Assembly (NCBI GenBank): GCA_964106915.2
Contig: OZ066925.1
Reading direction: 5' to 3' (one strand)
Source of the DNA: Podarcis gaigeae
Taxonomy: Eukaryota
Length of the DNA stretch: 64,000 nt
Shown: positions 1 to 64,000 of the stretch, piece after piece
Layout: every line of letters begins with the position of its first letter
How positions within the stretch are numbered: position 1 is the stretch's first letter
Made by a program: the position numbers and the translations under genes
The notes under the pieces: generated by a model
What the model was told of the DNA's origin: nothing
The model's database searches: none
What the model saw: only the letters and a program-made list of their open reading frames with translations

Positions 1-3000
1 GCACCACACCATCTTTAAGATACAGACCTCTTCATTTGGTCTATTTTTTGAGTTATAAATATGTGGTTCTCATGTTTATGTTCTCTTAATTTATAGTTGA
101 CATTCTTGTTAACAAAATTTTCTTAACCACAATATTTTAAAATAGCTACTACTTTGTGGAACATGTTTGCTGTGCAGATGGCACAATGTCGTTAGAAGTT
201 ATCTTCAAACAGAAATCTCAATTCAGCTGCCAATTGTGGCATGAGGCTGCTATCCTGTACCTAGTTTTCTGGGAATAATTCATATCCATGGAACTTACAT
301 TTGAGTCAACTTTTGATATGTTTGCACTGTACGTGTGGTGTCTGTTCTCTGTTTTAACATCTAACAAGGGGCTGAAGAACGGGAAATTGTAAAATCTGTG
401 TGGTGGAATTCTGTATTTTACATGCACATGTTTTTTAATTGTTGCGTTTTACACACACATCCCTTTCTGAATGTGATGCAAGAGGCACACCACCTTTAAT
501 ATGGCTTTATATTCTTTGAGGAGTTGGCTATGTCTGCCATTGGTGTGTGCCGAATTGCCATTTAAGGGGGAAAAATCATCCTGTTTCAAATAGGAATGTT
601 TAAGGACAAAGTTGCTGGATTGAAATTTGTACAAAAATTGTGCATTGTTTTTGAAAGTGAGATACTAGTTAAAATAATTGTAACTATTTTTAAGCTGTAG
701 TAAACGTCTACACCCACACACACAGAGAGAATTTTCAACACATTTTTAGCATTTGGATTGTTTAATTAATTTGGATTAATGTTTATAGCATTGCACCCTT
801 GTTCTCCAGTTATGGCAACTTTACAAAACCAGTAGCTCTTGTTTTCACAGATAAAGGACGTTGCAGACAAGTATATATTACCTCCTTCTCTCGCACACAC
901 ATAATGCATTGCAGCCATGGGTTCACATTTGCTCCTCATTTTCTAATGATTGCTGCTAATGACCAAACATAAATAGCATTGCGATATGAAGCCAATTGTA
1001 GATTTCATTGAAATGGAGATTGTAGAAGTAATCTGCTGTAGCCTAGAATAAAGGATAACATAATGGGTGTGCTTCAGGCTGCTGTTGAAAGCACCTTTGT
1101 GTGCAAGTTTCAAGGTTAAAAATTCAAATAGAATTCATTTCTAGCTTTGATGCTATGTCAATAATAGTGTGTATGGAAGGAATCAGTGTACTCCAAGAGG
1201 GAAGAAGTCTTCAAGCAAATTCATTTTTAAAAAACTAAAAACAACAAAAATTTGTTTTTACTAAAGATCTCTTGAGGGACCTCGGGCTTTAAAGGAGACA
1301 AGGTTTAGTAGTGTTCTGTGTACAGTGCATGTATAAAAATAGGTTTATTGCTAAAGCGTCATGTTCTCATCTCAAATGGAAGAGATTAATTCAGCTTTCG
1401 AAATGTCCTGAAGAGTGTACAAGTTCTAAGAAACTTGAGCTTGAAGTGCGCAACAAAACCTCATCCAATTTTGGACATTCTTTCTGCAGTAGCTGAGCAG
1501 GGAGTTTGGCTCAAAAAGGGGCAGTGAAATTTATCTTGGAGGAAGGGTGACTTGTTTGGCTTTAAAGTGAATTTCCTCTACCCACTAAGGGGACCCCTTC
1601 CTATAAGCAAAGTCATCAAAACCTTTCCTTACTTACTGAACAAAAAAGTACACTTGAATGAAGTCTCTGAAATTTCAAATAATAGTTGCTTTATTGTGTT
1701 GTGTGAGGAACAAAGAAGTCAAAGTATAAAGTTGCTTTCAGAAATATCAAAAAAGGAAAGGAAAAGAAACTGTGCGAGGAGTAAGGGGGGTTTTATAGCC
1801 CATATTTAAACTATTCTGTTCAAATGGGCAAAAGTAGAATGCCTTTCTGCATTATAGTACTTTCCTATTAATTTGGATCTTGAAATATATTCTTTGTCTG
1901 GATCTACTGTCGGTAAGTAAAGCAAATATATTGAAGCAGAAGGCAGAAACAAATAGTAATAAAACTAAATATGCATTTTGCATATTGAAACATGGTACTA
2001 AAGGTAATAATTCTTAGTTAATGTTGAAAGTGAAAGGTTAGTACAATTATTTTTAATGACCTTTTAATGACAATTATTTTAATGACCGCGGCTAACTAGA
2101 ATTTCAAAGTTGTTTCATACCCTAGCTTCAAATCAAGATTAATAGTAAACCTTGGTTAGAATTAACTGTGGTTAAGTTTTGTGCTACCATAAGTTTTAAT
2201 TATGGTACAGTTTGGTGAAGATTTGGAGGGAGTATTGGGGAAGGAAGTCAGTGATGCTACACCTCCTCACAGATCCTTAACCCAGAGTCTGCAAACTTTG
2301 ACTTGCTAAATTACCAGGGATTATTTATGACTCATCCTTTTCTCCATGTCCTGTGGCTTGATGTCTGCTGCAAGTGGAGAGTTATTTTTTTCTGTCTTAA
2401 TGATGGGTTTTTGTAGATTGCAACACAGTGCAAGGAGTTCCATCACCTGGAGCTGAGAGCATTCAGATTTCAAGAATAGAACAAGAACAAGGATATACTG
2501 ATCCATATCAGCAATGTATCTACAAAAGTATATACGAACAGGCAGGAAGGCACGAGACCTGTGACTTCACTAAAAGGCATACAAGGTTTTGAACTGAGCA
2601 GGGGAAAAATCTGTTGTCAGAATATGTCAGTGGAGAGAGACAAGGTAGCTCACTAGTTGAGCAGACAAATTTTGAAAGATGCCAGTAGATGCTTCACTTG
2701 AGGTTGTTGCTTTGGGGATCCTGACTTATATTTGCTTCAGGAAAATGACCCATACTTTTCTTCTCAATGTCTAGAGGTCTTTAGGCTGAGGATGAAAATG
2801 CTTAGCTAGCAACAAAAAGGATTGAAAGTGCTGGTATATGCCTCCCCTCCTTCCAGATGTTATCTAGGGTTGACTTGAAGATATTGGAGCAGCAAGTGGA
2901 AGCAGTCCTCAAGGTACCTGGTTAATCCAGAAAGTTCAGAATACCAGTTCAACAACCTTGAAAGCTACCATTCCCTCCAGAGATTTTGATTCAAGCTTCA

Positions 3001-3409
3001 GTTGTGTTGTTTCCCTCTTTACATTACTGCAGAAATACAGCCCTTCCTTTGTTTCCTTGATAAAAGTCTACTCCATACTAGTTCAGGGGTTGCCAACCTG
3101 ATGCTCACAGGTGTCCTGGCGTTTAAAACCAAATAAAACATAGGCACACATGTTCCAAGAGTGATAAAATCAATGCTACAAACTAAAATAATTAAACCAT
3201 CCATACGGACTTTAAAGACAATGAAAGAGTTTCATCAGATATAAAATTGATCTTCCATAGAAGACTTGAGTAAACCTCAAGAAAAAAATTCCTTTAAAAA
3301 ATGTTTTCAGTAAGCACCGAAACATCATCACTCTAGGCACCTGTCTGATTTCAGCTGGTTATTGATTCCAGAGAACTGGACCTGTAACACTAAGACCTTG
3401 TTTCTAGTA

Positions 3410-3641
3410 CAGTGGAACCTTGGTTTTCGAGCGTTCCGGAAGCCGAACAATTCGGAACCTGAACGCCAAAAACACAGAAGTAATTGCTTTCATTTTTGAA
3501 TGTGCCTTGGAAGTCAAATGGCTTCTGCTGCATGTTTTTCAGTGGATTTTGCCAACTGCCCACTGATCCATGGTTTTTGAATGTTTCAGAAGTCAAACGG
3601 TCTTCCAGAACAGATTACGTTCGAAACCCGAGGTTCCACTG
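3410..3641. mobile_element. Non-autonomous Tc1/mariner (pogo/Tigger-like) MITE
   Basis: TIRs CAGTGGAACCTTGGTTTTCGA ... TCGAAACCCGAGGTTCCACTG; TA on both sides. Confidence 0.9.
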
Positions 3642-3686
3642 TACAGATTAAGTGCACTGTGTTTTTTATAGAACAACTTGCCCCGT

Positions 3687-4418
3687 CTCAGCAGCCAGAA
3701 ACATCATAACCAGACACTGGAGAGACCTGTCAAGAGTAAGCATGGACCAATGGTACCAAATAGTATGGGAAACAGCCCTACTAGAAAAATTAACTAATAA
3801 ACTGAAACTGACACGGGGACAAACAGAAGAAGACGCCTTCACCCCGGTATGGCTCCCCTTTATCACATACACAGCCCAACAGGACAATGACAATAATCCA
3901 CCAACAGCATACAAATCAATATGGCTAACCTGATCCAAAACACCCACCCACCTCACTCATACACGAAAACAAAGATCACCACAGCCAATCACAAGCAAAC
4001 AATCACACCCTAAGCCAACCCCAACCTCTCTCACCACCAAAGGAACACAAGTGAACAACACAAGCAACGCTGACACCAAACTCTACATACATTAAACATA
4101 ATAGAAACACCGCCACCCGACCCCACCCCCATCCATCCTCCCTCTCCCCACCCCCCTTTCTTTTTTCTTTCTGTTTTCTTCTCCCCCTAATGCCTCAACA
4201 AATGAAACGGATTTGTAAAAACGTTACATGGAAGAAGAAGAAGGGGAAAAAAATACGAGGCACTACACTTCTGTAAAACAAGAAAATCCTTAATAAAAAA
4301 TATTTTTAAAAAAATGGGTGGGATATAAATAATAACATTGTTGTTGATGATGTTGTTGTTACTGCTTTTATTGTTATTATTGAATAAAGGTAAAGGGACC
4401 CCCTGACAAAAAAAAAAA
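3687..4418 (+). mobile_element. 5'-truncated L1-clade LINE (ORF2 C-terminus, 3' UTR, poly-A) with an extra 3' segment
   Basis: 17-bp TSD AGAACAACTTGCCCCGT (3670-3686 and 4419-4435). AARNIITRHWR...W...LEK...F.PVW is typical of non-mammalian L1 ORF2 ends. Terminal A-tract. Confidence 0.88.
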
Positions 4419-4961
4419 AGAACAACTTGCCCCGTGTAGCTTTGATGGTATGGTTAATGAAGACATTTTTATGTTTGCTTATTTTGTATAGCCAGGTAGT
4501 TGACAGTTTTAAAATATTGTGTTTTATATGTACCTGTCTGTTGTGTTTTGTTTTATTATACTACTGTAAACAAAAATGAAAACAGAACAAAGTGCTAATT
4601 CCACCACTTCAGTCAAGGGATGGCAATAAACAATTACACAAGATGCTAAGATCTGAAGTGTTGATACATCACAAGTACTTTTTATTCTCATTTGTTTATC
4701 AGAATGTAATATTTATTAATTATCTTTAGAATTTTCTACAGAGATATTTCATGCATATAGTTTTGACTCTATGTTTATTGAAAATGATTAAATGTGAATT
4801 ATTATTTTTTCTTTTATATCGCAAGTCCTTAAGTATAAAGCGCTGGTGTAAAATATATAGAAGGCAACAATGGGAAGATGGAAGTGCTGAGTGCTACTAT
4901 AACTATAATCCAGCAATGACCTATCTGTTGTCCTCACTGGTGGCAGCCAGCTGAATATATT

Positions 4962-5057
4962 AAGGATGAAATCTTATGCATATATACCTGAGATTAGGCT
5001 CCATTGAAAACAGTAGGACTTACTTATGAGTAAACATGCATAGGATTGCACTCTTAA
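4962..5057. mobile_element. Old palindromic MITE-like repeat
   Basis: Imperfect inverted arms (aatcttatgcat ... atgcataggattg). Confidence 0.55.
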
Positions 5058-5536
5058 GATTGTCTTTGTGATAAGGAAAAAATTGGGGTTATACAATGAA
5101 ATTTTGCTTCAGACAGGTAAAGGGAGTACTGTTTCATACAATTGATAATGAATTAATAGATATTGTTGCCTTAAGGTGTGGTGATGGCTACATTTTTGAG
5201 TTGGCTTAAAAATGGTTTGGGGCATATGGATTGAAAGAAAAGGCGTAAATGATAAGGAAGGAAATATGTGAGAAATATAAATCCAGAAAACCTAAAAGAG
5301 GGAAAGAAATAGCAAATGTTTAACTTTTCTGTGGGTTTGTCTACATACTCAACATTTTTTCCATCTGACTTCATACTCTCAGTGCTTCACTAGAAGCTGA
5401 TGATGAATTATATCTACATGTTCACTGCTAAATGCTTCTGTAAGTTTGTTTCTTTGCAAATGTTTAACTTGCCAACTTATGTTGTCAGACTCTACTTCTA
5501 CTGCTAAGTAAACTGCTTTCTTCCATTATCTCCTAG

Positions 5537-5614
5537 ATCCATGAAAAGCTGCATTACTATGAAAAACAGAGCCCTGTGCCCATGTTGCATGGCGCATCAG
5601 CCTTGGCAGATGAT
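5537..5614 (+). CDS. MPP7: MPP7 exon (L27 region) [26 protein letters not shown]
   Basis: ctcctag acceptor, gtaagt donor, 78 nt, phase 0-0. Confidence 0.96.
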
Positions 5615-6649
5615 GTAAGTGTCCCTGATGGGACCATTGGCACCATATTTCCCCAAACTGTCTGAAAGCAGAGTATAGAATCAGTATATGAATGGGGCCG
5701 TGTGAGCTGGGTGTGCAAAGGTTTCCAGTGATTTGTCATCACAGGATTGCTAATGTTGTTTTGATTTTTATTAGACATGTTTCTTTTATAATAACACAGC
5801 ATCTAGATAGACTCTTGTTCAGCCTTGGTACCACAAAAGAAAAATGGCAGGTTAGAAGTCTACATTGAAGGTGAAGCTGTTAGCTTCTGGTGTGTTATGA
5901 GAGTCATAGTCAAGAGGAATGTTTTCTAAAAATAAAGATAAATGATATAGCTGAAGTGCTGACAGAATAAGAAAAATGACTGATAATACTAAAAGAAATG
6001 AGGCTTATGAAAGATATAGGAAGGGGTTGTCAGAAAATAGCTGTTTAAAAAAGAAGCAGAGATTTATATATATTAAAGCTTTCCAAATTACTTTCATAAC
6101 TAAAAACTAAAATCTAGACGGGTTGGCATTGATAGAGTATTTAATTTCCTGCTACTATAATTTTTATTAATAAAAATCAAGCCTGCCTTTTCTGCATTAT
6201 ATGGTGAATTCTACAGCCCTGATGAATTGTGTGCACACCTGTATAAACTATGACAGAGCTTGAGGTAGGCAGAATAAAAAGCAAGTTAAACTGATTTAAG
6301 TGAAACTCATGCATGCTTGACACAGTGGGAGCACACTCAAGGGCAATATTTGGTACAGTACAGGTTTTTTGTAAACAATCTATAGAGAATACATTGATGG
6401 TCTGTGTGGTTGCCCATTGTAATTTCTTGTAGGTAACGGCACTCTAAAAATTTATTTGACAATAATCATACACAGAATTGCTTCAGGCCAGTAGAGATAT
6501 AGACACAATTTTGCAGATTCACTTTCATTGTTGCTAGAAGTTCCATCATTGTGAGGTGTTGCAAAATTCAGAACAAGAATGTTTCAAACTGAGAGACTCC
6601 CTCCTGAGAACTTAAAATATACCCTGTCCTTGTTTCCTTTATTCAAAAG

Positions 6650-6785
6650 CACGGATGGAGAACCTGTAGACCTCCAGATGATTTTAGAACCCAACTCCCA
6701 TCACCCCCAGCCAGCATGATTAGTGGTCAGGAATGAAGGGAATCATAGCCCAGCAACATCTGGAGGGTTAGATTCCCCATCTCTG
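6650..6785. mobile_element. Palindromic hAT-like MITE (CTCCAGATG...ACAACTCCCATC family)
   Basis: Inverted arms cctccagatg / catctggagg; related copies at 20685, 23163-23400, 35637 and 54412. Confidence 0.75.
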
Positions 6786-7511
6786 TTCTAATCCTGTAGC
6801 AGGCATAACATGTTAAGCCTAAAACTAATTTTCAGATGACTTGAGTAATCCTGGCATTTGATTAACCTGTTGTATTTTCAGGGTAGTGTTTTGTGATATA
6901 GCCCATATATGATTGGGTTTCTTATTGAAGGTGATCTTTCAGCCTTTAGAATGCATTTATATCTGGTAACCTAATATAAGCCATGTTCCTGTGATTAACT
7001 TGTCTGACATTTAACAAGCTACTTGTCCTGTGTATGTAAACATGATAAAGTTGAGAATACTAGCACTATATGGGCACTCTGCTTCCTTATCCCAGCCCTA
7101 AACAGAATAGCTACAGTGGCAATTTGGAAGCTTCATTCAGAAGCTGTTTTTTATAGACAGTGTCAATGGTTGATCCAGTCATTTTTACAAGCAGTCCTTT
7201 GTCTGCACGCAAAGGACCATTCACTCAGATGAAGTGCAGGGATTTGCCCTCATTGCTATAAATCAGAATGTGATCTGGGTGTGCTGGTGCCAGATATGAT
7301 TACTTTAGTCAAACTCAGTTGAAAGACCTGGCCAGAATTTAGCATAAAGGCCAGAAAATGAAGAGTAATGATTGATAGTCTGTTTTTCTTCATGCTGAAC
7401 ACACTGGAAAGTAATAACCTTGAACAGGATTGATTCCTGGTTGTCACTGACACGCTGAGTAAAACAATGCTCTTGCTAATGTTCTTTGTGTCACTTCAAT
7501 CCCCTTTGCAG

Positions 7512-7592
7512 CTGGCTGAAGAGCTGCAGAGCAAACCACTAAACAGTGAGATCAGAGAATTGTTGAAACTACTGTCAAAACCCAATCTCAAG
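7512..7592 (+). CDS. MPP7: MPP7 exon (second L27) [27 protein letters not shown]
   Basis: ctttgcag acceptor, gtgagg donor, 81 nt, phase 0-0. Confidence 0.96.
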
Positions 7593-10500
7593 GTGAGGAT
7601 GTGTTGCTTGCACCTGTTGAAATGAACACATGGTTGCTTCGCTCAGCTTTCAAAGCCTGCTAAGGATTTTCCTGTATATTTATTGAGTCCATGTGGATAT
7701 GCAAAACGGCAGGATTTCCTTAAGTAGTTTAAAAAGGGCTCTATCACAATTATGGTTAGTTATTGATATTTGCAAAACAATTGAAGTGCATGAGTGCAGT
7801 TGGATATTCTGGTGGAAAAAAATGAAGTCTGTGTTGCTTCGTCAGCAGATAATATTACCTTGCATCTAAGCAGGCCTTTGGGGGAGAGCTAAGTCAAAGC
7901 AACTTCACAATTTTGTTGCATGACAAATATGCCAATAAGAAATAAGCTGACAAAGAAAACTTTTATTATGAATATTTTGCTTGTTACCATTGTCTGCAAG
8001 ACACAGGTAGCAGCAGACTATGTAATTACAGATAGCCCCCACTTGCTTGCATCTGTAGCTAATTCCATTAAGACACATTTTGTGCTTCTTCCTGTCACTT
8101 GTTACTCTCTGTTCTGCTTTTTTTCTGTAGGAGTGCAGAAACAAGGAGTGCTGGCAAACCACTGTGGCACTCTTGGGAGAGAAAGTAAAATGGCATAAAC
8201 AGTTGTACAGATCTAACATTGCCTCAGTATGAAGGCAAGACATATGCTGCGTATAATACCTTAAGGCAGTCTCTCTTCCATACAGTTTTCTATCGTAATG
8301 TACACACACACACACACTAACAACTGGGGAAACAGCCAAGTTCTTCCATTCAATAAATTTATACTGATTAAAGATATACCTCTGTTAAATTTCAGTGTAA
8401 ATTGTGCCAAGTTTAATTTTGTTTTAAAGCAAATTCCTTCTCAGTTACCACTCTGCATAGATTTAATGAACATTTTAATAAAGCACCAAAGCTACTTTGC
8501 ATATCAAATTCCATATATTCCTCAAAGGACTGTGTGCTGATATTACTTGCACCTGCCATTTCTAAGAATGGGGCAGCTCTTACAACCACTGCAGTCACAG
8601 AGATAGCTGCTGCAGGCTGTATCCCAGTAGAAGCTGGTTTACACAGAATCCATTCCATACAATCCTGTGCATGCTTCCATGGAAAGAAAATGCAGTTGTT
8701 TTGCATATATGAGGCATCCAGAAGCTAAACTGAGTCTCCTTCTTTAAGAATTGTCACAATAGGGTCAGCAGAGACACACAGAGGTGTATTTGGCAGCTAC
8801 TGCACAGTGTAGAACTCTTTGTTGCCTGGAGCCATATAGTAACACTTTTGGCTTTTGATAAGTAGAAATAGAGAGGGTGCAGTTCTATTGCCTCTGTAAA
8901 TTGCAATTATTTATCCTGAAATCACTTGCTAGGAGTTGCAGATAAACATATTTCCAAAGGCCCTTTATCCTCTTGCAACTCACCACCCTGGGAAATTTAT
9001 CTAAATTAATTGCCTGAATATCTTAAACAGTGTTTGGGGTGGAAGCAAGTTAATTGGGCAAATTGTTGGGAAATGTATTGGGGGGGGGGCGGTATTTTTG
9101 TGTGCCCTAAGTGAATCCTGGGTAATCAATATGAACTGGGATTAAAATTCCAAATAAACCATACCTTCACAGAATGACATCTAAGCCAAAGAATCTAGTG
9201 GATTTCAAAATGCATGCCATCCTTTGCTGGATGAGCTTCATGGTTAATTACAAGTTTTTGCTCCAAGCCAGGAAAATACTATTACACTATTGGCTTGTCT
9301 CCCCCTCAGTGGTTTCTTTTTGGCTTCAGTGGATTCATAAGAAACTTTGGGTAGATTATTATAAGCATTAATTACAGGCCAAAGCAGAATGTTCCATGAC
9401 ATATTTGTTAATCATATCCTTATTTGAAACAAAGATATTACACTTTCATAGGAAGCAACTAAAATAGAAACATTATTCGTGTAAAATACACTTTGGCTGT
9501 ACTGCTTAATACCAAAGAAGCCTATGGCCCTGATGCAGTAGTTGGCAAGGATAGAAGTGATCACAGTCTAACCTGCTGCAAAACCAATTATTTGTGGTTG
9601 CTGAGCTCATACGCAAAGTCTATTGAAATGCTTGTGGATTTCTGGATCTGGTTGTTAATGAGGCTGGTGCATACCTGCCTGGAGGTTGTCACGAGTGTCG
9701 ATAAAGTGGAAGTTGCATTGGTCTTCCCAGGATCAGTGGTCTGCTAGTGGGAGAACTGCTCCTGCCTTTGATTAGCTTTGCACTTCAGCTCCTTAAGTGT
9801 TCTACCATTATATATAAAAAGATGTTGTATGAAATGACGTACACTGTTTTGACCTGTCTCAGTTTGGTATATGAATTGCCATTTGTGGAGTAAAACATAA
9901 GCTTCTTATGTCATATTTATTTATACATAAATAACTGGGTACTCATGGTGTGTCGGGTTGCTATGAGTGAATTTGAAAATCTGCGCACATAAATCGAGCA
10001 ACAGATCTGTCTCTTTGAAAACTGTAAAGCCAGAAAACAAATCAAATATCTATCTCAGATCACTCAGGAAGGAAAAAGAAAATGACATAATTTTCCTCTT
10101 GGATGTTTTATTTTAAGAAATTAACCCTGAACTATGTACAGATCATTTAGATGGAGCAGCAAAAATGATGTTCCCTTTATTGCAACATTTATATCTGTTA
10201 CAGATTCAGGTGTCCTTTTTATTTTATATAATATCATAATTGCAGATACAATTTGCATACAACCAGAGCAAAACAACTACAAGTAACCAAAATGCTTGTT
10301 TTCTCCTTGAAGCAATTTACAAGCCTGCAGAAATTTTCTGACTAGAGATCATGGCAGCATATATGTCTGCTTCCGCTGTGAATGGCTCTACAATGTCATT
10401 GTTTAGGGTTTGGTTTTGTTTTATAAAATGGAACCTGATAATTAAAGGACAAAGGATTCTATCAGATGCAGTTGTCCCATTAGCACAATGGCCTCTACCT

Positions 10501-11204
10501 GTGCAACAGGGCTGCTCCCCCTCCCCCTTCAAATCTGAGAACCCTCAGAGCAGCTTGGGGTTGGGGAGAAGAGAGAAAGAGGGGAAGTCTTCCTGCACAG
10601 ACAGAGATCCTTGTGCTTCGGGGATAATTTCATTGGACACTACCCAAAGCTCCTGATGATTGAAAAACTCATTTTTATCCTTCTGAAAGAATGGAAAACT
10701 GAATTAGTAAAATGGTGGCAAGAGGTGCAGTCGGGAAGAATTTTAAACAGATGGCATGAAGTGTGAACTTTAAGAATAGCTAGACAATCCAAAGTATATC
10801 CTTAGGTTACTAGCCCTGAGCAAGAGGAAGCAGGAGTGTAAAAAGGCAAAAAGTCACTACTTTTGTGTTGACCATCTCTGTATGACTAACAGTTCTGACT
10901 GGTGGATGTAAAACGTTCAAAATATTTTCAGGATGGGAAATTGCCTTTTTTTTTGTTACAGGAAGTTACATGCAACAATAAAACTGAAATAGTTAAAGGA
11001 GAAAATAGCCTAATATGATTTCAAATAATATATATACAAATATAAATATGCAGCTGAGTTACACTAGTGGCATTTTAATACCCCTAATCAGTATTCTTTT
11101 GACAGTATCAGGAGCAAGTAATAGCATTGGAGTGGAGTTATTGTGATCATCCCCACTTTGTAAACTTCTGAATTAGAATTAGGAACAGGCATTTTAAATG
11201 TTTC

Positions 11205-11336
11205 AGAGAATTGTAGAGTTTGGAAGGGACAATAAGGGTCTTCTAGTCCAACCCCCTGCAGTGCTGGAATCCTTTGCCCAAAAGTGGGGCTTGAACCTAT
11301 TACCATGAGATTAAGAGTCTCATGCTCTACCAACTG
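11205..11336 (-). mobile_element. tRNA-Lys(CTT)-derived SINE with CR1-type 3' tail
   Basis: Reverse strand reads CAGTTGGTAGAGCATGAGACTCTTAATCTC...GGTTCAAGCCCCAC, then GGGTTGGACTAG...CCCTTCCAAACTCTACAATTCT. Confidence 0.85.
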
Positions 11337-12095
11337 CATTATTCTTCTTTACAGAGCTATGCATTGTGAAATGATAAATGATCAATGCTTTAATCTGAAA
11401 AATATTGTACCACATCTAGACATGGCAAGGTTTCTCAGTACTCATCTCCAGCTAGATCATGTCTAAGAATTTAGTTGAACATCAATATTTATATTTAGGT
11501 AGTATAGGAATTTGAATCATACCTCCTTTAAAGTTCTAAATATGGAACATGTTTATATTAATGAATCATACACATAGAATTGTAGCTAAAACAAAATAAC
11601 TTTTCCAGAGCTGCCTGTGTGAATATGATCTTACTTTTAGATTGTGAAACTGGAAATGTAGAAGATTTTCCAATAGCATCCTCTGATGTAAAGACAAGTT
11701 GTAAGGTACACACAGTCTTTGTTCATGGAAAGAAAATGAAAAGATTAAAGACTTCAGCTTGCATGGGATAACTTCCTCTTTATTCATGCCTAAGGAATTT
11801 ACAATTGTATTATAGTTTTGCCAACTTTAATAAAAGGTGTCCTCCAAACCAAATGAAGGAAAAGATGTAACAAATATTCTTTTGCTCTCTCCCTGCTATG
11901 TTCAAACAGTTTCAGAGTGTGTTTCCACTTTCTTTTCAAATAGGTGTAGCTTACTCCAGTAGTAACTTAAGCAGACAAGTACTTCACTACTGTACTATTC
12001 ACACTTCCAGTTAAGAAAGAAAGTACTGTCCATAGGCTGAGACAAGAACGTAGCACCAGACAAATGGTCAGATGTGAGCCCTGCAATAGTAATAG

Positions 12096-12410
<315 letters not shown>

Positions 12411-12509
12411 TAATAAGGGGGACTTTGAAATAACATTTCTGCATGTTGGAGGAAAGGCTATGAGTGTCTCTCGGAATGGGGTAGGAAATGTAGGAAATTG
12501 ATGAGGTGC

Positions 12510-13050
12510 TAATAAATATGAGTGGTGTACAAAATTTGTGCTCCATTATGACCAGCAACCTTTTCATTGACACTGAGCTGAACAGACGTATTGGTAAGGC
12601 AGCTATGGCATTGGCTTGCCTCTCCAGAAGGGTATGGGAAAATGTAATGCAATGGCTAATACCAAGATTAAGATTGACCATGCTTACATATTAAGCATGC
12701 TGCTTTATCGAAGTGAGTTGTAGTCAACTTATACCCTTCCAGGAGCGATGCCTCAACACTTTCCAAATAAGCTGCATCAGGATGATTTTGGACATCACAT
12801 GGCAGGACAGAATCTCAAACAAAGATGTACTCTTCCAGGCCCCAATTCCCATTATGTTCACACTTCTGTCTCAGTGATATCAACCCTGGCTTGGTCATGA
12901 CCACAGAATGGAAGATGCCATATAAAGATGTCTGCAAATGTGACATGAAGGCTGGCAATTTTGTGTGGGAATCCCTTGCAGAGAACTGCAGTGCCTGGAG
13001 ACAGGCAGTCAGGTTGTGTATGCACAGGAGTGACCAGAGGAACAATGACC
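12510..13050 (+). mobile_element. Degraded RTE-clade LINE fragment (region C-terminal to RT)
   Basis: Translates to IDTELNRRIGKAAMALACLSRRVWEN and, after frameshifts, ILDITWQDRISNKDVL; RTE-like signature. Confidence 0.8.
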
Positions 13051-13953
13051 ACCAGGCAGTAGAAATTATTGCGGTTCAGAGATATATTTCAGCAGCTAGG
13101 GGAAAGCAGTTCAGCAAGGCTCTCTCTGGGGAGAGAGGTGTGACCTGGTAAGAGTTCAGAAGGATATATAGGGAGGCCTGGAGGGCTGCATTTGGTTTCT
13201 GAGTCTGATATTCCCCACCCCTGGCTTACTGGCTCTCTGGGCTGATAGGAGATCTGATCAGATTTAGATTTCAAAGTTCAGTTTCCATTTCAACCCATCT
13301 CTGTTGCCACAAATCATTGCAGAGAAAGCTTGGTGGTGGTAATTTGTAGTGTGAATGAAAGTAGTAACTCATTCCTGCAGGCTTCCACACCAGCCATCTC
13401 CTACATATGTCTTTGTTCATGCTGCTGCACTTGTCTTGTACCTGTTTTATAATTGTAAAAACAGTTACCGTAATGTAAGAAATATTCCACTTTTTAAAAA
13501 CACTGAATCCTTCACCATGTGTTTTCCAAAGCAGTACTGAAATGTAGAATGGTTTTCAGGTCACTTAATTTTGCTTGGTGAAACTATCCAAGATTCCCCC
13601 AAGATGCCTTAGTCCAAATAGCAATTACTGTGTTCTAAAAAGGGATGTTCTTTTAAGCACAGATAATGTGGGAGATGTGGAAAACTCCTCTGAATGTAGT
13701 CTTTTAAAACAAAAACAAAATCTGGCCTCTTGCAGTCTTCTATATGTAGTGTTAATGTTTTCATAGTTCAGTACTTGAACACCTCACAAATACTTTAACA
13801 CCCAGGGAATAGAGGGGTCCTGATAACTTCATTTGTAAAGACAGGAATCTCAAATATAGTTGCCTTCCTCAAGTTACTGAAAGGTTGCTGGTAGAAAACT
13901 GTTCAGTGTAGCCCAGCATTAAATCATAATAATGTTTCAATTTATTTTTAAAG

Positions 13954-14035
13954 GGAGCTACTATTAAAAGGGATGAACAGACTGGAGCTGTTGTTGTGGC
14001 TCGAATAATGCGTGGAGGTGCTGCAGATAGAAGTG
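13954..14035 (+). CDS. MPP7: MPP7 exon (PDZ) [27 protein letters not shown](G)
   Basis: tttaaag acceptor, gtaaga donor, 82 nt, phase 0-1. Confidence 0.96.
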
Positions 14036-14632
14036 GTAAGAATGTTTAAAAGTGTGATTGCTGGGATGTGATGGCCAGCCTAGTGCTTCAAATGAATTCT
14101 AAATTGCTTGGTAAAAGTAGGTAATTGCATCCAGAAACCTTTTTGTGGTTTCTGCCATGTATATTATTTTAGATTATTGTGATAGGATCTCTGATAGGAT
14201 TTTGGTATTATGGATGCAATTTAGCAGTTTGAAAATTATCTCATTAGTGAAATACATTTAGAAACTCAGCAAGAAGGAAGGTATCAAATCAGCCTCTCTG
14301 TATCGCAGTTTCACAGTTGAGCACTTCTGTGCACTAAGCATTTATATGCTCTCCTGTAACAAAGATTCTCTGGGCAGAAAGATTAAAAACAATCACATTA
14401 CAATAAAACTATAGTAATATTAAAATAAACAACTACAAACACAATTCTCTTTTGCCTTACCAAAGATAGAGAGACAGAAAGAAAGACCTTGCTATAAAAT
14501 TGCATTTGGGTAGAAGAGAAGTAGAAATCTGTTGTGCTTTGCGGAGTAGGAATGACCATGACTTGAAACAGTGTTAGATATGCACAATTGTATTGAACTT
14601 TAAAATGGTTATTAAACAAATATGCTCCACAG

Positions 14633-14718
14633 GTCTCATTCATGTTGGCGATGAACTTAAGGAAGTTAATGGAATTCCTGTAGCTGATAAAAAACCAGAA
14701 GAAATTATACAAATTCTG
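14633..14718 (+). CDS. MPP7: MPP7 exon (PDZ) [28 protein letters not shown]
   Basis: ccacag acceptor, gtaggt donor, 86 nt, phase 1-0. Confidence 0.96.
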
Positions 14719-15216
14719 GTAGGTTACAAATGGAATAATTTAAGGTAGTTGATGATGAGCTTATGGGTTGTGTTACAACCCCTGGTACATGATGGAGGCA
14801 GGAGCAAAGAACTCTGGGAGGCAGGCACAGTCCTCAGTTTTTCCTCCTGCCTGACTTGGCCTTTCTTCTTGCATTGGTTATTTTTATATCCTTTATTTCT
14901 TGGTTCATTAACTCTTTGATAGATCAAGAGAGGCTATTCACTTCTTTATTTTATGGTTTTGTTTTTTAAAATCCATAACAATTTATACACCACTTGATTG
15001 TAAACACTCTTAACAAACTTTTGCATAAATTATCAGAACATGTCTGTTTTTTAGGACAGAAGAGAATATCGTAGCACAGCCTATTATAAAGAGGTACTAA
15101 GATGTTAATCACATCAAGTTAACTAGCACTACAAGTTACATTAGCTCTACCTTCCTTATTGTTTTTCTTTAACTTGTACTGAATGCTTTAATAATTTGTT
15201 TTTCACATCTTTTTAG

Positions 15217-15291
15217 TCCCAGTCGCAAGGAGCCATTACATTTAAAATTATACCCAGTATCAAAGAAGAAACTGCATCTAAAGAAGGAAAG
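15217..15291 (+). CDS. MPP7: MPP7 exon [25 protein letters not shown] (PDZ end)
   Basis: tttttag acceptor, gtaaga donor, 75 nt. Confidence 0.95.
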
Positions 15292-15480
15292 GTAAGAGGT
15301 CCTTTACTCAGAAAAAGGGACTTACTCAGATTGCTGGCCGAAATATATTTTGTACCCATATGTAAATGTGTTTTACAATTGTATTTTTACACATGTTGTT
15401 TGTATGCCAATAAGCAATAAAAACGGAGACTGGGGGTTGTAATAAGACATTTAATTACAAATAAGGCCGCCTTCTTCCAG

Positions 15481-15677
15481 ATCTTCATGAAAGCTCTGTT
15501 TGACTATGATCCCAGTGAGGATAAAGCAATTCCCTGTAAAGAAGCTGGACTTCCTTTCAGAAAAGGTGATATTCTTCAGATCATGAGCCAGGATGATGCA
15601 ACTTGGTGGCAAGCCAAGCTTGAAGGTAATGCCAATCCCAGGGCAGGCTTAATTCCTTCAAAGCATTTCCAAGAAAG
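15481..15677 (+). CDS. MPP7: MPP7 exon (SH3) [24 protein letters not shown]...[10 protein letters not shown](R)
   Basis: ttccag acceptor, gtgagc donor, 197 nt, phase 0-2; SH3 motifs ALFDY, WW and GLIP. Confidence 0.97.
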
Positions 15678-16182
15678 GTGAGCAGTTTCTGATTTCTCTG
15701 ATACTTAAAATGTGATCAGTATATCTTTGATATAATTGTTATGCCTGCACTTATGGATTATAAGGTCAATAAACTTTCAAGTTTTGTCCTATGGTAAAAT
15801 GTCTGAACTTTGTAAGTTGTTGCCCAAGTAGTTTGGTTTTCTTTAGTTGTCTATTCACATTAATAATGACAAAACCGTATAGAATATTTGTGATCCACCT
15901 TGGAAAGGAAAAACATATGGAAAATAGTACTTTGGTATCTGTATCTTTATTGATGTACTATGCATTAATAACAACTGCAGCTGTGTTTGGAGAACATAAA
16001 AAACCCTTCTAGGATTTAATTTCATAGACTTGTGAGTAGACTGTATTGTTTAGGAATATGTCTTCTAAAAATCAGGATACTTTGGAAAAGACTGATATGG
16101 AGTGTTAATCTCAAAATAGCTATGAAAATTATAAAGAGTTTTGCTTCTCTTCCCTTCCCCCTTCCCCCAAATCATTTTATAG

Positions 16183-16247
16183 GAGGCTTGCACTAAGAAG
16201 ATCAGATGTACAGGTTCAGCCCTTGAAAGTTTCCAATAGAAAATCAT
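16183..16247 (+). CDS. MPP7: MPP7 exon (HOOK, N-part) RLALRRSDVQVQPLKVSNRKS
   Basis: tttatag acceptor after a pyrimidine tract, gtaagt donor, 65 nt, phase 2-1; ends in a single T. Confidence 0.95.
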
Positions 16248-18316
16248 GTAAGTCTGTTTTAAAATCATACTCCTTTGTTCACACAAATATGGCTTGTATC
16301 AGCTCTTTTTAAGATATGGCGCTGGTATCTTCAGATATATCAGCAGGCCAAAACCTGTGATGCTGTAGGAAAGGGATTTTCGTTAAAGAAAATGGCTTAC
16401 CCCCGCTTCCAACATCAATACTTATGCAAAACCTATTCCCTACAGTGAATAAAATAATAAATATGCCAATCTCTAATTATTGGAAGGGCATTCTTAATGA
16501 CTCACTGAGTATTTAAATACTACACAAAGGGGACACATGTGAAGTCAGTGCTTTTTTTCAGGCTCAACCATCTACTTTTGAAGCATAGTCCAACAATATC
16601 TGAAGGTTGTGTGAAGCTGCTTTGGAGTATGTTTTTAGAACATATCAATAAATATCAGGCTGATATATGATCTATTACCACTCATATGCTTATCAAATTT
16701 TCTGTCAGCTTTTCTTATTAGAACAGAATTGGACTTATAAGAAGTGGCATATATAAGGCATATGTTTTAAAATGTAGCAAGAATATTCTAGCAAGTACTT
16801 TTTCTGTGTGCCTAATTAGAATTATATCAAAAGCAAATGATGTGAAAGCACAGTATCTCTCATCATGGACTAAAAATAGCATGTTTGAAGGTTTCAGAGT
16901 TCTAGTTTTTTAAAAAACACAGTAGTTCATTCTTCTATAGAACAAAGACAGTAACATTGCTCTAAACCAAATCATTTTATTGGTGTACTTGAAGTTGGAC
17001 AGCAAGATGATGAGCCACTTTCTGTGAGGTTTTGGAAAATTAATATAAAATGGTTGCATGGAATTATGTGTGTGTGTTGCAGGTCAGGAGCATGGAGAAG
17101 CAGTCATTTATATTTGTGAACTAGCTCTATTTCTGACATAGGATAGCACTGGACTACATTTGCATGAAATTGGTGACATTTGTTATATGGTGTAACTTAT
17201 GCACGTGTCCTTAAACTTGTCATTCATTTGATGTAATATGTCTTCAAAAGAGAGCATGAACCATCAGTAATTAAAATCAGTTAGACTAATACTGGCCAAA
17301 ACAACTTCTGTCCAACAGAACCATGATTTTTACCATGGTAGTTTGCTTTTATATTTAAGCTGTATCACATGTGTTCTCATTCATATGAGTAATAATAACT
17401 TAATATTGTTAATCCATAATTAGCATTGTGTAATGGATAGGGTGGTTAATCTCTGAAAGACCTAGTTACGTGTATAATCAAAATAGTAATTTTGATATTA
17501 AATATAAACTGAATGATATACTTTTTAAAATTTTCACTAAGTGTGAGAGAAGAAATATTTAATAACTGTCAAATATATTTATATAGTTCAATATCAATAT
17601 CATGTGACTTAGTATGGTGTGCATTCAAGCAAGATGCAACCTATTTTATAATTTTGAGAATTAATTGTGCACAATTCAAATTTTTATGTGGCGCCCAAAC
17701 ACTGAAAGTAAAACTCATTTTGTCGAATTCTACACTGTGTTCACTCTGTGTAATAAAAGCAACTCCTTATACCACTATCTGTTTTGTCAGCAAGCCAAAC
17801 ACATCTTCATTCTTCTTTCAAACCTAGTATTCTTCTGACATTTAGTGAGGAGTCTTCCTCTAATAATCCCTACTATTGCAAGGATAGCAAACTTTGACCT
17901 CGCTTTTTATGCCTATTTGCAGTCCTAAATTATATAAAGTCAGTGTCATCTTGTCTTGGGTCACTTGCTGCTATGGTGACGGCATTAACACAGGCTTCAT
18001 ATTTGCAGTTTGCTGTCTCATCAAACAGAAGAGTGCATTTGATGAATTTCAGTATTTTTGCCTAAAAGTTATCCGCTTAAAAAAATACATTAGCATTTTT
18101 TTGTTTTTATGCATTCTCACGCAAATCTTTTTACGTACAAATTTTGTTAAATGTTTTCGATATAGCTTGGAAATTCAATTTTATACCTTAAGATTTTTAT
18201 ATATCCACAAAAATCTTAGTGATCCTGCTTATGATAGTTTGTCAGTTGATGCTCATTTATAAAAGGAGCTGCTGTGCGTTGTGATGCAGGCAAGTGACTA
18301 AACTGAATGACTCCTA

Positions 18317-18672
18317 AAGGTAAAGGTAAAGGTACCCCTGCCCGTGCGGGCCAGTCTTGACAGACTCTGGGGTTGTGCGCCCATCTCACTTAAGAGGCCA
18401 GGGGCCAGCGCTGTCCGGAGACACTTCCGGGTCACGTGGCCAGCGTGACAAAGCTGCATCTGGCGAGCCAGAGCCACACACGGAAACGCCGTTTACCTTC
18501 CCGCTGGTAAGCGGTCCCTATTTATCTACTTGCACCCGGAGGTGCTTTCGAACTGCTAGGTTGGCAGGCGCTGGGACCGAGCAGCGGGAGCGCACCCCGC
18601 CGCAGGGATTCGAACCGCCGACCTTTCGATCGGCAAGTCCTAGGCGCTGAGGCTTTAACCCACAGCGCCACC
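18317..18672 (-). mobile_element. Sauria SINE
   Basis: (ACCTTT)n tail at the left end, GGTGGCGCTGTGGGTTAAA head at the right end, TSD TGACTCCTA (18308-18316, 18673-18681). Confidence 0.92.
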
Positions 18673-18846
18673 TGACTCCTACTTTCCCCCAAATATACTG
18701 GATAGAGTCATGCATCTGTTGTGCATACCAAATGGCAAACATTTAGAACCTTGTCGCAAAGCAGTTGCATGTTCAACTAATAATGAAACAGATCCTTGAT
18801 ATAAATAATCAGTTGTGTTCCAATTTACTTTCAAGTAATTTGTGTT

Positions 18847-19188
18847 GGCGCTGTGGGTTAAACCACACAGCCTAGGACTTGCCGATCAGAAGGTCGGCGG
18901 TTTGAATCCCCGCGACGGGGATGAGCTCCCGTTGTTCAGTCCCGGCTCCTGCCCACCTAGCAGTTCGAAAGCACATCATGTGCAAGCAGATAAATAGGTA
19001 CAGCTCCGGCGGGAAGGTAAACAGCGTTTCCGTGCGCTGCTCTGTTTCGCCAGAAGCGGCTTAGTCATGCTGGCCACATGACCCGGAAGCTGTACGCCAG
19101 CTCCCTCGGCCAATACAGCAAGATGAGCGCCGCAACCCCAGAGTCGGCCACGACTGGACCTAATGGTCAGGGGTCCCTTTACCTTTAC
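18847..19188 (+). mobile_element. Sauria SINE
   Basis: GGCGCTGTGGGTTAAACC head, GGTCCCTTTACCTTTAC tail, TSD TAATTTGTGTT (18836-18846, 19189-19199). Confidence 0.92.
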
Positions 19189-20684
19189 TAATTTGTGTTA
19201 CTTCATCAGCTCAGTTCTTTTGTCAGTTTCCTTTCTGTGCATCCTACAACTAGATTTCTTTTGCATGCTTAATTTTTTCTTTATCCATTCTAACCAAACT
19301 TGCCTTTCCATCTTAGAAAAATATATAAGAAAGTGGAACCATAATTATTATTATTTGTAGTGTGGCATGCTCCTGTTCAGTACACACATGTACACAGCCT
19401 TTTTTCCTCCACCCCCAGTCAGCCAAGATTTTGTTTCAGTCACATTTTAGTAATTTTGTATTGTACATTGTTTTAAAATCTACATTTTATTTTATTTTAT
19501 TTTATTTTTATTTTAATCTTGTCAAGTTGCTTTGAGATTTTCAATAGAAAGTGACTGAATAATCATTAACATAATATTGCTCATTGAGCATGCTCAGTCT
19601 TCAGTGTGCTGTTTTGGAGTTTCTTGGCTATTTCCTCCCATAATGCCCCCCCCTGAAATCTCCATTTTGTGCTGTTTTAGCTGTATAAGGGCTTGATAGC
19701 TAAGAACTGAGATGGCTAACAGTATTTATAATTCATGCCAAATATAAGTAGGCAACGTTATGGAACTGAAATGTTGAATACTTTGGTTCACATCAAAGTA
19801 GCAGGTACCCGCATCGGTGACTAATAATAATGCAACTTCATGCATTGCGCTCCATGCAGGAAGCTTTCCTGTTGATGTAGCCTCCAAAGGGGTCCAAGAA
19901 TGCCAGTGGAAATCTGGTCTCTCCTTGTGAATGCAAGGGGCTTTCATGGTAATGATCTGGCCAAGGTTTGGGTTAACAGATCTCACACACTGCTCAGTTC
20001 ATAAATGCAACACCCTTAATAGTTCAGGTGGGAAAATTTATCCTCATTGAAAAAATAAATGCTGAAGAAGGCTTTTCTTCCCCAGTAAGCATTTGTCCTC
20101 TTCTTCATTTCTTTCTCAGCTAAGCAACTAAGCTCTTCCTGGGTTCAAAGAAGGTGGGCTATGACAAATTTAGCAGTTGCCTATAATTTAATTCTTTCTT
20201 AACAGCGCAATCCAAAGTGTTTGGATTTGGCAGATCTTGGGCTTTCTCGGCTGAGAGGATAATGGTATTGCTCTGTAAGAGCAACTCTCTCATAATACAT
20301 TGTATCATTTGTATAGAGCACATAAATGAACTAATCCTTTGCCTCTTAAGAACGCATTCAAGTAGGTGTCTTGTCCCTTGTGATTGTGACTTCCTTGTAT
20401 TGTAAAGGGACAAGAATCTGAATAACTACATGCATGTGCCCTTTAAAACTGATATGCATGTGTGTTGTGCCCTGATATCTGTACCATAGTATGACATTTC
20501 ATCAGAAGCTACCTGTGTAAAGTAATGATGCTTGATCAAGGAGCAATAAAAGTGGTACTAGCAGAAGTTGTGTCTTTGGTGGGAGGGGAGACTTTGATGG
20601 GCAAGCAGGCAGAGAAATAAGCCCAAAGAAAGTTTGTTCTAGTGACTTGTAAGTTGTCTTTGGGATGTGTCTAATAAACTAGGG

Positions 20685-20822
20685 CAGGGGTGGGGAGCCT
20701 GTCGCCCCCATATGTCACTGAACTACAGCTCCCATCCTTCATGACCACTAGCCATACTGGCTAGGGCTGATGGGAATCAGAGTCCAGCAACATCTGGAGA
20801 ACCTAAGGTTCCCTACTTCCGG
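20685..20822. mobile_element. Palindromic hAT-like MITE
   Basis: CAGGGGTGGGGAGCCTG...CATCTGGAG...GGTTCCCTAC; same family as 6650. Confidence 0.75.
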
Positions 20823-20829
20823 GCTCAGG

Positions 20830-21025
20830 CAGAGCTTTCCAAACTGTGTGCCACGACGCATTAGTGTGTCAGCTGCAATGTGTAGGTGTGTCACACAAAC
20901 GCTCCCTGTTCTCTTATAAGGGGTTAGTTTAAACTCTGGTTTGCTAGTAAAGCTGAATTACTGTGTCACAAAATGATGCATGTCTAAAAAGTGTGTCACC
21001 AATATGAAAATTTTCGAAAGCTCTG
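20830..21025. mobile_element. hAT-like MITE
   Basis: TIRs CAGAGCTTTCCAAA / TTCGAAAGCTCTG; degenerate 8-bp flanks ggctcagg / ggctagag. Confidence 0.75.
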
Positions 21026-21587
21026 GGCTAGAGGAAGTCTCTGGATGAAAGCAACAACCTGTAGACAACTTAACTTCAACTTAAGAGTGTAACCATTTCA
21101 AAATTACAATTGAAAACCCAGTGACTCTTATTTATGATGCTAAGCAGAACATGACTAGTTAATGTGTTGTTTTTTCACCCCAGGACTGGTACAAACCTTT
21201 CTGTCTCTTAAACAGTGTTAGGGGAGCATAGCCTTTGCATACACACCAAAAAACCTTATACATTTTGAAAGTGAGGTTCTGTCATTTCCTACTCCCATAA
21301 AAGAAATTGGGGTACAGGCTTTTGCAGCAAAATGTTGAACGTGCCGTGCATCATACTTCTGCAAAATATGCTCTTAACCTGTTCTTTATATTACTCAGCT
21401 CTGTTTTTCCCATTTTATTATGTGCTGAATATAATGTAAATCATGTCTGCTTGTCTTTTGGCTGTTCTAAGCTGAGGAAACAGTTGAGTGTGGTAGGTGT
21501 TTTACCCCCCCCCTTTTATTCTTCCATTATGTCTTCAGTCCATGTAATCACTTTGCATCCTATTTTTCCCCCTTTTGCGCTTCTCAG

Positions 21588-21599
21588 AGGAAATTGAAG
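21588..21599 (+). CDS. MPP7: Candidate 12-nt alternative microexon of MPP7, (x)EIE(E)
   Basis: Long pyrimidine tract with TGC motifs (ctttgcatcctatttttcccccttttgcgcttctcag), then AGGAAATTGAAG, then gtacat. Symmetric phase 1-1. GCATG/TGCATG downstream at 21835-21847. Confidence 0.5.
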
Positions 21600-22805
21600 G
21601 TACATGTACAAGTTTCCCTACTGGGCTGCAAGTGATGGCTTAAAAACTAAGCATTCTAGGTCATCACTGACTTCGAGGCAATTAGAAAATAATCCCTATA
21701 GATAGCAGTATATGTAGTCATAACAGCCAGTTGCTTTGTTGTTGCTGGAATTGTTGTTCCAGTCTTGAGAATCGTGGTAGCAGAAGACTGTGAACCTGTT
21801 GCTTTCTGCACGTAGTTCCTACAGCACAGTACTGGCATGTGTGCATGAAGATTCCTGTGGGGTAAGGCACAGGGATCCACATGTGTTATCCCATTGTCAG
21901 ATGTGGTTTCTTCCTTTGTATTTTTCCTTCTCCTCACATAGCAGGAATTTTGGGGGCCCAACAAACAGATCTGCCTGTTTCTGCACATGGGCCAAGTATG
22001 CAGAACAGGAGTGAATGTGTGCTAAAACCTCTGAATGTTAGCAAAGTAACATAACATAAGCAGATATGTTAACACAAGACATTTCCATGGAGCTAAAGAT
22101 GATGTCAGTCCTATTGTATGGCTCTAATAGATTATCTTTCTTAAATTCAAACTTTGACACTGAATAAAGTGGATCTTTTCCAGTCATTAGGGGTGCAATT
22201 TTGGAACACAGCTTGACAGATGCTTTACTGCTGTGGTGTCAATCTTTGGGGGACTTTTCACTTGCAGCATACATTTAAACAGTTGCAGCTCTATCTATAT
22301 CTATCTATCTGTATATACCCCAAAGCTGTAAAGTATTTTGTTAGACATTTGGTATATTAAAATAGGCACCAATACTATTTTATACCTAAGAAGTTATATT
22401 CATTAAAAATACCCTTTCTGTCTGATCCATTGAGCCAAATACAAAAACTCCTGATATTCTTTGTAGATTTCTTTACCTTTGTGTTTCAGCTGTTGTATTT
22501 TTTATCCTACATTAAAATATAAAGTAGAACACCTTTTAAAATCACTTCTTTATTTTCTGTCATGAATAAGGCAATAAAACAGTGAAAAGTTAAATATGCA
22601 TGTTGCTGTACTCCAAAATCTCTTGCTCAACTTCAGAACAACACAGTGATTTATTTTTAAGCAGTAGCATATTGAAGGCTTTTTATGCTGTGCTTTCTGC
22701 AGTTGTCATTTTTAAGTAACTCTTCTTTTGCATTCATGGCTGGGCATCTAACTATTCTGCTTTATTTCTTGGCTTTTGTTCTGTACGCTTTTACACTTCA
22801 TCCAG

Positions 22806-22847
22806 AGGAAGCTGAATGTGCTGGTCACAACAGTGGAGCCCACATAG
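22806..22847 (+). CDS. MPP7: Candidate 42-nt alternative HOOK exon of MPP7, (E)EAECAGHNSGAHI(A)
   Basis: Pyrimidine tract ending ttcatccag, strong donor TAG|gtgagc, symmetric phase 1-1. The peptide aligns without gaps to the MPP3 segment preceding GLRRSF (recalled as ETCDCEGYLKGHYVA). Confidence 0.72.
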   Translation, partial: RKLNVLVTTVEPT

Positions 22848-23162
22848 GTGAGCAGTTGCTTACAAAAGACTCTCTTTCTTTCTCAGCTTTTTCCTGGATG
22901 GCTACAGAGTTTGCAGGTAATGGGCATCACTGCATGCAATGAATCTGCTAGATTAAAAAATGGCTCACTGGATTTGACACAAAGGATCTGCATCCTAACC
23001 GCAACATATGTTACTAACATTGAAATATAGCATGCATTGAAATGCTACCTTGAATATGAGGAAATAATTTACTTGGGTAGAATTTGCAAAGAAATTTAAA
23101 TACTTGTCCTAGACAAAATGCTAGGCTGGCTATATTCCATCTGACTACATTATTTTTCTATC

Positions 23163-23400
23163 ACAGTGTTCTTCAATCTTGGGTCCCAGATGTTATTGAA
23201 CTACAACTCCCATCAACCCTTATCATTGAATAAGCTGGTAGGAATGGTGAAAGTTGTAATCTCGTGACTTAGCGTAGGGATAGCCATTGTGCTACCTGAC
23301 ACATGTTGTGGGCTACAATTTTCATCATCCCTGACCATTGGCCACTCTGACTTGAGTTGGTGGCTCCATAACATCTAGAGGGTACCATGTTGGCTACTGC
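23163..23400. mobile_element. Two adjacent degraded palindromic MITE copies
   Basis: cagatgtt...actacaactcccatc core present twice. Confidence 0.6.
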
Positions 23401-24034
23401 TGACTTACTGGGAATTAAGTTAGTACTGTTGGATGGCTGGGATTACTTTCTTGTCAATGAGCCAAGTAATGATATCATGGACTGGCTCATCTTTGCTCAC
23501 CTATTCTTGAAGTGGTTTACTGGTAATTCCTTAGAAGATGCTACACAAGAACCATTGTAAGTTGAACATACCATATTAGGTTTTCTTTATTCTTCAAGGA
23601 AGGGATGTGGGAAGAGGACACAAATTATTGGTAAGAATTGGCCTATATTGGGGTATAAAATGTGGTAGAATAGGGAAGGAGGTTGAGATCCTGGTGATGC
23701 AGGAACTACTCAGGGTAAATCAGCAGCACAAGAGTAGGTGGAAACTAATTGAGGGCATGCTACATAATTTATTAATATATCCATGTCACATGTTTTATTA
23801 AAGGGGAAGGTGACACTGCAGATAGGTAGACTGGTAGAGAAGTTTGTGTTTAACCATGCTTCCAGATAGATTTTAGAAGCTGTGCTCTAAATCTGTATGC
23901 CTGACATTTGCATGCCACAGGAGGCCTACCAATCCAAACAGAATAGCTTTCACTGTTAAAGTCCTTCATGATTTGGGACCTCAGTAGCTGAATAATATTT
24001 TCTTCCCACTTACATTTATCTGTGCCTTGAAATA

Positions 24035-24260
24035 CAGTGGTACCTCTGGTTACATACTTAATTCATTCCGGAGGTCCGTTCTTAACCTGAAACTGTTCAT
24101 AACCTGAAGCACCACTTTAGCTAATGGGGCCTCCTGCTGCTTCGCCGCCGCCGTTGTGCAATTTCTGTTCTCATCCTGAAGCAAAGTTCTTAATCCGAGG
24201 TACTACTTCTGGGTTAGCGGAGTCTGTAACCTGAAGCATATGTAACCCAAGGTACCACTG
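24035..24260. mobile_element. Tc1/mariner-type MITE
   Basis: TIRs CAGTGGTACCT / AGGTACCACTG; TA on the left, TG (mutated TA) on the right. Confidence 0.88.
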
Positions 24261-24324
24261 TGATCACCTGAAATTCTTCTCCTAGTACCCTTTGCATACT
24301 GAGGTGCAGAGAGAATAGTCACAA

Positions 24325-24680
24325 GGGAAAAGGCCTTCTAGTTGTGGAATGCCAGAGAGGCCCACCTGACATGCATTTTAATGCCTTTCTGGTGCCAGGC
24401 AAAGAACTTTTTTTATTTTCCCAGACATTTTAAAATTGATTCTATTTATTAAATGAAATAATTAATTCTTTAATCTTTGCATGCTGCTGTGATTTTAGCA
24501 TGGTCATTTTAGTTCTGTGAAATTCATTTTGGGACCTCTGTCTTACTGATTATTGCTGTGATTTCTAATCTTGAGGTCTCTGTTTTATGGTTGTTTTATT
24601 TACTTTAATGATTTCTTGTTTTGTTTAAATAGTTTGTGATCACTGACATCACTCAGGGAACTGCTGTTGGGAGACTAATG
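24325..24680 (+). mobile_element. Degraded LINE 3' end (L2-like)
   Basis: ggccttc...tggaatgcc...ggcaaagaac...ttttcccag followed by a T-rich tail. Confidence 0.45.
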
Positions 24681-25652
24681 AATAATAGCAGTTCCACTGA
24701 TGACATTCAAATTAGCAACTTTAGTTGATCTCTTCTGTTGAAATATATATTTTCTTTAACTTAGTAGAATTGAGTAGGATGGATTATCAACCTTAACTCA
24801 CACTTTTTGTCATACAGAATAAAAATGCATAACTAGGCAATTATCATAAGATTATTCTGAGTAGTTCATGGGATGTGTGGAGATACACCATAATTCATAG
24901 ATAATGAGAGGGGGAGAAAACTCCATCACTACCTTTCCCTTCCTCCTACATACCTCTACCAGCAGGGCTCTATGAGCCTCCATGTAGGTGATACTTACAT
25001 ACCCTGAGGTATCTGCAGTCAGCCTGTTCAGTTTGGTATCAGTCTTGGCCCAGTATGTTCACTGATCTCCACTGTTCCAACCAGGATCTGAAGCAGGTTA
25101 GCAAGCGTTAGTTTAGAAGGGAACCTTGAGAGTGCCAATGCAGATGCACTCTAAGCTAAGGCTTGGAAGGAAACTTTTGCTGGAAAGTTGGAGGAAGAAG
25201 GGGAGACCATTGGGTCACTCCCAGTTTCTTAACTGGATACAGGGTGGAAGTGTTACCGCTTCATTCGGTTTTCATGAAATGTTATTTCTGGGATTCATAA
25301 TGTGAAACCACAGTGGTATCAGACATACAGAATAAAAACTTTTTAAAAGCCCTAGTCATATGTCAGGAATTGGGTGTACTGTTATAAGGTGGCCTCAGAA
25401 ATGAACTTCCTACAGCCTGGAGTTGTCCAGAAATAATTAACTATGTTTTTACTGTGCTAGTCAATGATATGGTGCTGGTTTAACAGAGAACTTGCTATTT
25501 GTCTATAATGTATGTCAAACTGTATTAAATTTGACACACAAAGCATGTATATCATTGTAGATTGTGAGCAGGGCTTTACCATTTATGTCTAAATGATACC
25601 TACTTTTTGTGAGATGTTTGCTGTTGATACTTATTGGAAACAATGGCTTGTC

Positions 25653-25708
25653 TTTTTCTCTATATACATTGAAGACAAAGGGTTGTCTTCAATGTATATA
25701 GAGAAAAA
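25653..25708. repeat. Perfect 26-bp inverted repeat with 4-nt spacer
   Basis: TTTTTCTCTATATACATTGAAGACAA-AGGG-TTGTCTTCAATGTATATAGAGAAAAA. Confidence 0.95.
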
Positions 25709-28148
25709 AGTGCATACAATTTTGAAAAAACAGTGATTGATATTAAAAGGGCAGCAGTGAAGGACAGAAGTTGAACTAATTTTCATGTGGTTTAATGGTT
25801 CAAACCATGTAGTTAAACTATTTTGTTGGTAGTGAACTGTTTGCATACTATTAAAAACAATAATTGGTTTCACCCTTTTGGAGAAAACTATTTAAATAGC
25901 TATTTATCAACATACTTAAAAACTCTATAAACTCAATATAAATACTGGTTTTAGTCTCCGAGAAGAATGGTGTGAGCCATTACCAGAAGAGGGGGTGTTG
26001 CTCCCTTTTGTTTCTACAGCTAGTTGCTAGGAACATGTTCAGTGTGTAGCATTTCTAAAGTGGTTGATTGCACTTGGAATAGTCTAACACTTTAACCTGA
26101 CCAGGAAGAGGGGATTAGCATTTGGGGGTGGGAAGTCCTGTTCAGTGTTTGCTAATTTGTTACAATCTAGTTTGATCATGAAATGGGATCAATGCAAAGG
26201 GTTCTGCACCCAGGAGCTGGCTTAATTTTCAGTGCCTTTCACTGATGATCTGTGGAACAAAACAGAGGACAAACAAAAAAGTTTTTGCTTTCCCTCAGGT
26301 ATGTACTTCTAGAGGGGAGCTTAAGCCTTTTGAGCAGCAACTATTCTTTTGTAGAGTAAGGAGGGGCATTCAGATACCCTCCAGGAGTGCCTCTCCGACC
26401 AGCAGGAAACAGGGTTAGCTTGCAAAGTTGACTCCACTATTGGAAGGAGCTACCAGGCTGCCATAAGCACCATGGAACCAGTGAAGGCCTTATTTGGTGC
26501 CCCCAGCTTTCATTTTTCAAAAGTACATGTCTCTACCCCTCCTAGGAAAAAATTATAATCAAAGTGTGCAGGTACCCTTCTAAGCACCAGGAATTTCTGT
26601 GAAATGATTAGCCAGTGAGTGAAGTGAGAGCTGTGATTGATAAGTGAGCTGTTTAGACACCAGGCAGTGGGAAAACTTGGGGCTCCAAATAGCTGCTGTC
26701 CCCCTTTAGTGCCCTTTTCCTGCTTCTGTCTTTTATCCTAGTCCTTGGATCCACCCAGCTGCTGCTCTATTTGTTTCACTTTGCTTCCTGCCATCCATAT
26801 AGAGCAGCTGCTTCAGAAACTCTTTGAAAATGTGGGAGAGGAAATCTGGGGATCCTTCCCATTGCTGCTTTGTTTGTTTTGCTGCCTATTGGAATGCAGA
26901 GTGGGTGGCTGCTTGATAGATGCCTCAGTAGAATACTGGGGGGGTGGGGGAAGGTTATGACAACCATTTGTTGTTCCTGCTACGTACCCTACAATGGGGA
27001 TTGTTCCAAAGTTGTTTGGGTGAGGGCAGTGCAGAGGCTTCATATTGATGGTGATAATAATTATCACATTTTCCCTGGTTCTTTTTTATGAGTGAGCAAG
27101 TGCATAAGTATTACTACTACTACCACCAACATCACCTTTTCCCTGCTTGTTCTCAAGTGTTGTTGTTTTGCCAGGGGTGGGACATTTCCAAAGAATCATT
27201 CTCATCATCACCTTTTCCTCTTGCCTGGCACACATCAAGGATTGTTCCCAAGTTGTTTGGGAAAGGGAGTGCTCAGTGCAAAGGCAGAAACACTATTACT
27301 GACATCTCTTCATACACCCCTTATTTCAACATCTACTCTGATGAGTTTTTTAAATAACTTTCCTTTGCATTTTCCTTCCATTTCTATTTGTTGTTGTTGA
27401 TGTTGTTGTTTATTAAATTTGTATACCACCCTCCATCTGACAATCACAGCTTTAAATTTTTGCCTATTCAGGTGTAGTGATTCAGAATTATTCCTGCAGC
27501 ATGTCAGAAGTATTGTATTCTCTGGCACATCAGCATGCTGGGATGCAGTTGTGATGGAGTTCAGGGTGGGAGTGATAGAATTCTTTGATGTTTATCTGTG
27601 TAACTCATTCATTTAAGGGACAAGACATTCCTGTGGCTCTATTAAAAGCAGTCACTATTGACTCTGAGCACTACCATTTTGTCTCACTGCTGCTCCCATG
27701 GTGTTTATGAAGGTTCTGGCCATACCAATAGTGCACCAGAGGATGCAAAGTATTGAAACGTAAAGAAGTATCAAGTGGCTTGAATTAAAGGTGATCATAC
27801 TGATACGTTGGGCTTTTCTAGGCAACATAAAAGGCAAGCAGATCTTGGTAAGGACAAGCAACAACTCAGTGAAGATCTGTCTCAGCAGTCAAGGAGGCAT
27901 GAGATCTATTTCCCATCATAAGAAGCCTGTCCTGGATTGCTCAGAGTAGAACATCTGACTCAAGTGACAAACACGACTGTAGACTGGATAAGCTATGTCG
28001 TCTAATATATTGACTGTTTCTCCCCTTAATTATATTTTATCTTGTGCCCCATTTAATGATGTATGTGTTATCAGAACAAAGCATATTGGTGTTGCAATGA
28101 TTAAAATGGATTTTTAATGTAATCCAAGACTGTAAAGCTACTAATAGG

Positions 28149-28239
28149 CATAGCTGTCAACGTTTCCCTTTTTTAAAAGGGAAATTCCCTTGTTCTGAAT
28201 AGGATTCCTTGCAAGAAAAGGGAAAAGTTGACAGCTATG
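28149..28239. mobile_element. 91-bp MITE with 9-bp TSD
   Basis: TIRs CATAGCTGTCAAC / GTTGACAGCTATG; perfect TSD ACTAATAGG (28140-28148, 28240-28248). Confidence 0.92.
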
Positions 28240-28935
28240 ACTAATAGGTTTTTAGAAACATTCATCGCTGTTGTTGACTTTCTTTGAACCAGTGTGGATG
28301 TCAAATATATGATCTCAGCTGGGAACGTATTTAGATAAAGAATGAGTGTCTTCTGTTGATTCTGCAAGCACTTATTAAAATATCAGTATCTGGGAGTTGG
28401 GGTAATTATCAGTATTTTGGGGGTAGGGATATCAGCAAATTTTGCAAGTCTGTATTACAAATGTGACATTTCCCCATATTTCTGTTCTCAGTGCTTAACA
28501 GAGATCTAGCCTGCTATACCAATATGATGTTTTTGTTTTTTAAAAAAATACATCATTCCTAATTTTCACCAGCAACCCATACACCTTGAAATTGGCACCT
28601 TTTGAATAAAAATAATTTGGTAATGTGATTAGGCCACAATCCTATCTAAAAACATAGGGGGACTTCAAAAGTAAACACAAAACAATGGAGATTAAAAAGA
28701 CGTCAAATTTCACCCCATGTGGCTCCCACATGCCCTTGCATGAGCCTAATCAAATATATATGGAAAACAATTTGGACTTTGAATTTGGTCCTTTAAGATA
28801 TAAGGAAGAAAAACTACTAAGTAACAAAAGTAACAAATGCCCATATGAAGGAGTGTTTGTTACAGATGGGCTACTGGCTAGGCTGATGACAGTAACCCTT
28901 GCTTCTGCTTCTTTTTTTAAATCTCGTAACTACAG

Positions 28936-29106
28936 CTGGTTTCAGGAGGAGTTTCCGTCTCAGCAGAAAAGATAGAAAAACAAACAAGACTATGTATGAA
29001 TGCAAGAAGAGTGATCAGTACGATACAGCAGATGTCCCAACTTACGAAGAAGTAGCAAAGTATAGACGACAGCCCAATGAGAAATACAGACTTGTTGTCT
29101 TGGTTG
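28936..29106 (+). CDS. MPP7: MPP7 exon (HOOK C-part, GK start) [12 protein letters not shown]...TYEEV...YRLVVLV(G)
   Basis: actacag acceptor, gtaagt donor, 171 nt, phase 1-1. Confidence 0.97.
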
Positions 29107-29949
29107 GTAAGTTTTAATTATTTGAATTAGGAACCTAGGTTGTTTAAATAAAGACTAAACTGTTTTGTTTCATGTTATCTTTTTGAACTTTAAAAATCAT
29201 ATGCCAAAGCAACCTGAAATGCTCAAAAGTCTCAAGAGGCTCATGTGGAAGCAGATGTTTCCTGAGGTCCATATATTCAAGTATATTTATAAGGAACCAC
29301 AAGGGCAGGCAGGTACTGTACAAAGATAAAAATGTACATTAGTTGCTCTTTTGCCTCTGGCCTCATCCACCACTGGCATGTAACCCTCAGAAAGCTGATA
29401 GCTGCAAGATTCAGAGGTGCCCCAGCATGTGCCTATATGCATATCTGAGATCAGTAAGCATCCAGCATAAAAGTCTCATGGACTTGTTTCATGTCCACCT
29501 AGCCATATTGGCCAGATTGCATGAATATTCATCATATTTATTCTGGGCCTGAAAGCAAGAAGGATATGAGAAGGCTCTCCTCAGTATGTGAGGCCCAGAA
29601 GCAGAGAGAGTGAACTTCTGTCTTTACAGCTTCCATCATTCTTTTTCCTGGCCTGACAGCCTGTGCATTCACCTGCTGAAAAGATGATTTTCATCCCTTT
29701 TCAGTCACATACATTGTTTTCCCACATGGAAAAGGAGTAGCTGGATGTTTTGCTTATAGCCTTTCTGTAAAGTTTCTCTCCCTATCATGCAGATGTAATG
29801 TGTTTCAGCTCTTAGTTAAGGACTGTGAGCTCCTCTTTGCCGAGCACTTAAAACTTGATTCAGAATCTTGCCCGGTTGGGTGAATTACACTGCAGAGGGG
29901 GAGGCGTTATAAGCTTTATTTGGCTTTATTTTACCTGTCTCAAAAAGAC

Positions 29950-30110
29950 AACATAAGACGAAGCCTCCTGATTCAGGCCAAGGCTCACCTAGTCTAGCAT
30001 CTTGTTCTCACAGTGGCCAACCACATACCTATGGGAAGCCCACAAGCAGGACATGAGTGCAATAGCACTCTCCCAAGTTGTAATTCCTGCCAACTGGTAT
30101 TCCGGTCATA
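29950..30110 (-). mobile_element. CR1-type LINE 3' end
   Basis: aacataaga...gcctcctgattcaggccaagg...ctagtctagcatc...cagtggccaacc is the reverse of a typical squamate CR1 tail. Confidence 0.65.
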
Positions 30111-30288
30111 GTCAACAAATAGTCAACTTGTATTCATAGTCAACAGATGCCTTGAGATGGTTCACAAGACATTTATTTAGCTAGCTAGCTAGCTAGCTCG
30201 CTCGCTCCCCTTTTCCTGTGCTCTTAAATCTCATCACACTGTAGGGATAGCTAATCACAAGCAGATCTGCAGTCATGGTGCAAGACTC

Positions 30289-30289
<1 letters not shown>

Positions 30290-30330
<41 letters not shown>
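30290..30330. repeat. (ATT)n microsatellite
   Basis: Seen directly. Confidence 0.95.
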
Positions 30331-30332
<2 letters not shown>

Positions 30333-30662
30333 AGTGTTTGACACATAGCCACAGCAGATTTCATCAGTTTTGCTTCCGTTTGCTTTAGAGTGCCATTCTA
30401 TTTGACTCCAGGGTAAACTAGTCAGAGTTTTATTATTTGCCAGTAGCCAATAAAAAATACCCACTATTGCATCAATTATGAAGCTAAGGAACATAACTAT
30501 GAAGCAATCAATATACCAAACACTATTTGCTAATGTGTTACATAAACAAGCTACCCTTTTCTTCCAAACAGATTCTTAGTCTTCCTTAACTGTGTTTTAT
30601 CAAAAATAAGTAGGGCCAATGTGGATTAGTAGCTGACTATAGTTGCAGGATAGCCCAATCAG

Positions 30663-30698
30663 TGTTCTGTTCTGTTCTGTTCTGTTCTGTTCTGTTCT
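30663..30698. repeat. (TGTTC)n microsatellite
   Basis: Seen directly, about 7 units. Confidence 0.95.
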
Positions 30699-31837
30699 TG
30701 TGTTGGGTGATTCCTATATTACCTCAGCAGTTAATTCCATCGTATGCTCAGGACTGGTCACTTGCAGAAGCTTAAGATATGGTCCAGAACATAAAATAGG
30801 ATGGGGTTATGGTCTGTGAATCTAGTCAGCAATCTCAACACTTGATAACCAATTTAGAGATCTTACAAAAGCCTTTTAGAAATATTTTCCAATATACTCC
30901 ATTTACAATCCAACAATTGTAGAATGTTCTTGTACTTGTTGCACTACATTTTAGTTTCATTTGCAGTAGTGTATAGGCCAATGTTTCATTAGCAGAATTT
31001 CTTCCATTATAAAAAGTTGCAGACCAGAAGAAATATGACCCTCTATCAGGGACTGTTATGAACTGTAGAACTGCTGTTTTTATATAGCTCATATCCAAGG
31101 GAACACTTAAAATCAGTTTTTAATAAACAGCTTTGTCATTCTCTAACGCACAAGTTCAGGCACCTACTACTGTGAGCGAGAGATTGTGGGTTCTACACAG
31201 CAAGTAATAACATGCTTGAGTTGATTTTACACCTATATCAACAGAGTTCTGTGAAATGTGTGATAAGTAGACTTTTTATAACAAATCACATATGCTGGCT
31301 CTGAGGGATATCTAGAAATTTCGTTTTATTTTGGTGGTACTAAATCAAGTGAAGAAAGTGTGCTTTTACAGTAACAAAAGCAGCTCACAAATTTATTGCA
31401 GACTTCAGTAATTTTGATGTTTTTCTCTTGGTATTAGAAGCAGCATAAGTCTGGCCAATATCATAAAAATGTCTTGGGTAAAATGTGGAAAAACTGGCAC
31501 TGTTAATATAGGTACAGTAGAAATGATCAGATTTAAAAGCGTTGGACATGCTAGTAGCTGCATCCAATACGATGTGTGAAATACAATTTTGATGTTAGTG
31601 CCAGGAAATACAAGGACAAATAATTAAATTTTCACATAATTGGTTGTGGCAAAAATGTTCAGCTATAGTAACTGAAAACACAATTTATTATTGGAGTCTA
31701 TTTAAAAAATAATTGGCTGCCAAGTAGATGTTTCACTTAAACTTACTTAAAATAAATGAATTCTGATTCACAGAATATAAACTTGATGTAGAGTTTAGAC
31801 TATCACTGTTTTGGGATGCGATTCTCCTTTCTATCTA

Positions 31838-33314
31838 CCGTATTTTTCGCTCTATAACACGCACCTGACCATAACACGCACATTGTTTTTAGAGGAGGAA
31901 AACAAGGGAAAAAATATTCTGAATGAAACAGTGGATGTATCATTTTTGTGCTTCATGCTGTGGCCACAGACATGTGATCTGATGGTGAATTTGGGGTGAC
32001 CCAATGCAAAAATCCTGAGAATCCCTGTGGATCCATGCTTTGTAACCACGTTTTTGCACCATTGCAGCCCCAGGCAACAGTGGGTGCGTGATTTTTGGGG
32101 GGCAGGCTGTAGCCATGGACATGCTATGTGCTCTGATGGTGAATTTGGGCTGACCCAATGCAAAAATCCTGAGAATCCCTGTGGATCCATGCTTTGTAAC
32201 CACGTTTTTGCACCATTGCAGCCCCAGGCAACAGTGGGTGCATGATTTTTGGGGGGCAGGCTGTAGCCATGGACATGCTATGTGCTCTGATGGTGAATTT
32301 GGGCTGACCTAATGCAAAGATCCTGAGGATCCATGTAGATCCATGCTTTTTAACCACGTCTTTGCACCATTGCTGCCCCAGGCAACAGTGGGTGCGTGAT
32401 TTTTGGGGGGCAGGCTGTAGCCATGGACATGCTATGTGATCTGATAGTGAATTTGGGGTGACCTAATGCAAAGATCCTGAGGATCCATGTGGATCCATGC
32501 TTTTTAACCACGTTTTTGCACCATTGCAGCCTCAGGCAACAGTGGGTGCGTGATTTTTGGGGGGCAGGCTGCAGCCATGGACATGCTATGTGATCTGATG
32601 GTGAATTTGGGGTGACCTAATGCAAAGATCCTGAGGATCCATGTAGATCCATGCTTTTTAACCACGTTTTTGCACCATTGCAGCCCCAGGCAACAGTGGA
32701 TGCATGATTTTGGGGGGGCAGGCTGTAGCCATGGGCATGCTATGTGATCTGATGGTGAATTTGGGCTGGCCCAATGCAAAGATCCTGAGGATCCATGTGG
32801 ATCCATGCTTTTTAACCACATTTTAAGTGGGGAGGGAAGGAAAAACACAGAACGGACAAGGAGCACGAGAGGGGTGTGCAGAGAAGCAGCTGGCTAAGAA
32901 TGCAGGACAGGGGTATAACGGGAGGGAGGAAAGGAAGGCAAAAGTTTTCCCTCACCTACCCACCCAAGCCAGCCAGCTCGCACGCGCGCGCTCTCTCTCT
33001 CTCCCTCCTGCACGGAGCTTTCCCTTCTGCTTGCCTGGAGGGGAGGGGCTTTCCCTGCTCTTTGTTCCGTTTGAGCAAACACAGCAAGGAAACAGGTGGG
33101 TGGGCAGTAAGACCCTGAGGCAGAATGCAGGAAAGCAGCCACTTCCTCTTTTCAGCTTTGCCTTCTAGGAGAAGCGCGATTTTTGCCTGCTTTTTTTTGC
33201 CTCCCCTTGCACCATTTGGCTCCAGGGACCACACATTCGCTCCATAACACGCACAGACATTTCCCCTTCCTTTTTAGGAGAAAAAATCTGCGTGTTATAG
33301 AAGGAAAAATACGG
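31838..33314. mobile_element. 1.48-kb non-autonomous Tc1/mariner-type element carrying an internal tandem array
   Basis: TIRs CCGTATTTTTCGCTCTATAACACGCA / TGCGTGTTATAGAAGGAAAAATACGG; TA on both sides. Confidence 0.92.
31972..32824. repeat. 154-bp tandem repeat, ~5.5 copies
   Basis: Unit starts (ATGTG(A/C)TCTGAT(G/A)GTGAATTT) at 31972, 32126, 32280, 32434, 32588 and 32742. Confidence 0.96.
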
Positions 33315-33546
33315 TAATCCCAGCTCCCACACTTTTGCTGCCATCTGCCTTTTTTCTCTCTCTTCTACCTAACAGGCCGAGATGGAGGCTCTAACCAGGT
33401 TTGGTTCACCCCAGTAGATAATTTGGATAGTGAATGCTTATTTAGCTGCATTCTAGTCCCTAAAATAAAAGTAGCCATTGTTTTTAGGTAAGTGGGCCCT
33501 GAGCTATGGGGTGGTATGTTAACCCACTGGAGAAAGCACAAGTCTT

Positions 33547-33677
33547 GAGCTTGAGACTCTTAATTTCAAGGTTGTGGGTTTGAGCCCCATGTTGGAAAAG
33601 ATTCCTGCATTGCTGGGGGTTGGGCTAGGTGACCCTTGTGGTCCCTTCCAACTCTAGAAGTCTGTGATTCTATGATT
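33547..33677 (+). mobile_element. tRNA-Lys/CR1 SINE
   Basis: GAGACTCTTAAT...GGGTTTGAGCCCC...GGTCCCTTCCAACTCTA...GATTCTATGATT. Confidence 0.85.
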
Positions 33678-34308
33678 GATTAACTGTTAAGAGTATTGAT
33701 ATTCAGAAGGGCATTGGAACTGATCAGCTGACAAAATAAGGCGAATGCTAGCTGGAATGGTGCTTTGTCTAAGAGACAATCAGAACTCCAAATGCTGCAG
33801 GTCTGAATTTAACATTACTGTACATATCCTGACTGACTTTCAGGGAATCAGAAGGAGTATGGTGGCAGATTAGGCAGAATATGGATCACCAGCATTGGAT
33901 TTACATCTTGCTCTAGTTGTACCTTGGATATAAACCATAAAATAATATCTCCTCAACAAGTATGGAACAAAAGGGGCAAAAGTAATTATTTAAACCTATG
34001 GTGTTTGTGGTAGGCAGCTGGAGATTTTTAATACACAAGGGGGGTACACAGGGAAGGCTGAAATTAACCCCTCAACACTCATTTCCTTTCTGGGAAATGT
34101 GTCGATTGATACTTCAGTGCAAAGGTTTAATCTTGGCATGTTAGGAAAGATGAGCAGTTTGTACAAGAAAAGCATCCATTTGGGTAAGACTTTCTACAGA
34201 ATGTCAGGGGGAAAAGCAGATGAATTTATTTGGGTTATTTTAAATTCTAATATCATAGTCCTGTGGTCCCCGTATGTCACTTTATCCTTAGGTAAGGGAG
34301 AGGTTGGA

Positions 34309-34446
34309 GCAGGAACCAGCAAGCCACTCCAGTATCCCTGCCAAGAAAACTCCATGGACAAAGACAACAGGCATATGTGCCTGGCGTGCTCTGGTCCATG
34401 GGGTCACGAAGAGTCAGACACGACCAAACGACTAAACAACAACAAA
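34309..34446 (+). mobile_element. Short BovB(RTE)-derived element with Bov-A-like structure
   Basis: CCACTCCAGTATCCCTGCCAAGAAAACTCCATGGAC joined to GTCCATGGGGTCACGAAGAGTCAGACACGAC and a (CAA)n tail; imperfect ~15-bp TSD AAGGGAGA(G/A)GT(T/A)GGA. Confidence 0.75.
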
Positions 34447-35636
34447 AAGGGAGAAGTAGGAAATTGTGTAGTATACCTTAATAGAGGATCTTGATTCAGA
34501 GTAGTGGGGGGAGGAGTCTGAAGTAGACCTTTACATGAAAAGTTAAAATGATTGAACCGACTAGTTGTTTAAATATTATGGCTTGGATCCTAATTTTGGG
34601 GTCTGTGAATGGAAGGAAAGTTGGAATCATGGGAGCAGTTCTTCTGTATGCTCAACTCTTTCTGTGAAGCAAAAAAAAGTTTGTATCCAAGCCAATAAAT
34701 TTTACTGAGTTTTATTTCAGATACAGCTGTTCAAACCAAAAATAAAATTAGATGAAGTAAGCTGTTACAGATGCCTTGCCATGGTTGCTGATCATCTAGA
34801 TACTCAAAGCACTGAAGACTGTTCATATAGCATTGATTTCAGTTAAAATTTCTGAAATGGTTGGATTTCAAGGCAAAACAATACAGCAGAGCAACAAAAC
34901 AAGACAACAGTCATTTTCAAACACCTTGAATGTTTCACAAACCTTGTGAGGAAGACCATGAATAAGTGGAAATCAAATATGTTTTCATAACTGTGCAGAG
35001 CTTTGATACTACCTTTATAGAAGGCTTTATTCCTAGTGCTCATGAAAAATCAGTTTTCAACCTACCAGTAACCATTCCATTTCCATAGAGATAAGATTGT
35101 AATTTACTTTCATATAAGTCACTGTTGTCTGGAGATGCATAATTGTAAGAATGGTAATACAAGAACAAAAATCTAATGCTGATAGTTTCACAGTCATTTT
35201 TAATTTTCAGACTGCGCCAACAAATTTTGTTTATATTTTAGACATTCATCTACAGCAATAAATTATAGTTCATGCAAAGCAAAAATGAAACTTGCCATGC
35301 CATTTCTTGCTTAAGTGCACATGGTGTAAATTCAGCAACAGCTTGGCTTTTCTGGAGAATCTATAGTTTGGAAATAATGAAAAGCATTTGGCCTTCAGTA
35401 GTACTTCTTTACTGCACAAATAGGTTGGGGTGCAACTGGTCAAATCTGAATATTTAATAACTGTGATGGGTCTGAATATATTAAACTGTTCAGAAAATTT
35501 ATAAATGGCTCACACCCTGCCCTGGCCCCTTCTATATCAAATTATATAATCTGGAGCTGAGAAGAGAAACGCTTATCACATAAGTGTCTCTTTCAGCTTT
35601 TTCATCTAAGCAGAAGACGGGCTGAACATAATATAC

Positions 35637-35772
35637 CAGGCTTCCTCAACCTCGGCCCTCCAGATGTTTTTGGCCTACAACTCCCATGATCCCTAGCTAG
35701 CAGGACCAGTGGTCAGGGATGATGGGAATTGTAGTCTCAAAACATCTGGAGGGTCGAGTTTGAGGAAGCCTG
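35637..35772. mobile_element. Palindromic hAT-like MITE
   Basis: TIRs CAGGCTTCCTCAA / TTGAGGAAGCCTG; imperfect 8-bp TSD taatatac / aaatacac. Confidence 0.88.
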
Positions 35773-36273
35773 AAATACACCTTTCAATTTTGTGTCTTGT
35801 CTTGAGAAACCTAAGAAGATGAAACAAAGTCACATGAAATTGCTGCCTGTATTCAAAGTACAGTGGATCCTAAATATGTTGGTGGCAAGATGGATATCCA
35901 GTCATGATTCTTGGGTATCTCCAATAATCTCTGCTCTGTCAAATTTGTATTTTTGTATATTTAGTAACTCTGTGTGTATATCATTCTTTGACAAAACTGG
36001 CAGCGGGTTGTTCATTTTCCAGGTAATGTAGAACTGCAGTTCCTGAAGCCCACAGGTCTCAAGAATGAACAACCTGCTGCCTATTTTGCCAGATAATGAT
36101 ATACACAGAGAGTTACTTGATGTAAGGACAATCTCTTTATCTCTGCCTAGAGAATGCGGATGGTGCTGAAGTTACACATCTTGTTCTGGCCTTGTGTCTT
36201 TTAAATTTCACATCATAATGTGTTGCATGATTGAAATAGTAATCAAAGGATAATTGATTACAATGCATTTTAA

Positions 36274-36366
<93 letters not shown>

Positions 36367-37569
36367 TGACAATCAGTTCTGTATAAAGTTCAGTTTTACT
36401 TAATCTGAACATGTGAACATGTTTGAACATATAGGGTATGCCTTTTAGGAGTGCTCAGCTTGAATAAGAATGTAAAGGCTGTGCTTTTTTCTTGCTGTCG
36501 CTAAACACTTTAGAAAATAAGAGCTCTCAGTTAAAATCTCTGTGAGAGATGGGGTGGGTACTCTTCCAGCATTGTGGAGCTTTGTCCAACCTGTAGAAGT
36601 TGTGCCACAAATGGCACAGAGAGTAGGGATTTGTGGCCCTACAGGACAGAATTGGAGTGGCCCAGGGGCCTGTTACACCATAGTCAGGTTTGCACTCCCA
36701 TCTGCACCTTTAATGCTGACTTGGTGCTTCCACATCACTTCCCAACTTGCTAGAGTAGAGAAAAAACCATTCCAAGGGATGGCTAGAACTGATCCATATT
36801 TGATATCCTTGCTGTGTTAACAAATTTGAGCAAGCCACCCATTTTCTGAGTGTTTGTGCAGCTGACTGACAGGAATGAGTACTTTAATTATTTTAGGGGT
36901 AGGGAGGGAGCATGTAGGCTTAAGGCTCAAAACAAGCCTTGTTGCATCTGAGCAAGTCCTGAATCTGCTCTAACTGTTGAGAAAATCTAAAATAAAGTTA
37001 TCTGTAGTGACAAATGAAACACTGAATTCAGTAGCGCAGGAAGTAAATAAAGAAATATTAAAGCAGGGAAAAGCACTTGTTTTCATTATAACTTGAAAGC
37101 TTATTGAAACACTCACAAAATTTTATGAATGAAATGTGTGTGGTACAGCACATGTGTAATACCAATGCTTTAATGTGACTGTTTTTATTGGATATATTGC
37201 TCAGATGTTACAAAAAGAATAAGCAGTATTGGCACAAAGTCTTGCAAGCATCCTGATTTTTAGGATAATTTATTTTCAGGAATTGCAACAAAGATAATAT
37301 CATATCAACTTGAAGGATGTCCAAAAACTGAATTGATTCTGTGCCATGAGATCAATAATGGTTCTTGGACACGCATGCTTTCTCATATGTCCTTTTGAAT
37401 ATTGAAACTTTGGGAACACTTCTGTATGTTATGAAGGAAACATGAATGAGGAGAGAATACATGGAACCTAAGCCAATTCCTGATCTTGGTTAGAGGAGGA
37501 AGGAGCTTTTGTGTTTAATCCACCACCACCACTCACATTGCAACAATGTCTTGGTAATTAACATCAAGC

Positions 37570-37704
37570 TGATAGCATGAGACTCTTAATCTCAGGATCA
37601 GGGGTTTGAGTTCCACATTGTGCAAAAGATTCTTGCATTGCTGGGGGTTGGACTAGATGACCCTCGTGGTCCCTTCCAGCTCTACAATTCGATGATTCTG
37701 TGAT
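37570..37704 (+). mobile_element. tRNA-Lys/CR1 SINE
   Basis: GCATGAGACTCTTAATCTCAGG...GGTTGGACTAGATGACCCTCGTGGTCCCTTCC...GATTCT. Confidence 0.85.
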
Positions 37705-37787
37705 CAAACAGAAAAGACTTCTGTTGGTTTTCTGGTTTTGTTTGTTCATTTGTAAACTGTTTCTTATTTCTTTCCCAATAAAACCAG

Positions 37788-37881
37788 ACACAACAAGACC
37801 AAGAAGAAGCCAAGAAAGTGATGGCGTTGAGTACATCTTTATTTCCAAGCACTTGTTTGAGACAGATGTACAGAACAACAA
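37788..37881 (+). CDS. MPP7: MPP7 exon (GK) [30 protein letters not shown](K)
   Basis: aaccag acceptor, gtatgt donor, 94 nt, phase 1-2. Confidence 0.97.
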
Positions 37882-38520
37882 GTATGTGGGAAAGCAAGAA
37901 CTTTTGTCATAACAATGGTTTTTTGTCATTTTGTGGCTAGACATCAATTTATAAATTGAAGGTGCTTCCTCTTCTAAATATTCAGATTAGAACAAACTTG
38001 ATTTGAATTGGGGGGGGGGGGCAGCAATGTGTATTCAGTTTCTCTTAAATATCTGCTTACTTCCCTACCTGTGATCTGTTGGCTTGCCTGAACCACTTAT
38101 TTGCACATTAACTGACAACTGCTGACCACTAATGGAAAAAATTAATTACCACTAATGGGAACAATACAATTACATATACTGTTGCCCTCAACTGTGATTA
38201 CAATCCATATGAACATAGTAGCAGTTCTAGACAGCAGATCTCCTGTTCTGGGTTTGAGACCTCTTCTGAAATGTCCAGGACAGATGTCAGAAGTTTTAAC
38301 TCTTTTTATTAACTTCAAAAGTGACTTCTGTATACAGCACCAGCAAAGTCCTGCTCCTGTGCTGAGGGTATGGGTGGGAGGAAGAGGGAAGGGCCTCACT
38401 GACTCTCAAGTTTGCAAACTTGTTCACTATTAAGCTGATGCAGTGTTACATAATATAATGTTACACTCCTCCCCAAAAAACATTTTGTAGTCTTTTTATA
38501 TAAGAAGTTACATTGAACAA

Positions 38521-38580
38521 TTGGACTAGATGACACTCATGGTCCCTTCCAACTCTATAATTCTGTAATTCTATGATTCT
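38521..38580 (+). mobile_element. CR1/SINE 3' tail fragment
   Basis: TTGGACTAGATGAC...GGTCCCTTCCAACTCTAT...ATTCTATGATTCT. Confidence 0.75.
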
Positions 38581-38748
38581 GTTTATTCGTGTGATAAAAC
38601 AGGTCAGATGTGGAAACAGCGTTCAATAATCTATTGTTTAGATTATGCATGTTTTTACTTCATTAGCTTCAAATGAGGATGATAAAAAAAACTTTAGCGG
38701 GCTATTTGTTCTCTAGGTCTTTTGCTCTGTTTCAGAAATAAAAGCAGG

Positions 38749-38753
<5 letters not shown>

Positions 38754-38784
<31 letters not shown>
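38754..38784. repeat. (TG)n microsatellite
   Basis: Seen directly. Confidence 0.95.
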
Positions 38785-38788
<4 letters not shown>

Positions 38789-38789
38789 T

Positions 38790-39038
38790 CAGTGGTACCT
38801 TGGTTTACAAACTTAATCTGTTCTGGAAGTCTGTTCTTAAACCAAAACGTTCTTATACCAAGGTGTGCTTTCCCATAGCAGCAGGGACTCAATTTACAAA
38901 TGAAACGCTCAACCGGAAGCAGAACATGTTGTGCTTCCAAGGCAAAGTTCACAAACCAAAACACCTCCTTCTGGATTTGCAGCATTCTTAATGCAAGTTG
39001 TTCATAAACTAAGCTGTTCTTAAACCAAGGTACCACTG
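38790..39038. mobile_element. Tc1/mariner-type MITE
   Basis: TIRs CAGTGGTACCTTGGTTTA / TAAACCAAGGTACCACTG; followed by (TA)n. Confidence 0.88.
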
Positions 39039-39154
39039 TATATATATATAATCTCAAAGCAAAAAAAAAAATGTAATAGACTCTCACATAGAAGTAAAAA
39101 GAACTGGATTGTGTGAATCATCTCTGTATAATGCTACGTTTGGGGAGTCTTTAA

Positions 39155-39328
<174 letters not shown>

Positions 39329-39854
39329 TAACTGCATGCTGATTTGCATTGCTTTGTAGAAACAAATAAGATACTTTAGGAGGGTTAAGAGCTGAAATGT
39401 GAAATCTATGTTATACCGGCCACCTTGGGACTGAACTGCTAGTAGAAGGGAAAGTATGGACCTGGGTGCTAAAAGACTAGCTGCTTACCACTTTAACTAT
39501 GAAAACAGATTTATTTTTGCTAAATTATTCTAACTTGAGAACTTTTACCTGCTTGTTCAGAACTGGATTCTCATTCACATACATTCCTATATAATGGAAC
39601 TAGAATACATGACCAACATGACTGATACTTAAGGAAATACTATGGAGGATCTTTCTGAATGAACGATTGTAAATTACTCTGCACAATTAAAATGCTATAT
39701 AAATTATGCTTAATAGCAGTAGCTCTGGGGGATGAGGGAGAAAAATATAGAGAAGTGCCAGATGGAAACTGGAGAGTGCCAGGTGACTTGCTTTACTCAA
39801 AGTAAATAAATTTTGAAACAAGTTGCTCATAACTTAGCATTTTCTTCTCTCCAG

Positions 39855-39998
39855 ACAGTAAAGCATTTAAGGACATTAGAATTTAAACCGTTTGTCATCT
39901 TTATAAAACCTCCTTCAATTGAGCGTTTGCGAGAAACGAGAAAAAATGCCAAGATAATTTCAAGCAAGGATGAAAAAGGTGCTGCCAAGCCTTTTCAA
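39855..39998 (+). CDS. MPP7: MPP7 exon (GK) [21 protein letters not shown]...GAAKPFQ
   Basis: ctctccag acceptor, gtaagt donor, 144 nt. Confidence 0.97.
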
Positions 39999-40279
39999 GT
40001 AAGTAACTTCTGCGTTCCTGCAAATATGACAAGGTGCCAGGGGGGCTGTGTCTGTCAGTGAAGGTGACTACACACCCTTGTTCACCGTGCACATAATATT
40101 TTTTCAGCATAACTTTTTTTTTAAAGTATTGGAAACAGAATCAGAGAGGCCGATCACTTCCAGAACCAACACCACCGCCTCCCTCTCTCTTCTCCCTTCA
40201 TTTCATGTTCTTATTGCCTGTCCTTTAGGCAGTGACAGAAACAGTGTCACACCTAACATGTTAGGGATGGAGGTAGTTA

Positions 40280-40450
40280 CCGTATTTTTCCGTGTATAAG
40301 ACTAGATTTCTTTTAACAACAACAAAAAAGGTTTAAAATTGGAGCTCATCTTATAAACGGGTAGTGCTAAGGGGTGTTTTCTTAATTTGGAGTCCCCCCT
40401 AAATAGGGGTGTCTTATACATGGGGGCGTCTTATACACAGGAAAATACGA
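40280..40450. mobile_element. Tc1/mariner-type MITE (CCGTATTTTT family)
   Basis: TIRs CCGTATTTTTCCGTGTATAAGAC / GTCTTATACACAGGAAAATACGA; TA flanks. Confidence 0.88.
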
Positions 40451-41438
40451 TATGTCCCCTCCCAGCATTCTTTTCAGCTGCCACTGCAAGATGAGTGAGT
40501 CACAAGTCTGGCCAATTATAATTGTATCAGGTTTCTGTAGATTCAGCTCTAGTTTCACTCCAGATATGCACCTAAACTATAGGAATAAGTATGGGTGACA
40601 AGGAAAGGCAAAGGTGGTTTAATAAACGTATTGATGCTCAGGCTCCGTGTCCGGCAATATCATGTGAACGCAAGCAAGAATGTCTCTCAGGATTGAATCC
40701 TGTGGAGGTTGTTGGAAAGGAGTTTGTGTAACAGTGTGAATGCCTAGCAAGGATGTAAACTGTGGATATTGTCAGTTTGTTTCTGACAAAATTGTTGTAA
40801 TTTTTTTTTTAAAAAATACATGAATTTGGAATAAGGCTAGTGAGACTTCACAAGACTATTAAATACATAAACAGTTTCTTAATTTGTAAAAGTATAACAC
40901 AGTCCTGGGGACATGCTCTTCTTAGGATTTTCTGTCTTAATTTTATGTAGTTACATTCTATGTTTCCAAAAACATGAGCAAAAACCTACTGAATGAGCCC
41001 TAGTAAGACCCAGGAATCTGAAAGGAACGATTCTTTTGGATTTTTACCAAACTTTCAAAAATACAGACTGTGTTCTAGTAAATCCCTTGCTAATAGCAGG
41101 CAGAGTCTTAGGTAATGTAGTTGGTCAGTACATCATTAATGTAAATAGTTTAAAATCATTTTTCCAATGCTTTTTCTAGCACAGAGACATTTCTTTAATT
41201 ATCAGTTAGTGACTAATAATGGTGATATGTGGATAAAGAGGAAGGATTTGTAAATTACTGGGCAAAATAGAGTTTTTAAAACAATAACAAAATAGTTTGA
41301 AACGAAGACTTGTGTGAATTTTGTAATAAAGAACATACAATTTTTATTCACTGTTTTATGAACTATTAGCTAAGCATAGGCTTTGATCCAAAATCCTGGT
41401 ATGCTAGCATGTCTACTTATGCAGGAGGGGCACAGATC

Positions 41439-41465
41439 CACACACACACACACACACACACACAC
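41439..41465. repeat. (CA)n microsatellite
   Basis: Seen directly. Confidence 0.95.
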
Positions 41466-41684
41466 CCTGGTGGCTGCTGAGGGTCAGGGGACTCTTCAGA
41501 ATAGTTTTGCGGGGGGATTCAGGAAATTGGCAGCTTCCCCCAGCACAAATGGAAATGCCTTCTACTCACACAGCAAGATCATTGGAACCAAGCCATAAAA
41601 CCTGATTCCTTATTAACTCCGAGTTCGGCAGATTTGTAACTTGTTTTGCTTTTCCTTTTGAATGACTACTTCTCTTTCTTTTAG

Positions 41685-41864
41685 GAGGAAGACTTTCAAG
41701 AAATGCTTAAATCAGCACAAATTATGGAAAGCCAATACAGCCACCTTTTTGACAAAGTTATAGTAAATGATGATCTTACTACAGCTTACAATGAGCTGAA
41801 AACAACCTTTGACAGACTGGAGCGAGACACCTTTTGGGTTCCAGTCAGTTGGGTGCATTCATAA
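41685..41864 (+). CDS. MPP7: MPP7 last coding exon [12 protein letters not shown]...WVPVSWVHS*
   Basis: ttttag acceptor, 180 nt ending in TAA at 41862-41864; MAGUK C-terminal WVP motif. Confidence 0.97.
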
Positions 41865-44320
41865 CACTAAACAAATAAAATGTTTCATAATATTTTAATA
41901 AGGTACTCAGTTGGATCTAAATGGACATTTTGTTGGTGGGAAGCTTTTCGAGCTTTGGCAAACTGGTGCATTTACAAACTTGGTGCAGTGGAATGTTGAT
42001 CTTATTTTTCTGTGTGTAAACCTTCCTGTTTGGAATAGGGGTTCGGAGGCAGAATATCACAGTGAAGCCTTATTTTTTACCAGATTCAATTTCACTGGTT
42101 TTTGAAGTGAATCTTCAGCTATTATGATACCACATTTCATCAATCCAGTATGAGATATCCTTTAAGCTGAGCATTGATATTAAAAAGTCTTAAGGTCTGA
42201 TATCAGTGTTTAAGTGGCTTCCAATTTTGCTACTTCCAGACCTGGATAATAGTTAGCACTTGAAATTTTTAAAACTGGGGATGCAAAAGTGGCTACTACT
42301 TCTTTAACTAAAATACAAATATTTGAACTTGCTTACGCTCAATCCGAATTTTGTGTGTGTGCTGAGTATTGTCTTCCACATCCAGACTGACTTTTACCAC
42401 AACAGCAAATTTTATTTATGTTGGTGGAAAAAACATTCTTGGATCTTTTCAATAAGCAATAATATTGCTCTGCATCTTGAGTATTTGTAGATTACCCTTG
42501 GGGAATATTCAAAGCAGTGCATCAAAGCTTAGATTGGGGTAATTCTAACAAAGATAACAGGGTGGAGGGTTAGTCTTTGGGAAAGAGACAGTTGGGTAAA
42601 TGGATTTTATTTATATAAGTGCTTCATTGTTTTAATTATAAACCTTTCTAAAACAGCCTTTGAGAAAACCCAGAACCTATTTTTTTATTTGAAAATTTGT
42701 AATTAAAACTAGTGGATCATTCTCATTTTACACTGACCCAGAGCTGTGTTTTCTGGAATGGAGAAAGTATTTTTTTGCTTCTTCTTGATTTCCTCTTGAC
42801 ACAAAGTTTATTAGTAGATGAAAAGAGAAATACTTGTTGTGTTCAAGCGAATTTGCCTTTCCAATTTATACGTGACAGTGATGTATCAGAGACTTAGTAT
42901 GCAAACAGGAAGTCCAGTTATTTTATGTTAATGTATAAATGGGTTAGCTGTCTTATTTAAAGGCAAAAGAATTTAGTGAGACTATATATATTTATGAAAA
43001 GGGGTGAGAAGGGATATATTAATTTTTTGCATTTCTTGTCAATGTGATCATTTATTAAACAGATCCCTAGGTGTCTGTGATTTGAAACACTGGCTTTATA
43101 AACTTAACATTCCATGTAAATGTTTTAGTTTCGATACAGATAAACCACCAGGTCTTTGCAAATGTAGTCTAAATAGATGGTTGGTTTTTTGGTTCATTGC
43201 ATTCATGTTTTAAAATTGTGTAATACAAGGGAAGTGCCAACAACCAAAATATCATCTTTTGGAAACATTTGTGCTAGAGTGACGCATGTAGCCTGGCCCT
43301 GAACATCCATCATGTAATGTTGAGTGTCTCAGGTTTTACTGTTTTTGGTGATCTATGGTTGTACTTCAGCACCAATTAATTGCATGAAAAATACTGAACT
43401 GGATCCCCTCCCTCCCGGCTGTGTTTCAGTACTGCTTTAAATAAATCACCGTGGTTGTTTGTTTGGCAGGCATTATGTGTCTTTGACATTCAGTGCGTAC
43501 TGCAAGAGCCAGTGCCAAGAATGCTGGGTATCAATATCTACATTTTGTATATGAGAGGATCAAAACACTTGTTTAGAAATACATTTGTCCTGTTTGTCAG
43601 TTACAGTTTGTGAGACTATTCTTACCATAGATTTTTCTTGAAAACAAGGGGAAATTGGGCATATAGGTTTCCAATGTTGTGACATCCCAGAATGCTATTT
43701 GGGAGGAAACTCTCCTTTTCATCCTGATTGTCGCTCCAAAGACAGCATTTCGGCACTGTGCTCTTACTGGCAATAATTGAGACTATTAATCTTTGTAAGC
43801 TTCCCATGTTCTTTTTGTCAAGAGAGAATTTACTATCCTTTGAGTTTACTAGCTTTGAAGCAGCAACTGAGTCTGCAGTGACCTTGGACACCTTTGTTTT
43901 AATAAGAACATGATCCAAAAAGCTCTGGAGTTTTGCATAAGTAGGAGCTGCCTGTCCTCTCTAATGCTGCGGCATGTTCTATGTGTGCACACTGAAACTG
44001 TGTGGAGCCTTGGATCATACACATAGCATGGGTATAGTTCAGAAAAACTTAAGTCAATTTTTGGCTCAAAGTGAAACTGACTTATTTCAGCCTTTTAAAA
44101 TTGTACTGCATGGGTTTGAGTACAATGGTTTCATGGTTTTAAATATAAATATCCTTATTGTATTTTTGCTGTTTTGTCATTGTAAAGCAAATGTTAAAAG
44201 TTTTTATACTATTGGATTCAGAGCAATACTTGAAGTTGTCATCAGTTCACTTACAGATGATGTGCCTGAATTGCAACTTTATCAATCTTAAATCAATAAA
44301 TTATTGACAAAATGTACTGT
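41865..44320 (+). other. MPP7: MPP7 3' UTR (approximate end)
   Basis: AU-rich stretch after the stop with no recognised TE, ending in a U-rich block and AATAAA. Confidence 0.55.
44295..44300 (+). terminator. Putative distal polyadenylation signal AATAAA
   Basis: AATAAA with upstream UGUA/U-rich sequence and downstream GT/T-rich sequence. Confidence 0.55.
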
Positions 44321-46356
44321 GGGAAAGCTTCTTTTTTAAAAAATAAGGAACCCAAATCTACCAATTGAATTGTGCTTGCAATATCTGTTACCATTATCAC
44401 ATTCAAACAAGTAGCATAACTGAACGAACTAACTTAACAAGCTAACTTAAGCCATGATTTTGCTGTAGAAAACAATTATTTTGTTGAAGCATACTGGTCA
44501 ATGCAGCAGAGCCATTTCTGAAATGCCTGGGGCCTGTACCCCAGCATATGTTTTTATGTTTAGGACCCAAATATTTAACTTGTCCAGAGATTTAAGATTT
44601 TCTTCTTTGTCCTGTAATTGCCTGCATCTGCACACAGAGCAAATATTAAGAATACAAATGACCCCTAATTCAGATGTGACTGTGTAAACAAATTGCACAA
44701 GGTTCTGCCCTCATTTTACAAGTGATGACAAAAATAATGACAAAATAAAAGCAACATATTACAACATGTGAGTTTAACAGCAAACCAGCAAGTTTCTCCT
44801 TGCATAGTGCATATTCTGGGGAGCTTTTCATAATAATGGTGTCACCACACACCCTATGATGGTATATTCACAATCAGCTCTAAACATCTGCACCTTAGAA
44901 GCCTTCACTTGATTTAGAGTAGACTTTCCTTCTGGAAAACCTCCAGGAGTTTAAAGATGAACCTTAAAGTCCATTTTTTCTCTACCACTTCCTGAAAGCC
45001 CATAGCTTGTCTTGCATGCATTGGATTCATGCGCCATTGGTGCAAAGTATTTCTCCTTGTTGCATGCTACTGTGCTTTGAATAATTTGAATTGCATACTT
45101 GAATAAGTTGATTAATCGGCTAAAGATAGAAAAATTAAAAGCAGATTTTCATAATTAAGGCAGCAATGTCTATGTTCTAATGTGGAGAGAGCCTTGAAAT
45201 TAATTGACAATCTTTGAATATATTTTCCTTTACAATAAGGTGTCTAGAGATTCTAAAATAGGTGACAGTTTTGTGATTTCTTTTTTAAAAACAAGAACAA
45301 CAATTTTTATTGGTTTTTAAACAAATACAATAATTATTTCTGTCATCCTAGAAGGGGACATAAAATGTATTTGGATAACTGACTAAAACTGGGTACATGT
45401 TGATAATGATCACATTTTTTTGTGAAGGTGTTTAGTTAAGTCAGCATGTTGACTTCTTAGGATAGATTTACTGAGCTAATCCACATACGTTTTTAAAAAA
45501 AATTGCGACATAGAAACAAAACTTTTACTATGTCACAATGACTCTGACTTAACAAGTGTGTTACTTCAAGTAAATACTTTACTGCTTAGTCAATTGCATG
45601 CATGTGGGCACCCACAAAACTTTTTTCCAACTGCAGTTAGGACTGTAGATATTTTTGTTTCCTTGGAAAAGCATGCCTACAAGAGTTCCTTTCTTGCCTA
45701 ATTGAATGAGTGTAGCATTTTCCTGTGCAGTGTAGCAGTGAAGTTATAGGTGGAGAAAGATATATGTTCTACACAAGTGGAACATTCACACATCTCGGGA
45801 AACTTAGAACTCTGTATTTCCAAACATTGCCTTTCCTTATGTTGCTGGAGCTGGGAGTCTGATGGAAGCCAGATTAACAAACTCTTTACAAACTCAGGTT
45901 TAGATTATACCACCCCCACCCCCCAAGAGATTAATGCAATTGTTCAACTAAAAAGGTTTCTTTGCCCACTTGGTAATACTTTATGTAGGCCAGATACAAA
46001 GGAATGTGAACCTGCCAAGAATTGAAATTCTTTTGCCTGTGTGATAGCCAAGCTACCAGCATGCTAATTTTTACTCACACAAAAGGGATAAAGGACTCCA
46101 AGAGACACCAAATTATCTTTTATTTTCCTGCCCAGGTTGAGCTGGTCTGACATGAGTAAGAAATAGATGGTAGTGTTTACACCATATTCATGAGAACTAG
46201 TATCTTTGGAGATGCCCTGGAATCTTCAGATGAATATATAAATTTAATAAATAATAACACCAATAATGTTATTAGTATGAGGCCACTCATATCATGAAAC
46301 TCACTGGGTGACCTTTAGCCATTATTAGGTAAGGTAAACAAAAACAAAAAAAACCA

Positions 46357-46456
46357 AAGGTAAAGGACCCCTGTATGGTTAAGTTCAGTCAAAGGTGACT
46401 GGACCCCAGAGTCGTCCACGACTGGACCTAATGGTCAGGAGTCCCTTTACCTTTAC
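46357..46456. mobile_element. Two Sauria SINE 3' ends joined back to back
   Basis: AAGGTAAAGGACCCCTG... (minus) fused to ...CCCCAGAGTCG...GGTCAGGAGTCCCTTTACCTTTAC (plus). Confidence 0.8.
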
Positions 46457-47159
46457 AGGCAGTGAAAGGTGGGATATCAAGTCCAAACTCCTCTTCTTTT
46501 TCTTCTTCTACAATATGAGGAAGAGCCTTATATACTGCCATGAGGGACTTGGAGAAGGGCCAAGGCATAAATCTAATAAGCAAATGACCTTCAGGTCCAC
46601 TTCTGACATCTAACTCAGAGAGATGGTTGGTCCTGGATGCTTTGGAAGACCTTGAAAGTGCAGATAAACCATTCTGCCAGTAGAGGATGATGCATCCAAA
46701 TCAAATTCTGTGTGTGTTCATATTTAATTGCTTTATATGTATCTCTAACACCCAAATGGAGCTCTTTCCTAGTCTGGATCTCTTTTGGAATTGTTCTTAC
46801 ATGTTTTTAGCTGTTTTGTTTTACCTTTGGCCTATTTGCTGCCCCAGGTCCCTTCATCTACCTGGCGAGGCTACGGATTGGATCCTTGGGCTTTTGCATG
46901 CAAAGCAGGTGCTCTTTAGTCAATGACCTTTGGGCTGTTTTTTGTTTCACGTATTTTAGTTTTCAAAAAGAAATATAAGTTATGTTAAAAATAAAAAACT
47001 GGCTATTTTCAAAGAGTTTATTCTGTGGCCTTATCACCAACCAGTTAGGAGGCAAAAAATGAAATGAAATGCTTCAATTTTTAAATTTAGCTTCAGAATC
47101 CTTGCATTTTAGAACACATTCTAACTCGAATAGAATGACGTTTTGAAATTACATGTAGC

Positions 47160-47306
47160 CAGTGTTATTTTTCTTTAAAAATGGGTTTAGGGGTACTCTC
47201 ATTTTCCTACTCATATTGAAATACTGCCCCTCAATGAGGCCAAACTTAGATTCACAAAATGTTTAGGGGTATGCATACCCCTGTGTCCCCCATGAAAAAA
47301 ACACTG
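47160..47306. mobile_element. hAT MITE, 147 bp
   Basis: TIRs CAGTGTTATTTTTC / GAAAAAAACACTG; perfect 8-bp TSD CATGTAGC (47152-47159, 47307-47314). Confidence 0.92.
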
Positions 47307-48751
47307 CATGTAGCTGCTTAGTGTGGTGTATATGTATTGGGGGGGGGGAGGGAAGACAAAGCAGGCCAGGCTGATTTTATGGGCTTTCCCACCCATGCTT
47401 TCAAATAAAACACAATTTTTCTTCCCTTTTTTTTTTAAAGATTACTTCTCCTACTGTACCTCTCAATTTGTTTGCTTGTTACTTACACTTCTCTAAACCC
47501 AGCCCTTTATTGTATTCTAGTTTAAAAACCACCTGGATATTCTTTTTCTTTGTTAAATTCCCCCTAAGCCTCTTTTATATGCTTGTCTGATGTATAAGAC
47601 AGACTCCTGCGACATGAAAGCTTCAGAACTCTTGTGCAGCTGGCAAGTTTTTCATTTTTATTTTTGTTAAAAAATGCAGTTCTTCTATATAAGTGTAGAT
47701 ATTAACTCTGAGTAAAATGGCCGTTGTCCTAAATGTTAGCAATCTGCTTTTTTCAAATGTGGCATTAACAGTTTCAGTGGCATGCTTACACCTGTAAGCT
47801 TGTTATATCACACCTTGTTATATTGAAGAACAGCAGAGTGTAGCAGACACATGTAGGCATAAGACGGGAGAAGGAACGTGAAGGTGGCCTTGTAAATCTT
47901 TGGTATTGGAGTGTGGTGTGATCGCTTCAAAGAACAGCAGATGAAAAGATCATCAGGTGTTCTTTAGATATTTATGTCAATATTTTATACTGGATTCTTT
48001 AAAAATGTGAAACCCTTAAAACACACAGTTATGGCTAGCAAATGTTAAGAAGGGAAAACTCTTCTTTAAGATATCAAACTTCAGCTGAGACCAATATTTT
48101 TTCCTTCTTGAACACTGGTGGCTTTTCCCACTCTTGGCGTTGCAAATGATGAGAAGGCTTTAATCTGGGAAACTAACTGCTGAAAACTGACATCTCCTTC
48201 AGGCTGGTGCTTTTATTGCAGTGGTTTATTCTGCAACATGTTCTTAACACAATAATCTGCTTCAGTTTGGGCTCACCCACACTTCCACTTGCCGTGTGAT
48301 TTCTAGGCGCAGGTCTGAGACGTTTTTCTTTTGTCCCATTACTTTCCTTGAGAAAACCCACTGCTTACTGCTGAATTGGAGCAAATGTCAATCTGCAGAA
48401 AACCCAATTGACATTTCTTCCAACTCAGCAGTATACAAGACAAAGAAAGCAGCAAGGCAGAAGAGAGGGGAAAAACACGCTTGAACCCATAACTAGAAAT
48501 CGCAGGACAAATGTGGACGAGCCCTTTGTTTTGTGATGTTTCCCCAATGCTACTGCATTATTGCTCTCTCGAAGGGCTATAGTTCAAAGAAAGCAGGGCA
48601 AAACTAAATGAGAGCATTTGTGGTGTTAAAAAGTCATGGGCTTTCAGCAGGAAGTTCTGGGATATACACTGGTTGGAAGGGAAGCAATGTGCCTGCCCCA
48701 AAACTTACAGACATAAACAGAATTGGAAGCAGGCTCTACCTGTGACCATCC

Positions 48752-48797
<46 letters not shown>

Positions 48798-48837
48798 TTT
48801 TATTTATACCCCGCCCTCCCCAGCCAAGGCTGGGCTC
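48752..48837 (-). repeat. (AAT)n microsatellite attached to a short retroelement 3' end
   Basis: About 15 AAT units followed by TTTATTTATACCCCGCCC. Confidence 0.8.
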
Positions 48838-50479
48838 AATAGCATCAAATCATCATGAATCTGCAATAAACAGAATATATGGAGAGGCCAACAGTCTCCT
48901 TTAAATGCAGGATTTCTTACCAATGGTCCCTTCCTATAGTATTCCCCCTAGGAGGGAGAGAGGAAGGGGGTGCATCCCCACTTATCTTTTCTTCCTTCTC
49001 CTGAGTTAGCTTTCTGCTTTAAAAAGGAACACTGGCTTGATGTTACCTGTAGAAGAAGTTTGTGGCATCTAGTTTAGTCTTAAGGCTTTGTACCATACAA
49101 GTGTCTGTCAAAGAATAAACCAACTGTCCTTCTTAGGGAGCAGTTGCCTCTGATGGAGTTAAAGGACAGTGAGAAGAGCCATTTCCTATCCCACATCTTG
49201 GTCCTAATGCAAGATGGCAGCTCTGGCCCAGCAGTTTTGTAATGTTCCCTTAAAAAGTGAGAGGGGGGGAGCATTTTCACAAATCTAAGAGACCACCATC
49301 TGACAATACCCCCAAAATAACATAGCACATGCTTTCTGAATATCCACAGCAAGGCTGACATAATTCTGGCCCAAGGCAGGCTTCTCCTCGCTGTATCGGT
49401 GTCACTGTTTAAAAATAGGTCTCTTTTGTCATCTGTGGCACTGGTGGCCAGGTTGAGTCATGATTGATGTCACCAGAAAGAACACTCTGAGCCTGCAAAA
49501 CTGACAGCAGGCTCCTCTGAACGCAGTAAGATTTACACAGCTCTTAGAAGTTGTGTCTGGATCTGCGTCTTGTTGTAAATCCTAAAAGCTACTTTGTGGA
49601 CGAGGGACAATATGCTGTCAGAACAGGAAGGCACGCTTCACCCAGAGTAGAATTGCAAATGTCCAGGCTCCTTTTGAACAAAGCATTAAACAAAGATATT
49701 TCCTCCATACTCACAGACATTTTCTCTTTTGAAGCTAAGGCTGGCTACTTATGCGTGACCAAAAAAGTAGAGGGAAAACATCTCTGCATAAAAATGTCAA
49801 TGGATGTGTGCAATTGCAGATTTAGAAATAATTGGTAGAATTTACATACCATTTTCTATACCATACATCTCACCATAGTGGGGAAGACTGGGGCCAGCTG
49901 GCCTGTGTGCCTACTCAGTCTGGCACCTCAAGGCCCCGCTCTCTCTTCTTAAGAGTTATTTATCTTCAAAGCTGTCATAGACTGGGGAGCCCTGCAAGCA
50001 GTGGGTTCCTTCAAACAGCAGAATGTCCCATGAAAGCCCTTCAAACAGAGGACTGCCCTTTGGAAAATAGGAGGCATGGTCATCCTATTCAAAGGTAGAA
50101 TTACATATTAGCTGGCTAAAAGGTTATCCCTTGAGCCTTTTGACGCTGCTCATTCCATCAATTCCTATCCCCCTTACCCTTGACATAAAGTAAATCAAAT
50201 GACTGTATTCTCGGGCAAATGATTATGCACAAGATCATTTAACTGCTGGATGAATATTTCTCATAATGTGACCCTTTCTCATAGCTCCTTAATGGAAGCA
50301 TCAAGATCATCGTTGGGAAATTTGACTGGCACTGAATTCATGTATTATTACTTTTTAAAGCAATTGATTGAGAGCATTTTTAAAAAAACATTTCATATGA
50401 GCATACAACACAAAGTAAAGTGGTATAGAATGTGTAGAATGGACTTGCCCCACTTCAGCCATAAGTTGGGAAAGATATA

Positions 50480-50743
50480 GAGTGGTACATCGGTTTTCGA
50501 ACTTAATCCGTTCCGGAAGACCGTTCGACTTCTGAAACATTCGAAAACTGAGGCACAATGGGCAGTTGGCAAATTCAATTAGAAAATAGAGAAATGTGCC
50601 TTGGAAGTCGAACGGCTTCCGAGGCACATTCAAAAACGGAAGCATTTACTTCTGGGTTTTCGGCATTTGAAAACCGAAACGTTCGGCAATGGAGACATCC
50701 GAAAACATATATATACACATATATACAGTATTATATAACACTG
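50480..50743. mobile_element. Tc1/mariner-type MITE, same family as 3410-3641 in the opposite orientation
   Basis: GAGTGGTACATCGGTTTTCGAAC...; shared internal GTGCCTTGGAAGTC; right TIR interrupted by an AT-rich insert. Confidence 0.8.
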
Positions 50744-51728
50744 TATGTAATATTTTTAATGCCACCTGTTATTTAATTTCAGAGATTTCCCAGGCAGCAG
50801 GCTGAGCTATAATCTTTCTCCCTGAAGGGTGAGCTGTTTCACTTGCAGGAACATTTTGTGGAGAAATATTGAAAATGCCTCCCCTCTCCCGCCCTGCCCA
50901 CCACAAAATGCTGCCAGTAGTGTCACAGTCCACTCAGACTCCCTCATTCTGCTGCAGGCCTAAGCCAGCACCTCATTTTCAGAACCATATCAGTAAGAGC
51001 GGCAGGGGGAGGAGAGACCCAGTGCTGTGGAAAAGATGGCTTTATGTAGTGGGAGCAAGAGAGGTGAGACTGAGAGAATGGAAAATCCCAGGTGAGGAGT
51101 GGGTAAGGGTGGGATTACGCGATGGCTGCCTAAAGTCCTAGACTTCCCAGTTCCTGAAGATGTGTCTGACTGTTCTGCCATATGTTGTTATTAGTGCTAC
51201 AGTCAGATGACAAAGGGCAGGTTGTGACTGAAAGTGTATTCAGAGGCACACACAGAAAGAAGAAGCCAAAAAACAGCTAATCATAAAAATGGTAAATATG
51301 TGGAACAGTTTGCCATGCACAGCTGTAATACCGCAAGCTCTCTGAGTGATGCCAAGCTTTCGAAATTAGCAAGATCCCCAACCTTCATTTCATTTGAAGA
51401 TGGAAAATATTAACAAATTTATTACATTTGTTTAGCATTCATGTTTCCTTTATTGCTTGCTGAAGGTATTGCCAAGCCATTATTTATTTGATGTAGAAAT
51501 AGCTTCCCATAAAGCACAAATAAACAATAAAAACCGAATAAAAAAGCAACAACAAGTACAGCACAGATACAGACTGGGATAAAAATCTACACTTACTTAA
51601 CTAAGCAGTTAACTTCCTCCTGTACCACCTTCACAAACAGATCTTTCTGTCTTTATCTGATGCAATAGGCATCAGGTGTCACGATTTTAGATTGTGTTAC
51701 TGTCCTCAAAACAAGAATACATTTATGA

Positions 51729-52345
51729 TCTTCTTCTTCTTCAAAACTTTATTAGCAAAGCCAACAGGCCACAGCTATACAAGAATTAAAAATAGAAATA
51801 AGGATAAAAGGGAGAAAAGAACAAGCAAAAGGAGGTCCGTCAGATGAACAAGTCTGTCACTCAGATGGTGGCCCTCAATTTCATAGCTCTTTCGATGTAC
51901 CTCGCGACCTTCTCTGTTATCTGACTATCCGTATCAGATAAGAGGAAATACAGTGTGATGTCTGGTGAACGGCCGGGGTTGGAGAGAATGAGTGGAGTAA
52001 TAATCTCATTCCTTAGGTCTTTGTAAAGGGGGCAGGATAGGAAGACGTGGGACACTGTTTCCGTGTTACCATCTCCACATGGGCAGAGTCGTTTTTCAAA
52101 TGGAGTCTTTTGGTAGCGACCTTCGAGTACGGCCGAGGGGAGAACATCCCATCTAGCCAATGTAAAGGCACGTCTGTATTTTGGGATGGTTAATTTAAAC
52201 AAATATGAAGCTGGAGAGTCAAAATGAGAAGGGGGAAAGTAGGTATACCATGGGCACAGTTTCTTTAAGATAGTCAGGTTGTTTTGCCGTTCAATGTCTT
52301 TCAGGCGCTGGCCTATTAGACTCTTTGCTTTAATGAGGCCCATTG
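51729..52345 (-). mobile_element. 5'-truncated LINE with intact C-terminal zinc-knuckle ORF segment (RTE-X-like; clade uncertain)
   Basis: ORF 51861..52343 RRAFTLARW...EGRY...RLCPC...E...H.FLSCPLY; minus-strand tail AATAAA followed by (GAA)n. Confidence 0.82.
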
Positions 52346-52439
52346 ATAGTATGTATGAACAGTTCCTTCAAATACTTGAAAAATCAGCAGGGGATGCAGG
52401 GAAATAAGAAGTAACAGCAAGAATGTTTGTGTATATCCA

Positions 52440-52441
<2 letters not shown>

Positions 52442-52526
<85 letters not shown>
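52442..52526. repeat. Compound (GT)n(GA)n microsatellite
   Basis: Seen directly, ~22 GT then ~20 GA. Confidence 0.96.
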
Positions 52527-52532
<6 letters not shown>

Positions 52533-53519
52533 TGAGCACACAAGGAGATGGAATTAAGCCCATAACCACTTAGAGTGAAGATATTGAGGGGAAACCATGG
52601 CTTGTTATCATACACTGTATTTCATTCTTTAAAATGTACTGCAAAGGCACCTGGGAATGCACTGCCAAAGCTTATGGGATTGCTAGCCACTGTTTTTGCA
52701 CTTTTTTTTTTTTTTGCCAATTCTGCACTCTTTTCGCCCCTTTTTGGGTTCGTGGCAATACGCACATGCGCATGCCTTGAACTCACATAAATGGGGAGTT
52801 GCCTGCAATGTATTTGGTTAACTATGCAATAAATAAAATAATCCAAATAATGCATTTGGAAGCTGAACTTTCATCCATGGTACAAACCCAGCAAAAGCAT
52901 AATTCTTTTTAGTAGCCAACGCCAGCGGTGGGAGCTGGTGGGGCACCAATTGCCAAGCCTGCTGGGCTTGCACAGACAGGAAAGAAGGTGAGAAAAGGCC
53001 TGTTTCCTTTCATTTGGCCTTAAAAAGAGATATTTTGTTTCCCATTGGTCCCAGTATGCCAGGAAGATCAGTCTGTCAGCCTCTGTGTACTGTTTCCTCT
53101 TGTCTGAGGCATGTCAGGGAGGCGGAAGATCTTTGCTATTGGATCTGTGATGGCTCATTCAACTCCAGGAACTGCTTGATGTGGTAACTTTCAGTAAACT
53201 CCGTCACAATGCGCACCATAATGGGAAATTAGCCTGGAGCAACTATATATTCCTTTTACTACACATTGCATAAGGTCCTTGTACTTTTTCAGTTGCCTTC
53301 TATAAAGTACCAACAATGGGAATCAAACCTGATGTTACGCATATAAAAAGAATACTGTTACTATCTGGCAAAAACATATGTAATCCAGTTTTACTATTAA
53401 GCTTCTAATGCCACCATTTCAAACAAATCAGAGTAAATAACTTTCTGGAACTGATCACGTGACTTTTTGGAAAAGCAGCATGCAGAAATAAAGAACTTTA
53501 AAATAAATGCATCTCCAAT

Positions 53520-53940
53520 TCTTCAATACATTACTGGGCATCCAATGAAAGAGTCTGGGAGTAAATCTCTAGTGCTACATAAAGTCCTAATTGAAGAAAA
53601 AGGAAACCATTCGATTTGTTTCTTCCAACAATAAAATATGTAATTACCAAACCTGGAAGGCGTTGGTTCCTTCAGCATGGCTAGAATGGCTCCAGTTTTT
53701 TCAACGAAAAAGCTTGATTTAGAATAGTTATTACCAGAAAAGGAAATGGAAAAAAAAATGAAGAGTAAATGTACCCATATGGACGATTGGAATATCCATG
53801 GCAGAGACTTTGAGAAAAATACCAGAAAATTGGCTGAATGAAGAGTATCAGAATGTACACTATGCAGGAAGACACGTATTGTAACACATACTTCTGCTCT
53901 GGTTAAACAATATAAACCGCGTTGATAAAAGGGCATCTTT
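53520..53940 (-). mobile_element. Possible degraded L1 ORF2 fragment
   Basis: Fragmentary similarity (YFSQSL...) to the L1 region downstream of RT; frameshifted. Confidence 0.35.
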
Positions 53941-54548
53941 TGTTCTGCAATTTGGCCACCTAATTGAGATGGATGTAGAATGAAACCTGTAACCCCATTT
54001 TAACTTCCTTCTTCAACAGCATCCATATGTCATCCAAGTGAGAGGGTTAGTATTGGGGGGAAGTGTTCCTTGGCTTTAACATAATATTTCTTTATATTTC
54101 ACTTGACTGCTGACATAATATGATCAGTATGGTGACGGAAACCAGATACAACTGCAAAGGTTCCCCCACCCCTTAGCAGCTCTTATTTAACCAAGCTGCA
54201 TCCAGTCCAGTTTATTTTAGAACCTGCTTTCTTAGTGGAAATAAAGATTGATTTTTGTCACCACCAAAATCTTGCAGTTGCAAAATGTTACAGTCTGCTT
54301 TGCAATTGTACATTTGCCTTGAGCTCCTTGAAGGAAAACTGGGAAGACAACATTGGGGCTACACATTTGTATTGTGCCTGAGAATATTTGTGCATATTTA
54401 TTTCTGTTTAACAGGGCAGCTTCCCTAACCTGGTGCCTTCCAGATGGCTTAAACTAAAAACTACAACTCCCATCAGCCTGAGGTTTTGTACACACTACAC
54501 ATTTCAAAGCATGTTTGAAGCACATTCTTTCCCTCAAAAGAATTATGG

Positions 54549-54888
54549 GTGGCGCTGTGGGTTAAACCACAGAGCCTAGGACTTGCCAATCAGAAAGTCG
54601 GCGTTTCAAATCCCCACAACGGGGTGAGCTCCCATTGCTCAGTCCCTGCTCCTGCCAACCTAGCAGTTCAAAAGCACGTCAAAGTGCAAGTAGATAAATA
54701 GGTACCGCTCTGGCAGGAAGGTAAACAGCATTTCCGTGCGCTGCTCTGGTTCACCAGAAGCGGCTTAGTCATGCTGGCAACATGACCCGGAAGCTGTACG
54801 TCGGCTCCCCCGGCCAGTAAAGCGAGATGAGTGCCGCAACCCCAGAGTCGGCCATGACTAGACCTAATGGTCAGGGGTCCCTTTACCT
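54549..54888 (+). mobile_element. Sauria SINE nested in a palindromic MITE (~54488-54996)
   Basis: Near-identical to 18847-19188. The flanks (ttcaaagc...ccctcaaaagaatt / aattttttgagggg...gctttgaa) are inverted arms. Confidence 0.88.
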
Positions 54889-56648
54889 AGTTTACCCCTC
54901 ACAGAGCTACAATTCCCAGCCACCCTTAGCAAACTACAGTGCCCAGAATTTTTTGAGGGGAATAATATGCTTTGAATGTGCTTTGAACGTGTAATGAGCA
55001 TGCAGCCCAGTCAGCATGGCTGTGCTGATATAGGGTGATAGACATCTGTTGAGAGTCAAGACCTTGGCGCCAGCAGAAGGCACAATCAGAAGCAGCAACA
55101 TTTTGCAGAGCAAGCTGCTGTCCCAGGGCCTCCTCAGAAACTCAGAGCACAACTGCAGCTTCCCAGTGGTAAGGGAGGCATGCTCTGCAATTGTTGAGAG
55201 GCACTTCCATGCTATCATTTTCTCTTCTTTCAGGCTGAGCCCCAGTCCAAAATAAATCTGTTTGATGTACCTATCTCTACCTCTGCTGCGTTGTGGGGAT
55301 GAGAAGACGCTGGACCAGAACCTGCAATTTGACTATATTTTGAATAATTGACATTGCATGTTAACAAGATACCCCAAGAGATCATATGAAAAACAGGTTT
55401 TGCATGTCAATTATGTTGGTTTTAGCTCATATGCTTAACCAAAGGTCTCTGGGAGCTCCTGATTTTCTCCTTGTTTAATCCCTTGTTTCATTCCACTCCA
55501 AGAGAAGCAGTGTAACTCTTAAGAACAGCCACAAACCAGAATACTGAAAGGGGAGATTCACAGATTGTTTATATTGAGATGATCACATAGGTTCCAATAA
55601 GACCATAAAAGGGTATGTTTCTGCTAATCACTCCATTAAGAATGAAAACTAATCCCATTTTGGTCATTTTTTTCCACCTGATCCTTCTAGCCACTCTCCT
55701 TTTTTTAAATATTTACCGAAGCAGTAGATTGCATAATGCCAAAGCAAATAAAGCCACAGAACGAGGAAGGTAGAAAACAAGAGCACAATATTATTCTGAT
55801 TTTGAAACGTGCATCATCCCTCCTTTTTTATTGGTTAAGCTCTCCCTAAATCACATTAAGTCTTGGATAGTGTGCCCTGCATTCCCATCTGGAAGCCATT
55901 TCAAGAAGTGTCCTGCAAAATCTCATTCCCTGTCATTGTGAAGAAAAGCAACTGCCTGAATATTATTAATCCTCAATTTATTATCCCAAATATCTTGTCT
56001 CACTTTAGGCAGCCTTTATTCTTCTTGAAGATTGCTGAAAGCATCATCTCTTGGCCAGACAGCCTCTTCTGAAAATCACATACTTTCTCCCCATCATGTT
56101 GAATCCCATCAGAAAAGACTTCATTCCCCCCCCTCCCTTGAATTCACAACTGATACCTTGAGCTGTCTGCTGTTCAGCCCTTAAACCTTGTTCCAGTCTA
56201 GGTCATCTGACCTGTAGCATGTGTTCACCTAATCAAAAAGTATTTACTTATTTATTCCAAATGCCATAATGGTCAAGGATGCAGTTGCTAAAGACTGCTT
56301 AGATAGTTCTGAAAGATGCTGGTTTTGGAAGTAATCTTGACTGTTCCTAATAAATAACTTACAAAGTCAAAAACTGGAAATAAGTCAATTTTCAAGGAAC
56401 AGAAAATACTGTCTCTATCTGGAAAATATCAGCTGAAGCTTGTAAATACATGCTTTCCCAGTCTCATAGTCAATCTCATGACATGTGCTCAGTTGACACT
56501 TTTTTCTTGTTATGAGGAATGTCCCATGCCTGGTTATATTTTTAAATAGCTGTTCCACCTTTCTTCATCAGCTTTGCAAAATGACAGCATTACCTTGGTA
56601 TCTTCATACAGAAAAAAGGGCAAATCAGAGTTTGTCTAATGACTGTGG

Positions 56649-57009
56649 TGAAACTTACCGAAAGAATCAGAAATCAAGACAACAAACTTTTTAGAAAGGA
56701 ATGGAAATGTTTTCTTGAGTATTTACAAACTAAAATTTGTAGATCAGGACATAAAACAGATCAAGACATTGGCAGGATTACTGTAAAAACCTGCAGTTTT
56801 AAAAGAAATGTATATGAGATGTACATGAGATTAGATGAAGAAAAAAATACGGTAAATTAAGATAATTTGGAGTATGCAGGAAATGATGAAAGTACCGTAA
56901 ATGTAAAGAACCGCAGAAAGAGTGGGAAGGGAGTCAAAATTTGCAATGTTAGAATGTTTGTTGAATAATTGTTGTAAATGCAAATTATAAATAAAATTAT
57001 ATTTAAAAA
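56649..57009 (+). mobile_element. 5'-truncated L1-clade LINE 3' end
   Basis: KLTERIR...FRKEWKCFLEYL ORF2-type end, AATAAA plus A-tail, 11-bp TSD AATGACTGTGG (56638-56648, 57010-57020). Confidence 0.85.
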
Positions 57010-57877
57010 AATGACTGTGGCTACTAAGGTGGTATCCCATTGATTATTTCTGTTGCCTAGATGAGTGGCCATTGTAGTAACTCCCAAAACTTCAGAGTGT
57101 TGCAGCACTTCAGAGACTTTCTAGTCTATTGTGGCATGAGTTTTCAGAGACATTTGCTTTCGCAAAGTAGACATTATGAATGCATGCACAAATTGCCAAT
57201 TAAGCGTGTTTGTAAATAGAATTCAAGTGGGACCTACAACAAAGTCTTGCAGTGTGGGGCGAGTGATCCTGTTCCGCATTCCTGACAGCCATTTCAGCCC
57301 CCCACATTTCCCCATCCCCACCCAGCACTCAGCATTCTGTGACCACTTAGCATGCCGAGTTTTCCGTGGGCATATTTTCCCTAAATATTTTTTTGTAGTT
57401 CTGCAAACCTTGAGCTTCCCCTAAGCCTGCCGATAACCTGCTTCTTCTTATGTGTGGATGTTGCTGCTTTGGCTACACAAGGACCCATACCTATTAGTTT
57501 GCTATTAGTATACAAGAAAGCTTTCCATGCCAGTCTCTGTCTACCTCGCATTTATTGAAAAAGACAGTTGATTGACCAGTTTATTGTGGTGTGAACTTGC
57601 AATAGTCTCTGAGGTGCATCCACATGCTGAAACTTGTTTTCAAGTTCTGGGAATACTATATTTGAATACATGAGAAATGCTTTTATACTTTCCCTCTCTT
57701 ATACTATTGAAGCAGGATCTTGGATTCTTCTTTTTTTGTAGCGTTTTAATGTTTACCTGCTAAATTTGGGACAACTGGCCAAGAATACTTTGTTTTTCAT
57801 AATACTTGATATTGTGGTGTAAGATCCTGGTGGTACTTGGAACACAAGACCTAATGGCTAAAGTGTTTGTGGCTTTT

Positions 57878-58338
57878 AAGAAAAGGATGACTAAGGGGGA
57901 AAACATGAATAAGGTTTATGAAAGTATGTATGGTGTAGAGAAAGTGGGGGGAGAGAGAATTTTAAAAAAAATTATTTCCTGCAATATTAAAATCTGGGGT
58001 TCACCAAATGAAGCTGATTGCTGTAGATTAAGGACAGACAAGAGACAATCCAACTGATGTATATCATTCACTGCCACAGGATATGGTGCTGACTCCTTTA
58101 AAGGAGATTTAAGCAAGTCCATGGATAACAAGTCTATTTGTTATTTAGTAATGAAAACAAAATGGAGCCTTCATGTTCAGAGGCAGTGCAAAGCTTGCTA
58201 GAAAGCCACATTATAGGAGAGCATCCAACTTTATGCCCTGCTTGGGGGGTTTCCAGAACCATACAGCTACCTACTTTGGAAAACAAAATACCTGGACCTT
58301 TGGTCTGATCCAGCATTACTCTATTTCTGTTCTTATGT
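57878..58338 (+). mobile_element. Degraded CR1 LINE 3' portion
   Basis: KRMTKGENMNKVYE...GVEKV...GSPNEA (CR1 ORF2 end-like), then tail GGTCTGATCCAGCA...TTCTTATGTT. Confidence 0.75.
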
Positions 58339-59428
58339 TATAGCTGGGATGTTTAGAGCCTCCTCAGCAGCCCCATCTCCCAGTCTTGCTTCCTTCCCCA
58401 TTCTTCTCTCAAGCAGTGTTTTTAAAGCACTACAGTTATTTGCATATTGGCAAGGGAAGCGGTGGAAGTTGTGTAATTAACTACATCACCTAGTCTCTCC
58501 CTAAAATCTATGTGCACAGTTGCTCTGATTTGTGCACAACACTGCTACCTATATGCCATGTTAATGATGAAAAATGAGCTCAAAAATACCTGTTCAATCC
58601 AATCTGGCTTCCATGATGATTTATTGGTGTAGCTCACTTTATTAAAGAAACAATCTATTTATACACACACACACCAACACACACATGCACCAGTGGCTAT
58701 GCTTCATCACTGACTGATAAAGGTGACTGAGAAAAAATGAATGAGTAGTGTTGCCAATGTGAAAAGAATGTGTCTGTGTGTGTTTTAAAAAGACTCTGAT
58801 TCTAATAATGTCGGTAGAAACATCTCAGGTGCTTAAAATCAACAGACCATATTTATATGACAGTTACGTCAAGGATAGATATTACCTGTTTTATTGCAGT
58901 GAACAAGGAATTTATAGGCATAATGTTCCAGATTTGAGGCTCTCTCTATTTCATAGTGGTAAGTTGTTGACACTGGCTGAACGTTCGATTTGAAATAGTG
59001 TTTTAGCATCTACTCCCCATTCACTGATATGTTCAAACTCAACCAGCTTTTCCATTCAGCCACCCTATTTTTGTGTCCCTCCCTCTCCCCATTCATGTAC
59101 TAATCTCTTCCAAGTCACACAACCCAGTCATACACTGTACAGTCATGCATCTATTCACCTTAGCCAATCTAACACTGCCCTGTCTACTGTCCTGGGATCC
59201 TGTGTTATATATTTGTATTGTTGGCTGTGGATTTTAAAATGCTGTGGGTTTTTTTTTTTTTGTAACTTATAAGCTGCCTTGAAAGAACTGGTACCCTGAA
59301 AGGTAGGATTATATCAGGGTTGTTGTTTTTTAATTGGCGGTTGTTGTTTTTAGGTGGGCTGTAGTGTAATTGCAATAAGTAAGAAGTACCTACCAATTTG
59401 CTGCCATCCTTTTGTGGTGATGAAATTA

Positions 59429-59769
59429 CCGTATTTTTCCATGTATAACACGCCCCCTTTTGGGGGGGACTCCAAATTAAGAAAATGCCTGACCTATGCT
59501 GCCACTAGCGTTGCAAAAGCCATCTATCGACTGTCCCCCTACTGGCAGAAGCCGCCGATCGCCTGCCTAATTGCTGCAGCAACAGCCAGTCAAACCCAGC
59601 CCTTTCCGCAACCACCAATAACACGCCCAATAGCCACTGACAATCTCCGGCTCCTGGCAGCAACCAATAACATGTCCCCACTATGCACTATCCGTGTATA
59701 AGACGACCCACATATTTTAACATGAAATTCTAAGGAAAAAAGCCTTGTCTTATACATGGAAAAATACGG
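59429..59769. mobile_element. Tc1/mariner-type MITE (CCGTATTTTT family)
   Basis: TIRs CCGTATTTTTCCATGTATAA / TTATACATGGAAAAATACGG; TA on both sides. Confidence 0.9.
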
Positions 59770-59784
59770 TACTTGAAAATTACT

Positions 59785-60008
59785 TTAAAATGGGACTGGA
59801 TAAATTCCTTGAGGACAGAATGACTAGCAGTCAGGATGTGTGTAAGGAATATCCAGATTCAAATGCAGCATGCCAATGGATCCCTGTTAGTGGATGAGGA
59901 CTACTGTCTTCCTGCCCAGCTTGTTGGCTTTCTAGGGGCAGGTGGTTCAGAGAGCAAAAATGCTGGGCTGGTTGGAGATTTGATCCAGCAAGGCTCTTTC
60001 CTATGTTA
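59785..60008 (+). mobile_element. Degraded CR1 3' end
   Basis: ttaaaatgggactggataaattc...gatccagcaaggctc...ctatgtt. Confidence 0.55.
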
Positions 60009-61003
60009 ATTCTCACCACTAACAGCCCCATCTGGCTCAAGGTCTTCAACACAGGCAGTTATTTTTTAAACTCAGCAACCAGAATGGACACAAACCATTC
60101 CACAGCATGTAAGCAATTAAGCGAGGCAAAAGAGATAAGTTGAGTGTTCAACAATCTAAAAATTTCAAACAATGTAGTTTGCATCTACTCCATTTTTTGT
60201 CATATTTATCTGATTGGGGCAAATTGGCAAGCCACTATCTTCTGTCTGTGTTCTTTAATTTGATATGGTTTCTGTACAACCATAGCCTCGACGTAGCCAA
60301 TTATACAAAGCTGGCTTTGATTTCAAAAACAGATAACTATTTTCACTGCTGGCTTCTTGAAGGTCAACCATATAGAATATTTCTTGGCATTATAGTGTTT
60401 TCAATACATGCAGTATACAGACTGGGGGCGGGGGAAGAATGTCTAGCAAAAAGACATATTGCTGGTTCTCTGACAGACAGTAATTTGCCGCTGATTAACT
60501 CGGTGTAACAGTTTGGCTTCAAGATGAGCTCTTGAGAATCGGTGAGAGTGTGGGGCCCTCCATGAGGTCAGTAATCAGCTTTTCTAATTGACCACAGCTG
60601 GAGCAAAACATAGGGGGAGATGAGACACAAGGTCCACGCTGTTATATGGGGGGAAACCCATGAGGATTTTAGGGATAAAGAAGGAGAATCTCTTCCTGGA
60701 GAATATGCTCCTTGCCAACTCAAAGGCCAAAATTAGGGCCGGAGGTGAATGATGCTGTAAGGAATGAGCATTTGGAAGCCTGAAATATCCCATGAGGGTT
60801 TTATTTCCATGCAATACGCTGGAGTTTTAAGTTGCTTTGAGAGGCAATGCTTAATCACTTATTTCCTGCATTTGTGTAATGATGAATGTTGAGATGTTAA
60901 TATTTCTTAGAAATATTACCTAACTATTTCCTAGTCAAGAGGCCGTGTTTCCGTAGAGGAAAATATGGGTGTTCTTGTTTCTCTATAAATGGCAGTGGGT
61001 ACC

Positions 61004-61261
61004 TGTTAAGTGGAGGGGGAACATATCAGACGACACAGCAATTCTTCAAACAGCTCTTGTTTATTCACAGGCCAGAACAGAACTGAACTGAAGGGTTCAG
61101 CCAGCCTGCTTATATAGAGCTCCAGAACAGCGTAATTGTAACAACTTTCTGTAACTATCCAATCACTGAACGTCACTTTCGATCCCTTATTTGCATATGT
61201 GGACCTGAACTATCTACAGTATCCCCCTGCTGGACCAGGGTGAGAACTTCAGTACATAACA
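61004..61261 (-). mobile_element. Solo LTR, 258 bp
   Basis: TGTTA...TAACA termini, perfect 5-bp TSD GTACC (60999-61003, 61262-61266); minus-strand TATATAA (61110-61116) upstream of AATAAA (61060-61065). Confidence 0.9.
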
Positions 61262-62819
61262 GTACCAAAAATGGGCACCTTGAAAGATCAGCTCCTGCAG
61301 CCAATGGTCTTTATTCCTCTGGGAAAAGGCAGAGGTATAATGGGCTCAGGTGGTGGGGGGTCATGTGGCTGCTGCTATTTGTGTGATCATGTCAGGTGCC
61401 AGTTCACACCATCAATGCTTCTGCATGACCCCAAAATCCACAAAACCCATTCCTCTGGTGGAATATCCTCAAAACATTGTGGCTGTCTCTGAAAATAATT
61501 GACCTCAACCAAGCATAAGCTTGAATAAAATATGTCATATTATTACATCCATGCAACATTTGAATTGTTAATGTGTTCTAAGAATGTTTCCTTTTTGGTT
61601 TAGGAAAACTTTTAAAAAGTTTTCATTTGCATTTGCCAGGTGTGGGGAATTTTGACTGAAAGAGCATGACTTGTGCAGTGACTGTAGGGCTGTGAAGATC
61701 TGCACAGACTGAAGTCAGTGGACCACACCAGTTGACCTGCAACATCTGAGGTTTATGGCTCCATGCGAGCTGTTTTAAAAACAGCTTATAACTTGTGGTG
61801 TTCCACTGCCTGGATGCCTCAAAGAAAAATATACAAACTTGCCTCTGGTTCTAGGTTAAGAGCCTCCAAGCACAACTTGACTCATAAACAGATTATGAGC
61901 CAGCAAGAAGTTGTTTACATAAGCCCCATGATGCTAATTGGTATTTTTTAACCTAGTAGGGAAAAGAGCTGCCTTCTCGTCACTTTTTAATAATCTTAAG
62001 TCTAGCATTCCTGTGAATTCAGCCATGCCCTATATACTGGTAAATTAAATGCCAATAACCATGTCATCTTCAGAGCATAGTGAGTAGTATAACAGATTTC
62101 ATTAGAAAAAGCACTGTGGCACTTTAGAGGCTGACTGATTTATTGTCGTATTAAAGGCATATTTGGTTAAAAAGCACATAAACTACTCTCGGAAAACCAA
62201 ATAATTCAAATTTTACCTTCTGAAAATGTCAGATAATACTAAAGAATACTAAATAATCATAATCATAATCAGCAATAATATAGAATGTTTCAACTTTAAA
62301 AAATGAAGGGTGCTAATAAGTTGTAACATGGCTTAGGAATTCAAAAGATACTTTGGTTAAATTAATATAATTTTGTTTTGCTTGGTAAGTAAAATGTGTG
62401 TAAAATTGCTTGGAAACCATAAAAAATGATTGCCAAGTACTTGAAATTTTGTTGTTGTTGTTTAGTGTTATTTAGTATTACCTGGCATGTTCAGAAGCTA
62501 AAATTAAAATTCTTTGGTTTTCTGAGAGTAGTTAATGTGCTTTTTAACCAAACGTAGATTTACCAAGCTAAATGTTGTCCAATCACAAAAATAATAGCAG
62601 TTTTGAATTCCTCACGCCCAAAACATATTTTTAAGACTCCTCCCTGAATAAATTTGCAAAAATTAAATTTCACCTCCTGAAATGATACACCCTGTTTTGC
62701 CAATGGTCTTTCATAGCATATTTCTCCATGGATAATGAAAGGTGACCAGCTGAGGCAGTGAACAGAAAAGAACTGACAACTTGGCTATAGAACAAAATGA
62801 ATGTGCTGCTGTGATTATT

Positions 62820-63970
62820 GTATACTTATCTCCGGCTATTTTAAAATCTGGACAACAGACATAAATCAGGGGATAGGGTTACCATACCCAATGGAAACGG
62901 GGGAACTGGCCAGGCAATTATTCATCCGACTATATCAAGGCAAATTTTGTCTGGGTGAACACTCATACTGACAAGCCCTGAAGGGATTTTGAGGGAAATA
63001 AAGAACAACTCTCGCTATGTTTGCTCGTACAGAGAAAAGATACAAACTTATATATCATCAGCTTGTGGATATAAGCAAAATATGCATAAGGGGCAAATCT
63101 ATGTAGGTGTCCAGAATTTCTCAAGAAATAATTTTTACAAGTTTTGGAACAGATGTGGGTTAGATACATTTTGATATATTATCAATCGATTTAGAATATA
63201 TGAGAAATAATCATGTATGGTAAAACATATCAAGCTTCATTTTCCCACTGCCTGCCAGTGAAGAAGCACTTTGTAAAAATGAAGTCAAGTAGATATTTGA
63301 CTAGGTCTGAGCACTTGTTGGGGGCTGCTAAGTAGATTTGAAGGGTTTGGTTTCAGAACTGAACAAGTGTTTTTTTGCAAAGCACTTTAAAAAAGAAAAG
63401 AAAACAACATATGTTAAGCTTGGAGAAGGATTTGGAGATGGAAATAACTGAGGAGGATTGGGCAGATGTATGGTACAAAAACAAACCCATTTAAGTGCTT
63501 CTCTGAGGGAAGTTAATTTATAAGATTTTGAGCAGGTGGTATGTAACATCTGTGCACATTCAATACATATGTAAAAAAAGTAATAGGGTCTGTTGGAAAT
63601 AATGTGGGAAGGGAGGCTCCTTTAAGCATATATGGTGGTCTTTTAAATAAATTCAAGGTTTTTGGCAAAAAAAAATATAGGAGTGGATTAAAAATATCAA
63701 AGGCCATGATATTCCCCTAGGCCCCACATCTTTTTGAATAGGGTTCGAAAGATACTGAATGTTATACTTTTAAAGAACTTTTAATTTTGTTAATAGCACC
63801 AAAGTTACATATAGTCCAAAGTCGAAAATTACTCAGGCATCTACATTTATACACCTGGTATACAACTATTGGGACATTTCAGTCATTCATTAGGTAATGG
63901 ATCTTATGCAGACAGTACAAGCTCTTTAGATGGAAAGTGCATTTCTTGAAAATTGGAAACCCTTTTCCTG
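62820..63970 (+). mobile_element. Old, frameshifted L1-clade ORF2 fragment
   Basis: Residual motifs HIWWS...IQGFWQK, LLIAPKLHIVQ and F.ENWKPF in collinear order. Confidence 0.6.
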
Positions 63971-64000
63971 AGGCCTGCAGATATTGACAAATTGCTTAGC

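Follow-up and report, generated by a model that had tools for sequence, protein, structure and literature searches.

Introduction

Ragged, or split, codons change with the exon partner and, in PMC12047184, account for 17% of internal changes. At NAGNAG tandem acceptors, a three-base shift adds or removes one codon, as outlined in PMC3250501. In known split-codon systems, as in the MPP7 gene described here, the junction codon depends on the partner exon. Decay can be set off by a premature stop, which a classical poison exon brings along itself or produces through a frameshift. Exons B and C of MPP7 differ in being coding or stop-forming by context, with no frameshift.

MPP7 is a cell-junction scaffold of the MAGUK p55 subfamily. 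According to PMC7662862, its HOOK (D5) region together with SH3 is the reported MPP5-binding part, and the HOOK of other MPPs binds FERM proteins. Table S2 of PMC8395343 lists a 21-nt exon of mouse Mpp7 as NEURAL-UP. Judged by gene and length alone, this is probably the exon A described below. Annotated vertebrate MPP7 isoforms, such as Podarcis XP_028607220.1 and XP_053266571.1, come from the same gene and share exons A and C at the same HOOK position. Exon B of the present locus matches bird and turtle isoforms, and exon D matches lacertid isoforms. Squamate exon A starts with CT (Ser), whereas that of other vertebrates' annotated MPP7 starts with AT (Tyr). Unlike in other vertebrates, a C isoform lacking A is unannotated in squamate MPP7. 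No account of MPP7 or MPP3 exons being made interdependent by a junction stop was found in the literature covered, judged from listings and extracts and without subscription journals or splicing databases. PMC10842930 mentions neither gene in its main text, and the single MPP7 entry in its supplementary tables is unrelated. The exons and the kind of logic are already known, and the apparent squamate loss of a splicing bypass is the sole fresh point.

Exon map of the MPP7 HOOK region

The window is a stretch of 64,000 nt from Podarcis gaigeae (contig OZ066925.1). The gene was assigned to MPP7 by orthology and by its L27-L27-PDZ-SH3-HOOK-GK architecture, with Pfam domains assigned on two MPP7 isoform proteins (P0003 and P0004). 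Fourteen MPP7 exons were placed on the genome with no internal stops, and five of them lie beyond the downstream constitutive exon of Table 1. No solved SH3-HOOK-GK chain of MPP7 was among 29 PDB matches.

Table 1. Exons and a putative acceptor around the HOOK position of MPP7, in window coordinates.
Feature	Position	Strand	Properties
SH3 exon	15481..15677	+	constitutive; 100% identity to lacertid MPP7
Exon U	16183..16247	+	65 nt, constitutive; phase 1 at its end, where T opens a split codon
Exon A	21472..21492	+	microexon of 21 nt; first bases CT, last base G; donor GTAGGT
Exon B	21588..21599	+	12-nt microexon; starts AG; 95 nt past A
Exon C	22806..22847	+	42-nt cassette; starts AG
AAG inside exon C	22809..22811	+	putative in-frame +6 acceptor; would give T|CT, no stop
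Exon D	22887..22916	+	lacertid cassette of 30 nt; begins with CT and so makes no stop when joined to U
Downstream exon	28936..29106	+	constitutive; basic HOOK stretch; starts CT

Exon U ends with TCA-T, as read in the initial annotation, and is followed by a GTAAGT donor. The annotation's readings of the exon starts, AG for B and C, AA for a candidate at 20351 and GA for one at 18266, likewise agreed with the sequence. Exons A and D were both absent from the annotation's list. The joint of U to the downstream exon reads T|CT (Ser) and leads to an ordinary protein of 576 residues, so the main isoform needs no extra exon.

Evidence for the individual exons

The peptide of exon A was found at 70% identity or more in 85 of 243 scored proteins, and exon A was also matched by the Podarcis isoform P0003. 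Compared with the contig of one relative, exon A held no substitution and the surroundings of A and B held one in 218 nt against 8.3 expected (P=0.002, for a segment chosen post hoc). Exons A and B are microexons in being short, frame-preserving and conserved from ray-finned fish to mammals. SRRM4 works via UGC motifs near the 3' splice site. TGC stands at -24 of exon A and at -12 of exon B, but also ahead of four of the six rejected candidates.

Annotated MPP7 of birds, turtles, mammals and frogs includes exon B. Among squamates, it was present in one of 95 proteins, a gecko sequence in an extended form, and in no lacertid, so its use in this lizard rests on homology. The peptide of exon C was identical to Podarcis isoforms in 13 of 13 residues. 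Exon D occurred in 11 of the 95 squamate proteins, every one lacertid and every one without A, B and C. It begins only 39 nt past the donor of C, so C and D are likely mutually exclusive.

Twenty-four sequencing runs were considered, none recorded as RNA and 18 presumed to be RNA. Four were compared with positions 15400-22700, a stretch that ends before C, D and the downstream exon. The 15677-16183 joint was present in the contigs of three of these four. Joints to A, B or the candidates of the initial annotation were not among the joints listed for the four runs in this stretch, in tables dominated by SINE reads, so that their absence speaks neither for nor against use of these exons.

A stop codon built at the junction

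All cassettes are symmetric with phase 1-1. The split codon opens with T behind U and with G behind A, B or C. G|AG encodes Glu and T|AG is a stop, so B and C are in sense behind A and meet a stop behind U. On translation, the U|B and U|C joints both read TAG. The claims of a stop on direct splicing, and of B and C being coding only behind a further exon, were thus borne out. Each stop has a further exon junction over 50 nt downstream of it, the spacing expected for splicing-coupled decay. A poison exon is unproductive whenever included, whereas B and C are coding behind A.

The junction stop is not much above chance, the chance level being 20-29% per exon. Among the G-starting codons of this gene, 49 of 167 end in AA, AG or GA, and 75 of 378 open candidate segments of 3n length start with one of these pairs. 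In all 56 pattern-matching proteins, the residue at the A|B junction was Glu; outside this genome, junction bases were deduced from residues. A Ser or Tyr residue at the U junction requires a codon that opens with T, and a Glu residue at the B and C junctions requires one that closes with AA or AG. The stop probably persists through the conservation of these split codons, without need for selection on the stop itself.

Exon A as the licensing exon

The initial annotation had proposed a licensing microexon as one of two options. Such an exon is needed, but it is exon A and none of the candidates named there. The segments 17923-17938, 18220-18236, 18266/18269-18289, 20133-20153 and 20351-20365 were unsupported as exons. 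Four of the candidate peptides reached 70% identity in none of the 243 scored proteins, and the four-residue peptide at 20351 did so in one, with three of four residues. The 18266/18269-18289 segment has GC in place of GT as its donor. With 1845 AG..GT segments of 9-48 nt present in the intron, the candidates are regarded as background. A crude splice score was derived from 13 donors and 13 acceptors of MPP7 and was not computed for the acceptor of C. Among the 1845 segments it placed A at rank 54, B at 42, D at 4 and 17923-17938 at 5. It was blind to the difference between real and false microexons and was therefore dropped as a test. The proposed all-or-none module did not hold, since A alone, A+B and A+C are annotated as well as A+B+C, and the module is hierarchical.

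Annotated isoforms across vertebrates

Isoforms were tallied in 247 proteins from MPP7 searches. These are mostly predicted models that are not independent of one another, and forms with inserts were favoured by the second search. Ab initio models reading through an intron (e.g., P0071, P0058, P0244, P0035 and P0243) were counted as 'other' or 'read-through' and not as isoforms. The 95 squamate proteins comprised 27 A-first forms, 50 that skip the cassettes, 11 with D, none B- or C-first and 7 others. Birds, turtles and mammals (n=126) showed 56 A-first, 39 C-first with Tyr, 14 skipping and 17 other forms. Eight fish proteins were divided into four with A, one C-first, one B-first and two skipping.

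A 3-nt-shorter C, joined to U with a Tyr codon through a tandem acceptor, gave C without A in 40 proteins of birds, turtles, mammals and paddlefish. The tandem acceptor is implied by one-residue-shorter isoforms in birds, mammals, frogs, sturgeon and a gecko. In the present genome, NAGNAG fails at C, with AGG at +1 to +3, and the Tyr bypass from U to C was found in 0 of 95 squamate proteins. A stop-bearing isoform cannot show as a full protein, so this zero partly follows from the stop. No B-first protein was among 224 labelled tetrapod proteins. One carp protein joins U to B directly, with Leu as the junction codon. The models of mouse (P0095) and whale (P0115) terminate precisely with the final complete codon of U, where intron read-through would yield Cys instead.

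The paralogue MPP3

MPP3 of this genome resembles MPP7 in its T-ending upstream exon, its downstream exon starting with CT and a 21-nt exon with the donor GTAGGT. It likewise has a 42-nt exon, which starts with AA and has tandem acceptors. Unlike in MPP7, a simple scan for a B-like exon found no 12-nt exon between them. The included form is dominant in MPP3 annotation, with 110 of 119 proteins in a search seeded with that form. The form without the 21-nt exon accounted for 2 of 119 and is rescued by an upstream, stop-avoiding acceptor, with lacertids among its users. MPP3 is laid out alike, so the arrangement is ancient. The conservation in both paralogues would equally fit selection on the stop.

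Non-stop junctions in orthologues, which the initial annotation had linked to a lineage-specific accident, were found, with Tyr at U to the shorter C and Leu at U|B of carp. The accident itself is contradicted by the uniform Glu at A|B and by the like arrangement of MPP3.

Discussion

The preferred reading, given a probability of about 0.65, is that A must precede B or C in the HOOK cluster of this lizard, that joins lacking A lead to a stop and likely to decay, and that the stop most likely just follows from the residues encoded there. Exon A would be a neurally included microexon like the 21-nt exon of mouse Mpp7. Inclusion would place an acidic, cysteine-bearing stretch directly ahead of the basic HOOK segment, where partner binding may change. 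With five exons past the downstream exon, transcripts with B or C and without A are probable targets of nonsense-mediated decay. Most vertebrates dodge the stop of C through the tandem acceptor, a way out that squamates appear to have lost with a change of the next residue from Asp to Glu.

It is possible, though unlikely, that the stop itself was selected. The split stop, with T in the constitutive exon and AG in the cassettes, would then be a frameshift-free AND gate, clearing A-less isoforms by decay or tuning MPP7 dose. This gate would predate the MPP3/MPP7 duplication and have been tightened, or locked, in squamates by loss of the tandem acceptor. A T-ending U with an AA- or AG-starting cassette in both paralogues favours it, as does the missing Tyr bypass in squamates. 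The mouse and whale models ending at the last codon of U would fit a junction stop, depending on the acceptor used. Residue constraints suffice to fix the junction bases. Moreover, with the bypass present the C-first form is common (39 of 126), and carp has a B-only form with Leu, so A-less proteins seem to be tolerated.

Somewhat less probable still is that A-less junctions are practically never spliced and that one neural programme co-includes A, B and C, so that the stop is never met. The 95 nt between A and B, the TGC upstream of both and the lack of B-first tetrapod proteins are consistent with this. However, A-less joints of U to C are annotated, widely so in other tetrapods and also in lacertid MPP3, and TGC also precedes rejected candidates.

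A lacertid bypass is improbable. The AAG at 22809-22811 would serve as acceptor and give a 36-nt C that is coding without A, leaving no strict interlock. The frame is open, and lacertid MPP3 dodges its stop by a neighbouring acceptor. However, among NAG acceptors AAG is generally the weakest, and the junction to 22812 was seen in 0 of 248 proteins. The all-or-none module of the initial annotation, through 18269-18289, 20133-20153 or the 17923 and 18220 pair, would leave the frame open and includes the segment ranked fifth by the crude score, but it is very improbable in view of its unmatched peptides, the GC donor of 18269-18289, the annotated partial combinations and an exon A that accounts for the annotated proteins.

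On present evidence, the junction stop is a tidy but ordinary outcome of phase-1 introns, the reading preferred here. Symmetric microexons without a stop are usually taken to keep the frame and to do no harm however they are combined. In MPP7 the exon upstream decides the outcome, so annotation that treats each exon singly misjudges which isoforms are possible. Given the binding roles of HOOK, the insert could adjust the junction complexes of neural tissue. Were the stop to prove selected and regulated, the locus would offer a compact case of decay enforcing the order of exon inclusion. If the AND gate were true, the squamate lock would be a natural experiment on decay enforcing microexon order.

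Junction stops in the MPP7 cassette intron

A lacertid MPP7 gene was identified on the + strand of the window, with an SH3 exon 100% identical to that of Podarcis, Zootoca and Lacerta MPP7. Its 14 exons, from 5540 to 41861, joined to 523 codons without a stop. The cassette intron comprised 12.7 kb between the constitutive exon U and the exon at 28936. It lay in the HOOK region, with the SH3 and guanylate-kinase domains on either side. RNA contigs from four runs (region 15400-22700) confirmed the SH3-to-U joint in three of the four runs, the sole one among the joints listed. The PDZ-region exon 14629-14718 encoded Ala at one position where P0003, the Podarcis muralis protein model, has Asp.

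Exons of the MPP7 cassette cluster and their junction bases
Exon	Position	Strand	Length (nt)	First bases	Remarks
U	16183-16247	+			last base T
A	21472-21492	+	21	CT	last base G; donor GTAGGT
B	21588-21599	+	12	AG	
C	22806-22847	+	42	AG	
D	22887-22916	+	30	CT	lacertid-specific cassette; no licence needed

The junction stops proposed in the initial annotation from the last base of U and the first bases of B and C are real, with TAG read at both the U|B and U|C joins. Plain skipping, with U joined to 28936, gave T|CT, a Ser codon. The licensing exon had been sought at 18269-18289, at 20133-20153 or in the pair 17923-17938 plus 18220-18236; the true one was exon A, at a place that had been missed. 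Other candidates had the starting bases described but were without any support as exons. The reading at 18266/18269-18289 had a GC donor. Protein scoring covered 243 of 248 proteins, five being without the anchor motif. Peptides of four candidate readings matched 0/243 scored proteins at 70% identity, and that of a 4-residue reading matched 1/243. The cassette intron held 1845 AG..GT segments of 9-48 nt.

Two SINE-like copies in opposite orientation were located at 18320-18670 and 18846-19188 (175 nt between; 83-88% complementary). Judged by sequence, the pair would be able to fold into a long pre-mRNA hairpin. In a related-species contig, about 164 letters spanned 18307 to 19189, and both copies therefore look absent there. 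An MPP7-intron tandem array was present at 31972-32824 (154-nt unit, 5.5 copies, 95% matches).

Exon A and the isoform hierarchy

Exon A encoded the 7-residue block found right behind U in annotated MPP7 isoforms, and its peptide matched 85 of the 243 scored proteins. With A included, every A/B/C combination kept an open frame. Comparison of one related-species contig with 21059-21906 listed 25 differing letters. The 218-nt interval surrounding A and B held just one of these where 8.3 were expected (P=0.002; interval picked afterwards), and a 4-base gap also lay in it. PMC8395343 lists a 21-nt exon of mouse Mpp7 as neurally up-regulated and gives its inclusion in the islets of two strains as 0.13 and 0.40. 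From gene and length, we infer that this exon is exon A.

A alone, A+B, A+C and A+B+C each occurred among annotated isoforms. The cluster is thus a one-way hierarchy and not the all-or-none module first suggested. Isoforms were tallied in 247 proteins from MPP7 searches, mostly predicted and not independent, with inserts favoured by the second search, clades hand-assigned from source names and 15 unlabelled. Squamates (n=95) showed skipping in 50, A directly behind U in 27 (nine species), D in 11 and B or C directly behind U in none; seven were odd or read-through models. Birds, turtles and mammals (n=126) had A first in 56, C first with Tyr in 39, skipping in 14 and other forms in 17. Fish (n=8) had A first in four, C first in one, B first in one and skipping in two, and amphibians A first in 3/3. 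P0095 and P0115, a mouse and a whale MPP7 model, broke off right after the final complete codon of U, which would fit a junction-built stop. Trp-Lys at the start of exon B in the cobra ab initio models P0035 and P0243 hints at a changed start of B in elapid snakes.

Exon D was present in 11 lacertid proteins, each without A, B and C; for Lacerta, Zootoca and Podarcis, the form carrying it is annotated as a main isoform. C and D are likely mutually exclusive, since the 39 nt from the donor of C to D make splicing of both improbable for steric reasons.

Origin and predicted consequences

Among G-starting MPP7 codons, 49/167 (29%) ended in AA, AG or GA, and 75/378 (20%) of the open 3n candidate segments started with these bases. 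Where a T-ending phase-1 exon precedes a linker rich in Glu, junction stops are expected. The junction bases are fixed because Ser/Tyr and Glu are conserved, and selection on the stop is not needed. The dependence is ancient and probably passive.

MPP3 of this genome (contig G000:C25) likewise had a T-ending upstream exon, a 21-nt exon with a donor identical to that of A, and a 42-nt exon whose first bases were AA, set among tandem acceptors. This shared layout is therefore likely older than the MPP3/MPP7 duplication. MPP3 proteins (n=119) comprised 110 of the included form, four with one-residue differences, three longer models and two without the 21-nt exon, the last via an upstream acceptor giving Ser. 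At a probable MPP4 locus (L003/L004; G000:C1, ~127043090, minus strand), a cassette homologous to exon C started with AA behind a tandem acceptor.

Beyond the frames, stops and annotated combinations, which were demonstrated, neural inclusion of A would open B and C, and the insert would place acidic residues in front of the basic HOOK segment. The region holding the HOOK insert is reported to bind MPP5 (PMC7662862). Putative A-less B or C transcripts would be subject to decay, since five more exons lie beyond the downstream one and the 50-nt rule (PMC3250501, table legend) applies. Earlier work describes NAGNAG acceptors, poison exons and split codons whose reading depends on which exon is joined (PMC12047184; PMC3250501). 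Literature on junction-stop dependence in MPP7 or MPP3 was not found in a search with most subscription journals outside its coverage.

Bypass of exon A

Junction bases outside this genome were deduced from residues. Glu behind G needs AA or AG, which behind T give a stop; Asp behind G needs AC or AT, which behind T give Tyr. The A|B junction residue was Glu in 56/56 pattern matches. In a carp isoform with B alone, the residue at the joint to B was Leu, and B is therefore spliceable without A where no stop arises. Outside squamates, exon C began with Glu-Asp, or with Asp when one residue shorter. Non-squamate C is accordingly read as having a tandem acceptor, whose distal site gives Tyr behind U and so bypasses A. 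In squamates, Glu replaced that Asp, and stops are therefore expected from both acceptor sites. The +3 NAG of exon C was also lost in this genome. An AAG at +6 could act as a new bypass; its junction occurred in 0/248 proteins. The closure of the exon C bypass in squamates is the point deserving a test.

Follow-up and report, generated by a model that had tools for sequence, protein, structure and literature searches.

Introduction

SRRM3/4-dependent neural microexons are 3-27 nt long, a multiple of three in length, and preceded by a UGC-bearing pyrimidine tract before the AG (10.1101/2024.09.17.613571). UGC between the branch point and the AG is described there as a typical feature of these exons, not a required one. 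It was reported for 79% and 74% of target microexons (10.1101/2024.09.17.613571) and is not necessary. For the retina microexons known as RetMICs, enrichment of UAG (MSI1) downstream of the exon is described as a tendency of the class (PMC9303857).

Several small exons of MPP7 have been catalogued in this context. In mouse (mm10), the 12-nt Mpp7 exon MmuEX6000123 is a RetMIC with PSI values of 93.1 for retina, 48.7 for neural tissues and 3.0 for all others (PMC9303857). A mouse Mpp7 exon of 21 nt has been assigned to the NEURAL-UP group, and its PSI values in islets are 0.13 and 0.40 (PMC8395343). In human, the PSI of the 12-nt exon HsaEX0039996 goes from 0 to 93 with SRRM4 in HEK293, and that of the 42-nt exon HsaEX1024120 goes from 0 to 57 (PMC7935315). 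The list of 314 SRRM4 targets from the same study, as contained in 12 of its 19 supplement files, has two MPP7 rows and no 21-nt MPP7 exon. In chicken, the 39-nt exon GgaEX0010525 is retina-enriched, with PSI values of 77.3 in retina, 33.7 in neural and 8.5 in other samples (PMC9303857). The RetMIC sheets of that source, across all 18 supplement files, hold neither the human nor the chicken 12-nt exon, so retina specificity is shown for the mouse exon only. No MPP7 rows were found in the supplements of PMC12626424 (12 files), PMC12626420 (12 of 13 files) and PMC12868881 (one file).

Here, we describe the likely counterparts of these exons in a lacertid lizard and the combinations in which they keep the reading frame open.

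Results

The window analyzed is a stretch of 64,000 nucleotides from Podarcis gaigeae. Lacertid MPP7 proteins align to this 64-kb window as 14 collinear blocks between 5540 and 41861, and all exons and motifs given below are on the + strand. MPP7 is a cell-junction gene of the MAGUK p55 subfamily, and the Pfam domains of the matching proteins follow its L27-L27-PDZ-SH3-HOOK-GK layout. The HOOK linker starts in a constitutive 65-nt exon (16183..16247), which matches lacertid MPP7 to residue ~317 and ends in phase 1 on a lone T. Across an intron of 12.7 kb lies a second constitutive exon (28936..29106), which carries the basic GFRRSF motif and in which the guanylate-kinase-like region begins. 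The translation of this exon shows 100% identity to MPP7 of lacertids and gecko.

This intron falls inside the SH3-GK (HOOK) linker. The preliminary description had proposed a 12-nt microexon in it, which would splice into a 42-nt exon. The 42-nt exon was verified at 22806..22847; it begins with AG and is annotated in Podarcis isoforms. The 12-nt exon (21588..21599) encodes the core EIE, with a Glu codon formed at its upstream junction, and lies in the middle of a cassette of 21 + 12 + 42 nt that, when complete, adds 25 residues to the linker. The first member of the cassette, a 21-nt microexon at 21472..21492 (core EETVEC, AAG acceptor, GT donor, TGC at 21448), had been missed, and it must accompany the 12-nt exon to avoid a TAG. 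Its peptide is present alongside that of the 42-nt exon in Podarcis RefSeq isoforms P0040 and P0121-P0125. The intron between the 21-nt and 12-nt exons is 95 nt long (21493..21587).

A fourth small exon, of 30 nt (22887..22916), is used in lacertid RefSeq models (10 records from 4 species) and is annotated only in lacertid records, so that it is possibly lineage-specific. It starts 39 nt past the end of the 42-nt exon, and no record contains both. Since a gap of 39 nt is too short for the usual joining of both exons, the two are probably mutually exclusive. For the intron 5' of the exon at 22806..22847, the gene models of a rattlesnake (P0024), a turtle (P0108) and a finch (P0052) read through, and the 20-odd residues that result are nearly identical. 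This agreement suggests that the nucleotides around the acceptor of the 42-nt exon are strongly conserved.

The 12.7-kb intron contains several repeats. Two inverted copies (18320..18660 and 18855..19188) are 83-86% complementary and located ~2.3 kb 5' of the 21-nt exon, and they might form a duplex in the pre-mRNA; we take this repeat to be a Sauria SINE. A perfect inverted repeat of 26 bp, with a loop of 4 nt, is found at 25653..25708. At 28141..28247, 43-nt inverted arms, 81% complementary and 21 nt apart, look like a small transposon remnant.

The splice signals that had been claimed for the 12-nt exon were all verified. The intron upstream ends in a tract with 29 pyrimidines out of 35 (21550..21584), TGC is found at 21554 and 21576 (34 and 12 nt before the exon), the CAG acceptor ends at 21587, and a GT donor follows the 12-nt segment at 21600. 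In length and splice sites the exon resembles the SRRM3/4 microexons (3-27 nt, multiple of three, AG, GT). A UGC also lies within the strong pyrimidine tract before the AG. The donor matches the consensus at 7 of 9 positions, having no purine at +4 and no G at +5.

To combine these signals, a filter was used that accepts a YAG acceptor, at least 16 pyrimidines out of 20, a TGC, no competing AG, a 7/9 donor and a length of 3-27 nt in threes. In the 64-kb window, the 12-nt exon was the sole match on the + strand and there were 0 matches on the - strand. On 30 block shuffles, the filter returned 0.03 matches per 64 kb. This rarity is supportive of the exon but is not proof, because the thresholds were chosen with the site known and the neighboring 21-nt exon fails them. 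A TGC by itself occurs in 22 of the 79 pyrimidine-rich YAG sites in the window and is not diagnostic. At 24963..24983, a 21-nt segment has a pyrimidine-rich acceptor and a 7/9 donor, without a TGC. Its peptide is missing from all 281 classified MPP7 records, and the segment is thus probably a pseudo-exon.

Downstream of the 12-nt exon, the GCATG and TGCATG motifs that had been offered as part of its architecture are present (21835..21847), with GCATG at 21835 and at 21843, the second inside TGCATG. However, their frequency is that expected by chance: TGCATG occurs in 17%, and two GCATG in 8%, of 300-nt windows. RBFOX-enhanced exons are recognized by motif enrichment in the proximal downstream intron, and here the motifs lie 236-244 nt away without enrichment. 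RBFOX control was dropped for this reason. TAG was counted 7 times in the 250 nt downstream of the exon, a single region for which the comparison is the window mean of 3.2 rather than a control set of exons.

The 12-nt exon agrees with MmuEX6000123 and HsaEX0039996 in gene, in its length of 12 nt, in its place within the HOOK cassette, where the 21-nt and 42-nt exons flank it, and in having similar introns. The 12-nt length and this place define the orthogroup. According to published coordinates, the 21-to-12 intron is 122 nt in mouse compared to 95 nt in the window, and the 12-to-42 intron is 1336 nt in human compared to 1206 nt. Two mouse RefSeq records (P0219 and P0299) have the same peptide as the window except that the last residue is Lys, and most placentals have the core EIK where the window has EIE. 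These two mouse models (363-364 aa) reach the cassette through another upstream exon, do not contain L27, PDZ or SH3, and possibly reflect an internal start. Gene, length, order, spacing and peptide, rather than a DNA alignment, make orthology to MmuEX6000123 and HsaEX0039996 likely.

The preliminary description had stated that the 12-nt exon preserves frame. This is correct for its length, which is a multiple of three, but not for its use: when 16183..16247 is joined directly to the 12-nt exon, a TAG codon forms at the junction, whether or not the 42-nt exon follows. This TAG is made up of the T at the end of the upstream exon and the AG with which the 12-nt exon, like the 42-nt exon, starts. 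The direct junction was therefore rejected as a coding isoform. The 21-nt exon starts with CT and ends with G, and it opens the frame ahead of either the 12-nt or the 42-nt exon. It is the only tested exon that permits stop-free reading of either one. The four small exons can be combined in 16 ways. A stop occurs in six of these, namely all those in which the 12-nt or 42-nt exon is used and the 21-nt exon is left out, whereas ten are open. In contrast to the SRRM3/4 neural microexons, the 12-nt exon in the window is symmetric in length yet forms a stop if included alone. The stop is predicted at about codon 318, with six exons remaining downstream. By the general 50-nt rule, a stop at this position would trigger decay. 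No description of the stop-codon dependence of this cassette was found in a search of titles and abstract openings in the open literature.

To see how widely this arrangement is shared, 299 MPP7-like protein records were examined. Insert length served to classify 281 of them, and the remaining 18, which had no anchor, were set aside. The cassette is skipped in 88 of the 281 records. The 12-nt exon peptide is present in 105, always behind the 21-nt exon; this share is not a frequency, since a species may contribute many isoform records and one of the searches selected for the insert. The core residues are EIE in 50 records, EIK in 49, ETK in 5 and EMK in 1, and the window, with EIE, has the conserved E-I-E/K pattern. 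The peptide occurs in Rana, turtles, crocodilians, birds, platypus, echidna, marsupials, placentals including primates, and the gecko Sphaerodactylus townsendi. RefSeq MPP7 isoforms of 600/601 aa from frog, turtles, crocodilians, birds, monotremes, marsupials, placentals and S. townsendi have the same 21 + 12 + 42 (or 39) insert before GFRRSF. One S. townsendi isoform (P0135) has a 7 + 4 + 14 residue layout identical to that of the cassette in the window.

The junction residues allow the reading-frame dependence to be followed in these records. Glu is found at the junction of the 21-nt and 12-nt exons in 105/105 records with the 12-nt exon, meaning that the exon starts with AA or AG. Tyr is found at the upstream junction in 101/105, meaning that the upstream exon ends in T. 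Together, they imply that lone inclusion of the 12-nt exon would produce a stop across tetrapods. In the window, inclusion of the 42-nt exon alone also gives TAG, unlike the 13-residue form of other tetrapods, in which a 13-aa insert alone, with Tyr-Ala at the junction, is found in 46 records, none of them squamate. This 13-aa form probably arises via a tandem acceptor.

Squamate records rarely include the 12-nt exon. Of 22 lacertid MPP7 records, 6 skip the cassette, 6 have 21 + 42 and 10 have the 30-nt exon, leaving none with the 12-nt exon. Only one of the 10 squamate species with an annotated 21-nt exon also has the 12-nt exon (S. townsendi, 4 records), and among 24 records whose insert is 21 aa long, 21 are squamate. 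Inserts elsewhere in MPP7 were seen in other squamate records (P0047, P0043, P0027), namely 14 residues after residue 374 in Crotalus and 21 after residue 149 in Hemicordylus.

Similar inserts are present in paralogs. Fish MPP4 has an acidic run with similar spacing (DEEAFES, EELR and a 15-residue stretch) ahead of GFRRSL. Bird MPP3 (P0302, P0319) has equivalents of 7 and 14 residues as well as a skipped form, without the 4-residue piece. The likeness of these peptides and their spacing suggests that the cassette predates the MPP3/4/7 split. Among the few fish MPP7 records returned, none had the 4-residue piece, and it is the MPP4 likeness that would extend the age of the cassette beyond tetrapods.

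Discussion

We consider it very likely that the 12-nt segment is a real exon and the ortholog of the catalogued exon. The preliminary description had called it unannotated, which holds for the lacertid records seen. However, mouse and human catalogues list the exon, and the annotations of many vertebrates include it. The 12-nt MPP7 exon is therefore already known from other vertebrates, and in the records seen it is the lacertid copy that lacks annotation. Likewise, the proposal of a neural or retinal SRRM3/4 microexon agrees with the ortholog data from mouse, human and chicken and with the annotated proteins, although it is not a new exon and the RBFOX motifs carry no weight.

Each of the motifs around the 12-nt segment is common singly, in line with a chance pseudo-exon within the intron. 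Yet the segment lies between two annotated exons, and in this position, in length and in peptide it agrees with an exon that tetrapod annotations share, and the combined signal is expected only 0.03 times per shuffled 64 kb, so we give this explanation almost no credence. An exon that has decayed in use is harder to dismiss. The 12-nt sequence might persist in lacertids as an ancestral remnant that is hardly spliced, with 21 + 42 being the squamate neural form. The absence of the exon from lacertid records, the predominance of squamates among records with the 21-aa insert and the nine of ten squamate species that have an annotated 21-nt exon and lack the 12-nt one are all in line with such a remnant. 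On the other hand, the tract, TGC, AG and GT are intact, the core EIE is the same as in frog, turtles, birds and platypus, and the exon is included in a gecko record. In addition, the mouse exon is retina-enriched, and exons of 12 nt would easily be missed without eye RNA. We find a remnant improbable for these reasons. Squamate use of the exon could nevertheless be rare, given 0/22 lacertid records and one in ten squamate species.

The stop codon raises the question of whether the exon acts mainly as a regulator whenever the 21-nt exon is absent. The TAG would then lead to nonsense-mediated decay, and the resulting lock would admit only ordered combinations and trim MPP7 at intermediate SRRM3/4 levels. 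Consistent with this, the TAG appears whenever a tested combination has the 12-nt or 42-nt exon but not the 21-nt exon, junction Glu and Tyr imply the stop in all lineages of the 105 records, and its position near codon 318, six exons from the end, fits the 50-nt rule. Nevertheless, the stop may be a by-product of having a Glu codon at a phase-1 junction. The co-occurrence in 105/105 records is not independent evidence either, as protein databases cannot store a stop-bearing form. Moreover, the human 12-nt exon reaches a PSI of 93 with SRRM4 in HEK293 although the 21-nt MPP7 exon is unlisted in the supplement files covered (PMC7935315), an unexplained result if the 21-nt exon must come first. 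The RetMIC class is also described as modulating proteins, not as triggering decay (PMC9303857). We regard a mainly regulatory role as unlikely, if still worth weighing.

A broader version of the same idea is that the HOOK cassette is a tetrapod-ancestral stop-codon lock, in which the 12-nt exon would act as a poison exon in every transcript that lacks the 21-nt exon as its key. SRRM3/4 dose would step the transcript through skip, 21, 21 + 42 and 21 + 12 + 42, decay would remove out-of-order products, and squamates would have tightened the lock. This is a speculative proposal that we doubt in its full form. If true, the squamate tightening would consist of the loss of the Tyr route into the 42-nt exon, which has been kept in turtles, archosaurs, mammals and a salamander.

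The reading that we prefer, and hold with good confidence, is that the lizard exon is the ortholog of the retina microexon, that it would be SRRM3/4-driven and retina-enriched, and that it yields a TAG without the 21-nt exon. As an SRRM3/4-driven exon, it would be a weak, tiny exon whose recognition is promoted by SRRM3/4 via the TGC 12 nt upstream; we infer this use of the TGC because the human exon responds to SRRM4 and the class follows this rule. In most cells, the cassette would be left out entirely, for a protein of 576 aa. Inclusion of the 21-nt and 42-nt exons is predicted for neurons, and that of all three exons, giving 601 aa, for photoreceptors. This predicted order is drawn from mouse and chicken, with skipping in most tissues, partial inclusion in neurons and near-complete inclusion in retina.

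At the protein level, the full insert would place 25 mostly acidic residues in the SH3-GK (HOOK) linker, directly before the basic GFRRSF. That the 12-nt exon adds acidic residues beside the basic HOOK segment had been proposed from the start, and the ortholog data and annotated proteins support it. Among the gecko isoforms, the linker has a net charge of +12 when the cassette is skipped, +6 with 21 + 42 and +3 with 21 + 12 + 42, so the 12-nt exon accounts for -3. The MPP7 SH3-HOOK region is reported to bind MPP5/PALS1, and HOOK regions to bind FERM proteins (reviewed in PMC12781724, PMC7662862). The insert would likely weaken or retune charge-based HOOK contacts. A structure model of P0135 built with 85 sequences is confident overall (mean pLDDT of 78), with residues 303-372, which include the insert at 317-342, unstructured at pLDDT <50; it is silent on insert contacts. 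No experiments on the function of the insert were found in the literature searched.

These findings also bear on how tandem microexons are classified. Length-based rules call the 12-nt exon frame-preserving despite the stop formed upon its lone inclusion, and tandem microexons should thus be judged by their junction codons. For lacertid lizards, the exon fills an annotation gap and extends a microexon catalogued in mouse and human to this family. The acidic insert, built in three steps and echoed in MPP4 and partly in MPP3, would provide a simple test of whether splicing tunes the HOOK region of a MAGUK protein in photoreceptors.

What the first reader, a model, noticed from the sequence alone, without database searches (positions are those of the whole stretch)
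22806..22847. Hidden 42-nt HOOK-domain cassette exon in MPP7, similar to the MPP3 exon
Seen: strong acceptor and donor (ttcatccag|AGGAAG...CACATAG|gtgagc), 42 nt, phase 1-1 matching the surrounding intron. It encodes EEAECAGHNSGAHIA directly before GFRRSF. TGCATG (RBFOX) lies at 22597 and 22931, and ACTAAC (QKI-type) at 23013. Knowledge, from memory: canonical human MPP7 joins NRKS straight to SGFRKSF, whereas paralogue MPP3 has ETCDCEGYLKGHYVA here, aligning without gaps (E, C, G, G, A identical). Inference: an ancestral HOOK exon retained as a regulated cassette, altering the SH3-HOOK-GK module in some tissues.
Basis: partly seen in the sequence, partly recalled or inferred. Interest (0 to 1): 0.8.

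Follow-up and report, generated by a model that had tools for sequence, protein, structure and literature searches.

The report
Annotated MPP7 HOOK three-exon cassette array
The 42-letter exon is real, but it is already annotated in wall lizards and most jawed vertebrates; it is the last of three small optional exons that add an acidic patch to a cell-junction scaffold protein, and in lizards and snakes it can make protein only together with the first of the three.

Summary
The exon at 22806-22847 is real: same length, phase and donor from gar to mammals, and the exact counterpart of a 42-nt MPP3 exon. It is not hidden. RefSeq/UniProt isoform X1 of Podarcis muralis and P. raffonei carries this very peptide, and orthologous isoforms are annotated from sharks to mammals. 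The exon is the third of an array (21 nt at 21472, 12 nt at 21588, 42 nt at 22806) and is coding only after the 21-nt exon. Birds, crocodilians, turtles, mammals and sharks escape through a tandem acceptor 3 nt downstream (Tyr); all five squamates checked lost that escape, and 0 of 35 squamate isoform entries carry the exon alone, against 43 of 122 elsewhere. The inserts lower the net charge of the disordered basic HOOK from +11 to +4 or +2. Both RBFOX sites are conserved; the QKI site is not. No paper found on these MPP7 exons beyond a mouse 21-nt microexon in a table. The scan had noted the stop and the 12-nt exon only on this same window.

The parts
15481..15677 (+). MPP7 SH3 exon (constitutive, context)
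   Evidence: Pfam SH3_1 E 6e-10; tblastn of Podarcis isoform X1; boundaries read
16183..16247 (+). Upstream constitutive HOOK exon U; ends in T (phase 1), which sets the stop-codon rule
   Evidence: ends in T in every MPP7 locus that holds it and in kea MPP3
21472..21492 (+). 21-nt microexon M21 (SEETVEC, ends in G); the gate that opens the frame for the next two exons
   Evidence: 21 nt with ag / gtaggt in all 8 MPP7 loci and in MPP3; in annotated isoforms
21588..21599 (+). 12-nt microexon M12 (adds EIEE); starts AG, so also a stop after U; TGC in its acceptor tract
   Evidence: identical in finch and gecko, present in colugo, gar, Pogona, Crotalus, lost in Anolis; not in the Podarcis isoforms seen
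22597..22602 (+). TGCATG (RBFOX-type), 209 nt upstream of the cassette
   Evidence: at -200 to -216 in all 7 amniote loci, absent in gar
22577..22805 (+). Conserved intron block on the acceptor side
   Evidence: last 100 nt 94-95% identical in squamates, 82-84% in finch and colugo, 68% in gar, against 47-71% for the constitutive acceptor flank
22806..22847 (+). 42-nt cassette exon C (EEAECAGHNSGAHIA after M21 or M12; stop after U); an untested AG 6 nt inside would give a 36-nt form
22931..22936 (+). TGCATG (RBFOX-type), 84 nt downstream of the cassette
   Evidence: at +84 to +87 in five squamates, +113/+124 in finch, GCATG at +92/+118 in colugo
28936..29106 (+). Downstream constitutive exon D (GFRRSF ... 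second half of HOOK, start of GK)

Best explanation
C is the third member of an ancient array of optional in-frame exons (21, 12 and 42 nt) inside the disordered HOOK linker of MPP7; MPP3 has the same 21- and 42-nt pair. Shown: all introns are phase 1; U ends in T, M21 and M12 end in G, and M12 and C start with AG or AA, so U-M12 and U-C give a stop while U-M21-(M12)-C-D is open. Podarcis isoform X1 is U-M21-C-D. Shown: a tandem acceptor 3 nt inside C gives a coding Tyr form without M21 in birds, crocodilians, turtles, mammals, a salamander and sharks; in squamates it gives a stop (gecko) or is gone (Podarcis, Anolis, Pogona, Crotalus). Inferred: inclusion is tissue-regulated, M21/M12 as SRRM3/4-type neural/endocrine microexons and C with RBFOX input. 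Inferred (about 0.45): the acidic insert, placed just before the basic GFRRSF..RKDRK stretch, lowers HOOK net charge from +11 to +4 or +2 and so tunes binding of HOOK partners (PALS1/MPP5, calmodulin, 4.1-type proteins, membrane) and the SH3-GK closure, as the I2/I3 inserts do in DLG1. Inferred: any squamate transcript with C but not M21 has a stop five junctions upstream of the last and goes to nonsense-mediated decay.
For: Splice sites, length and phase invariant in 8 MPP7 loci and kea MPP3. Spliced cDNA contigs from two public RNA runs of a salamander-like animal hold U-M21-M12-C-D. 207 insert-bearing isoform entries all begin with M21 or the 39-nt Tyr form, none with M12 or the 42-nt form; skip forms also exist. 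Podarcis X1 XP_028607220.1 and XP_053266571.1 match the window exactly over the insert. Flanks more conserved than the exon, 1 synonymous against 25 non-synonymous codon differences (not independent counts), the pattern expected of regulated cassettes. A 21-nt 'neural-up' Mpp7 microexon is differentially spliced in mouse islets, PSI 0.13 vs 0.40 (PMC8395343 Table S2). HOOK pLDDT below 50 in both models. MPP7 binds PALS1 through SH3-HOOK (PMC7662862, PMC12781724).
Against: Most isoform entries are automatic predictions. The mouse microexon matches M21 in length only; its position in the gene was not verified. No binding or localisation data exist for the inserts. The structure models are low-confidence (mean pLDDT 58-61). 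The insert's residues vary freely across vertebrates apart from its acidity.
Confidence: 0.8

Rival explanations
1. In squamates C works mainly as a poison exon: RBFOX-positive cells without the microexon activator include C alone, make the junction stop and lower MPP7 by decay; the coding M21+C form is a minority product.
For: Every acceptor at +0 or +3 gives a stop after U in five squamates; C-alone coding isoforms are common in other amniotes (43 of 122 entries), so C-alone splicing is a real ancestral event; the RNA sequence is more constrained than the peptide.
Against: Absence of C-alone proteins in squamates follows from the stop itself and says nothing about how often it is made; M21+C is the X1 isoform in nine squamate species; gar has the same strict state, so it may be tolerated drift.
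Confidence: 0.12
2. Squamates replaced the +3 escape by the AG 6 nt inside the exon (22810-22811), giving a coding 36-nt form without M21, so there is no interlock.
For: The D-to-E change created an AAG at +6 in all five squamates, and T plus that form is open (Ser or Phe).
Against: None of 35 squamate entries uses it, including all seven Sphaerodactylus isoforms; weak score (-3.5 bits). Podarcis X3 and X4 were not seen.
Confidence: 0.06
3. A decaying relic of the MPP3-like ancestral exon, no longer spliced in this lizard.
For: No reads obtained here; the 12-nt neighbour was lost in Anolis.
Against: Intact sites and 94-95% conserved flanks among squamates while most of the intron does not align; annotated in both Podarcis species.
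Confidence: 0.02

Closest known systems
MPP7 isoform X1 of Podarcis muralis (XP_028607220.1, UniProt A0A670J7G2) and P. raffonei (XP_053266571.1)
   Same: Identical insert, M21 plus C, between the same two constitutive exons.
   Different: Database predictions only; they do not use M12, which is intact in the window; no statement on regulation or on the junction stop.
MPP3 HOOK exons (kea locus)
   Same: 21-nt and 42-nt exons at the same place, phase 1, same donors (gtaggt, gtgag), upstream exon ending in T, tandem acceptor at the 42-nt exon, 6 of 15 residues identical.
   Different: No 12-nt exon looked for or seen; peptide more diverged; most MPP3 entries include both exons, and whether the few that lack them are true skip forms or annotation misses is unknown.
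DLG1/SAP97 HOOK inserts I2/I3 (PMC9307800) and CASK exon 23L (PMC8208546)
   Same: Alternative splicing inside the disordered SH3-GK linker of a MAGUK; charge distribution of the HOOK differs between isoforms.
   Different: Different subfamily, no sequence homology tested; I2 and I3 are net basic, the MPP7 inserts are acidic; effects on calmodulin binding and localisation are shown for DLG1, not for MPP7.
Mouse Mpp7 21-nt microexon, chr18:7430395-7430415 (PMC8395343, Table S2)
   Same: Same gene, same length as M21, alternative, classed neural-up.
   Different: Position within the gene not verified here; the paper lists neither the 12-nt nor the 42-nt exon in that table entry and gives no function.

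Membership tests
Conserved alternative cassette exon | Canonical AG/GT sites, frame-preserving length, conserved in relatives | tested here: met
   42 nt, AG..GT in 8 MPP7 loci from gar to colugo
Conserved alternative cassette exon | Both inclusion and skipping transcripts exist | tested here: met
   Inclusion in cDNA contigs and isoform entries; skip and M21-only entries in gecko, snake, birds, crocodilians, Xenopus, sharks. Not shown by reads in Podarcis
Conserved alternative cassette exon | Junction reads in this organism | not testable with these tools
   U-C junction codon is TAG; stop in all nine loci for the 42-nt form
Homologue of the MPP3 HOOK exon | Same position, length, phase and alignable peptide | tested here: met
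MAGUK HOOK splice insert (DLG1 I2/I3 type) | Lies in the disordered linker between SH3 core and GK | tested here: met
   Between the SH3 match and the YEEV strand that aligns to MPP5; pLDDT below 50 (low-confidence model)
MAGUK HOOK splice insert (DLG1 I2/I3 type) | Changes partner binding or localisation | not testable with these tools
   Only net charge computed
RBFOX-regulated exon | Conserved TGCATG within about 300 nt | tested here: met
   Upstream site in 7 of 7 amniotes, downstream site in 5 squamates and finch; chance 0.01-0.02 per 30 nt
RBFOX-regulated exon | Inclusion responds to RBFOX loss or binding shown | not testable with these tools
   No data
QKI-regulated exon | Conserved ACTAAY near the exon | tested here: not met
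   +166 here, +155 Anolis, +252 gecko, absent in Crotalus, finch, colugo, gar
SRRM3/4-type microexon (for M21 and M12; C is too long) | 3-27 nt, frame-preserving, TGC close to the acceptor, neural/endocrine inclusion | tested here: inconclusive
   Lengths fit; TGC 11 nt before M12 in amniotes; mouse 21-nt exon neural-up but not mapped; dependence on SRRM3/4 not testable
Poison (NMD) exon | Stop more than 50 nt upstream of a later junction when included | tested here: met
   True only for inclusion without M21; at least five junctions follow
Poison (NMD) exon | The stop-bearing transcript is made and rises on NMD block | not testable with these tools
   No reads
MPP4 HOOK small exons | Same exon array in MPP4 | not tested
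   Recalled from memory only; the MPP4 entries retrieved were partial

The most novel reading that the evidence does not exclude
A junction-built stop codon acts as a logic gate: the 42-nt exon is coding only after the 21-nt microexon. Other amniotes keep a tandem-acceptor escape that yields a 589-aa protein, whereas squamates lost it in two steps (GAT to GAA, then AAG to AGG), so the same splicing event changed from making a protein isoform to lowering MPP7 by decay in cells that have RBFOX but lack the microexon activator.
Probability: 0.15. Interest if true: 0.55.

Novelty: already known. Interest (0 to 1): 0.28.

Why it matters
The exon itself adds nothing new to databases. What is of some use: MPP7, usually studied as the 576-aa epithelial form, has an array of HOOK inserts kept since sharks, in the region that binds PALS1, and no searched paper examines it. 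The array gives a ready, ordinary test of how an acidic insert tunes a basic MAGUK HOOK, and a compact natural case in which two base changes at a tandem acceptor turn a coding isoform into a stop-bearing one in one reptile lineage.

Tried and rejected
The 6,000-letter limit would in any case not have covered C with either constitutive neighbour. The large protein search was used once because the word search could only see 40-127-aa proteins. A 34-nt candidate exon at 20120-20153 with strong sites is not conserved in six loci and is rejected; a 54-nt candidate at 21942-21995 has no match in any isoform and was dropped. Mouse and Anolis short isoforms had no contig on record. PDB search with exon D alone found nothing. 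AlphaFold models were too weak for a fold search. Two primary papers were not held. (bacterial promoter scan) is irrelevant to this locus. Isoform counts are database entries, not independent events, and the queries favoured M21-bearing forms.

Full report
Setting. The window holds MPP7 on the + strand (SH3, HOOK and GK motifs; Pfam SH3). Podarcis muralis and P. raffonei proteins match its exons almost perfectly, so the source is a wall lizard (inference; species not identified).

Observation. The 42-nt stretch 22806-22847 has an AG acceptor and a gtgagc donor; TGCATG lies at 22597 and 22931 and ACTAAC at 23013. The surrounding intron runs from 16248 to 28935, phase 1 at both ends. On a rough matrix the donor is among the four best in the intron and the acceptor is middling. 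The kea MPP3 exon peptide finds its best match of the whole intron here.

The stop. The upstream exon U ends in T. Joined to the cassette C, the split codon is TAG; joined to the downstream exon D it is TCT. These two and C are the only clearly conserved blocks inside the intron in the Gouldian finch, with invariant splice sites, and they recur in gecko, anole, bearded dragon, rattlesnake, colugo and gar. M12 also starts with AG, so it too is coding only after M21; it is lost in Anolis.

Already annotated. A finch prediction carried the orthologous exon. The large search gave a full-length frog isoform, and two region searches from it returned isoforms with the insert from sharks, gar, bowfin, paddlefish, teleosts, lungfish, amphibians, mammals, turtles, crocodilians, birds and squamates. 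Podarcis isoform X1 is U-M21-C-D, identical to the window over the insert (XP_028607220.1, XP_053266571.1). Two intron-free contigs from public RNA runs of a salamander-like animal contain U-M21-M12-C-D, which is direct transcript evidence outside lizards. Skip forms, M21-only and M21+M12 forms also occur.

Homology with MPP3. The kea MPP3 locus has a 21-nt and a 42-nt exon at the same place, in the same phase, with the same donors, an upstream exon ending in T and a tandem acceptor at the 42-nt exon. Six of 15 residues of C are identical. The pair thus predates the MPP3/MPP7 split (inference). MPP4 was not tested.

The escape and its loss. In finch and colugo C begins cag AAG AT: the second AG gives a 39-nt form that reads Tyr after U, and such 589-aa isoforms make up 43 of 122 C-containing entries in birds, crocodilians, turtles, mammals, amphibians and sharks. 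In the gecko the 39-nt form reads TAA; in Podarcis, Anolis, Pogona and Crotalus the second AG is gone. None of 35 squamate entries has C without M21, nor any of 39 ray-finned entries (gar also lacks the second AG). An AG 6 nt inside the squamate exon would open the frame but is used by no entry seen. All 207 inserts begin with M21 or the Tyr form. These counts are non-independent database entries, and the lack of C-alone proteins follows from the stop; it does not show that the stop-bearing RNA is made.

Regulation. The 100 nt before C are 94-95% identical among squamates and 82-84% to finch and colugo, above the flanks of the constitutive exons (47-71%), and codon differences within C are almost all non-synonymous: constraint acts on the RNA, as is usual for regulated cassettes. 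TGCATG is kept at about -205 in all seven amniotes and at about +85 in five squamates; ACTAAC is not conserved. By the known position rule RBFOX would activate from the downstream site and repress from the upstream one (established knowledge, not tested). A 21-nt neural-up Mpp7 microexon is differentially included in mouse islets (PMC8395343); it fits M21 in length, but its position was not verified.

Protein effect. The insert lies in the HOOK between the SH3 core and the strand before GK; both models leave it disordered, at low overall confidence. HOOK net charge falls from +11 (skip) to +4 (M21+C) or +2 (all three), while the Tyr form of birds stays at +9. MPP7 binds PALS1 through SH3-HOOK (PMC7662862, PMC12781724), and HOOK inserts change charge distribution, calmodulin association and localisation in DLG1 (PMC9307800). 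I infer that the array tunes HOOK interactions in neural or endocrine cells (about 0.45); nothing here shows it.

Limits. Human sequence was not used. Nine paper searches found no study of these MPP7 exons; most subscription journals and splicing databases are not covered.

Verdict. A real, ancient, already annotated alternative exon, better described as the third member of a three-exon HOOK array with a junction-stop rule. Interest 0.28. The squamate loss of the tandem-acceptor escape is the one point I could not find described; its functional weight is unproven.

Noticed in passing
window 21588-21599: 12-nt microexon intact in this genome, gecko, finch, colugo, gar, Pogona and Crotalus but deleted in Anolis carolinensis; not used in the Podarcis isoforms seen. 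Teleost isoforms show a 5-residue version.
   Followed up: yes
L005:42708-42725: In Sphaerodactylus a second GT 6 nt after the 12-nt exon gives an 18-nt form (adds GT residues) in annotated isoforms X1 and X4.
   Followed up: partly
proteins P0166, P0174, P0210, P0211, P0288: Some mammals (marmot, mole-rats, false killer whale) have a further 6-residue insert after the cassette (D-A-V-C..); no counterpart found in colugo by a simple motif search.
   Followed up: partly
proteins P0111, P0344, P0349: Frog isoforms replace the cassette by a different 7-residue piece after M12.
   Followed up: no
proteins P0042, P0251: Mouse isoforms X5 and X6 start inside the HOOK intron, just before M21, and lack L27, PDZ and SH3; may be an internal start or a prediction artefact.
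   Followed up: no
window 17522-17713 and 22322-22440: Short non-exonic blocks of the same intron conserved in other squamates and weakly in finch or colugo; possible regulatory elements.
   Followed up: no
window 20120-20153: 34-nt stretch with the strongest acceptor score of the intron and a good donor, frame-shifting, not conserved in six loci.
   Followed up: yes
window 18307-18680 and 18845-19185: Two GC-rich SINE copies in opposite orientation (Sauria SINE by memory, not tested) about 170 nt apart in the intron upstream of M21.
   Followed up: no
L011 (Pogona) exon D: Agamids change the otherwise invariant G of GFRRSF to S.
   Followed up: no
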